A DNA stretch of 64,000 bases. It comes from Octopus sinensis (taxonomy: Eukaryota). This document shows positions 1 through 64,000 of the stretch, piece by piece. A model generated the notes under the pieces. It did no database searches. It was not told where the DNA came from and saw nothing but the letters and a program-made list of their open reading frames with translations. Both the position numbers and the translations under genes were made by a program. The stretch is from positions 184,326,001 to 184,390,000 of the forward strand of contig NC_042998.1 of the NCBI RefSeq assembly GCF_006345805.1. The letters run 5' to 3'. The stretch's first letter is position 1. Every line of letters begins with the position of its first letter.

Positions 1-48
1 AAAGCATTCCTAGATGAGAATTTCGAGGATGTCTTCCGAATACAGGAG
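1..48 (+). CDS. PATL1: PATL1 coding exon (partial) KAFLDENFEDVFRIQE
   Basis: Open frame ending GAG|GTATTT; phase 0 matches the next exon. Confidence 0.7.
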
Positions 49-3000
49 GTATTTATTTTCATGTGAAGTTATTTCTCTTTATATTTAACCTTGTTTATTT
101 ATGCATAATCTTCTTTCATCATAGCCAAACTGTACTAAGGGTATTGAGTTTGTCCAACAAAGGAATATTGCTTTAATTCTGCAATGTCACACATCTATTT
201 CATCAGTGACATTATTATCTCTTATATGGTGTTAAAATATAGCTTTTCATTTTATTGTTAACAATCCAGTCTTTAGTTCAACATTTATTTTTTTCTTTGC
301 TGACTTATTATACATTGTGAAGGTGTGTAGTTTTGTTTTTAGACTCGTGATTGTATTCCTAAAAAAAATCTTTTAACTGAAAAACATGTTGGGGTTGTTA
401 ATATGAAGAGCCTCTGATTATTAAATTAATTCCTGTCAAATCCATTCTTGTATGGAAATGTGGGCATTCTTTAAGGATATATAAGATTAATGATTTCCCT
501 ATAATAATTTTGCAGTGAAAATTTCCAGAACCTGCATGTTTGACAACAGAAGAATAATGATTTTTTAACCTAGTTAAGTATTATTCCACTTCAGTACCAT
601 TAGAATTATACATGCTATTAGTCAGATCCTAAAGGCATCTATAGAAATCTGGAAATGATCATAAGTGGTTACATTACCTGACAATATAGTGCATATGACT
701 TATTTTGTATTAATCTCATGTATAATTAAATTGTTATGTAAACTTATATGTTGAACAAAGTTTTTCTCTTAGCAATTTTTCATTCTAATAACAATATTTA
801 ATTTGTGCAATGGCTTATTCAGTATGAGAATCGTTTTATTGGGTAGAGTGTGTCTGTATAGCTATTATCTCTTTAAATTGTTAATGTTCTGCTTTACTTT
901 TCAGTATATAACTTAAATCAGTTGACTTATCTTTTAAGGTTTTGATTGAAATGTTAGAGCTCACTATTGATTGTTCTATGTATTGAGCAATAGGAATGCC
1001 CTATTTTCAAAATACCATGGGATATTTAGTTATGATCCTTTATGTTCTCAGTTCAATCCCACTGCGGTCAACATTGCTTTTCATCCTTTCAGGGTCAATA
1101 AAATGAACAGCTAAATACTTAGGTTGATTTAATCATATCTTTCTCCAAAAAAATGTGTATCCCTTCTCCCAATCTTAAAAATCAAGATGAGAAAATGTTG
1201 AAGTTCATTAGTCCTCATCAAAAAGAAAACTGTCTAAACGAAGGCTTTTTTATTTTCTATTTCAGGAGTTTCTGGAAGAAAGTATTTACAATCTTGTGGT
1301 TGATGATGATGAAGAGGAGGATGAGAGGCTTGATTTGTCTGAGAAGAGATTTAGTGGCAATACATCAGTCTCCAATTCAAGTTATGCTAAAGATGTACCA
1401 AAAGTAAGCAAGGCAGTGACCTTTGTAACATATGTAATTGTCCAAAGTAGTATTCAAAGTAGGGAACGTTTCTAGGGTCAGTCGCGTTGGAAAGATAATG
1501 TCTTGAAACAAAGGATCGTTGGATAAAGATCCTAGCTTTCCCCAAAGCTGATGGTTCTGATTATGACTCTGAATTTGAGAAGCTGAAATCTGCAAATAGT
1601 AGAATCTATGATTTATTATAGTATCTATAATTGTTTCATTGAATAAGTTAAATTCCTCTTCTGAACTGTTTACATGTAATCTTACACAGTAATATTTAAT
1701 TTTTTTTAATTTAGAAACCTATTAATCTTAATCATTTGTTTGGTCCATCATCTCCTCCTGGACTTTTGGATACTGAGCACTTGGTAAGATTATTATTATT
1801 ACTCTTATTATTATTATTATTATTCTTATTATTATTCTTATTTTACTCTTATTAGTATCAAAGGCAGTGGACTGGAATTTGTAGAGGACTGAACAAAAAA
1901 CAACTTAAATCATATTCTTCTACAATTGAAGTTCATGAACTGCCAATTTGTTGTTGCATTGGCAAACCCTATTCCTGAAGTTTGTGGTCTGTGCCAATGT
2001 TTAATCATTATTGGTACTATATTTTATTAGTTAGGTAGTTGTAACTCTTCAGCTGAAATATCTTCATTTACTGCGATGATTCTCATAAGAGTCATGACAA
2101 GTTACCATCTGCTCATCTCTTATTGCTTATATCAAGTGTTAATATTTTGGCAAAAGGTATCTGGAGTTGCTTATAAAATCTTGGTTGGGAATAGCTTCTC
2201 ACCTAATCATTATTAGAACCCTTTGACAACATCCTACTCTTGCTGCTACAGCAATGAGGGCAGGATTATTTTTATGAAACACAAACAAGGAAATCTCTAG
2301 AGACAAAAGTATATATTTTCTTAGGGATTGCCCCTTCCTTTTTAGCAAGTAAATACTGTGCCATTTGATCAACCACATTGTCTGGTGATGGTAAGTTGAG
2401 ATTTTATATCCTTTGGAAAACATTTCTCTGGATAAATAAAAAAATTTTTTTTTTTTACATGCCTTGTAATAATGAAATGTTTACAATGCTTGTGCTCAGT
2501 GGTAGGCTTGTGAAGAAGAAACTGAATTCATAAGATTTTTATTTCTAGTTGGTACTACACCATCTTTTTTTTCTTTTTTTTTTCTACTCTGCTTGTAGAA
2601 AAAATATGAATATCATATCTTCTTATTTCTCCTCCCTGAAGTGTAAATCTTAACTTCTAATCTAGTAATGAACATTAATGAAGTAAAATGTGGTGGTAAG
2701 AATGAACTTACAATCGATTAATGAAGTAAGATAATGAACTTACGATCAATTTCAAAATGCATGTGATATACTTCATTTTATGAAAGGCACGAAAAGCATA
2801 AGGTTTTGAATTCCTCTCCAATAAAACTTAAGGTTCCATGTCTGCTGTGAAAAGCTAAAGTATATTTCATATACTTTGTAAGTCGAAAACTTAACTGACT
2901 GAATTGTATTGTAAATTTAATTTTAATGAAGTAACAAGTAAAAATTGTCTTTTTTGTATTAAGTTAAATATATAAATGTAAATTGAGCATCAATGAATAA

Positions 3001-6000
3001 TGTATACAGAGAATATAACTGGAATAACATTTTCTCTGGGGCATCTTTTATCTTCAGCCACATCACTAGTACAGGCATGGTTGTGTGCTTGAGTTCACTT
3101 TGCAACTACGTGTTTCTGGGTTTAGTTGCACTACATAGAATCCTGGGCAAGTGTTTGCTACCATAGCCACTTGATTGGATTTTAGTCAATAGAAACTGGA
3201 AAGCTAGCTATGAATGGAACTAATCTTATTCGGAGTGATTGTCCATTTGTTTGCAAGCATTCAGTTTAGGCCACTGGTCTGAGGATAACTTTCCTTACTT
3301 CGACCTTTGGAAGTATGCTGTGCGTGAGAAGACCCGGCAGGACAAGTGAGACCACAACCCATGGCCTTAGTCCACTTATGCATACCTTTCTTTCTTGGGA
3401 CACAAAACTCTACTTGTGAAGATTGTTGAGGCAAGTGAAAATCAACATCAATGGAAATTGTAGCTATGATACCAGTGCCGCCCCGACTGGCCTCTGTGCC
3501 GGTGGCACGTAAAAAGCATCATCCGATCGTGGCCGTTTGCCAGCCTTGTCTGACACGTAAAAAGCACCCACTACACTCATGGAGTGGTTGGCGTTAGGAA
3601 GGGCATCCAGCCATAGAAACATTGCCAGATCAGACTGGGCCTAGTGCAGCCTCCTGGCTTCCCAGACCCCAGTTGAACCGTCCAACCCATGCTAGCATGG
3701 AAAGCGGACACTAAACGATGATGATGATGACTTGGAAGTCCTGAAAAAGATCATGTATGCTGCCCGTCATTGTCTGTTAACTATTAAAACTAAAATTTCT
3801 TGTGATTAGTTACTGTGGAGTGACACAGTCCACTGTTGTAAGTAGTTGTGGTTACAATAGTTCAAGTGGTTTGTCAAGTTAAATTTAAGTTCTAAGAAGA
3901 TAAGTGTCAGCTTTCTAATTATCTTAATTTTCATATATTACATAAAAATCTAGTCTTCACTGAATGATAGAACTAAATTTTGATCATTAACAGGTATTTT
4001 GAAATACATAAAGTGCTATAGTGAGCACTTTAGAAAAAGCTTTAAATCTACTCATACCAAAATATGCAATCTGTTAAAAATTAATGTAAAATGTGGTATT
4101 GAAAGAATCAAATTTATTTCCATATGGAAAGATTAATGCTGTATTTTTTTAAAGAATTTTGGTAGGGAAACTTGAATTTAAACATTTTGTATTCTAAGGT
4201 ATCACCAAACAGCCACAGTATTTGGTGGTCTCCTCCAGCAGAGATTTTGCAGCCTGGTAACACACAGCCCAAGCCAAATCCACCTGATAGTCTTCAGTCT
4301 TTCTTTAATTTTGCCAAATCAACTGGGCAAACTAGCCTTCAGGTAAGTAGATTGTAGCTATTTTCAGTTAAGGCAGGCTAATGCTGTTACTCTTAGGCAG
4401 TCTGTTATCCAAGAATTACAACTCTTGAACAAGAAAAGTTTATTAAAAGAAAATTCCTCCCAAATCTGGATATGCATCTTTTCATAGCATAATTTTAACA
4501 TTCACAGACTGAGGTCATTACACGTCTTTTGGAATGTTGAACATCCAGTGATTGTCATGGAATGTATTTTGATACCAACTGGTCTATCATCACCCCTGGT
4601 TCTATGATATAAACTTCTTGTTCAAAGTGAATTAAATTCAAACCAACCAATTTCATTGAAAACTGTACAGGTCAGTAAGGTGAGAGTTAACTATGAGTAC
4701 AATGAAGAATTTGGTGTACAGGTAGGTATTCATCAAGGCTCAGTTCTTAGTCCCCTCCTGTTCATTGTCCTCCAGGCCATAACAGGAATTCAAATTTGGG
4801 AGCTACTGTATGCTGATGATCCTGCCCTCATAGCAGATTCTATATCAGGGCTAGAAAAGAAAGTTCAGGTGTTGAAGCAAAACCTGTAATCTAAGAGCCT
4901 TAAGGTTAACTTGGCAAAGACTAACGTCTTAGCAAGAAGACAGACAAGACCTTATCCCCCTGGTGAGTGGTTCTGCTCATAAGTCTAATTGAGCAGGCCT
5001 ACAGGGAATACAACTGTGACCATTGCATATTTTTGTGCATCTAGGACTACATTATTTAATGTGTCCATCTTGTAAGATAGTAAAATGTCATTTGTAGGAA
5101 TCTGATCATTACTTGTGGTAGGTCAAGTGATTGAATACGGGGTCATCTTACCAAAATTTACTTTGCTGAAGTAGACAATGGCTGATATGTTTGATATACC
5201 ATTTAATGGTTACTGGCTATAGATACATTCCAGCTCTGATTGTTTTATACTGGTTCATATAAGAATGGTTAGTAATAGCCAAGAATGTTATTGTATAATT
5301 ATGAAAGGATAGTGTTCAGAGTTAATTTGAGGATTTTTTTTTCTTTGTCATCTGCTGCATTTCTTTGCAGATTAAGTTTTGAAATCTCGGTATGTTATAC
5401 AGGTCTGGTATTTTGTTTAACCTTTTCCTTACTATGTTGCTAACCAAAGTACACCCTTTATGTCTCAGTAAAATTCTAAAATAATCATGAATTTAGACTC
5501 GTTTCATAACTTTTATTAATCAGCATAGTGATTTTTGGAACACAGTTTAACAAAAGGTCCTTAAGCAAATCAATTTCATAGTTTTTGTCTCAAAGTGAAT
5601 CTAATTACAGGTAAATACAATGAAATATAGAATTAAGTTTTGTATAAACACCAGCATGGAAAATAAGTTATCAGCTAATATTCAATGAATATACAACAGA
5701 ATTTTAATATGGAAGCATTGTGCAAATTACTGGATTATCTATCATTTGAACTTAATGTACATAAATAAGACAGGTGTACCATAAAAGTAAAACAACGATA
5801 TAGTGGAATTTAAATAGATGTCATGAACTAAATGAAATTAATTCACATGCATACATAAATACACAGGAACACATACACTAATGATTAACAATACAAATTA
5901 ATCAAAATTTGTCGCATGCCTTACAGATTTGTAGGTGAATAAAAAAATAAAAATATAAATTTGAAAATATTTACAAATTGAATTTACACACGCACATGCA

Positions 6001-9000
6001 CAATATTCTTGAAAGTGTTCAGATTTCTTTCTTCCAAGTATGTAGGAAACCTCAAACTGTTTTTTCATCGTTATGTTGTAAGAATTCATTTCAGTTTTGA
6101 AACATAGTGAAACATTTCAGAAAATCAAAGTGGGGGGGGGGAATCTCCAGAAATTTGCAGTACTAGGATATCATGTAAAATAATGTTGGACACTGCAACT
6201 CAATTGTTTGCATAGTGAAATTGTGTGTTTTTGCAAATGTACTAACGAAATTTGCACTGAAATATGAATAGGCCATTTCAAGTGGGTATGACAGTTTGGT
6301 AATATTAATGAAAATATTTTTGGGGCATCTACAGGTGGTCTGGTAATGAAAAGGTTAATGACATAATGGTACTGCAAGTTCAACATATTCTCCATTTATC
6401 TATAGTCTAGTGATTTACATTCTTAACCAAATTATTCCTTTTATGCTTATTGCCTTAATTAGTTTAACCCTTTAGCATTTAAACCAGTCCTATTCGGCCC
6501 AAATCAGCCAGATCCAGCTCTTCACACCTACCCTACAATATCATTCTAAAAATAAGCAATCCTATCATTGAGATCTTGAAGTTGCAAGATAATGCATAAT
6601 TAATTTTTAAAAATGTGTCATTACTTTTGATAAATTAATCTGAATGCTAAACGGTTAATGAACTGTATTCTAATAGTTCTTGTTTCAATACTGTCATATA
6701 ATATTTCACTTGCAGAATTCAAAACAAATGATGCAGTCATCTCGCAGCATAACAAGACCTCATACACTGGCAGAAGTGGAAAAGAAACTTTTCTCAAACG
6801 CTAATGTTGTAACTGCAGAAGAATTGGAAAGGCATATGAGAGGAGATGTTCCTACATCAAGTAACCAAAATTTGGATCATGTGTCTCCATTTTCAATGGC
6901 TGCGCCCATTCCTCCTGTTGGTTCAGCGCCTTCATCGTTTACATCTCAGGTGTTTAATAATGCACATGATGTAAGTAAACAAGCTTTTTATCTTTGTCTC
7001 TTTTACATGTGTATCCAGTCCATGCTGTAATATGGTTGATTTAAAGAGCATCCAGCTGTAAAAATCATGCCAAAGCAGACATTGGAGTCAATGCATCTTT
7101 GGGCACATTGGTTCCTGTCAAACCATCAAACATATGCCAGCATTAAACATGGATATTAATCAATGATTATGTGGTTGAAAAGTTTGATTCCCAACTGCAT
7201 GGCATTTTGGGTATATTTTCTTTTGTAGCCCAAGGCCAACCAAAGACTTCTGAGTGGATTTAGTGATGTGTGTGTGTGTGTGGATGCATCTCCTTGTGTG
7301 GACATTGTGTGATAATTGTAAAAGAGTGTCATTGTCATACTGGTAGTGTCATTCATTTCCAATATTCTGCTAAAATGTCTAGCCACATGGTGATTATATA
7401 TATAAGAAAAGGAGTGTATTTCCATGCAGGAAAAAATAGAGAATTTGTTTTTGAAAATGCAACTGAATTTGAAAAGGTTACAATTGTTTTTAAAAGCATT
7501 TCATATGCACAAATGCAAGATAGCAGCAAAGTGCAGACAACTTTGTTGACCCTGCGGAGAACCTTGTGTTCTCTGCTGCCTGGACTATTGCTCCCAGTTA
7601 TAGTCACCACACAGTGCCAAACTCGCAGTGGAGCTTGAAGCACTACACCAAAAAGATTGAAACAGTGCAGCGGTTGAGCTGTAGGGATAGGCTGAGAAAG
7701 CTTCAGCTTTACTCCCTGGAGCGAAGGCATGGGAGATATGTAATAATATACATATGGAAAGTCCTAGAAGGGCTAGTACCTAACTTTGGCATCGAGTGTT
7801 ATACAAATGCCAGAACTGGTTGCCATTGTATTGTACCAAAGGTACCATCCACTCCGTCAAAACTTAGGATCAGGCATTGCAATAGTCTAGGGTTCAAAGG
7901 CCCACAGCTCTTCAATGGCCTGTCACAAAAATTAAGAAATTTGGATAAGGTGGAAGTAGATGTCTTCATAAAGGAACTAGCCATCCTCCTCTCCACAATA
8001 CTGGATGAACCAACAGCCCAACATGAGGTACAGACGAGGGCAGCTGGAACAAAGGTACATACAAGGGTGGTGATGTGAAATACCAAGACAGACTTATGCT
8101 TATTGTCCGATCCCCATATACTGCATTAATATTCCTCACACTTTCTTTATTGAACTCTTTCAGTAAAATATGTTGAATATGCTCCTTTGTCACTTCCATT
8201 ATATCTCTGAAAAAAATAACTGTTAAAATCAAACTGCACTCTTGAAAACTTGCGATAAGAATAAAGCCAAGGTAAAATTACTCCCTGTTTTTATAAGTTG
8301 ATGCAGGTAGTTTATCGCGTACCACTCAGCCTTTTAGTTCATGCAATTGAAAGAAAAACACATGGGACAACCTGATATTATGACAGTTTTTCAAGTTATT
8401 AACTACACATTGATCTTGACTAAAATGTTTAGTGACGTTTTTGGTGAAGAAAAAAGTGTTGTTTTTGAGCGTTTCAAAATTATCTAATTTTTGTAAAGGT
8501 TAAATTAGAAAATTTATCATGAAATTAATGGTCATACTTTACAATATCTGTGAGTACAATATCCCATAACTTGATATAGCGGTAATACAGAGAATGTCTG
8601 TGTGTGTGTGTGTGTGTGTATATTCTGATGAATATTACTTATTTTTACATTTATTTTATCAGACAAACAAAATGTCCGGAAGCTTAAATTCGATGCCAAC
8701 TATTGCTTCTATGAATGGCAGGGGTTCACCATGTTTACCGCCTGGAATCCTTCCCTCACAGCATCTGTTACAAAATGGTGGACCATCATCACAACTCTTG
8801 CAAGGAATGCAAGCACGACTTAGCAATGGTCATGGCCCATCGCCTATGCCTGGTAAGCATGTAGCAGTGTGTGTATATGTACATAAAATCTTTTGTTTTT
8901 TGTATTCCTTTTGTCTATAACTTTTTTTGAAAAATAAAAAAAAATTCCCCTTTATAGATAAAATCTCACTTGTTTGTCATTTTACTACCGCCTTTATTCG

Positions 9001-12000
9001 AGCAAATCAACTCCCAGGACTTATTCTTTGTAAGCCTAGTACTTATTCTATCGGTTTCTTTTGCCAAGCCACTAAGTTACGGGGACATAAACACGCCAGC
9101 ATCGGTTGTCAAGTGATGTTGGAGGGACAGACATACAAACATATACACACGCACACACATACACACGCACAAACACATACACACGCACAAACACATACAC
9201 ATGCTCAAACACATACACACGCACGCACACATACATACACACGCACATACACACACACACACATATATACGTACGTACATACATACAACTGGCTTCTTTG
9301 AGTTTCCGTCTACCAAATCCACTCAAAAGGCTTTGGTCAGCCTGAGGCTATAGTAGACACTCGCCCAAGGTACCACACTGGGAATGAACCTGGAACCATG
9401 TGGTTGGTAAGCAAGCTAGTTACCACACAGCCACTCCTGTGCCTATGAATTGTTAATTTTTCACAAAGACGTCCAACTATATATATATATAAAATATGTA
9501 TATCTAAAAATATAATCAAAATAACATAGCAAAAAAGGAATTTTGCACATTTTTGACGACCAGTTACAATTGTTTCATCATCACTGTTTTTAATGCCATT
9601 TCGTGCAAATGTTCCGTGTGAAAAGTTGTGTAATGTTGGTGCGCTCTTACATTGTGTGACCTATTTTACACTTCTTGCTTCCTCCCAATATAAGCAACAT
9701 ACTATGCTTGACAGTTGCATAATGTAACAGCGTGGAGGCACAATGGCCCAGTGGTTAGGGCAGCGGGCTCGTGGTCATAGGATCGTGGTTTTGATTCCCA
9801 GACCGGGCGTTGTGAGTGTTTATTGAGCCAAAACACCTAAAGCTCCACGAGGCTCCGGCAGGGGATGGTGGTGATCCCTGCTGTACTCTTTCACCACAAC
9901 TTTCTCTCACTCTTACTTCCTGTTTCTGTTGTACCTGTATTTCAAAGGGCCAGCCTTGTCACTCTCTGTGTCACGCTGAATATCCCCGAGAACTACGTTA
10001 AGGGTACACGTGTCTGTGGAGTGCTCAGCCACTTACACATTAATTTAACGAGCAGGCTGTTCTGTTGATTCGGATCAACTGGAACCCTCGTCGTCGTAAC
10101 CGACGGAGTGCTTCCAAATGTAACAGCACACCTTTTGATGCAAATCTGATGACTTGCCACTCTAATGCATGAAACTGCAACTATTATGTAACTTCACATG
10201 GAATTTTGCTATGGCATTAAAAACGGAGTGGTACTGAAACAATTGTAAATTGTCATTAAAAATGTGCTAAACTCTTTCTTTCTTATTTGAATTATACTGT
10301 ACTTTTCACTTGACCTACACATTGGATGTAGCAGTGTGATATCTGGATTTTCTACACCAGCAGAATTTAGATCCTCCTTGAGATTCCAATTCAAGAGTGT
10401 AGATAGTCTGTAGCTAGAGAAGTAAAAAAAAAAAACAAAAGCCATTATCCTTTGACTGGTTCAGACCTTTTCTATTATTTCTCTATTCAGGAATGCATCT
10501 TGGTATGAATAGGAATTCAACACCAACTGGTCACAACCAGCCATCTCAGGCAGCAATTGATGCCCTTACAAAACAAAGGTTACCTTATCCCTGCAATTCG
10601 CTCATTGGTAAAGTACTTTATGTTCATATGTTCTCTTCAGTATGTATGTCACATTGTTCTTCATGCTTGCCCAGCAGATTGAAATGCTTACATTCATGGT
10701 CTGTCTTTCATGCTACATCTATCTCTTGTATGCTTGTGCAGACATACCTATTAGCAGTCCTTGTGCTCTCTTAAACCTGCCTGTGTTTTCTTATTCTTGA
10801 TGGTCCTAAAGGAAACTAGGTGCAGATGAATGACTTGTGAAGGTTGTACAAGCTATTTATACTGATGCAGTGAATCAATAATGATTTTCATGACTGTTTA
10901 ACATGAAATTAAAAGTTCTTCATGATCCTACTGGCTGTTCATGGGAACTATTATATGCTGATGATCTTATTCTCATAGTTGAATCTGTAGTGGAATTAGA
11001 AAGGAAATTTCAGGCATAGAAACTCAACCTAAAATCAGAAGCCTCTAGTCAAACTTAGCAAAGACAAAAATTTTAGTAAGTTGGAAAGAAATGAAGCTAA
11101 TATACTCTGTTGGATGTGCAGTGCAAGTAAACATGAACAACAAAATGCATGTGTTGAGAGAAAAATTATGCATAAGAGGACTTGGTTATAGTGTGCAGAC
11201 AGCTGTATGTCAGTTGCTTGATGTGTATGGAGCTTGTGGAACAGGGAGATCCAGGAGGACATGTGATGAAGTGGTGAAGGTTGATCTAAGAACCTTGAAG
11301 CTCACAAAGAATACAGAAGGCTGGGATGACTGGCAATATGCAGTTTTCAAGAAGACCTCCCTATCTCAGTGAAACTGAGAATCTGGAAGCAGTGTGTGTG
11401 TGTTTGTATTGATGTGTAATTGGGTCTCCTGTCTAATTTCTTGCTCATGCATCTCCTCTGACTGCAGTATTCTGCTGCTACCATTTAATTTGAGAGGCAC
11501 TGCATACTTCACTGACTTCTTCCCGATAGCCATGTGGCTCCTCTGCATCAACAAACCTATTGTTCTGCCCCGTTTCACATACTTGAACCCCTCGTCTCCT
11601 AGCATTAATTTTCCTTCATCTCTACTGTAGATCCATGTAGCTGGAAGGGGTCTTGGTCTTGCAAACTGCATGTTGACCTCACCAGTGCAGGTGCCACAAA
11701 AAATAGTACAGGGTTTCCCAGAAAGATTTACCCTTTGATATTTCTTAATTATTCAAAATTAACTTAAGGTAGGATAATGGAATTTGGCACACACATTCTA
11801 ATGTAAATTGTTAATCTATTGCAGTAATTACATTTCAAAATGATTACCTTTCATCTTCATCATAGTCTGCAAACAAGTAGCCACTGAGTTTCAGGAGTGC
11901 CATACCACCTTTTCATCCAACTTGACCCATGAAGACAGAAGGGCTTTCTTCAGATCTGATACATTTGAATAGAAGAGAGCAGAAACATTACTCTCTAAGG

Positions 12001-15000
12001 TTGACTAGATAGCAAAGTCCATGGGATTGATGTTGCCTGGGCTTGGGGGAGGCCATATCACGTCCCAAAAACTGCTGAAATGCTTTTTGCACCACCTCTG
12101 TGTATAATTGGATGTATGGTCTGGAGCCTCGTCTTCAATGAAGATGTAGTGGTCACCAAAGATTTCTATGACCCAGAGTAATGCTTTCTCATCCAACATT
12201 TCCACATATACTTCACTGTTGACCTTGATGCCAGCATCGATGAAGGTCAAGGAAGACTTGAATTTGAACGCATCAGATGCAACTATGTCCCACACCATGA
12301 GTGAAACTGGCTTCTGATGGCGTAAATGACTCCTGCATTATGTGCATAAAGCCTGCCTATCTGCCTGTTGATTGCCTCCATAGTGAAGATCTTCTCGTTG
12401 GTCTGGATTGACTCTTTGTTAGTGGCATGCTTCATCTCAACCAACCTGGTTTTACCTGTCAAGCTGTTTCTGCCTGGAAGCTGCTGAAATTAACTGCCGA
12501 AAGTGTTTCTTGTATGCAGTTAGCTTTAACTCATCTTTAAAAATCCTGTGCATTGACAAGTTCTAAATATCAAGAGCTTTGGGATTTTTTTTTCTTTCTC
12601 ATTCCTGTAGTGATTTCTGTTCATTCACTTAAGTTTGTTTGGTATGAATTGATTGTTTCCTAGCAAGAATTGACTTACTAAAGGTAGTGGACTCCATATA
12701 TCGTTTTCAGATATTGAACACTGTTTTACGGCACACATTCAACTGTTTTATTATTTCCTTCTGGCTCACTCTTTCAAAGCAACAATCTGGTCACGTTTTG
12801 CTTTTGACACCATGTTTGTTTACAAAAGTATTATAGATGAACAAAACAATAGACATATATGCAAATCTTTATATAAAATATAGGTAGTATTACCTAAACT
12901 GATATTCTTTCGGAAGAGTTTTAAACATGGCTAAATATTTCTGGGATACCCTGTATGTAAAGTGGTTGGCATTTGGAAGAGCATTCAGCCACAGAAACAA
13001 TGCCAAAACAGACATTGGATCATGATGCAGTAGTCAGACCTGTCATCCTGTCAAACAGTCCAATCCATGCCAGCATGGAACACGGACATTAAATAGTGAT
13101 GAGACTTAGTTTCTTTTTCTCTTTAATATGGTGTAAATAGAAAAATGTCGTTTCTGCAAGAATTTCATTGACTTTTGTAGCAATAACAAGTATAGCTAAT
13201 TTCCACAAAGTTTGTATTAAAACCAACTGAAATATCTAAAAGAAACTGTTTTGAAATTTGAATTTTGAATTATTTTCTTAGGAAACCTTGCAAGGAATCA
13301 TCCTGTGCCCAGATTTCCACCAAATTTGATATACCCTCCAAATTTAATGAGAATAGTTGGCTCATCAGTTCCTAATATTAATGGACAAAGGTAAGTTATT
13401 TTCCTATTACATTCTGATAAAATCTTGTCAGTTATTCTTTACAACCACTCGGTTCAAAGACTCTCTTGACCAGAAATGGCCTGAACTCTTTGCATGAACA
13501 CCCTCCATGTCTCCCTACATGGCCTTGTTTTTGCTTTTTGAACCAAAAAATTAACAATTTAATTCTAAGTCTTTGATAATGATGATGTGTAGAATCCCAG
13601 GTTGGTTTAATCAGAGCAGACCTTGTGATGGTGGAAATAAAAAGTTTGATGGAAGCAAGGCGATGTTTTTACATGGAACTGTTGTGATTATTAAAATGTT
13701 CTAGACTTGTTTATTGGGTTTCAATTTAGTTATTGTTCATTAATATCTTCATTTAACAAACCAAAATGTCAAATTAGCCTCTACTGTTTGCATTAAATTC
13801 TTTCTTTTTTTAATTCCTGATTCTTTTTTTTAGAATTCCTCATCCAAATGACAATGTCAGGATTCACAGACCACCTCATCAAATGCGTCAATTTAATAAG
13901 TGAGTTTTATTTGTGTTTATATTGTTTCAGTAAACAACAGGTGCAGGCATGGGTACATGGTTAAGAAATTTTCTTCCATACCATGTGGTTTTGGGTTCAA
14001 TCCCACTGCATGGCACTTTGGATGAGTGTCTTCTATTTCAAGCTGACCAAAGCTTTGTGTGTGAATTTGGTGGGTGGAAACTGAAAGAAGCCTGTTGCGT
14101 GCATGTGTGTGTGTGTTAGTGCATTTGTTTAATTTTATTCTATGACCTTGTCCACTTGTTTGTGCCTTCAAGGGCATGGAAAATAAGAGACTGTACTTGA
14201 AAAACATATTGGTTAGTGGTTAGAAGTGTGTGGAAAAATGGATTTAAAATGAACAAACTCTAAGTAACAATGTCAGTAATAATTTAAGTAGTTCACATTT
14301 TTATTATAAAATCTTGAAACATCAAGTTAATAAAAATTGCTGTCATCCATACATGCAGGCTTGTTCTTTATAGTTTCTGATGCCACATAAAATGCACTTG
14401 TGCCAGCACTGTAAAAACACCTGTTCTGGTGGCACATAAAAAGCACACAGCACACTCTGTATAGTGGTTGGCATTAGGAAGGGCATCCAGCTGTAGAAAC
14501 CATGCCACAACAGACAATTGGTGTCTGGACAGCTATCAAACTGTCCAACCCATGCCAGCATGGAAACGGACATTAAACGATGATGATTATAAAATCTGTC
14601 CAGGTTAACTTCACTATGTGCAGAAATGAAATAAATTATATGAATTAATGGTAGTGATTCTCATATTATATTTATGAATCAGATGGAACTGATGAGCCTA
14701 AGGCAGTGGCTGAAACCAAACATTATCTTAGTTTAATAAGTTCAACAGTGAATCTTGTTTATAGAAATAGTAATAAGACAGATGTTTAGTCTTGTCTCAA
14801 CTGTTGCTGTTAATTTAGATACTGAATAAAAATCATATGTTCCAGTAGCTTAGTGGATTAAGTCATTGCTCTCTTTCACTTATAAAATGTTTTTAGTTGT
14901 AAAAAAAATGTGGACATACTCTAGAGGTAGTTAATTTAAAATAGACTTTATTTTGTTGTTTATATTTTATGGAAAGGAAAATGTTCATTTATTTACAGCC

Positions 15001-18000
15001 AAAACAAAAATAATTATCAGCAGCAGCGAGGACGCGATAATTATCGGGAACGTTTAGACACACGGCATCCTATTGATGAATATGCTGGGATTATGACACA
15101 GAAGGAAAAAGAATGGGTTATTAAAATTCAGCTTTTGCAGTTACACACAGATAATCCTTATGTTGACGATTATTATTATGTAGTAAGTATTCAGAGCCTT
15201 TTCCTCTTTCTTAGAAATTAAATAACTCAATCATTTACATGGAAGAAAGTAGTAAGTAGTGCTTAAAGCTTTTAATGCTCTACGCATCAGGTTATTGCCT
15301 CTGCTTTTGTTTTCCACAGTCATGCATGTCCGGCCCAGTTAAGAGTACCCCTGATGCCTGGAGTGATATATGCTTGGTAAGACCTGTTGAGTCAAAACCA
15401 ATATCGTAGCTGTGGGCCGTGCCCCCTAACTGGCTCCCATGCCGATGGCCCGTAAAAAGCACCATCCGCATGTGGCCAATGCCAGTACCCCCTGACTGGC
15501 ACATAAAAGGCACTATCCGAAAGTGATCAATGCCAGACCTGCCTGACTGGCTCCTGTGCCAGTAGCATGTAAAAAGCACTCACTACACTCTTGTAGTGGT
15601 TGGCATTAGGAAGGGCATCTAGCTGTAGAAACATTGCCAGATCAGATTGGAACCTGGTGCAGCTGCTGGCTCTCCAGACCTCGGTCAAACCATCCCACTC
15701 ATATCAGCATGGAAGGTTGACATTAAATGATGATGATGCGAGGTGAAAAAAAACCTGATATTAATCAATGGCTAATATTTTCATTTTTGCAGCAAGCACA
15801 AGTGACACATTTACTATTCATTTGGCATTTATAATAAAAGCCATGCTTTACTAATGAGATTAAAATACATCTGAAACTCAAATTGTATCATGTATATGAC
15901 GGTAAAAACCAAATTATTAGTCATTGAAGAATACTAATGTTAGTTTGTTTTTTTTGTCATTTTTATTTATTCCTAGTTAGCATTTATTATAGGGAGAGTT
16001 TACGAAAGAAACAAAAGACGAAGATAGGTGGTGTACAAAAGAAATAGATGTATTAGTATAACGCTCAGGAATAAAAAAAGTCTTTTACATTTCGAGCCTA
16101 CGCTCTTCTACAGAAAGGGACACAGAAAAAACAAGGAGAGAAAAAAATGTGTGTAGTGGCTAACGATCTATCATGGCGACTGACTTGGACAGAAGGGTCA
16201 CATTGATGCTCACTATATTCTTTTATTTCCTGCATTTAAATCTCTATACAGGATTAATTTATTCCTTCAAATCAATTGAAAATGCCTCGTATAAAACAAT
16301 TTCAGGTCATGATTTTTATGGTATTGAAGGAAAATTTTAAGCAAATTAGTTTTAATCTGCAGTCTAGTTTTGCTTCTATGATGTATGTTTTACAAAAATT
16401 TTTCTTAATATAATAAATCTCTGAGCGAGATGTAAACAGTAGCAGCATGACATCATGAAATATATTTTCCACCTAAATGTGGCCATCCCATATGAGACGA
16501 TGCTGCTGTAGATTTTAGCCCCGGGAAGACATCTCCAGCTGGCTAACGAACACTGTCTGTGTCCGATCAGTATTTGCTAAAGAAAATCATTGTTCCCATC
16601 TCTAGCCTGATGTGATACACACAGACCTGGGTTTCTGGGTAATAACCCATCATTAGTGTGTGACAATCACTGGCTAAGGATGAGATGTGATTCCGAACAC
16701 AAAATACTATATGCTTTTTCCAGTGACAAACAGTTGCTGATCTCGAAAAGGACACAGCTGGAGGAGATGTCTTCCTGGGGTTGTAAACTACAGTAGCATC
16801 ATCCTATGTGGGTCAGCCACATTTAGGTTGCAAATATACTTCGATATTTTCTTAATGTTCTCAAAGAAATGAGTATCAAACTATCAGTTCTTAAACCCTT
16901 AGCCTTTCCATTTGCTTCAAGGCAATTAACTTTCTTTGAAACTGATAATCCAGAATTTTTTTTTTAAATAATTAATAAATTTTTCTTGTTCTTATTGAAG
17001 CGCTACACTTTAAGGAAATCAGCTGAAGAGAGGAAGAAAAAGAACAAAGAAAATAAGGATGAACCAAAACTTATTATTCCAGCACTTGCTAAAATTGAAA
17101 CAAAAGCTTATACTCCAGGTAAATAGTTGTTTCGGATATCCTAGTTGCAATATTTTCTGTTTGGTTCTAACCAGGATGCTGTATTAATGGACATAGTATG
17201 AAATATTTTTTTATCTCTCTGAAAGATTTGACTTGGCTCTGGTTTTGGATTTCTGGCTGCTATCATGTTCTGCACTACTTTGTATTTTGTAAGGCATGTT
17301 ATATCAAAAACGTTCTCTTCCATTGATAGAGTGTCCAACTGTAAAAGTAATATTCCAACAGATTATCAAATGGATGATAACATGTAGGCATTTCAAAATT
17401 TTTGGCAAGATATTTAGCCCTATATTTCTTAACTTTTTGTATTATTCTTCCAACTAGTTATCTGGGATAGACCACTATCTGCTTTGTTGTGTTAGTCTCA
17501 CTTCTATTTTATATTATTGTCTGCAACTAAAATCTGACTAAAACATTCTGTAGCTTGCAAAATCACTTGATCAAATGTAAATATCTTCAATTTACTAAAA
17601 TCTCACCATTTTCATATAGAATTGGATGTAAAATTATTAATTATAAATTTTAAGGAAATTTCTGTTTTTGATAAATTGATCTGTTGGTTTTGATGTTGTG
17701 GATTCAGTTATTCCAATTACCTACTTATTGAATAAGCATGTGAAGTAGTTGAGTATTCCACAGACATGTGTACCATTAACGTAATTCTCAAGTAAAATGA
17801 GTGTGATACAGTGCCAAGAATGTACCTTTGAATTACAGGTACAATCTCTCCGAAGGGCTTCTGTACAGTTTCCATCTACCCAATTTCACTCACAATGCTT
17901 GGGTTGACCCGAGGCAATGGTAAAAAACACTTGCCCAAGATGCCACCCACTGGGATTGAATCTGAGACCTTATGATTGCAAAGCGACACAAGAATTGTAA

Positions 18001-21000
18001 TTCCTTCATATTTCATCATCATTGTTTAACGTCCACTTTCCATGCTAGCATGGGTTGGATGATTTGACTGAGGTCTGGCAAACCAGATGGCTGCACCAGA
18101 CTCCAATCTGATTTGGCAGAGTTTCTACAGCTGGATGCCCTTCCTAACGCCAACCACTCTGAAAGTATAGTGGATGCTTTTGCGTGCCACCGGCACAAGG
18201 GTCAGTCAGGTGGTACTGGCAACAGCCACGCTCAAATGGTGTTTTTTACGTGCCACCTGCACAGGAGCCAGTCCAGCAGCACTGGCAACGACCTCGCTCA
18301 AATGTTTTTACATGTGCCACCAGCACAAGTGCTAGTAAGATGACGCAGGTAACGATCACACTCAAATGGTGCATTTTGTTGCACTGGCACAGAGGCCAGT
18401 TTGTTGCTCTGGCAGCAATCACGCCCATATGGTACTCTTAGTGCTCCACTAGCACGGATGCCAGTCATCGAATTTGATTTCGATTTCACTTGCCTCGACA
18501 GGTCTTCGCAAGCAGAGTTTAGTGTCCACTGAAGGAAATGTACGCCTAAGTGGGCTGGTTACACCCTTGGCATAGGCTACGAGGTTATGGTCTCACTTGG
18601 GCTTGCCGAGTCTTCTGAAGCACAGAATATTTCCAAAGGTCCCGGTCACTAGTCATTGCCTTGGTGAGGCCTAATGTCAAAGGTCATGCTTCACCACCTC
18701 ATCCCAGGTCTTCCTTGGCCTACTTCTTCCACAGATTCTCTCAACCGCTAGGGTGTGGCACTTTTTCACACAGCTATCCACATCCATTCTCGCCACATGG
18801 CCATACCAGCACGGTCGTCTTTCTTGCACACCACATCTGATGCTTCTTAGGTCCAACTTTTCTCTCAAGGTACTAACTCTGTGTTGAGTATGCACACTAA
18901 CATTACACATCCACCGGAGCATACTGGCTTCATTCCTTGCAAGCTTACGCATGTCCTCAGCAGTCGTGGCCCATGTTTCACTGCCATGCAGCATGGCTGT
19001 TCATACACTTGTCATACAGTCTACTTTTTACTCTGGGCGAGAGGCCCTTTGTCACCAGCAGAGGTAAGACCTCTCTGAACATTGCCCAGGCTATTCTTAT
19101 TCTAGCAGCTACACTATCAACTACTTCTAGTTTTTCTCCTTGGAATGTGGCGCAAGTTGTTCTCTGCACATTTTCAGTGTTTATTGCTTCTGAGCATCTG
19201 TCACATACAAAAACTATCTTCCCAGTTAGCCTTCCTTTGATATTGCTGCACCTATTATGTGTCCATAGCTTACACTGGGTACATCTTATAGAGTTTCTAC
19301 CTTATTTCTTAACTTATATTTCTTGTTAAAAAAGAAAATTTATTAAGCTTACTATTTTTTTTTTTATTAAAGCACATTTTGAAGGATCTTTAGGAAGAGT
19401 TTCCACATCAAGTGTCCACAATCCTCGACAGGTTATCGACTTAGTTTCAATGGCACACAATGATGAGCAAGGTGGAAAATCATCAGGAAGAGATGTATAC
19501 AGATATCGACAAATGTTAATGGAAATTGAAAAAGTACGTCTATTATTTTTTTAACTAAGTGTAACAGCTTTCTCTCTCTCTCTCTCTCTTTTGTTTGTTT
19601 GTAAAAATGAAAAATGCATGGTAGTAGTTTGGGGTAATATATTTGATTCACTTCTTATTGGAGCTAATTACAAAGTTGTACTTGAGATTCATTTGGTTGT
19701 TTCCACTTTTTCTTCAGGCATATGTTATTTTGTTGGACATTGACGACCTGGAGAAACGTGTTTTGGCCTTACCAGAAGAATCAAGGTTTGTGAATTTTGG
19801 ATTGATATTTTATTATTATTAAAAATGTGTATAATTTGAATTTATTTAACCCTTTTGTTACTGTATTTATTTTGAGATGCTCAATGTTTCTCTTAATTAC
19901 TTTAAATATAATAAAGAATTTAGTAAAATAACTTGGTTATCATTAAGTTGGTGTTAGGAACAAATTATGACTAAGGTTTGATGGAAAATTTTAATTCAAA
20001 ACTTATGTAAACAAGACATTTGTACTCAGAGCCAGAGCCGGTTTCAGCCGGGTTAGTAATGAAAGGGTTAATGTCTGTTTTTAAGTAAAAGATATTTAAG
20101 AGGTCATTAAAAGTGCAGAGCACCTGGTCATATTGTCAACATTAACACTGTTTTGCTTCAGTGATAATAGTATGGAATATAATACTGTTATGTACATTCT
20201 CATACATACACTCACACATATAAATACATAGGGTCTTCCTGCAGTTTTTGTCTACTAAAATTCCCTCGCACTGCATTGGCATGACATTGGTCAGTCTGAG
20301 GCTATTGTAGAAGGCACTTAAAGTGCTATGAGGCCAAACTCAAAATCACATGATAGGGAAAGGAAATTCTTAACCATACCTATGCTTGTGCCTATTTTAC
20401 AATTGATAGTTGAATTGGATGCCCTTCTTGGTGTCAACCCTCACTTGTTTCTCATAAATAAGGTACTTATTTATGAGAAACATCACCTTATTTGATGCAA
20501 ACCACTGAACTGCTAGACTTTTTGTTCATCATCATCATCGTTTAACGTCCGTTCTCCATGCTAGCATGGGTTGGACGGCTCGACCGGGGATTTGGGAAGC
20601 CAGAAGGCTGCACCAGGCTCCAGTCTTATCCGGCAATGTTTCTACAGCTGGATGCCCTTCCTAACGCCAACCACTCCGTGAGTGTAGTGGGTGCTTTTTA
20701 CGTGCCACCTGCACGGAAGCCAGTCGAGGCGGCACTGGCTTCGGCCACGATTCGGATGGTGCTTTTTACGTGCCAGAGCATTGATACTACAAGCACGCAT
20801 AGCTACACACATGCGTAATGGACTTCTATACTGTTCCATTTACCAAATGTCATTCACAACCCAAGGTTATAGTCGAAGACACTTGGTCAAGATGCCACTC
20901 AATTTCACATTGTTGCACTGTAAATATATTGTTCATTATCTTTGTGAATGTTTCTTTAGTTGTTATTTCTTTTAAACATGTTGGCAGCCATTTAACAATT

Positions 21001-24000
21001 TGGTTTAACCATTTTGTTTTTTTCACAAACATTTGAATATTTCAGTTGCCATGCTGAATATTATATGAATCTGATTTGATTATATTTACTTTGAAACAAT
21101 ATTGAAATGTAATTATGACAGTAAATGCTGTTTAGTGTAAAGACAGTTTGGCTTGTTTGTTGATTACTATGGGACACACAAAACAGTTAAACTGATTAAA
21201 ATGCCTTACATCCGGTGGCACATAAAAAAGCACCATCCAATCGTGGCCGTTTGCCAGCCTCGTCTGGCACGTAAAAGCACCCACTACACTCACGGAGTGG
21301 TTGGCATTAGGAAGGGCATCCAGTCGTAGAAACATTGCCAGATCAGACTGGGCCTGGTGCAGCCTTCTAGCTTCCCAGACCCCAGTTGAACCGTCCAACC
21401 CATGCTAGCATGGAAAGTGAACGCTAAACGATAATGATGACATTGTTATGCTCTCTGATATTTCTGCATTCAAATTAGTTTTCTTGTCTGTACTGCAGTT
21501 TACTAAAGAGAAATTTGTTTATAAATTATTTCAAAACTAACTTTGCTCCACTTTGTTATATGCTCTAAAATTGGACATTTAGATCAGAAGTGGCTGTACC
21601 ATTCTTGTCTTTGTCAGTCTGATATCAGTGTCAAGATTATTTAGGTCACTACTGAGATTGTCTACTCACCATTTCTTTGGCAGCTTCAGCTGCTTAGTCA
21701 CATTAAATATTTGAGATGTTTGACATGATTGTAAAATAAACCTGATGTCACATATTGAACTTTCCCTGCTCTCTTTTTGCTCAGAAAAACACTATATAAA
21801 ATGTTGTTTATCTTTTTAAATTTTTTTTTTATTTCACTTGTAGAAAAAAATTATATGAAGACCGTACTGAGAAGATAAATCAGCTCTTTTTAAATCTGGG
21901 AACTCAAGATAATCATGCAGACAGTTTTCTCTATATGATGTCCATCAGGAAAGGAAGGAAACTTGTGGCTCGGTGTCTTCCTATATTTAATTCGGTTTGT
22001 ACTTATTGGTTTACTTAAAATGTCAGTCAGCATTAAATTGTGTTTTTTTTTTTAGAACATTAAAATTTTGATCTGATGTCTAGTGACTGAGACTTTTGGT
22101 GATTTGTTGTGTTTGAGAGGACCCATCAAGCTAAGTGAAATCATTGTTGTGGCTAATGGTGGTGACACATAAAAGGCACCCGTGTCAATGACATGTAAAT
22201 GACACTCATTACACTTTGTGAAGTGGTTAGCATTAGGAAGGACACCCAGCTATAAAAACCAAGCTAAAACAGACTGGAACCTGGTACAGCTTACCAGCTC
22301 CAGTCAAACTGTATTTTCCATGTTAGGGCATGGAAAACGGACACTTAGATGATGATCATCATCAGCTAAAACAAATATTTGTTTCAAATAATCAAGATGA
22401 CTTGGATTTGTGTGTTAGATTAAGGTTTTTTCTTTTTTTTTTTGTTATGCACCATATAAGGTTTAGCTACAAACATCAGTTTCATTGTTGCGTATGCTTG
22501 CTGATGCTTTTGAAGTCCTACACAGTGGCTATAAAACAGAATCTGTGTTTTCAGTGAAATTTTGATTGAGGTTCTAAATTCTGTAAGAAAAATATTTTTA
22601 AGTTTACACTTTTTTCAGAAATTATTGCTGTCTTCTGTTTACAAACTCAGAAATTGATAAGTTCAGTTCAAAGTCCATCATGTGTTATGCTTTTGTGTTT
22701 TGTTTTTTTCTTTATTTTTTGTTGTTTTTGCATTTGAAAATCAGTTAGTATTACTAAATCTGAACATTTTCTAACTTTTTAAGAGTAGAAGGTTATAGAA
22801 CTAAAGGCAAAAAGATGATTTGGTAAAATATTCCAAAGTTTGGAGAATGCAGCACCATCCGATTGTGGCCGTTTGCCAGCCTCGTCTGGCACATAAAAAG
22901 CACCCACTACACTCATGGAGTGGTTGGCGTTAGGAAGGGCATCCAACCGTAGAAACATTGCCAGATCAGACTGGGCCTGGTGCAGCCTTCTGACTTCCCA
23001 GACCCCAGTTGAACCGTCCAACCCATGCTAGCATGGAAAGCGGACGCTAAACGATGATGATGATGACAGTAGGTGTTCATCCAGAGATACATTGTCATTT
23101 CAGTTTATGGACACTTCTGTAATTGAAAGCTTGTTTTAAAATAAAGTATAAGATCCCATGTGCATAAATTGGAATAAATTTTATTGGATTTCTTTGGGCA
23201 GTTGGTCAAGACTTGAGCTATAGTTATAATATCAGCTTAAATCAGATAATTGCAAAGGATAAGTTGTTTTACTTCATGCGAGTAAAACTTCCTATCCTTT
23301 GCAACTCTTTATTGGTCACTTTGTAAGATTTTGTTACCTCCTCACCAAAACTAGTTCTTTTCTACATTTTTGTCATTTAATCGCATATTTAAGGCTCAGT
23401 TTAGAAATTTTTTTTTTCCAGATTTTGTTGAAGGCAGACAATCTAGGCTCAAGATAGTGTAAATGAATGTTGTTTATAAATTTGACAAAACAGAACTATT
23501 GGCTTTATTTGAGGATTTTGTTACCTGTGGAAGCTTTCCATTTCATTCAGAGGTGCTCTTTGTTGATTGGATGTTAATTCTGTGGTTTTAGAGTAAGAAG
23601 ATGTTTTGGGCCTCTGGAAAATTTCTGCATTTCCTTTAGCTTGTTGGATGCTATCATTACTTGTAGTTCAGCATGCTAGTTCATGGTCAATAAGGCAATG
23701 ATAACTTATTGTAGATTTTAGCATCTTTGTTACATGATCTTAGAAGTTAAAAAAAAATTTTTTATGGCCTTCTGCAATCTTTTGTATTAATAGGAATGAT
23801 TTCATTTATAAGGGTTGATCAGGACTCTTTATCTTTTGATGTAAATGCTGTTTTTGGCTCTCACTGATTCTCAATGCTTTTTTTTTTTTTTACTTTCAAC
23901 AGGAACATTCAAAAGCTGTTCTGGTTACAATAATGAAAAATTTGCCACATTTTATTAAAAGAGATCAACCAGAGGAGGTACGTCTAATGCTGTATTTATA

Positions 24001-27000
24001 AGTATTATTTGCTTGTTTTGTTTAAAACACTGTTGTCATCTCTCAATGAATCTTTACCAAATTTCAGAGGGAGATCTGTGTGCAATCAAGAATAATGCAT
24101 GAAAGCTGTAGATAGACTGAATGTTGTAATGGAGTGATAATTGAATTGGAGTGTTAGTGGGATTTACAGAACTGATGTCAGTTTGTCACATCACCGTTTT
24201 CCTTTCTCCTTCAGTCTTTCTTTAATCTTCTCACACATGATCTGGACTTAATGTGGTTTTACTCCCAAGTGGCAGGACTGCGTATTCTGCTTTTAAGCTA
24301 TCGCTCAATCTTGCATACAATGATAGACGTTTGCGCTGGTATGGTCATGTGGCGAGAATGGATGAAGATAGTTGTGTGAAAAAGTGCCACACCCTAGCGG
24401 TTGAGGGAACCTGTGGAAGAGGTAGACCCAAGAAAACCTGGGACGAGATGGTGAAGCACGACCTTTGAACATTAGGTCTCACCGAGGAAATGACTAGTGA
24501 CCAAGACCTTTGGAAGTATGCTGTACGTGAGAAGACCCGGCAAGACAAGTGAGACCATAACCCGTGGCCTCTACCTGGGATGTAGCCAGTCCACTTATGC
24601 ATACCTTTCCTTCTTGGGACACAAAACTCTACTTGTGAAGACCTGTTGAGGCAAGTGAAATCGAAATCGATCAAAATCAATGGAAATTGTAGTTGTGATA
24701 CCAGTGCCAGTGGCACGTAAGAGAACCATCCGAACGTGGCCATTGCCAGCACCGCCCCAACTGGCCTCCGTGCCGGTTGCACGTAAAAAGCACCATCCGA
24801 TCATCGCCTTTGCCAGCCACATCTGGCACGTAAAAAGCACCTACTACACTCACGGAGTGGTTGGCGTTAGGAAGGGCATCCAGCTGTAGAAACACTGCCA
24901 GATCAGACTGGAGCCTGGTGCAGCCTTCTGGCTTCCCAGACCCCAGTTGAACCGTCCAACCCATGCTAGCATGGAAAGCGGACGTTAAATAATGATGATG
25001 ATGATGATGATACTTATATGTGAGTTTGTTTACAACATCCTGATTCCTAAAAATATTGAGCAAGGTATAACTGCTAGATTCATTCAACAAATACCAAGCC
25101 AATGGAGATAATACAGGTCATTTAACACAACAGTTGATATTAATGATGTTGCTAACTATCTAAAAGTTTTTAAATTCTCATCAGCTCACTGTTTTCTCTT
25201 CTCACAACCCATGACTGAAAGTAAGAGCAATCTGTCTTGAATTCCTCTGTTATTGCCTGGAGGACTGATGAATAAAAGGGTACTGAGGGCTGATCCTTGG
25301 TGGACCTCTACTTCTACCCGGAATTCTTCACTGTACTCACTGCCAATCCTAACCTCACTGATGGCCTCTCTGTACAGCCCTTATTCGTCAATCCCAGTTT
25401 CCGCATCGCCCACCAGATAATAGTTCGGGGGTCCCTGTCAAAGGCTTTCTCCTGCAGTTGCCACACCAGAAATATAGCATTAGTGGTGCTTCTACCTGGC
25501 ACATTAATTTGGTATAAAGTTTAGATGCACCAAAACTCTGAAGTTACATGTAATGAAAGCCACCATTATGACTGACTGTGCCAAAGGTGTTTTCATTCTA
25601 CACAGCTGTCATCTCAACAAATACATTGTGTGAGTTCATGCATCTACAGTTTCCAGTAACACTCTCTTTTTCTAAAGCCATAACAAGTCTCAGGGATAAT
25701 CTGACATGGTTGCTAGAGTTGAATCGACACATCTATGTTTTCCAGTTTGTTGTTGCATGCTCACATGCCGAGCCAAACAGACATCTTTTTCTTTTAGTAA
25801 TGAACCACAGAACAAGAAATGCTGTCTACCTTGGAGTTTTTTCTAAATTAACCCTTCATTACTATATCGCTAACCTAGTCACCTGCATTGTAAACCAGGT
25901 AGCTCATGATGGAGTCATACCCAATGACTGGCATAGCAGCACCATAGTCAACTGCTACAAGGGTAAAGGTGATGCTATAGATAGAAATAACTACAGGGGT
26001 ATCAAACTGCTGGATCAGGTGATGGTCACAGTGGGTCATAGCCCATCTCATTAGGGAGAGAGTCTGCTTAGATGAGATGCACTTCGGTTTTGTGCCAGGT
26101 AGAAGCACCACTAATGCTATATTCCTGATGTGGCAACTGCAGGAGAAATACCTAGCCAAAGATAAACCCCTATACTTAGCTTTTGTGGACTTGGGGAAAG
26201 CCTTTGACAGGGACCCCCGAACTATTATCTGGTGGGTGATGCGGAAACTGGGATTGACGAATAAGTGCTGTACAGAGAGGCCATCAGTAAGGGTAGGATT
26301 GGCAGTGAGTATAGTGAAGAATTCTGGGTAGGAGTAGAGGTCAACCAAGGATCAGTCCTCCAGGCAATAACAGAAGAATTCAAGACAGGTTGCCCCTGGG
26401 AGCTCCTCTATGCAGATGACTTAGACCTCATAGCAGAATCACTACCAGAACTAGATAAGAAATTTCAGGTGTGGAGGCAAGGTTTAGAATTGAAAGGCCT
26501 TACAGTCAATGTTGCAAAGACCAAAGTTCTAGTAAGTAGGAAGGTGAACACATTACAAGCCCCTTCAGGTAGATGGCCCTGCTCGATCTGTAGAAAAGGT
26601 GTTGGTAGAAACTCCATAAGATGTACCCAGTGTAAGCTATGGAGACATAAGAGGTACAACATCAAAGGAAGATTAACCGGGAAGATAGCTTTCGTGTGCA
26701 GCAGATGCACAGGCAATAAACACCACAAATGCTCAGAAAACAGTTTCCATCACATTCCAGAGGAAAAAACTCGTAGTTGATAGCTTCTGCTACTTAGGTA
26801 ACCAAGTTAGTAGTGGAGGTAGATGCTTAGAGTGTTAACACTAGAATAAGAATAGCCTGGGCAATGTTTAGAAAGTTTCTACCTGTACTGGTGACAAAGG
26901 GCCTCTCACTCAGAGTGAAAGGTATATTGTATGATGCATGTGTGTGAACTACCATGCTTCACGGCAATGAAACATGGACGGTGACTGCTGAAGACATGCA

Positions 27001-30000
27001 TAGGCTTGAAAGAAATTAAGCTAGCATGATCCGCTGGATGTGTAATGTCAGTGTGCATACATGACAGTGTAAGTGCCCTGAGAGAAATGTTGGACATAAG
27101 AAGCATCGGATGTGGTATGCAGGAGAGACATTTGCATTGGTATGGTCATGTACTACAGATGGATGAGGAGCTGTGTGAAGAAGTGCCATTCCCAAATAGT
27201 TGAAGGAATCCGGGGTAGAGGTAGACCCAGGTAGACATGGGATGAGGTGAAGCATGACCTTCGAACGTTGGGCCTCACAGAGGCAGTGACGAAAGGCCTC
27301 TGGAGATATGCTGTGACTGCGAATACCCGGCAAATAAAGTGAGTTCATAGCTGTATCCTACGCCAGTTTCGCATAACCAGCCCCAGCCCATTCAAATGTA
27401 CCCTGGATTGTAGGGCGACATGCTGTGCTTGAGGAGCCCTATTGAGTCAAGTACATCAAAATTAAAATCAAATGGAAATTGTAGTTGTGATCCCCGTGCC
27501 AGTGGCACGTAAAAAGCACCATCTGAATGTGGCAGATACCAGCGCCACCTTGACTGGCTTCCATGCTAGTGTCACGTAAAAAGCTTCAACTGATCGTAGC
27601 CATTGCCAGCCTCTCCTGGCCCCTGTGCCAGTGGCACGTAAAAAGCACCCATTACACTCATGGGGTGGTTGGCTTTAGGAAGGGCATGCAGCTGTAGAAA
27701 CACTGCCAGATCAGATTGGAGCCTGGTGCAGCCTCCTGGCTTCCCAGACCCCTGTTGAACCATCTAACATGGAAAACAAACGTTAAACGATGATGATGAA
27801 GATACACCCCTTATGTGTTTCAATGAAAATTCTAAAATAATTTGAGTTTAGACTGGTTTCATAAAACAACTCTTTTTTTATTAATCAACATATTCCGTCT
27901 AACCCATGCAAGCATGGAGAAGTGGATGTTAAAATGATGATAGTGGTGGGGATTATCAGCAACAGTGGCTACTTCAGCTAGCATAGATATACGTTTAGAT
28001 TACCTGAGTTTTACATAATGTTGCTGTCATTCATGATAATAGTGTCAAAGATTGGGTCACTTCTTATGCCATACTTCTTGTGTAACACATGTTCTTTATT
28101 GTTTTTGCTATTGAATAAGAATAGAATTGAAGTACTTTTTGTGAGTTTAGATATTAATACTATTGTCCATATAATAAAACCATATTTGTTTTTAAAGGAT
28201 AATAAACATTAAATCTCATTCTGAGATTTAATTATGCAGACATTGAAAGTTTATATGAAAATCATTGTTTGGGCTTTAATTGTAAATGTTAATTTCAGAA
28301 GATTGTTATAAGGCAATTAACAAAGATAACTAGCAAAAAGATATTAAAAATCGCATTTTGAAAATTTAGGAGGATGTTAACATTTCAAGTTTAACAGTAA
28401 TATTTTGTAAAGATATATCTTTATTTAATTGTTAATATTTATTTTCATTTACATTATTTTCTACATTTTCCAGGGTCTAATGGTTTTAAGTGAGACTGTG
28501 ACTCAACAAATTAGTGTTTGTAATTTGAAAGCAGTTGTAGAACTAAGTCAGTTGTTGTTAAAAGATACTCCAAGTCTTTCCAATAAGTCATTGGTTCTTG
28601 CCCTACAAAACAAGGTAATGAGCTTACTATTTGCAATAAAATATGTAATTGAGCGTATATTATTCATCTCATGAAATTGTTATAGTTAATTGATTCACTT
28701 AACATAATTATGGGTATGAGTTATTGACCCTAAATGTTAATAATAGAAAACAAATTGCATGCATGTATTCTTTTGAGATATAAGATGCTATTTCTTTTAG
28801 AAGTAGATCTGTTAATTGGTGGCTGATCATCAGCTCTTCATGGAGAGAGTATGAGCTATTGGAGGTGACTGGTGACAGTTTGCGTTGTTTAGTGCAGGAC
28901 AGGCCAAATTGAACAACCTGTGGTCATACAATCTTTGTTAAAGGCATACTGCATTTTGGACTACATTATTCTGGATGCTTACTCTCTCTCTCTTTACTCT
29001 TTTACTTGTTTCAGTCATTTGACTGCGGCCATGCTGAAGCACCGCCTTTAGTCGAGCAAATCGACCCCGGGACTTATTCTTTTGTAAGCCCAGTACTTAT
29101 TCTATCGGTTCTTTTGCCGAACCGCTAAGTGACGGGGACGTAAACACACCAGCATCGGTTGTCAAGCAATGCTAGGGGGACAAACACACACACACACACA
29201 TATATGTATATATATATATACACATATATACGACAGGCTTCTTTCAGTTTCCGTCTACCAAATCCACTCACAAGGCATTGGTCGGCCCAGGGCTATAGCA
29301 GAAGACACTTGCCCAAGATGCCACGCAGTGGGACTGAACCCGGAACCATGTGGTTGGTTAGCAAGCTACTTACCACACAGCCACTCCTGCGTTAGTTTTT
29401 TTTTTTTTTTTTTTTTTTTTCTTTTTTCTTTCTTAAAGATAGGGTATTTGGTTGCAATTTCTAGCAGGCCAAGCAGCCATGCAAAGGTCCTTTATCTTAT
29501 GATGTAGATTATTGGAATGCCTATGAAATCAAGTAGTGATATTAGATTGATTATTCTGTCAGTAATGTGGTAAATTATCTATGTTTTAATAAAATTATTT
29601 TATTTTTCAGTTTGCTTGTTCTGTGATTAGTAGCCTTCTTAACAGAGCAGAAATGCTTTTCCTCCCATCTTCAAATGTTGAAATTGATAACCAACTCCGA
29701 AGTGCATGGTAAATATTTTTATTATTACCCTTCCCCACACACTTCCTATTAGTTTAAATAGTTCATTAAACTATGATAAACTATTCAGTTAAGCAGAATT
29801 AACTACTCGCCTGCCTTGTTTCACCTTCAGGTCTGACTTAATCGAGCAAGGACTATAATTCAATATCTTGGTCTTTTTCTTTCAGATTTATTGTATGTCC
29901 AATGATTTTTCTTGGAATTTTTTCAGTGGAATGCAATGAGGGAGATTTAGTTTTAGCAGTTTAAATGACCAAATAGAGGCTCTCTCATCAGTTTGTCTGT

Positions 30001-31052
30001 CTCTGGTAATTAAGCTTATGAACACATTGAATAAGGGCAATGTGAATGAGAGAAAATTTTAATTTCAAAGAAAGTATTAGGAACATGATATTTTTAGTGA
30101 ATAGTAAAGTTAACAAGTTTTGAATTTCTCAAAGGCATCAAGCCACTTAGGTGAATAGCTTAAACAAAGAATTAAAACTTAAATGTATTTAGAAGCAGTA
30201 GCAATAATAAAAATAAAATACTAATGAAGGATTAACAACTGTAATTTTGTTCTCACATTCTTAATATATTAACCAGTATATCAGTGTCAAACATTTTCAC
30301 TTGGAATTTGGCATGTCATTTTTGTATATAATTTTTAGTTAATTATATCAGTTGTATTTTAATTTTTTTTATACTACATAATCCTGATTAAAAGGACCTC
30401 TGATCAAAGATATCCCTCCCATGATCTTCCCATCTTTTTTTGTTTTTCATATAATACATTTAGGATTATGTTAGCAAATGTCTCTTTGTTTCAAGATTTT
30501 AGGGTGTTTTGTGATTTGAATGAGACTTGGCTGCTATCAAATTAAGTGACATTTCAGATGTAGGAAGTATTTTTGTGTCTAAATACCCAATGTAATTGCT
30601 TAACTAGTTTAATTCAGTAAATTAAACCATTTGGGTTAATGCAATTTACTGTGAGAAAAAGTAATAGCTGTACCTAAGTTTGAACTCGGTTTTGCATTGT
30701 TAATTTAGTTTAGAAACTTGGCTGAAATTATTTATACTGATTGAAATCATACAAATCCTATTAAAGGTAAGTTGGTTGTTTAAACAAATTAAAATATAGT
30801 TTCATTTATTTCCATAATTTTAAAGTCATACTAATTGATCTTATGAAAATTGCATTGTGTTAATGTTGAATTATTTAAATACTAATTATATTAAATATGA
30901 ACCTTTTTTGTCTTTTTTTCAGGTCCCAATTTGCTCAAACTTTTGTTGAGACGTTGAACTCTATGGAAATGTCATCAATTGCTAAACCCTTTTTTCAGAA
31001 TTCCAACTTAAACTTCAGCTCAATAAAAAAACCAGTGTATTTAGAGGATTAG
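1..31052 (+). CDS. PATL1: Protein PAT1 homolog 1 (mRNA decapping activator / P-body scaffold); gene span, 5' end outside window, 17 coding exons
   Basis: GT-AG exons join in one frame (2193 nt including stop). Pat1 family motifs: [88 protein letters not shown]. Confidence 0.95.
1266..1403 (+). CDS. PATL1: PATL1 coding exon EFLEESIYNLVVDDDEEED...DVPK
   Basis: tttcag acceptor, gtaagc donor, 46 codons, acidic N-terminal region. Confidence 0.85.
1789..1855. repeat. (TTA)n-like microsatellite
   Basis: Direct reading. Confidence 0.8.
3301..3729 (+). mobile_element. RTE LINE 3' end (ORF tail, 3'UTR, (GAT)n)
   Basis: DLWKYAVREKTRQDK* followed by the shared tail ggagtggttggcgttaggaagggcatccag...gatgatga. 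Confidence 0.9.
4199..4342 (+). CDS. PATL1: PATL1 coding exon VSPNSHSIWWSPP...QTSLQ
   Basis: ctaag acceptor, CAG|gtaagt donor, 48 codons. Confidence 0.8.
4660..4980 (+). mobile_element. Degraded RTE LINE reverse-transcriptase fragment
   Basis: VGIHQGSVLSPLLF...WELLYADD motifs. Confidence 0.85.
6468..6654. mobile_element. piggyBac-type MITE
   Basis: TTAA|ccctttagcatt...aatgctaaacgg|TTAA terminal inverted repeats with TTAA target duplication. Confidence 0.75.
6716..6970 (+). CDS. PATL1: PATL1 coding exon NSKQMMQ...TLAEVEKKL...TAEELERHM...NAHD
   Basis: ttgcag acceptor, gtaagt donor, 85 codons. Confidence 0.85.
7566..8050 (+). mobile_element. CR1/L2-type LINE ORF2 3' fragment
   Basis: RLRKLQLYSLERR...IIYIWKVLEGLVPN...GPQLFNGL motifs. 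Confidence 0.8.
8055..8377 (-). mobile_element. Mariner transposon 5' fragment
   Basis: MEVTKEHIQHILLKEFNK...NINAVYGD (Mos1-like HTH start); TIR-like tatcaggttgtccca on the minus strand. Confidence 0.7.
8663..8852 (+). CDS. PATL1: PATL1 coding exon TNKMSGSL...GPSPMP (Pro/Gly-rich region)
   Basis: tatcag acceptor, G|gtaagc donor, ends in phase 1. Confidence 0.85.
9000..9445 (-). mobile_element. tRNA-derived SINE (family A) with expanded internal (CA/TA) microsatellite
   Basis: Same head and body as the copies at 28995 and 55272; microsatellite at 9130-9286. Confidence 0.85.
9732..10116 (+). mobile_element. Full-length tRNA-derived SINE (family B) with 11-bp TSD
   Basis: A-box-like tggcccagtggtt, B-box-like gttttgattcc; aatgtaacagc duplicated at 9721-9731 and 10117-10127. 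Confidence 0.9.
10491..10607 (+). CDS. PATL1: PATL1 coding exon MHLGMNRNSTP...NSLI
   Basis: attcag acceptor, G|gtaaag donor, phase 1-1. Confidence 0.8.
10815..11370 (+). mobile_element. Highly degraded RTE LINE fragment
   Basis: WELLYADDL and CGTGRSRRTCDEVVKVDL remnants. Confidence 0.75.
11709..12953 (-). mobile_element. Tc1/mariner DD37D (maT-type) DNA transposon, defective
   Basis: TA|cagggtttcccagaaa...tttctgggataccctg|TA TIRs. The ORF fragment has D-x37-D (EDEAPDH...WPPPSPGNINPMD). Confidence 0.85.
13282..13390 (+). CDS. PATL1: PATL1 coding exon NLARNHPVPRFPP...NGQ
   Basis: tcttag acceptor, AG|gtaagt donor, phase 1-2. Confidence 0.85.
13834..13899 (+). CDS. PATL1: PATL1 coding exon IPHPNDNVRIHRPPHQMRQFN
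   Basis: Poly-T tag acceptor, gtgagt donor, phase 2-2. Confidence 0.8.
13940..14115 (+). mobile_element. SINE family A 5' fragment (old)
   Basis: tRNA-like head gcaggcatgg...gggttcaatcccactgc followed by SINE body. Confidence 0.7.
14385..14588 (+). mobile_element. RTE 3'-tail copy
   Basis: Shared tail sequence ending gatgatgat. Confidence 0.8.
14999..15182 (+). CDS. PATL1: PATL1 coding exon with conserved Mid-domain motif ([13 protein letters not shown]...[10 protein letters not shown])
   Basis: ttacag acceptor, gtaagt donor; hallmark Pat1 motif. Confidence 0.95.
15330..15738 (+). mobile_element. RTE 3'UTR/tail copy
   Basis: Internal repeat units plus shared tail. Confidence 0.85.
16457..16842. 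mobile_element. MITE-like element with about 85-bp imperfect TIRs
   Basis: acctaaatgtggc...gaagacatctcc / ggagatgtcttcc...gccacatttaggt inverted arms. Confidence 0.75.
17001..17118 (+). CDS. PATL1: PATL1 coding exon RYTLRKSAEERKKK...KAYTP
   Basis: ttgaag acceptor, CAG|gtaaat donor, phase 0-1. Confidence 0.85.
18014..19300 (-). mobile_element. RTE LINE 3' fragment
   Basis: MLHGSETW...WYGHVARMD...RPRKTWDEVVKHDL; 3'UTR repeats; (CAT)n at left end. Confidence 0.92.
19373..19533 (+). CDS. PATL1: PATL1 coding exon [22 protein letters not shown]...MEIEK
   Basis: Conserved Pat1 motif; taaag acceptor, gtacgt donor. Confidence 0.93.
19718..19785 (+). CDS. PATL1: PATL1 coding exon AYVILLDIDDLEKRVLALPEES
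   Basis: cttcag acceptor, AG|gtttgt donor. Confidence 0.9.
19850..20067. mobile_element. piggyBac-type MITE
   Basis: TTAA|cccttttgttact...agtaatgaaaggg|TTAA. Confidence 0.8.
20526..20775 (-). mobile_element. RTE 3'-tail copy
   Basis: Reverse complement of the shared tail. Confidence 0.9.
21213..21440 (+). mobile_element. RTE 3'-tail copy
   Basis: Shared tail. Confidence 0.9.
21844..21994 (+). CDS. PATL1: PATL1 coding exon KKLYED...[19 protein letters not shown] (PatC basic patch)
   Basis: ttgtag acceptor, gtttgt donor; conserved IRKG motif. Confidence 0.93.
22850..23066 (+). mobile_element. RTE 3'-tail copy
   Basis: Shared tail with (GAT)n. Confidence 0.9.
23903..23977 (+). CDS. PATL1: PATL1 coding exon [25 protein letters not shown]
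   Basis: caacag acceptor, GAG|gtacgt donor. Confidence 0.92.
24324..25010 (+). mobile_element. RTE LINE 3' fragment
   Basis: RRLRWYGHVARMDEDSCVKKC...; 3'UTR; (GAT)n. Confidence 0.92.
25230..25503 (-). mobile_element. RTE RT fragment, inverted relative to the neighbouring copy
   Basis: PGRSTTNAIF...KAFDRDPRTIIWW on the minus strand. Confidence 0.85.
25868..27800 (+). mobile_element. 5'-truncated degenerate RTE LINE
   Basis: YKGKGDA, NYRGIKLL, FGFVPGRST, LYADD, Cys-rich domain, 3'UTR and (GAT)n, with frameshifts. Confidence 0.92.
28474..28614 (+). CDS. PATL1: PATL1 coding exon GLMVLSE...LALQNK
   Basis: ttccag acceptor, AAG|gtaatg donor. Confidence 0.9.
28995..29392 (-). mobile_element. Full-length tRNA-derived SINE (family A)
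   Basis: Minus-strand head gcaggagtggctgtgtggtaag...gggttcagtccc; tail aagagtaaaagagt. Confidence 0.9.
29611..29708 (+). CDS. PATL1: PATL1 coding exon FACSVISSLLNRAE...LRSAW
   Basis: tttcag acceptor, TG|gtaaat donor. Confidence 0.9.
30923..31052 (+). CDS. PATL1: PATL1 last coding exon SQFAQTFVETL...AKPFF...YLED*
   Basis: tttcag acceptor; in-frame TAG at 31050-31052. Confidence 0.88.
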
Positions 31053-32392
31053 CCATAGCTGTTTAAAGATGCCATGATTCTATTGGGGATTCATAAACAA
31101 AAGCATTTATCATTTAGTCTTGAATTAGTCAACTGAAAGCAACCATGAATATTAATATCTCTCAAAATGTTCCGTCCTTCCAACTTTAATGTTATTGCTG
31201 TAAATCGATGGTAACAGCCCTGAGCAAAGGCATCTGAGGATCGATAGCCAAGAATATCTTGTTGGAAGGAATTCTTTACTCTGAAGTTTTTGTGTGTGTG
31301 TGCGTGGGGTCATTTTTTCTTTTTTTCTTTTTTCGTTTTTAGTTAAAAATTATCTACTGTGAAAATATTTAAGAGAATTTGTAATAGTTTGAGGAGAAAC
31401 TTCAGATGTATATGTGTATAAATAAAAGTGATCAGTCTTTAGAAATATCTCATTTAAAGATAAAGGGAATTCATAACTTTATTTTCCTGAGTGTGTATGT
31501 ATACGTATGCATGTGTGTTTCTGTGTGCATGCAGATTCTTAAATGTTTCTCAGGGTTTCCTTTTTTATTTATTTATTCCATACTAGAGCAACATTCTGCT
31601 GTGTTGAAGATGAATTATTACATTTAAGGTTTTATAGCTTTCTTAAGTTCTGTAGCAAGTTTATTCAACCTATGAAACTTTATTAAAAAAAATTGATTTT
31701 TAAGAACTTTTGCATTGCTTAACTTGGTGACTCTTAAATGCATTTATGAAGTTTCAGTACTGTAGATTTCTTGAGTCTTAGAAGAAGAAAAAAAAACTCA
31801 TTTTCTAACCTCAGACTTTCTTTCCTTACTTTTTACAAAAAACGTTTTTTTTTTTAACCCAGTTTTCTTCTCCCAATATCTTTTGTATCTTGGCGGGGGT
31901 CACTTCTGATGAGAAAATTCCAGTTATTAAGCTCTATTTAGTATGGCTTTGTTTGTTATAAATTTACTTTTAGTTTTGATCTTTGTTTACACTCTCCAGT
32001 TGTAACATTTACAATCGCATTTTGTATTGTAGTAGATGAAGCTTCCATTATTTCTCTGGTCCTTTTAATATCAGGCCAATATATAAACACAGTTGTTGTT
32101 TACAATTCCATGAATTCTTTATATTCAATAACAGGGCAAAGTCGTGGGAAAATATCTTAAACTATTCCTGAGGTGATAGATAATTATAGGGTATTATTTT
32201 GTTAATATCCATTTACATAGTTAAAATCCTGTCAATATTGACTTAGCCTTTCATCCATGTTTCAGTGTTGTTAAAATACTTGTCTAAAACTGGGATAGAT
32301 TCAACCAACCACTCTCCATTCCCTGAATTTGTGGCTCAGTGCCAAAGCTATAATCAGAAGTTATTTTATAACATTGATAGAATAAACCAAGG

Positions 32393-32427
<35 letters not shown>

Positions 32428-35400
32428 ATCTGAGAATTAAAGATTACAAACAAAATATATACTTTAGATTCACACATATAAACATTACAAATGTTTATGA
32501 AATGGAATGATAATATATTTCTGCATACAAGATGTATGTTGAATAATTCAAATTTTCTAAAATGTAACATTTTTAAAAATATTTATTATAAGTTAAAATA
32601 AGGTTCAGAAACCAATGAAATTTTTTGTCATTTCTTGTGTCTTTTCATGAACCTTATTTTCTCAGCAGACTTTTTTCTTCTTTCAAGAACTCTTTGCTAA
32701 TACAATACAAAGAGTAAAAAGATAAATTTTTGTTGAGTGGGTGTATGAAGTGAGAAATTTTCAAACCACCAATGACCTGATTTTTCAATTTTCATTCAGC
32801 TTCTCATATTTAATGTCTTTTGGAATCAAAGCTTCAGCTCCCTAATTCCATCCTCTTGTTACATTGTTGAGGCTTTGTGCTTAATTAAAAAAAATCTTTA
32901 TACACAACTTAAGTAACAGCTAATTACATGAAGTTTCAATAAAACTGTTTCAGAAATGAGTTGCTGGTATGACTGCATTTCTATTCCTATTTTGGCTCAC
33001 TTCTTACAGATTCCCATATATCATTTATTACAATTATGAAACTTTATGCTTGCTTATGAAATTATTTTTAGGGAGGTGGAGTATGTACTAAAAAGTAAAA
33101 AGACCTAGATGATATGATGCACATAATTTCATGTGTGACGTTTGTGCCCAACTACTGTTGGTGTTGATTTCACCCTTCATTCTTCAAGAATTGAAAGTAC
33201 CAAAGTATAATAGGTTTGGATTATTCAATTTTAATCTTACTGATTTAGAAAATTATATTTCAAATGCTTTTATGCATTCAGCTGTTGATTTCAAATGTTA
33301 TTTATTTTGTTGAATAGTTTTGTTGGATTAACAAAAGTTCTGAGATATCTCATTGATTAAAGCACAACAATTATTAATGAGACATGCATCTTAATAAGCA
33401 TATCTTGCTATTGATCTTAATCAGTTTTTCTAGCATCAACAATTAATGTTGCGAGTTGAAACCCAGCATTTTCTGTGAGTGTATATTTACTCACAAAATA
33501 GTTTGTGAGTATGAGAATGTTGAGTTGGTGCAAATGTTTGAGTATTAATCTAGATACTTTATAACATGTTTAATGTTTCACTGAGCTGTAGTCCGGCTGG
33601 GAGGTAACTTCATTTTAAATTCTAGCAGTAAATGTTTTGAGGTTTATTTGACCCTGAACCATTATATCTTACATAAAGGGATTTGTATCTAAACAGGAGA
33701 TTGTCAGTCTAAATCAATTATGCTTTGCATATGCTCTTGTTAATATCCATTTTCTTTCCCTTAATCTTGGGTTACATTTTTAAGAATCCAATACTAATTA
33801 GGAATATTGTGAAACTGACCATCTCTACCCAAATGAATGAATATTTGCTAAAAACAGTGACAAATTGCCTTACATAATTATATATTCATTTCATAAAATA
33901 TCTGGGTTGTGTTAAATTTTGTTTATTAAAACGTGCATCTGCTGCATGACAAAACATTTTTAAATGCAGTTTCATCATTTTACTTCTAAAGTTTTAAAGC
34001 AAGCTTCCAAAGCTGTATTAAATATTTCATTAACCATATACATTGCAGGGTAAAGGGAAAAAAAACAAAGCAAATATGTATATAGAAGATTAAAATGTTG
34101 GCCTATATTAAGGTATGAAGACATAAAAAACTTACTGTTAAACAATTTTTGAACAATTCTTAAACTGTAGTGAAAGAAATTAGGACTATTTTCATTTGCA
34201 TTTGATATGTTACATACAATCTTTCAACTGCTTAATCTCAAGTCTTTAACTTGCTTCTGCTAGACTCTAGACCATAGTCTCATATGTATCAGTAAAAATT
34301 TAGGAATATATAAATTATTCCTCTTTATACTTAACTGGTAAACCATATTGGTCTTTAGCCTAGCAGATTAAGGTATTGATGTTCTCCTCTCCAGTTCAAT
34401 TCTTGGTGATGGCAACACTAGATATATTCTTGAAAAAAAACCCCAAAAGACTAGAGATTGAGGAGTTTGAAAGTCTGTACATATATATATTTAAAAATAA
34501 AAATTGAATGCTCAAGTAAATATTCCTCTTATTTTATTAACTTTAAGTGAAAGAAATTATAACAATTATATTTTTTAAAATGTCATTCAGGCTACAGTGG
34601 AGCAGCAAATGTCTCTGACCTTCTCGGGCCTTTGTAGACAGGGAGATAACAATAAGGTTAATAAACTATGTTCACTGTGCATTCTGACAGATAATTGAAC
34701 AGGAAAACATGTAGAGGGAATGAATTCAAGAAAATTGGGCAAAATATTTCATTTGGTGGAAAGAGCAGTGTTAATTCCATTTTTTTTTAACCATCTAAAA
34801 CACCATTTTAAAACATTTATTGATCTACTCATAAAAAAAGTATAAAAAATAGTTTGTGGCAGATATTTGATTGATGTCACATTTTTCCTCGAGTTACAAA
34901 AAACAAATCAATATCAATTAAAGCTCAATTTCTAAACTGAACATATAGAAATTAGTTTTTTCTAATTTTCTGGGAGCTTAAGATTTCTGTCAACATCTAA
35001 CAGTTTACTTAATATTTCTATAGAGCAAGAAACATTTTATCCTAGACATTGAGACATACAGTCTCACAGCAGAAAATGAAATTTTGAAATGGTTTCTGAA
35101 TTGTAATAAGCCATCCATTTTTCTCTCTATAAATATTCTTCACCTCCCTATTCCTGCACTCGTATTTAATGTTTGGAGATACTAATAAAAACAATACTCT
35201 CGAACAACTTATAGGACAGGGGCATGAAATTGTGTGTGCATACAATATACATGAATATATGTAAACAAGCCTGTTTAAATGTTAAAATTTTTATGCATGA
35301 TTAAGTCGATGCAGTAAAATGTATGCTCTTACTCTTTTAGCATATATATATATATATAAGATATGCTAAAAATACACACTGTAATGTTTACACTTTACAT

Positions 35401-35649
35401 TCTTGTGGATGTCAACTTCTGATATTCCTATTCTGAACAGTGCTTCTTTTCTTCAGTTACATTTTCTAAAATTCATACTTGTAAATTAAAACACATATAC
35501 ATACATACGGTATGGTTCTTTATTGAAAGTACATTATAACTATTCAGCTTAGTGTTGAATTAAGTAATCATCAAACCTAAAACCTTCTGAATTCAACTTT
35601 TTATACATGATTTCTGAGATTTAAGAAGTCTAAAGGAAAAAAAATATAT

Positions 35650-36400
35650 GCTGTTAAAAGTAAAATCCTCTATGAAATCATCTAAATAATATTACCAAAA
35701 CTATAAGAAAACTAGCGTGCATATTTGAATAATATAAACATGATGCAAAAATTACAACTTACTAGAATTATCTAATTCCATCGATTATCTAATTGATTCC
35801 AATGTTTTATTAAATGAAAGTTGTATATCTCACTAAAGACTACAAAGACCATTTTGCTTCTAACCCCAAATATAGTTAACTTTAAATCATGGGACAAAAC
35901 CTTAATACTATTAGAAAAGCAGTCAACCTTAAAAATTGGGACAATACCAACTGTTATTAGTTGGTTTATTATTAGTAAAAATTACTCTAGATTTATCCAA
36001 TTTGATATTGTTGATTTTTATTCCTTTCTATCTAAATCTTTCTCCATCAGATCTGTAGAATTCACTAATGATATATAAATGATAATGAAATTGTTTGCTG
36101 GGAAATATCCACTGTTTAGCAAAGATTCTGTCTGGATTTTAAAAACTCAGATCTAATGGTTCTTTCATTGTAAGTATGGGGTCATATGATTGTGCTGACT
36201 TGTGTGTTGTTGAAGGACTACCAAGTATGAAAATTGTATAAACTTTGGTCTAAAGATGGATTGGCTATATCCCTATATGCCAATGGATACTCTTCAGATG
36301 TAATAGAACCTCATTAATGCCATCATAAATTTGGCTTCTCAATGGCTATTTAATAGAAATTAAATATAAATTCTTTTTGTTGTTACCCTCAGTGTGGTCT
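35650..36400 (+). mobile_element. Ancient Penelope-like (Naiad-type) RT remnant
   Basis: VISWF...FIQFDIVDFY and SMGSYDCADLC (MGSYDGAE-like) motifs, with stops and frameshifts. Confidence 0.7.
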
Positions 36401-39400
36401 GAAACTTTTATAAAATGTTGCCATTCTGGATAAGTATCTACTGAAAGTCTGGAATTTATTACCACCATGGACTGACTGGCCTTCCATATTCATTCATTCT
36501 TCACATCATACCCATAAATCAAGCTGACCTTGCTACTTTTATTTTGATATCCTTGAGTACTAGTTAGGTTTAGTTTAACATACACATTCATTTGTGGTTC
36601 TGTGAAACAAGTAATTTAAATGTTGAGTTGTACCTCCTTTTAATATTTGTCCTCAGCATGCACCTGGTGAATCATTATTTACTTCAAATACTTCATTGTT
36701 GACCAGTGTAAATTATCTTGATTAATTCCTATGAAACTCAGTTAAAATGGATTTTCTATAAGGGACTGTCATTTTATTTTACTCACATATTTTATTTTTG
36801 TTTGAGTAATTAATCTTGTATAGTGCTTGTAGCTACGTCTGTACCTTGATTTTATACTACTATCTAGTAATTTGATTTTCATTGGACATTCATAATTGTT
36901 GAAGCAAAAGCTTTTATTGGTACTAACAAGAAACCATGGAATAGAAATAGCTGTAAGCACTATATAATGCACAGACACTAAACACTTTGTGAGTGCATAT
37001 TGAGCACTTAACTGTTTTCATGGAAAAACTCACCATGTTGTATGTGTTATATATATATATATGAAATCTCATTTATAGTTTATTTAAAAGATCAAACCCT
37101 TACATTTCATGAATTTTCAATACAACCTTGGAGTACATTTTTAACTTCTATGAAATTCTGAAAAAATTAAACTGCAAAATCATTTGATTACAGATAATCA
37201 CTGATACTGTTACTAATAAACCAGTGGATTAAAGTTTTTTCCTTGGTTTCAAATTGTGAAAAAAAATACATGATATAATTTACCTTTGCTTATGAACTAC
37301 TCCAAATTATCTCATTCTCTTAACAAAATATTTGATTCACAAATTCTTTAATTCTTGAAAATTGAAACTTTATGAATGAATTTATCAAATAACAATGTAT
37401 TGTAAATCATTAGAATTACTTTAAAGTGATAAATATAAAATTATATATCAGATGTGACCAGGAAAGGGAGAGCTCAAACAGTATGAAATGGTTGTAAATT
37501 ATATATATATGCTTTTTTTTTTTTTTTTTTTTTTTTCTAAAAGAAAATTACTTACAATTTGTATATTTCCACAATATATAAACTCTATTGCTTTACAAAA
37601 TATTTGAAATGAAGATTGTAAGATACTACTGTATTTTTAAAATTTTATCAAATGTAATATTTTTATTTTATTACTTAACTGAAAAGAATATATATATATA
37701 TTATCTCAAGTAAAACTTTGATTTTGAATGATTGTAAGAAGAATGAATTTAATTTCATTTTGTTTATAATTTACTTTTTTTTTCCCCCCTTCATTGATAA
37801 ATTTGGAGTAACATGAAAATATTTCTTCTTTCCATTTTGCCTGTATAAAATTAGGGTTTCAGACAATGAATTGGTTTGGAAATTTTAGATTCAAAATGTT
37901 AATGTAATTTTTTTTTTTTCCCACCCCCAACATTTATTTCAAATGGGGATTCCAGCTATTTTTTTTTAATGCCCACATTTACATGTGATAAATTTAATAT
38001 TATTATTGTTCCTTTCATTATTAAAACCTTAAATGATAATCCCTTAATAAAGTTCATTGCTATCATCACCTTAATATTTTTATGCAAAAGAAAGTTTTTG
38101 TTAAATATACAATTGCCTATGGGGTGACATATGTTAAGCCCAAATGGAGATTTTTGCTTCAATTTTCACAGTTAAGCAAAAAAATTCATTTTAAAACATG
38201 GACAGTATATCATAAGATTTTTTTACATCCTTCTCACTTTCCAAGAAATTAAATGTTTGAATACTTTGTTTGCTGTTTTGTACAGGTCATTGGAAAGTAG
38301 TTTTACAATTATGTTAACTCCTCATTCTGTTTTTTTTTTTTTTTTTTTTTGTAAACGTATGTTATTTGTTAGTGGCAAAATAGATGGGGTTTTTTTTGTT
38401 TTTTTTTTCTTTTGGCAAATTTTAGTTTATTGGTGCTATAGATAATTGTGTGACCCTTAGTATTTCAAATTTTAAGCTTCTGGAGAAAATTTATATTGAA
38501 AAATTGCTTTATGAATAAATGGATTGTTATAAATGCTGATTTTATAAAATTCCTATAAATTTAATGTCCTGTCATACCTTAAGATATTTTGTGGGTCTCA
38601 ACAGTTGTTTTTAGTGAAATTTAGAATTGGTTATAATTTTGTTAGCTTTAACATTTCATTTAATAGAGCAGCTTTATTGGTTGGTTTATTCATACACTAA
38701 ATCCCATTTGTTTTACCTTGAAAATGCCTTAGTATAAAAAATAAATGTCCAGTCTCATTTAATTTGAAACTATTATTTAATCATTAATATAAAAGGCATA
38801 TAGTAGTTGATTTATTTTTATTGTTGCAAAAGGGAAATGGATGTGAAAATTTTTTTTTTTAAATGTCCACAAAAATTCTAATCAGTGCTTTGTCTCCTCA
38901 AAGTATTACTATTGGTTATGTAATTTTATTTCTTAGGGAAATGCTATTTTAAAATTATGTTCTGAAATTTTTTCTTGTCACAAAAAAAAAAACTGATTTT
39001 TATTGTGAAAATATGTAAAATCCTCATATTTTTATATTAATTACACAAAAAGTTGTCTTTTGCTTTATTTTTCTTCAACTTGAATTAAAGGTAAAAAGCA
39101 AACTTAGTTGTCATGTTTACTCAAAGCCTGTCTACTCTGTAACACACTGTTGGTTGATTAGGATGTGTGTGTGTTGTATAATTTGTGGCACAAAATTTTA
39201 AATATAATTCTGGAAAAGTTATAATTACAACTGGTATAGTCATATTACAAAAGATAGTTGGGAATTCTTTTTAAGTGATGTTGACTTTGGAAAACTGTTG
39301 TGGAATCTTGCTAAAATAAATATATATGCATAGTTATTCACACTTCAAAATTATAAGAATAAAAGAAATTAGCTGTGCTTGTAAAAATCATTAGTCTTAT

Positions 39401-42400
39401 ACTACCATAGTTTGGCAGGTTGAAAAACTTGTATCAATTCCTCATAGATTTTATAAGATACTCTTTTCTTTTTTTGCATATCTTCAATGGCAGCATATAA
39501 CATTGACTCTAGTATGAATCATCTGGATCGTTACATTCCTCTGATTCTATCCTCTGGATCTGAAGTAGCTGGTTAGGCTGTTATTGAAGACTGCTATTTA
39601 TAAATGCATGATCGGATGTGGTCGTCTTGCCGGCATGAGCCATTATTTCAAATGTAAAATTTTGAATAAATAAAACAAAGAAGAAATAATTTTAGTTATT
39701 GTTTCTTATTTTATGATTTTCAATGGCTCTTTAACTTCTTCCAAGTAGAAGATTACATTCTTTTCATGTTTGAATTAACTATAAAAAAAAAAGCCTCCCA
39801 CTTTGCTCTCTATAGAAAATATATATATATACTGTCTATCCAGTTTGTCCCTGCATTAATCGCAATAACTAAATTTCTAGTGCTGCTACTGGAAATTTTA
39901 TTATTTATAACGTAAATTAGTTTTCATTTTCTCATAGATCTACATATTTGTATTTACCCTTTTCATGAATCCCTCTCCTTATTTCATGATTATCTTCATC
40001 TACATAATAAACCCTATTTTGCTGTCACTTTTTAATACTCTGTCAGTACATTCTGTTCATATTTTGGACTTGGACCTTTATAAATTTAAAAGTTTGGCTC
40101 CATTTAATAGCAAGGATTTTTGGATCAGAAACTTTGCTGTTGAATATTTAGCAGAATGCCTCATGTCCTTCAATGTGGTAAATGCTATTAGTTAGAAGAA
40201 ATGAAATTTTGATTTTTGTCTTTAAATTAAAATTCTATAATCATCCTTTGCTTCAAGGATATACACTGCTCTATTAACACCTTTCTTTGAATTTTAGGAT
40301 AGAATTTTTTGGAGTTGTTATATAGTTTACTTTTAAGTTGTTCGTTTCTAAATAGTTCATGCTGGAATTGAGATCACTAAGCGACACTTGGCAAAGAAGA
40401 CTTGATTTGACTAAGATTTTTTTTTTTCTTCCACTTAGGTTCTATATTCAATGTATGTAATAGTTTATGTATAAAACCTGTTAGAAATAAGTGTTATTAT
40501 TCAATACTTGAAAGTTAGAACAATCATGATTTTAAAAAAATAAAATTCACTATTACAATCTCTAAACTATATCAAATATTAATGCCTTAAAACTTTGAAT
40601 TCAATATTTCATTGCATAAAGCTTTGATTCATTGATTTCAACGCAATAATAAATTTCCACTTTCTCAGTCGCATTTCATATGATTATCCATTTCTCAGAA
40701 GTATTATACTTGTTGATTTTCAAGCTCAGCCATCTACCAAACCTCATTATCCATTTATGCATGTTTTTATTTTTGGCAACTTAACATGAACAATTCAAAT
40801 AAGATCATCGAAATATACAAAATTCTTATCTCTGGAAAAAAAAAATAATAATAATAATAATAATAAATGGTATTGAAATCCTTTTCTAATTCAGTATTGT
40901 TCCTAAAATTTTTCTTGATTCTCTCAGTTATTTTTACATTTTGTTTCCTTCAAATCTTTTCACAAATATTAAAACCATTGTCAATGAGTAAATATTCTGA
41001 AAATATGCTTTGCATTATTGAAGTTCTACCTTTCAGCAAATGACAAGTATTTACAGTAGATGATATTATGTAAATTGGAGCAGATAAAGTAAATCTACTT
41101 CTTTCTGCAAATACAGTTCCATTGTATATTATTTATATGGCCAAAACCCTGTTGATGGTTTCTATTTAGTCAATGATTTGGATTGTATTTTTATAAAGTT
41201 ATTTCTTCAAGGATTTATTTTGGGGTTTGAGATTACTTGTCAAAAGAAGTGCACCTTATTTTGCTATGTCTTCTACGTGTGTGTGTGTATGTATGCATAT
41301 GTATATAACTAGTTGGAGATTTCATTTGAAATGGAAAGAACCACAAAGTCAGGTACTTGATATGTTAATTAGAGGGTATATTAATTTAGTGACTCTTACA
41401 GGACTAGTACTGCTACATTCTTGATGAATTCCCCAAAAATGTAACAATTTTGTATGAGTTAAAAAAAATATATACGTATAATATAGGAAGGATTTTTCCA
41501 CATTAATAGGTGGCCATCAATTATGTTTATACTTCAATTCTACAAGCAACTTCAAATTGAAAGCTAAAAGGTGGTGAGGTGAGTGGTCAGTATTTAATCT
41601 AGTCAACAATTTGCTGCTGAAATTATAACCTGGTATCTAATGGTCTTTTTAAATTGCCTAGATTGTGTATATATTGTCTTCACCCCTGGGTTTTGTTCAA
41701 GCATCTGTCATATAAAGTATTTCTTTGACTTGATTACAAAATTCTAAATATTATTGGACCTTTACAGAGGTTTCACTTGTGAGTCTACATATCAAATATG
41801 GCTATTGTCTAATTTCGTACACTATTTATCTTCCAGATGAACACTGAACAAGTATGGTTTATGTGAAATTAATTGTACTATAATAAACATAACACCATAG
41901 ATGTTTGAAAGGAATCTTTATATAAGACTAAAATTAATATTCGGCTTACAGAATATTATTGTAGAAGCTAGATATTCTAAGTATATAGATTTCCTGTGTT
42001 TAGAAGAGCAATGAAAAAGGGTAAATTGATTGGAATTGGTTTAAAAATTCACTCCATTATGTCTCTCTAACTGAAACTTTATTGCAAGTTTACAACAAAT
42101 CCATGTTTTAACCCTTTTTCATGAGCTAATTGAAACACACTGATGGTGCTTCATTTTGAATATAATCAACAATTGAGAGGATTTCAGTGAAATAATTTTG
42201 TCATTTTAACTTGGTGTTTCAAAAACAACAAAAGGTTCTTACATAAAATTATAATTGGAGGTTTTAATTTAAGCATAAATACTTACGGTTTGGTATTAAG
42301 AGGATAAAAGTTGAATTTTTTCCCCTCCTTTGTGTAATCCAACTTTTATTGATCTTGTTCTAGCAAGACATTGTCATGTGGTTCTAATCTTGTCAGATCT

Positions 42401-44789
42401 AGTGGTTTTTATTGTATTTTAGCTAATCCAAAAGGAAGTATTAATGTGTATTTTTATTACAAAATTATTTTTCATAAAAATTTGCTTCATATTTTGTAAA
42501 TTAACAGATGTGATGCTTCTTTAAAGGTTTCATATTACAGAGATATATAAATATTCAATATCATTAATATTTAACAAATTTTTCATACTGTTATCTTAAT
42601 CTTTTCTACTTGATTGATATTTCATCTGGTTAAGTATCCATAAGTATGAGTTGCAATGTGACTAGAGCTAGTGAGTCTAACAAAACCCATACCTCCCAAC
42701 ATACTCATAATTTAAACGCAGCAATTATTGAAATGCTTTTGTAGTTCTTTCACTGCTTAAAGTAGTGAGCTGTATCAAGCTATTTAGTGGTGAGAATACA
42801 ATATTTTTACTATGACCACAGTGAAATGATATAAACTACTTGGTCAAACGCAACTCCTGAACCCAACAAATTTACACCCACACTTGTTTTTACTTAAATT
42901 TTATCCCTTTTTAAGGACATATATTTCTCCATGTATTCTTTGGTATTTACACATCGAATTTATTCAGTTAATTTCATAAAATATTCAGAATTATGAAGAG
43001 GCATATAAACACATGTAAAATAATCCATGCCATCCAACTAAATATTTCTTAGGATACCTTGATTTCTAACTTTCATTTTTAATTTTAGAGTTTGCAATAT
43101 CTGAAATTTCAAATACTCATTAAATAGATCAACATGTCACATATTACCTTATTTTTAACATGAAAGTGTGCGATACATCATTGTTTGAATATTCTTTACT
43201 AGTGATATTGATCCATGGCAGGTTAAACCTGTTGACTTTAGTAGGGATATTCATCTTCCAGGGGGAGAAAGGATTCCTACTGCCTTTGCTAGTCCCATGA
43301 GGAAATTTGAGATCATTGCAAGCTAACAAAACACTAGCCAATTATAAAGTACCCTTGTTGCTAACAATAATGAACTATTCTCACCACCCACTATGAAAGG
43401 ACAACTGAATTGGCTCACTTTGAGTCTACTGACCTTTTCAGATGCACAGCACTAGTGACTAAACAAAAGATGTTGATCTTTCTATTAGTAAGCCAGCATC
43501 ATGCCAAACTCCTCTATCTATGACTCTTATTAATATATTAACTTTGAATAAATTATTTGTATACAAGACATTAATTTGTCTGAAATTTATATAAATTTCT
43601 GACTTGGCATTGTTTCTGCTGTGATTTAGTCACATTCTACAAAGCTGTGGTTTGTTCTTTCTCATCAAACATTTAAATAAATTTGAATGTTTTATTTCAA
43701 TAACTCAATATATTTGAATTGACTGCCATATGATTTACTGAAAGTGTTTGTAAATTTGAATTTTTCAACGAATCCTGTCAAGATTAAGTAGTAACTTTGT
43801 AGTGAAAAGTAAACAAAATAAAACTCTCTTGAAAGTGGTTTTATTATCTTGATAATTTCTTGACAAGAGAGCACCAGTAATTTAAGCAAGTACTATCGAA
43901 TTGTCTTGCTCAAAGTATATGACTTCCACTAACTCATAACCCAACCAAGTTATGTATTGTTCATTTGATGAATGCATTTCCCCCAAACTTAACTGATATT
44001 CATAAGAATTGTTTTTGATACTTAAAACTGGGTGGATATAAAAACAATTTTTTTAATATATTGAAATAAACTCCACGAACAAAACATGACAAATTTTAAC
44101 TTAGCAATGCAATTAAGAGGCCATTAACTCTTAGCAAACTCTGAGTAGCCACACATTTTGTTCAAGTCCGCATTCTATACAAATATTAACATATTTTGCC
44201 TATTTTTGTTGACTATCATTTTTGAATTTTGAAAATATTGCCAAATCTGGCTATTTAAAGGTACTTTTAAATGGATGAAATAAATGGAAAAATTGTGATA
44301 GTAACTTGTAAGCTGAGGCAAGGAATTTATTTGATATCAATATATTTCAATAACTAATTAATGTAAAAGTATTTTCAGAGTAAAGTGGATAAATTTTTGG
44401 AATTGCAAGCATAAGTTTGTACACTTAAGATGTCTTGTAATATTTGCACCAATTGTATACTGGTATTTTGTATGATGGGGCTTAAGCAGAAATTAATTAC
44501 AGCAATTTATATGCCTTGTTATAAATTTAATAAAATTATTGAGTCATGGAAATGGTTTGTTTTTCTTTGAAGTCCATATAAGTGTGGTTTAGTTTATACT
44601 CGATATTTTAATTTATAGAATTAATTCAAATTGATCATTTAATGCTCATGTTCCATGCCAGCATGGGTAAAATTGTTTGACAGGATCTGATGGGTCCATA
44701 ATCTGCATGATGCTCCAGTGTTTGCTTTGGCATGGTTTCACCTCTTGCATGAGAGGCATGCTTTTGACTTGGATTAAAGAACATTACCC

Positions 44790-45460
44790 AGTAGGATGCA
44801 ACACTATCTCAAACAATCTAAAATCTTTAGAGTTCTTTTTGCTATGCTGTTAAAATCCTGTGAACCAATCCAATCAGCTGTAACTTTGGTCTAAGTATTG
44901 TGATGACCTTGCAAGTGTTTGAAGAATTGAGCCCAAGTGATGCACTCTAGTATGGAAATAGTTTACAAAGATGAAATCTATAATGCAGCTCTCTTTGGCC
45001 ATTAAGTGGCCAAGAACTTGTATAATATGCCTTCCTTCGAATTAACTGCTTCAAAGTTGATTTATCAACAGAAATTTCAAGTCCTACATTTGATCAGAGC
45101 CCAGTCTTTTACTATTTTTGATGGGCTTTGGCAACAAGAAGCTAGAATTTACTTGCTCTGTGGTATTGGGAAGACATTCTTGATTAATTTATTGCTTGCC
45201 CAAGTCTATTGACATAGCTCTTGCATTTGTTTCAAGTAGCACTGCCATACTTCTTTGTGAGAGACATACAGTAACATTCAGCTTTCAAGCTCTTGTACCT
45301 GCTTACAAAATTGCCAAGAATTCAGTAAGTAGGCAGATCAAGAGATGTTGGAGTTTAATGCACAATGAGAAAGCTGTGGATTTGTGTAACCTTAGGGGTG
45401 AAATGAGTATTTGTGTAACCTTAGGGGTCAAATGATATCCTCAGACCCTGCTAGTGATCT
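44790..45460 (+). mobile_element. Degenerate Helitron Pif1-like helicase fragment
   Basis: GIGKTFLINLLLAQV (Walker A), IALAFVSS..AILL, and QTLLV (DFRQTLPV-like). Confidence 0.7.
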
Positions 45461-45461
45461 G

Positions 45462-45521
45462 TTAACGAGGATTGACCAGAAGGCAAGTCTGGTGCCAGCA
45501 GCTCCGGTAGTGTATATTAAA
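45462..45521 (+). pseudogene. Short degenerate 18S rRNA fragment
   Basis: ttaacgaggat...ggcaagtctggtgccagcagc..tcc..tagtgtatattaaa matches the conserved SSU 530-loop region as recalled, with an internal deletion. Confidence 0.7.
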
Positions 45522-46202
45522 ATAATACAAATTATGTTTCATGGAACGATGTCATTTCTTTATTGATGCATGTATTGCTCTGGGCCAGTTCCAGTATTTG
45601 CACATGTAAATTTCATCTGAACACCTTGGTTTCCATATCTTTTAGGAGTTATTTTATTTGCAGCATTGGTTTACCGCTTGATATTCTGATTTCCTCTCAT
45701 TTAAAAATTTAAAGAATATGAAGAATAACAAGCGAAATAATTATGCTTAAAGTTTTTTAAAAATGTGTTCACTTTCACTCCTATGTTCTCATTTAATAAG
45801 CATGAATTATGTATATGTCATTTACATAATTATGAAATATACTATATATATTGAGCGCATTAAATATGGGACTATCCACAAAAGTAGATAGTCCCATATT
45901 TAATTTTTACATGTAAGATTACTTTTCAAGAGAAATTTAGTGGTGGTCTATGAAACTGAATATTCATTCTTTAAGAATAATTCTGGGCTATTTACAGTTA
46001 CTTAAGCAATGCCAAGTATTCTGAAAGTAAAATACATATTGTTTGATCAATTATGCACAGTACTCTGTCTTCTTTTTGTGGGGTTGTTTGAATACAGAAC
46101 AGCAAATTCTTCCCTCTTTTTTTTTTTTCGCTGGTTTATCTAGTAATTTGATAAATATTGATGTTGTCCCATGTGATGGGTCTGTTGCATGGAGAGTCCC
46201 AT

Positions 46203-46251
<49 letters not shown>

Positions 46252-46614
46252 TAGAGATAAAACCACTATTAGGCAAATCAAACAGTGAAGAACATAAAAA
46301 TAATTTATATAATATACAAAATATATAAAGTATAAAATTTAAAAATTTATATATATATATATATACACACACAGAGACTAGGTGAGAGCTAGACATGCTC
46401 AGTATGGAAAACATGTAGTAGTACTCAAATAAATTTTAGCTTAAAATCCAAATTCTTCATCCATGATTAGGTCCATGGCGTCAAGAGTGGCTATAAGAGA
46501 AATCCAAAATGATTTGATATGGTGGTAGTAATGCAAACAAACGCCATTAGGCTTCACTCACAAGTGCAGGTGTGGCTGTATGGTAAGTAGTTTGCTTCTG
46601 ACCACATGGCTGTG

Positions 46615-47820
46615 TTTATGCTGGTGCTTCTGCTAGGGCTGCAGCCATTGTTGTTGTTGGCATTATAACCAATGCCGGTGGCACGTAAGAGAACCATCCA
46701 AACGTGGCCGTTGCCAGTGCCACCCCGACTGGCCTCCATGCTGGTGGCACATAAAAAAAGCACCATCCGATTGTGGCCGTTGCCAGCCTCGTCTGGCACA
46801 TAAAAAGCACCCACTACACTCACGGAGTGGTTGGCATTAGGAAGGGCATCCAGCTGTAGAAACACTGCCAGATCAGACTGGGCCTGGTGCAGCATTCTGG
46901 CTTCCCAGACCCCAGTTGAACCGTCCAACCCATGCTAGCATGGAAAACGGACGTTAAACGACAATGATGATGATGATGATGTTGGCATTGGATCTGTTTC
47001 TGCTGCTACTATAGTGGGTGTCAAGTCTGCTAGTGTGGACACTGTCAGGTCTGCTACTGGTAAGGCTGGTATTGTTGTCATTGGTGCTGCTATTGTTGAG
47101 GTTGCTAATGTGTCCACTGTGGCGATGGTGGTGGTGGTGTTGGCTCTGTTCTCGTGATTATGGCTACTGTTCTGCCGGTGGTATTGGCAGGGTTCGCTAG
47201 TACTTCAGCTTGATAGATGACCCCTTTGGTTTTGCAACGGCCTCCTACTGGGCAACTATTGCAGTTCCTGCATGAACAACCTGCCTTTCCCTGAGGCTTA
47301 GGGGTGCTAACGAGGATGCTCTTAACATTGGGATCACAGTTAGACGAGACAGTAACATTGTACCTACTGAAAATGGGCCCGTATGTATGGGAGCTAATGA
47401 AGTGCTTGTCTACTAATTTAAGGAATAGTCTACCTGTGGGCGTTATGGGTGAAGGGGGCACAAACCAAATTGCATTTCTGTGACACTTCCTTCTGCAGCT
47501 GTGGGGTTCCAGAATATAGGAGATGCAGTCCCTAAACCCGATGGTAGCTAGGGCCTCCTTATAGTACAGGGCCACTGTGTCGAAGACCTCTTGGTTTGAG
47601 GAAAAGCTCGAAATCTTCTTACTAACACCCTTTAACAGGTTCTTGGACGTGATGGGTGGATGACAGGAGGCTGTGTTGATGCACGTTAGCCTCTCGTTTG
47701 GTTAACAGTAGGGTCTGGAGCCCAAGAAGAGCATGATGTCTAGGAAGTCTGCTGTTGTAAGGTTGGTCTCTATGGTGATCTTCAATCTGATGGCAATCGT
47801 GCTGATTAAGCCTTCACAAT
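46615..47820 (-). mobile_element. Penelope-like (Naiad-type) element, inverted 5' part: RT end/thumb, Cys linker, GIY half
   Basis: LKITIETNLTTADFLD, SCHPP, RNAIWFVPP, CSCRNCNSCPVGGRC, GVIYQAEV. Confidence 0.85.
46674..46980 (+). mobile_element. RTE 3'-tail copy nested in the Penelope-like element
   Basis: Shared tail with (GAT)n. Confidence 0.9.
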
Positions 47821-47824
47821 GCAT

Positions 47825-48046
47825 TACCTATTTCTTTATTACCCACAAGGGGCCAAACACAGAGGGGACAAACAAGGACAGACATAGGTATTAAGTCGAT
47901 TACATCGACCCCAGTGCGTAACTGGTACTTAATTTATTGACCCCGAAAGGATGAAAGGCAAAGTCGACCTCGGCGGAATTTGAACTCACAACGTAACGCA
48001 TAAGCATTTTGCCCGGCGTGCTAACGTTTCTGCCAGCTCACCGCCT
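47825..48046 (-). mobile_element. tRNA-derived SINE (family C)
   Basis: Minus-strand head aggcggtgagctggcagaa...gagttcaaattccgcc; body gcctttcatcctttcgggg. Confidence 0.85.
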
Positions 48047-48798
48047 TAAATTTGCATTACTAATGCCACCTTACACGCACCATCTCCAACAACAGCAGCA
48101 GCAACAACATCAGTAACAACAGGTGCAGCACTAGCAACACATGCAGCGGTGATAACATTACCAATACCACCACCACCTCCAGCATCATCAGCAACAACAA
48201 CACCATCAACGACGGCAGCAACAACAGATGCAACAGCAATAGGTGCAGTGCCATCAATTATGTGCTCTTGGAAATACGTTGGATGTACTGGGAAGTCTCT
48301 CAAGCAACACATTTCCAACCATAATCCTCCTTCAGGGTCCCAGAAAAGAGATATGTAACCTTGCTAACCAGTCATGTCTGGCAACTAAGAGACGGTGGAA
48401 TCCCACACTCAATCTCATGGGAAATCCTTGAAAACCTAGGCTCCTACATCAACGGGATGAAGCAATGCAAGTTATCCACGGCTGAATGCGCAAGAATCCT
48501 AAAAGACTCACTCAAGCCAGGGAACATCCTTAACTCCAGAAATTTTAGGGCCATGTTTGCATTTTGGGATATTCCAGCTAGTGTTTTGGAATCCGCAAAA
48601 TGGCTGCACAGCTGGAAGTTGATAGTCAATGGCAAAGAGAGATAATCCCCATGTTTATATTCATAACGAGGCCTTTCCCGCTTCATATTTTGAAGAGGTC
48701 TTAGGCTAACAGGTTTTGGGGTCTGATGATATGCCATAAAGTTGAATCCTTTATGGACAGGAACCCAGGGTAATTCCATAAACTGGACTTCCCCAGTA
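48047..48798 (+). mobile_element. Penelope-like element 3' part: YIG half of the GIY-YIG endonuclease plus 3' repeat region
   Basis: KYVGCTGKSLKQHISNH, HVWQLRD...ISWEIL, CKLSTAE, NILNSR. Confidence 0.85.
48711..48784 (+). ncRNA. Degenerate type I hammerhead ribozyme-like motif
   Basis: CTGATGA, ccataaag/ctttatgg stem II, GGAAC (GAAAC variant), short stem III, GTA, stem I tggggt/attcca. Confidence 0.55.
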
Positions 48799-48820
48799 AT
48801 ATATATATATATATATATAT

Positions 48821-49552
48821 ATATATTACCTTTTGTATCAGTCATTAGACTGCGACCATGCTAGGGCTCAGTCTTGAGGAATCTTTGGTGGAATGAATTG
48901 ACCCCAGCACTTTTTTCTTTAGACCTATATATATATATATAAACTTAGGTATGTGGTAAAGCAAATTTTTGCTGAACCCTAATTATTAAGTATTACTTAA
49001 GTTTACCGTGAAATGGTCCTTTTTTCATGCCGAATTCTACTTGGTGAAATTATTGATTACTTCTTAATTAATTAATTTTACCCTTTGTTATTATTGATAT
49101 ATATATAGGCCGTTCGCCAGCCTCGTCTTGCACCTGTGTCGGTGGTACATAAAAAACACCATCCGAGCATGGCCATCTGCCAGCCTCGTCTGGCACCTGT
49201 GTCGGTAGCACATAAAAAACACCATCCGAGCGTGGCCGTCTGCCAGCCTCGTCTGGCACCTGTGTCGGTGGCACATAAAATCACCCACTACACTCTCGGA
49301 GTGGTTGGCGTTAGGAAGGGTATCCAGCTGTAGAAACACTGCCAGATCTGACTCACCTGGTGCAGCCTTCGGGCTTGCCAGACCCCAGTTGAACCGTCCA
49401 ACCCATGCTAGCATGGAAAGCGGACGTTAAACGATGATCATGATGATGATGATATATTACCTTTTGTTTCAGTCATTAGACTGCGACCATGCTGGGGCAC
49501 ACTCTTGAGAATCTTTGGTGGAATGAATGACCTCAGCACTTTTTTCTTTAGA

Positions 49553-49612
<60 letters not shown>

Positions 49613-49974
49613 TCGGTATGTGGTAAAGCAAATCTTTGCTGAACCTTAATTATTAAGTATTACTTAAGTTTACCGTGAAATGGTCCTTTTTTCATGCCGA
49701 ATTCTACTTGGTGAAATTATTGATTACTTCTTAATTAATTAATTTTACCCTTTGTTATTATTGATATATATATATATATATATATATATAGTGGCACATA
49801 AAATCACCCACTACACTCTCGGAGTGGTTGGCATTAGGAAGGGCATCCAGCTGTAGAAACACTGCCAGATCTGACTGGCCTGGTGCAGCCTTCGGGCTCC
49901 CCAGACCCCAGTTGAACCGTCCAACCCATGCTAGCATGGAAAGCGGACGTTAAATGATGATGATGATGATGATG
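48821..49974. repeat. Local tandem duplication (period 631 bp) of SINE fragment, unique block and RTE tail
   Basis: Near-identical blocks start at 48821 and 49452; (TA)n length differs between them. Confidence 0.85.
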
Positions 49975-50234
49975 AGAACAAGTACCAGGCTTATATATAT
50001 ATATATATAGAACAAGTTATCAATCTATCTATCTTTATTTATACTTTATTTAAAGCATATTACTCTACCACTGGTATTTGAGTACTCTTTTTTCCACCTT
50101 GTTTCACATTTATGTGTTTACTCCGGTATCTTTATTTATATATATATCGATGTGTGTGTGCCTTCAAGGTGGTACTCTATTATAATTTCCTTTTTATATT
50201 TAAGAATCATCCACTGTGTTATTATCACTAATAT

Positions 50235-52935
50235 CATCATCATCGTTTAACGTCCGCTTTCCATGCTAGCATGGGTTGGACGGTTCAACTGGGGTCTGGG
50301 AAGCCCGAAGGCTGCACCAGGCCAGTCAGATGTGGCAGTGTTTCTACAGCTGGATGCCCTTCCTAACGCCAACCACTCCGAGAGTGTAGTGGGTGATTTT
50401 ATGTGCCACCGACACAGGTGCCAGACGAGGCTGGCAGACGGCCACGCTCGGATGGTTTTTTTATGTGCCACCGACACAGGTGCCAGACGAGGCTGGCAGA
50501 CGGCCACGCTCGGATGGTGTTTTTTTATGTGCCACCGACACAGGTGCCAGACGAGGCTGGCAGACGGCCACGCTCGGATGGTGTTTTTTATGTGCCACCG
50601 ACACAGGTGCCAGACGAGGCTGGCAGACGGCCACGCTCGGATGGTGTTTTCTTATGTGTCACCGACACAGGTGCTAGACGAGGCTGGCGGACGGCCACGC
50701 TCGGATGGTGTTTGTTACGTGCCCTCAGCACGGAGGCCAGTCATTGCGGTACTGGCTACGGTCACGTTCGGATGGTTTTCTTATGTGCCACCGGCACTGG
50801 TACCACAAGGATACAAATTCCATTGATGTTCATCTATTTTGATTTGGTTCGATTTGATTTGATACGATTCGATTCGATTCTCACTTGCCTCAACAGGTCT
50901 TCACAAGTGTCACAAGAAGGAAGGTATGCACAGGTGGACTGACTACGTCCCAGGTAGGGGCCACGGATTATGGCTTCACTAGTCTTGCCGGGTCTTCTCA
51001 CGCACAGCATACTTCCATAGGTCTCGGTCTCTAGTCATTTCCATGGTGAGACCTAACGTCCGAAGGTCGTGCTTCACCACCTCGTCCCAGGTTTTCCTGG
51101 GTCTACCTCTTCCACGGGTTCCCTCAACTGCTAGGGATTGGCACTTTCTCACACACCTCTCTTCATCCATTCTCGCCACATGACCATACCAGCGCAATCG
51201 TCTCTCTTGCACACAACAACTGATGCTTCTTAGGTACAACATTTCTCTCAAGGTACTAACGCTCTGTCGAGTAAGTACACTGACATTACACATCCATCGG
51301 AGCATACTGGCTTCGTTCCTCACGAGCTTACGCATGTCCTCAGCAGTCACGGCCCATGTTTCACTGCCATGTAGCATAGCTGTTCGTACACATGCATCAT
51401 ACAGTCTGCCTTTTACTCTGAGCGAGAGGCCTTTAGTCACCAGCAGAGGTAAGAGCTCCCTAAACTTTGCCCAGGCTATTCTTATTCTAGCAGTTACACT
51501 TTCAGCGCACCCACCCCCACTACTGACTTGGTCACCTAGATAGCGGAAACTATCAACTACTTCTAGTTTTTTCCCCCCGGAAAGTGACAGAAGTTGTTTT
51601 CTGCAGATTTTCGGAGGTCAGTGCTCCAGAGCACCTGCCACATACAAAACTATCTTCCCAGTTAGCCTACCTTTGACATTGCTGCACCTCTTATGTGTCC
51701 ATAGCTTACACTGGGTACATCTTATAGAGTTTCTACCTACACCTTTTCTACAGATCGAACAGGGCCATCTTCCTGATGATATTTGTGGGTTTTCTACCTT
51801 TCTACTTATTAGTACTTTGGTTTTAGCTAGGTTGACTCTAAGGCCCCTCGATTCTAAACCCTCCTTCCACACCTGGAACTTCTCCTCCAGTTCTGATAGT
51901 GACTCAGCGATTAGAGCGAGGTCGTCAGCATAGAGGAGCTCCCAGGGGCAACCGGTCTTGAATTCCTCCGTTATTGCCTGGAGGACTATGATAAATAGGA
52001 GGGGGCTGAGTACTGAACCCTGGTGGACCCCAACCTCTACTTTGAATTCTTCTGTGTACATGTTGCCAACTCTAACCTTACTTACGGCATCTCTGTACAT
52101 GGCTTGCACAGCCCTCACCAGCCATTCATCTATCCCTAGTTTCCTCATTGACCACCAGATGAGGGATCGGGGGACCCTATCAAAGGCTTTCTCCATGTCA
52201 ACAAAAGCCAGGTACAGGGGCTTATCCTTGGCTAGGTATTTCTCCTGCAGCTGCCTTACCAGGAATATAGCATCAGTGGTGCTTTTCCCTGGGACAAACC
52301 CAAACTGCATCTCATCTAAACTAACTCTCTCTCTAATTAGTTGGGCTAAGACCCTCTCCGTAACCTTCATTACCTGATCCAACAGCTTGATACCTCTGTA
52401 ATTATTTGTATCCAGGGCATCACCTTTACCTTTGTAGCAGTTGACTAGTATGCTGCTACACACCAGTCATTGGGTATGACTCCTTCGTGTATCACCTGGT
52501 TGACTATACGGGTGACTAGGTTATAGCCGACACTGCCAGATATTTTGAGCATCTCTGCAGTAATTCCTGATGGGCCTGGGGCTTTCCCTGTCTTCATGCT
52601 CCTAACTGCCTTAGCTACTACGGAACTATCAACTCGGATAGCTGGTCCCTCTGTTGGGTCAACATTTGGCAGACTCTCTTTATCCCATTCATTTTCTTTA
52701 TTCAGCAAACTTTCATAGTGGCATCTCCAAACCTCTCTCTTTGCATCCTCATTTAGCGCAAGTGAACCATCATCCATGCGAACACACTTCTCTCCTACCA
52801 CATCACGATTCTCTCTCACACACTGTCTTGCAACACGAAATACCTCAAGTCTTTCATCCTCACGGCTCAGAACATTGGCAAATTTTTTCTTATCCGCTTC
52901 CCCTCTGGCTATATAAACCTGTCTCCTAGCTTCCC
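50235..52935 (-). mobile_element. Young 5'-truncated RTE LINE (2.7 kb) with RT, Cys-rich domain, repeat-containing 3'UTR and 7-bp TSD
   Basis: Long ORF pieces separated by a few frameshifts, with LYADD; ctaatat at 50228-50234 and 52936-52942. Confidence 0.95.
50401..50716. repeat. Five tandem units of about 63 bp in the RTE 3'UTR
   Basis: Units start at 50401, 50463, 50527, 50590 and 50654. Confidence 0.9.
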
Positions 52936-53197
52936 CTAATATGAATATGAAAATATGTCTGTCTTTTAAATATATATCAGGCACCAACACAATCTCATTT
53001 CAAGGTACCTACTTAACAAGCAAGTACAACTCTGAAACAAATTTTTGCTTCAGACAATCTAAAACACTAAATTAAAACGAAATCCAGAGGACAGTTGAAA
53101 AAAGCACATTTTCTAGCTAATCATTGAATTCCTCCACGAAATTCTTAACAACTATGTACAGTTGTAGCATTTTAAAGTAACTATTTCATGAATTTAT

Positions 53198-53490
53198 TGT
53201 TGTATTTAGGAATGGTCATTTTGCCAGTTTAGCCAATGAAAACACGCGCACTATATATTTGGTGTTACTTTGCTTCAGCATTATTTATTTTTAACATTAA
53301 TCTTAATCTTATTTTGGCCAGTAGTCTAAAACTTAAATTTGCGAAGTAAAATTAGATGTCGTATTTCGGCCAGAAATAAGATTAAGATTAATGTTAAAAA
53401 TAAATAATGCTGAAGCAAAGTAACATCAAATATACAGTGCGTGTGTTTTTATTGGCTAAACTGGCAAAATGACCATTCCTAAATACAACA
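53198..53490. mobile_element. Foldback/MITE-like inverted repeat (arms about 120 bp)
   Basis: tgttgtatttaggaatggtcattttgccag... / ...ctggcaaaatgaccattcctaaatacaaca. Confidence 0.85.
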
Positions 53491-53699
53491 TTATCTGTTT
53501 CAACACACGATTTCACATCAAAAATCTTGCAAAACAAATATATAAACGTATTTCATGAACTCTTACAGTTTAAAACTTAAATTTACGAAGTAAAATTAGA
53601 TGTTCTATTTTTATATGAATTCGTATGGCAAGATGAGAAACTAACTCTTCTTGCTGTAGGCTAATGCATTTAGTCAGTTGAGTTATCTCCCTTCGGAAA

Positions 53700-53760
53700 T
53701 GCTTGTATTCCGGAAGTTCATAAGAATACTTTCATGATGTGCACGTGGTGTTACTACAGA
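53700..53760 (+). promoter_or_regulatory. Putative PNO1 core promoter (ETS-like CCGGAAGT and E-box CACGTG)
   Basis: ttccggaagt at 53708-53717 and cacgtg at 53742-53747, about 100-130 bp upstream of the ATG. Confidence 0.5.
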
Positions 53761-53843
53761 CTCGTTTAATATCGCAGATCTTTTTAGAGGTACGTGGATA
53801 TATATATATATATACATTTGTCAATTTGAATTGATTTAAAAAT

Positions 53844-54572
53844 ATGGAAAAACCCGTGGAAGCTCATGCTGAGGTTGACTCTGTTGAGGTGAACTCAAGA
53901 AAACGGAAAAAACCTCTAGACAGCGATGTTGAAATGAAAGATTGCACCACTAACGAAGATTCGGTAGATATATCACCGCCAAAGAAACCACAGTATCCTC
54001 CGATATCAGCAGCTTCCGCAACTGGTAAATCGGAAAGGCGTAAAATTCCAGTTCCCGCACATAGATATACACCTCTTAAGGAAAACTGGTTGAAAATTTA
54101 CACTCCTGTAGTTGAACAACTGAAATTACAAGTACGATTCAATATAAAGACGAGAAATGTAGAACTGCGTACTTGTAAAAGCACCACAGAAATTGGAGCA
54201 CTACAGAGAGGAGCGGATTTCGTACGTGCGTTTACTCTCGGTTTCGACATCGACGATTCTTTAGCCTTACTTCGTCTGGAAGAACTTTATTTGGAAACGT
54301 TCGATGTTACCGACGTGAAACCTTTGAAAGGAGATCACTTAGGTCGTGCTGTTGGTCGGCTGGCTGGCCGGAACGGCAAAACTAAATTTACCATCGAGAA
54401 TGTTACCAAGACGAGGATTGTTTTAGCTGATACGAAAATTCATTTGTTAGGTTCTTTTCAGAATATCAAAACTGCACGAAGAGCTATTTGTAATTTGATT
54501 TTGGGTAGTCCACCCTCAAAAATATACGGTAAGTTACGCACTATAGCGTCACGAACATCTGAAAGTTTCTAA
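53844..54572 (+). CDS. PNO1: RNA-binding protein PNO1/Dim2 (KH domains; pre-40S biogenesis), intronless CDS
   Basis: RKIPVPAHRYTPLKENW, DVKPLKGDHLGRAVGRLAG, TKFTIENVTKTRIVLAD, ILGSPPSKIYG; intact 242-aa ORF. Confidence 0.97.
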   Translation: MEKPVEAHAEVDSVEVNSRKRKKPLDSDVEMKDCTTNEDSVDISPPKKPQYPPISAASATGKSERRKIPVPAHRYTPLKENWLKIYTPVVEQLKLQVRFNIKTRNVELRTCKSTTEIGALQRGADFVRAFTLGFDIDDSLALLRLEELYLETFDVTDVKPLKGDHLGRAVGRLAGRNGKTKFTIENVTKTRIVLADTKIHLLGSFQNIKTARRAICNLILGSPPSKIYGKLRTIASRTSESF

Positions 54573-54849
54573 TGGGAGACTGGAACAGATCTGACTAAAA
54601 CAGTTATGTACAATTTATATGGAATCATTTTAGATCCCATGCCCAAGACTTTACCGGAATCTATTGATAATTTCTTGTATGAATTATCAATAAGTGAAAG
54701 GAACATTCAATTCAGATGTGTACAAATGAAAGAACAGTAAAAATTAAAATTATTTTTGTCAAGTTATTTATTTAAAATGCTTCATTAAATTTTGCAATGT
54801 CATTTTTAGTCTTTTGTTCAATATTCTAAAATTGAATCAGTTCAAATAA

Positions 54850-55238
54850 GATATTGGCAATCTTTCGTCTGTAGTAGACCATTCCGTCGATTTCCGTAAA
54901 AAAATTTTTTTTTTTTACATATGGGCTTGCGGGAACTTTTGAAGTAATGAGAGCGAAAGAGACTAAGAGAAAGCGATTGTATGACTAGGGAAGTTCTTTT
55001 GAAGTTACCGTGCATGGGAAGCATTGATGGGGTGTGGGAGACAGACAGTATGTTGTGTAAGTGAAGTGCTTCTGTTAGTGTGTGAAAGAAAGAGATAACT
55101 GAAATTTTTTACTCGGTGTATGTGCATATGTATGTATATTACTTCAAAAGTTCCCGCAAGCCCATATGTAAAAAAAAATATTTTTTTACGGAAATCGACG
55201 GAAAGGTCTGCTAGAGACGAAAGATCGCCAAGATATTT
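54850..55238. mobile_element. MITE with about 95-bp TIRs
   Basis: atctttcgtct...gggcttgcgggaacttttgaagtaat / attacttcaaaagttcccgcaagccc...agacgaaagat. Confidence 0.85.
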
Positions 55239-55271
55239 GTATTCACATATGTGTCCACAAATGAAAGTATA

Positions 55272-55646
55272 CTCTTTTTACTCTTTTACTTGTTTCAGTC
55301 ATTTGACTGCGGCCATGCTGGAGCACCGCCTTTAGTCGAGCAAATCGACCCCGGGACTTATTCTTTGTAAGCCCAGTACTTATTCTATCGGTCCCTTTAG
55401 CCGAACTGCTAGGTGACAGGGACGTAAACGCACCAGCATCGGTTGTCAAGCAATGCTAGGGAGACAAACACATACATATATACGACAGGCTTCTTTCAGT
55501 TTCCGTCTACCAAATCCACTCACAAGACTTTGGTCGGCCCGAGGCTCTAGCAGAAGACACTTGCCCAAGATGTCACGCAGTGGGACTGAACCCGGAACCA
55601 TGTGGTTGGTTAGCAAGCTACTTACCACACAGCCACTCCTGCGCCT
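55272..55646 (-). mobile_element. Full-length tRNA-derived SINE (family A)
   Basis: Near-identical to 28995-29392. Confidence 0.9.
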
Positions 55647-56282
55647 ATTAGTTGTCTAATACTTCTAAGCAACCTAAATGTCCTGTTGGAACGAATCCCA
55701 ATTGTTGATATGCAGAGCTAATCTAGTCGAAATTTTTACCATACAGGCTTACTTTAACATTTATGTCCTTTTTTTTTCAAATGAAGATTTGGCTGTTATT
55801 TCCAGCACTTTGATTCGCCGCAGAAAGCCTCCCTGGTACCGAAACGGTGTCAGTCTTTTTACTTCAACCGGTGTATTGTGAATTAAGTAATGACTCTCTG
55901 CAGAGCCCTGGGCAAAAAATGGGTATTTTTAAATACAATTTTCAAAAAGTATTTCATGTCGTGTAGATTACAATTATGTATCGGAATTGATGCGAAAAAA
56001 GGGGGGGGGCTGACAATTTGTACCTCATCAAAATGTATAATCGAAGTGTATGAATAATCTCCGATCCTATCTTTTGTTGAAATTCTAGGTACTATTTAAG
56101 AAGTGTGCGCGCATTCGCGCTAGCTAGTCGTGACTAGTCGATTATTTGTGTTTTTTTTTTCTATTTACTTTGTGTAAAAAAAACTGGCGATGTTACGGTA
56201 TAGGTACCGGTGTGCTTCCGGAAGTACCAGATACATTTAAAAGAAGTTTTTTTTTTATATATATGGAGGATTAGGGTTAGGG

Positions 56283-56722
56283 GGTACTACTAGGGAAGAC
56301 TGGACCCGGTGCGCGCAATCGCGTGTCCGCGCTAGCTGAACGTAAGTAGTCGATCCTGCAACGACTTGCGCGTATGCAAATGAGTTGATTTTACAGAGTA
56401 AAATAAAAGAATTTTTTAAAGAAAGTAAATAAATTATTTCTTAGAACAATGTATATGATTTTTTTACATAAATCAAACAAAATGTGTGTGATATATTCTT
56501 TTAGTTTTTAATCATGTGTGTGTGTGTATATACACACCTATACAAATAGATATTGTATGTGTGATATATTCTTTTACTAGTTTTTAGTTTTTGGACAGCA
56601 TCCATAGTAGGTACATCATTCATATATATATATATATGTAAGTATTATGTATATAGATATGTGTGTGTATGTGAGTATATATATATGGGCGCGCACCGGG
56701 TCCAGTCTTCGCTAGTAGTACC
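56283..56722. mobile_element. MITE-like element with about 34-bp inverted repeats
   Basis: ggtactactagggaagactggacccggtgcgcgc / gcgcgcaccgggtccagtcttcgctagtagtacc. Confidence 0.75.
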
Positions 56723-57431
56723 ATACGAGTATATCGGTCCCGGTGCGCGCAATTCGAAAACTTAAGCTATGTTAAACAAACAAATTACAATTTTCTCAAG
56801 AAAGCCAAAGAAAAGTGTTTTATTTTGGCACATTCTACTTGTATACGAAGTTTAAAAGTGACTAGAAATTGTGTTGACATGTGCCGTTCAAAGGAAAAAA
56901 AACCTGCCATTCTTTCAATGCCTCGTTGAACTCCGACCCTAGAAGCATTTAATTGATGACAGTGTTCATGTTGTAAAATTTGCAACATTGAATTAGTGTA
57001 TTTAACTATTCTCTTTATCTTGATGTTTCTTTTCCTATTTCAGAATATCACCTTATGTTGACCCACAAGAAACTTCTTCATTCAGATGTGCCTTTCATAT
57101 TTTTACATCGTTTCATCAACTAAAGCAAGATGACATGATTTATCAGCAGCATTCATCAATACATCAAAATTTATATGAATACAATATTTTTCTTGTCTTC
57201 ACTGTTTGGAATGTAGAGGAAGTGATTGCCTTACAGGTTAATTAAGGTGGGATAACTTTACAAACGAGTTGACGATTTTCTATCAGCTCATTTAGATATT
57301 ATGATCACAGATGGAAGAAAGATAGCTGCAAATTCTTTTCTAGAAAGAGTGGCAGAACTGAAAACAAAGATGTTTATAGAGATGAAGGAAACATTATTAT
57401 TGTGATATGTATAATAAATTATTCTTTCACA

Positions 57432-59300
<1,869 letters not shown>

Positions 59301-59835
59301 AAGCTACATCCGTACACATGGGTATTCACAACAATCGTAACTGTACCAATGTCAGAATTTATTAAAACATTACAACAATGAAGTCTGTTTTGTCAGCTGT
59401 CATGCAGGGTTTTTTCCAATCATCAATTTGAATACCGTCAGTGTGAACCTCAAATATGTCATCATCTGTAAAAATATTGACTCTGAGTTAACTTGATTGC
59501 TAAAAAAGCCTGTGTTTGGATTTTGAGGAATTTGCTACAAAAGAATAATGAATAAAAAATCAGAATAAAAGTTAGACCATTATGTGTTCGTTTTGTTACT
59601 CAATATCTAGACACTGTTTCCTCTGTTCCTTAAATCTCGCATCTGGCACAACGGCACACCCGTTCAATACTAACTGCTCACCTCCCTGTTGTGGGATTTT
59701 TTCTCACCTAGGGATTTGGTGCTGATGTTACATGTCCATACACACTGTTCAAGTACAGGTATGGAATCCCCAACACTACGTGGATGGTCTTGTTATTCAA
59801 ATGCCTTGCTTCCATTGGCTCCTGAAATTTATTTG

Positions 59836-60065
59836 TACTCTTTTAGTCTTTTATTCTTTGACGTGTTTCAGTCATTTGACTGAGACCATTCTGGAGCACC
59901 ACCTTCAAGGGAGTCAATGGAAGAAATCGACCCCAAGACTTAGTCTTTGTAAGTCTAGTATTGATTTTATTGGTGACTTTTGCTAAACCTCAGTTACAGG
60001 GACATAAACACACCCGTACCAATGGTTAAGCGATGGCCGGTGGAAAAATGCACACACACACACAT
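59836..60065 (-). mobile_element. SINE family A 3' fragment (old)
   Basis: tttcagtcatttgactg...gagcaccacc body. Confidence 0.7.
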
Positions 60066-60539
60066 ATATACATAATCATTGTCATCCATTGTTTTAAATT
60101 CAGGATTTGTCCCCACTAATGGGGGTGGTTGGATCTACCTCAATGCCTTAGCAACCGAGGCAGGCAGGTTCAGCCCACCCCAACCTTTGGGCTGCTGTCA
60201 TGAGGCTTTTTGGAGCTGTCATCATCTGTAATGTTGCTTACCCACAACCTCAGTTTCTAGACATGAGTGTTCCAGAGTACATGGATTCTGCTATGCCATG
60301 GTTTTTAAGAAATATGGTAGAAAATTAGCTTAGGAAGGCAGGGATACCACTCACTGAGACCCCGTTTGGAGCCCACCAACCAAACATACATACATACACC
60401 CACATATATATATATTTATATAAAATTAGAAAAAAACCCACCTTTTATGAATTCTAGAAAATTACATATAATATAAATATTAAAATTAAAATAATAAAAT
60501 GTCAAAGATTAAGTAAATTGCAAAAAAATAATAATAAAA

Positions 60540-60868
60540 ACGTCCGATGCCAGCGACGCCTCAACTGGCTTCCGAGTCGGTGGCACGTAAAAAGCACCAT
60601 CCAAAGCCAGTGCCGCCTCGACTGGCTTCCATGCAGGTGGCACATAAAATGCACCAATCCGACCGTGGCCGATGCCTGGCACCAGTGCAGGTGGCACGTA
60701 AAAAGCACCCACTACACTCACGGAGTGGTTGGCGTTAGGAAGGGCATCCAGCTGTAGAAACATTGCCAGATAAGACCAGAGCCTGGTGCAGCCTTCTGGC
60801 TTCCGAGATCCCCAGTCGAACCGTCCAACCCATGCTAGCATGGAGAATGGACGTTAAACGATGATGAT
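60540..60868 (+). mobile_element. RTE 3'-tail copy
   Basis: Repeat units plus shared tail. Confidence 0.9.
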
Positions 60869-61163
60869 GTATATAATTTGTAGAATAACAATAATAATTA
60901 TTATATATATATACAGCCTTCTTTCAATTTCCCTCTACCAAATTTACTCAGAAGGGTTTGGTCAGCCCAAGTATATAGTAGAAGACACTTACCAAAGGTG
61001 TTGTGCACTGGGACTGAACATGAAACCATATAGTTTGGAAGCAAGCTTCTTACCAGACAGCCACACCTATGTATGTGTGTGTGTGTAAGGAACCAATTTC
61101 TGTCTACAATGTTGTTACTTAATTCATTGGGAAAAGCATTCACAGCTAGCAAGCCAAGCTACT

Positions 61164-61204
61164 CCAGACTGATGAAGGGTTATGGCTCTGAAACTAGTCT
61201 TTGC
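61164..61204 (+). ncRNA. Minimal type I hammerhead ribozyme candidate
   Basis: caga-CTGATGA-agggt tat ggctct-GAAA-ctagTC-tttg; intact core and palindromic ACTAGT stem III. Confidence 0.6.
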
Positions 61205-61264
61205 TTGCTGCTTTGCTGGGTGGAGGTGCTTATCTCCCCTGTTTGAAAAACTCATTTTTATTAT

Positions 61265-61612
61265 ACTACTACTACTACTATGGCAATCCCTCAAGGTCGA
61301 GGATGATGGTCTTCGCGCAAATTTATTGGTGAGTCCGCAGGTGACTGATAAGACCAATTCTTGCTCAAAAAGATTGGTCACAGTGCGGACATCTAGTGCC
61401 AGAAGGGAGAGCTCACGTGGTTGTTGTTGGCACTCCTTCCGTCGTCGTCTTTTCGACTTGAAATTCGCCGTTCCCTCATGGATGGTGGTTTTCCAGAGTG
61501 GTCTGTTTTTTGCCGTTTCCTCCCAGTTGGTGAAGTCAATGTCACACTTTTTGAGGTTCGATTTCAGGGAGTCCTTGTAGCGTTTCTTCTGGCCTCCTTT
61601 TGTACGATACAG
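61265..61612 (-). mobile_element. Second RTE/BovB-like LINE family, 3' end
   Basis: RTKGGQKKRYKDSLKSNLKKC...WEETAKNRPLW; (AGT)n tail. Confidence 0.85.
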
Positions 61613-61879
61613 AGTTGTTAAAGTTTGCATTCTTTTATTACACATATGTTACAAATAATCACCAATGTCAATGTATAATCATAAGACCAGGCATTTTGTT
61701 TTATAGTAACGATGCTGAAGTTAGACCATGATGAAATCAATATTGGCAGCAGTGATGAAATTGAGGCTGACGATGACAAATTTGAGAAGAAAGAACCCTA
61801 TAAATTACACTAATTGTTCTTAGCATAATTCCTCCTTCAGTGAATAGTGTTTATATATATATATAAATATTATTAATGT

Positions 61880-62135
61880 GGATGCGCGTGGCTTAGTGGT
61901 TAGGGTGTCAGCATTATGATTGTAGGATTGTGGTTTCGATTCCTGGACCGGGCGAAGCATTGTGTTCTTGAGCAAAACACTTCATTTCACGTTGCTCCAG
62001 TCCACTCAGCTGGCAAAAATTAGTATCGCTGCAATGGACTGGCATCCCATCCAGCTGGGGAACACATATACCATTGAAACCTGAAAACCGGGCCCATGAG
62101 CCTGGCTATGCTTTAAAAGGGCGCATTTATTTATT
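61880..62135 (+). mobile_element. tRNA-derived SINE
   Basis: tggcttagtggttagg A-box, gtttcgattcc B-box, (TTTA)n tail. Confidence 0.85.
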
Positions 62136-62204
62136 TGTTATATATTGTTAATAGTAATAATAATGTGACAACAAAAGAATAAATGACACTGATATTATGT
62201 AAAT

Positions 62205-63590
62205 TTCTCCTGCAGTTGCTTTACCAGAAATACAGCATCAATGGTGCTTCTACCCATTACAAACCAAACTGCATCTCATCTAGGCTAACTCTCTCCCTAA
62301 TTTGTTGGGCTATAACCCTCTCTGTGACTTTCAACACCTGACCCAATAATTTGATACACCTGTAGTTATTTCTGTCTAAAGTATCACCTTTCCTCTTGTA
62401 GCAGTTGACTATGGTGCTGCTACACAAGTCATTGGGTATGACTCCTTCATGAACTACCTGATTTACAATGTGGGTGACAAGACCATAACCAACACAACCC
62501 AATATTTTAAGTATCCCAGCAGTGATTCTTGATGGGCCTGGTGATTTTCCCTGTCTTCATATCCTTAATTACTTCATCTACCTGGGTACTGTTGATTCGG
62601 ATAGCTGGTCTGTCAACTGGGTCAATATCTGTCAGACTCTCCTCCACCCATTCATTCTCCACATTCAGCAGTCTTCCATAGTGGCTTCAACAAGCCCTTT
62701 TCTTTGCAGAATCATTAAATGCAAGGGCACCATCATCCATGCGGACACATTTCTTTCCTATGACATCACGGTTTTCTCTCTCACACACTGTCTTGAAATC
62801 CATAATACTTCAGTTCTCTGGTCCTCACATCGCTGAGCATTAGGAAACCCCTTCTCTTCTACTACTCCCTGTCTCTTAGCTTCCCTTTTGGCTATCTGGT
62901 ACATTCTCCTGCTACCCCAACTCTTACAGGCATTCCAGGCCTGTTTCTTTACACTAATGGTCGTCTACAGTATTGTTCCACCACCATGTTATAACATCAT
63001 TAGGTAAGACAAGCTGACACTGAATCAGCTTCGCTGACTGACAGGTGATGATCATTTAGGGAATGCACGGGCTAAAACTACGCGCCTTCACTAGCCAGTT
63101 AAGGTGAGACAGTGTCATGTGACAACTTGCTGGAGCCTAGCGGCAGGTATTTAAAGGGTAAAATTTGACAAGTCAGTCAGTCACCGGCTGACACTCGCTG
63201 ACGATACATCAAAGAGGCCAGGGAACAAAAGAAAGAATACATGCACCCAACACCAGAGCTGAAGACACCTCCGAAAGGGGGTAGGCCCCGCCATGTCAAA
63301 ATGGTAGAGGAGTAGGAGCCGAAACCGGACGTGGTTCCTCCTGATGATGTCTTGAGCTAACTGGATCCTGTAAAGGAGCTGTTGTGATAGCAGACCACGA
63401 AACATAGTTGTAATTCCCACCTAGGTCTGGAAAGGACATTGCACCAGTCACAGATTTGGTCTGTGTTACTCAGCAACCTGTCTCACAGGAATTCCCAGCT
63501 CCCTTCTATGTCATCAAATTTCTCGGTAAGGATATCCCTAAATCTGTGACCATATGAACGGTTCTTAAGCTTCCAAGTCCTTCTTTTCCA
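62205..63590 (-). mobile_element. Degenerate RTE LINE internal fragment, interrupted at about 62992-63419
   Basis: WKRRTWKLK...SRPR | VTWWWNN...GKSPGPS...NYRCIKLL...MQFG. Confidence 0.85.
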
Positions 63591-63603
63591 ATTAATAAGT
63601 AAA

Positions 63604-64000
63604 AAGACCTGTTGGGGCAAGTGAAATCGGAATCAAAATTGAACCAGCAGTTGCCAGTGCCGCTGGACTGACTCCTGTGCAGGTGGCAAGTAAAGAAACA
63701 CCGTTTCGACCCTGTGCTTGAGGAGACCTATTGAGTTAAGTACATCAACATCAGAAATCAATGGAAAAAGCACCATCCGAACATGGACGATGCCAGCGCC
63801 GCCTTTGACTGGTTTCCATGCCAGTGGCACATAAAAAGCACCAACCCGATCGTGGCTGTTGCCAGCCTCGCCTGACACCTGTGCTGGTGGCACGTAAAAA
63901 GCACCCACTACACTCACGGAGTGGTTGGCGTTAGGAAAGGCATCCAGCTGTAGAAATGCTGCCAGATCAGATTGGAGCCTGGTGCAGCCTTCTGGCTTCC
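63604..64000 (+). mobile_element. RTE 3'UTR/tail copy (runs off the window)
   Basis: Repeat units plus shared tail. Confidence 0.9.

Follow-up and report, generated by a model that had tools for sequence, protein, structure and literature searches.

A rearranged Penelope-like element of Octopus sinensis and the Asn/Ser/Thr-rich insert between the GIY and YIG motifs of its Hydra-clade family

Layout of the locus

The window analysed here is a stretch of 64,000 nucleotides of Octopus sinensis DNA (NC_042998.1, positions 184,326,001 to 184,390,000 of the forward strand). It contains a Penelope-like element that consists of two arms pointing away from each other (Table 1). Six-frame reading confirmed the layout described in an earlier note made from the letters of the sequence, with the reverse transcriptase (RT) thumb, a CxC linker and the motif VIYQAEV on the minus strand, and KYVG followed by the rest of a GIY-YIG nuclease on the plus strand. 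The left arm is cut on its 3' side inside an insert that separates the two nuclease motifs, and this insert resumes past a nested repeat at 46667-46613 (-). The linker of the window copy has the form CSC-x5-C-x5-C. The right arm had been placed from 48047 onwards; it actually starts at approximately 47810, upstream of a nested SINE-like repeat, since this repeat inserted about 15 nt inside the arm. Independent insertions of the same SINE-like repeat were found nested in L072, L088, L095 and L100. The right arm stops at the natural 3' end of the family, at 48798, on (TA)n. Its KYVG motif lies at 48272-48283 (+), and the C-terminal half of the nuclease that it opens is decayed in this copy and crosses two frameshifts. 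Over both arms approximately 520 nt (about 173 codons) of insert are retained, in close agreement with the 150-170 codons estimated beforehand.

The left junction at 46612 is bridged by a contig of X18 (46567-46694), a run under another organism label, and is thus not an assembly artefact; an X15 contig spans it too, with a short side of 29 nt. The junction is real and old, and the window locus is a dead, rearranged copy.

Table 1. Coordinates of the Penelope-like element, its nested and flanking repeats, and neighbouring features in the window
Feature	Position	Strand	Basis or remark
5' head of a repeat that we take to be SINE-like	46566..46612	+	broken at the end point of the left arm; TGG common to both
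Left arm, 5'-truncated: RT end, thumb, linker, GIY strand, first insert part	46613..47814	-	own sequence
Nested tail of a high-copy repeat (putative RTE of the earlier note), (ATG)n end	46668..46979	+	read depth; further copies at 49268, 49791 and 50223
First part of Asn/Ser/Thr-rich insert	46980..47200	-	frameshifts near 47170 and 47119
GIY strand VIYQAEV	47201..47221	-	six-frame reading, structure model; Tyr codon 47215-47213
Hydra-type linker CxC-x5-C(-x5-C)	47234..47278	-	six-frame reading; reads CSCRNCNSCPVGGRC
RT end and thumb	47809-47290	-	six-frame reading
Head-to-head junction	47810..47814	.	about 5 nt (GCCTT/AAGGC) assignable to either arm
Right arm, 5'-truncated: insert end, YIG strand, nuclease remainder, 3' UTR	47810..48798	+	own sequence
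Nested SINE-like repeat	47828..48052	.	8-nt target duplication TGCATTAC at 47820-47827 and 48053-48060
Last part of insert	48061..48271	+	frameshift just before KYVG
YIG strand (KYVG) and C-terminal half of nuclease	48272..48630	+	H, E, N, CxxC and CxH positions
Predicted type I hammerhead motif in 3' UTR	48714..48782	+	GAAA core damaged in window copy
(TA)n target tract	48799..48823	.	own sequence
Local tandem duplication, just right of the Penelope element	48821-49107 and 49452-49774		approximately 630-670 nt
Long LINE copy	50220-53000	-	RVT_1 (E 3e-32); tail matches the repeat nested at 46668-46979
PNO1-like KH protein	53835-54569	+	uninterrupted 245-codon frame; PF22891, E 1e-41
C2H2 zinc-finger array	57273-58076	+

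Copies elsewhere and clade assignment

Both arms have dozens of copies in the genome, at 71-82% identity for the left and 71-84% for the right arm, and the locus on C19 is the first-ranked match to the left arm as well as the joint second to the right. RT, insert and nuclease are colinear at other loci. Among 60 wide loci examined, the GIY-side anchor was found in 44 and both anchors were placed in 23; every one of these 23 carries a long spacer (389-1981 nt including nested repeats). The other 21 of the 44 loci are cut short, have an anchor that was not placed, or are members of sister families. That the two halves belong to one element family, as the earlier note had proposed, was borne out: both arms fall into one Penelope-like family whose copies are colinear elsewhere, all both-anchor copies have the insert, and copies in a single frame are present. 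Copies devoid of the insert, or halves from different families, were looked for in this set and neither was encountered.

The family has spread to at least 150 loci. Its copies are a median 87% identical to a pooled majority sequence, with no fully intact copy among them. A distance of 0.12 is given as approximately 33 million years in PMC13282606; the age of the family may be in the order of tens of millions of years, which is an upper estimate because subfamilies were pooled. A protein from O. bimaculoides (P0001) places the family in that species. At three loci (L063, L098, L110) an internal deletion has brought the insert next to the nuclease or the 3' UTR, possibly representing non-autonomous derivatives or single events.

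The earlier note took the element for a Naiad. Naiads are defined by an N-terminal nuclease and the absence of a hammerhead, and they have CCHH and DKA motifs and, in some subclades, in-frame UGA/selenocysteine, while Hydra elements are defined by a C-terminal nuclease, CxCX5C, RWK, DKT, CxxC/CxH, a hammerhead and (TA)n targets (PMC8557442). In the colinear copies RT lies upstream of the nuclease, and this C-terminal nuclease comes with a CxCX5C linker; together with the hammerhead this is the opposite of the Naiad definition. As to CCHH, no Cys pair is present within the GIY-YIG core of the family majority, and DKA was found in none of 9 copies, 4 of which have DKT and 7 xKT. RWK is present in 4 of the 6 decayed copies that reach this position. 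The six residues of CxxC, CxH and the catalytic E and N are each kept in 48-53 of 58 copies. The hammerhead core CUGANGA was detected in 28 of 44 3' ends, with 89.9% of cells paired; covariation is weak (score reached by 24 of 500 shuffles), one stem III pair being CG/UA-switched in 7 copies. A strict pattern recovered both cores in 6 of the 44 ends, which is an undercount because the pattern allowed one stem III form. Rfam missed the hammerhead and returned two chance hits, and ARAGORN reported no tRNA. The idea of a conserved in-frame UGA with SECIS found no support, as TGA is absent from the majority frames of the family and Rfam gave nothing credible; recurrent TGA (3-9 copies) occurs solely at TGG, CGA, TGT, AGA and CAG codons. 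On these sequence features, the family is assigned to the Hydra clade of Penelope-like elements and not to Naiads.

The closest described relative is similar in organization: like the family, Hydra-1_Obim has a single ORF running from RT over the CxCX5C linker to a C-terminal GIY-YIG nuclease, and it shares with the family and with the Hydra clade RWK, DKT, CxxC and CxH, the absence of CCHH, a 3' hammerhead and (TA)n targets (PMC8557442). A further likeness to the clade is the inverted 5'-truncated copy at the 5' end (PMC8557442). The GIY-YIG loop of Hydra-1_Obim is itself slightly long and S/N/T-rich. The insert family is distinct from Hydra-1_Obim, because its hammerhead sequence differs from the one listed in the same source. 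Loop length separates them as well, with 130-300 residues in the insert family versus 25 in Obim-like copies and 8-19 in other homologues. To Naiads the family is similar in the Cys-rich motif upstream of GIY-YIG, the (TA)n preference and the presence in octopus (PMC8557442).

For a tree, the loop was removed and the thumb, the linker and the core of the nuclease were used (73 rows, of which 30 are genomic copies and 43 are homologues, without published Hydra references). The family was monophyletic in this tree (96), and its sister group (100) comprised Hydra-1_Obim-like copies and the second-insert family, with L067 placed within it; L059 stood in for Hydra-1_Obim, to which it was matched by eye comparison.

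The insert and the nuclease that carries it

In GIY-YIG domains the two defining motifs are about 10-15 residues apart. Of 219 proteins examined, 169 matched the linker-GIY-YIG pattern and had spacers of 8-19 residues, in a survey that is biased against inserts because the queries were insert-free; the other 50 fell outside the pattern. Among the latter, P0157, a Hydra-type nuclease from a public collection, has approximately 75 acidic residues in the GIY-YIG loop. None of 7893 candidates was a longer insert-bearing protein, which is weak evidence. Within the O. sinensis genome we found spacers of 16 residues (L061), 17 residues (a young Hydra family), 25 S/N/T-rich residues (Obim-like) and 130-300 residues (the insert family). 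The young family (L051-L058) has intact 717-codon frames and many head-to-head pairs; the hammerhead core of L052 reads CCGAAGA. In a second Hydra family of the octopus (L161-L170, e.g. L163 and L167; 40 loci scored), the same GIY-YIG loop holds about 160-195 residues of Thr/Asp-rich insert. Of 10 copies 6 could be measured, and 4 of these have the insert in frame, at 483-594 nt; the family retains the catalytic positions. The inserts of the two families are unrelated and their compositions differ. The second-insert family is also found at G000:C5:63376149-63376509, and its insert has internal repeats. Another Hydra-like family was noticed at L099:255-1220 (-) and L079:4570-5934 (+); L099 has a long Asn-rich stretch upstream of the CxC linker, placed as in rotifer Pen2a. 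Two Hydra-type Penelope proteins, P0049 and P0065, are annotated as Gammaproteobacteria MAG genes and are likely animal contamination.

The insert had been described as Thr/Pro/Ala-rich and mucin-like. This turned out to be a reading in the neighbouring frame, reached via frameshifts near 47170 and 48260: on the plus arm of the window one frame gives T27/P16/A27%, whereas the frame used by intact copies gives N27/S22/T16%. Across the family the insert is built from ANY codons (A at 68% of first positions, pyrimidine at 89% of third positions) and is composed of 22% Asn, 22% Ser and 13% Thr. In 20 of 21 test copies this phase matches the GIY frame where the insert begins, and in 15 of 21 it matches the YIG frame where the insert ends. 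Translated length was 120-288 residues in 14 copies without nested repeats and varies from about 130 to about 300 residues among subfamilies; L129 represents an in-frame short form of 87 residues. One open frame runs through the insert without a stop in L070 and L082, a single frame crosses it with no stop inside the insert in L105, L129 and L151, and insert and nuclease of P0001 share one frame. As judged from these translations, the insert is shown to occur throughout the family and to share its phase with both motifs, while its length differs from one subfamily to another. Per kb, the insert has 3.0 frame switches, compared with 2.6 for the nuclease and 3.6 for the RT; a density in the insert no higher than in the nuclease and RT fits decay after insertion, as would be expected.

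This continuity bears on the possibility that the insert is an intron, which genomic copies would have kept and which would be removed when the mRNA is spliced. Intron retention is known from Penelope-like elements (PMC3846280), and a GT, as part of a Val codon, follows the GIY motif in most copies. We nevertheless regard an intron as very improbable: no fixed AG or pyrimidine tract precedes the YIG codons over 23 copies (L076 and L108 are without AG), codon phase connects both motifs in frame, and 2858 codons contain 7 stops.

An in-frame insert is by itself no proof of selection, because trinucleotide slippage preserves the frame on its own. Shared variants inside the insert displayed no synonymous excess over singletons (5:13 versus 74:275 synonymous to non-synonymous, p=0.56; 20 copies, mostly of one subfamily, low power), and on these counts the insert shows no amino-acid constraint. 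Together with lengths ranging from 87 to about 300 residues and a composition that differs between the two octopus families, this argues against a selected functional module acting in phase separation, glycosylation, or RNA or protein binding. We hold such a module to be unlikely, even though five subfamilies have retained the insert and the corresponding loop of a second family holds a long but unrelated one.

The nuclease gave a different picture. Majority frames are open and retain Y, G, R, H, E, N, CxxC and CxH. In 58 nuclease halves, the ratio of synonymous to non-synonymous variants was 31:204 for singletons and 37:15 for variants present in at least 10 copies; the corresponding values for RT were 92:341 and 31:17. 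Controls at the same frequency of at least 10 copies gave 2:8 (3' UTR) and 5:47 (off-frame reading), and the 3' UTR control also shifted to synonymous at middle frequencies (11:16, p=0.02). Nuclease differences fixed between five tree-defined subfamilies amounted to 33:12, were conservative and spared all catalytic residues; these counts are not independent because one subfamily was the reference for all. Each of the five subfamilies has insert-bearing members, the insert having been checked for in part of the nuclease halves, and counts were made on extant copies with individual branches taken together. The catalytic Arg is kept in 24 of 58 copies and was replaced mostly by C and H, as expected if its CpG codon decayed. 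The variant counts show purifying selection on nuclease and RT across the insert-bearing subfamilies. Such selection shows that the nuclease domain mattered, which is not the same as DNA cutting; the family likely stayed active with the insert.

A structural model was consistent with an insert-bearing core. The AlphaFold2 model of L129, made with an X at its one stop and with a short insert (87 residues), placed the two strands at 36-46 and 125-136, with pLDDT above 90 in the core and 39-55 in the insert. Compared by VIA-align, it matched I-TevI with Z 8.8 and rmsd 2.3 over 88 of 92 residues, spanning the insert, followed by T4 EndoII (7.3) and UvrC (5.4). The predicted fold, a GIY-YIG core around a disordered loop, speaks for compatibility and not for activity, and the strand pairing is partly built into the model because the alignment was dominated by insert-free homologues. 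Foldseek with this model returned nothing at E<=0.001, and a PDB sequence search gave 0 matches. Pfam recognized nothing in the window pieces, the young 708-residue ORF or L129, which is uninformative because Pfam does not cover the clade. A protein alignment that put the GIY strand of homologues inside the insert was discarded.

We consider it quite probable, from sequence comparison and modelling, that the element belongs to an old Hydra-clade family with an in-frame Asn/Ser/Thr insert between the GIY and YIG strands of a likely active enzyme. The insert is predicted to loop out as a disordered tail. The starting point of the loop may have been a short S/N/T-rich seed resembling the 25 residues found in the sister family, which slippage and the duplication of ANY codons then lengthened; this growth would have been tolerated rather than selected, because ANY codons keep the frame and have no stop within one step. 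Many copies end, or have an internal deletion, within the insert. If the insert had instead killed the nuclease, the family would have moved with the nuclease of another family or at pre-existing breaks. Related insert-free families are present in the genome and, as far as the examined copies show, the family is now extinct, both of which would agree with a dead enzyme. We think this improbable, since the subfamily majorities do not differ at any catalytic residue, most of the fixed changes are synonymous or conservative, sampled 3' ends lie at TA-rich targets, and the second long-insert family keeps its catalytic positions.

Long in-frame Asn-rich inserts are described for Pen2a, Pen3 and Pen4 of the rotifer Adineta vaga (PMC3846280). 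The likeness extends to low complexity, repeated origin at AAY-rich seeds and inversions involving the insert. However, the rotifer inserts lie between domains (RT and nuclease, or RT core and thumb), whereas the octopus insert splits the catalytic hairpin; those of Pen3 and Pen4 have 460-554 residues with 25-30% Asn, compared with 22% Asn in octopus; and the rotifer families are very-low-copy (PMC3846280), in contrast to the at least 150 loci of the octopus family, for which selection was seen. Terminon-associated nucleases also have large unique insertions in a Penelope-type nuclease, but the GIY-to-YIG spacing is short in the rows of Fig. S2 that were compared, and the long insertions lie elsewhere (PMC8557442). 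The literature searched, including PMC13282606 and bioRxiv 10.64898/2026.07.22.740005, yielded no account of a Penelope nuclease with an insert inside it; Repbase or Dfam may hold the family. The trait of the family is real and well supported by sequence, and it brings together what is known from Hydra elements and from Asn-rich inserts of Penelope families.

Origin of the inverted layout and implications

In L1 twin priming, a reverse-complemented 5' part becomes joined to a 3' part, and a little sequence is lost where the inversion begins. The window copy, for which the earlier note had suggested this mechanism, has the same geometry but lacks a target duplication and poly(A). These elements normally have a 5'-truncated copy in inverted orientation at their 5' end (PMC8557442), and head-to-head pairs in which both 3' ends are complete are routine for Penelope-like elements. 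Sixteen head-to-head loci of the family were compared: in 12, each arm extends to the natural 3' end; of the remaining ones, L076 is unclassified, L078 has an arm ending in the nuclease, and one arm of L101 and of the window copy stops within the insert. A further eight copies show a cut or an internal deletion that starts within the insert. No target-site duplication surrounds the whole window insertion: its left flank is the broken SINE-like head, which elsewhere in the genome runs approximately 115 nt further into a TA-rich tract, and its right flank is (TA)n followed by a different repeat. The left end of the window copy has a microhomology of 3 nt (TGG) and the inner junction one of about 5 nt, which repair deletion would predict as well.

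We favour, as a fairly probable course of events, a head-to-head arrangement with later deletion in one arm. The copy would have inserted as a usual head-to-head pair with 5'-truncated arms into the TA tract of the SINE-like repeat, and a subsequent deletion at the 3-nt microhomology would have removed the end of the left arm together with most of that repeat. One observation counts against deletion: the window arms are nearly complementary, lying 65-112 nt apart on 7 of 10 relatives, and by a rough estimate a random deletion would leave such a gap in perhaps 1 in 3-8 cases.

This part of the twin-priming proposal stood, and the near-complementarity of the arms would be natural if one RNA had been used with two primers, the second target strand being primed in the A/C-rich insert so that the 5' part became inverted. 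The TGG match and the 5 nt at the inner junction would fit too. In work with a purified Penelope-like protein, both strands were cut and extended, and synthesis also began at an internal site, an AC-rich stem-loop (PMC11167929); rotifer Pen3 shows permuted inverted halves (PMC3846280). The part that did not stand concerns the target: a duplication is missing, and the break in the SINE-like repeat coincides to the base with the end of the arm. Target DNA would have to be lost, in the amount of at least 115 nt, because the remainder of the SINE-like repeat is absent from the right flank. Moreover, the 12 complete pairs speak against such priming, the arms of L101, where one arm likewise stops within the insert, are not complementary, and the two papers with the term twin priming among those listed for Penelope name Penelope just once each. 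We therefore regard a twin-priming-like origin as possible but not likely; the reading at the level of the family would be the same.

Beyond deletion at this locus, we tentatively raise a broader and rather doubtful idea, namely that the catalytic hairpin of octopus Hydra elements is a recurrent expansion site, with two independent disordered inserts of 130-300 residues between the catalytic strands carried by autonomous families for millions of years, and that the insert RNA serves as an internal priming site. If this were true, the A/C-rich insert RNA would yield twin-primed inversions such as the window copy.

Nucleases split in this way risk being annotated as low-complexity host proteins, as with P0001 ('DDB_G0287625-like'), or the elements being overlooked as nuclease-less. 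The GIY-YIG loop is marked as a tolerant insertion site, which may be of use for tagging or fusing Penelope-like proteins, one of which works in vitro (PMC11167929). The graded series within one genome (16, 17, 25, 87 and 130-300 residues) lends itself to the study of insert growth. Finally, the family would extend the phenomenon of rotifer Asn-rich inserts from inter-domain linkers into a catalytic domain, and to a second phylum.
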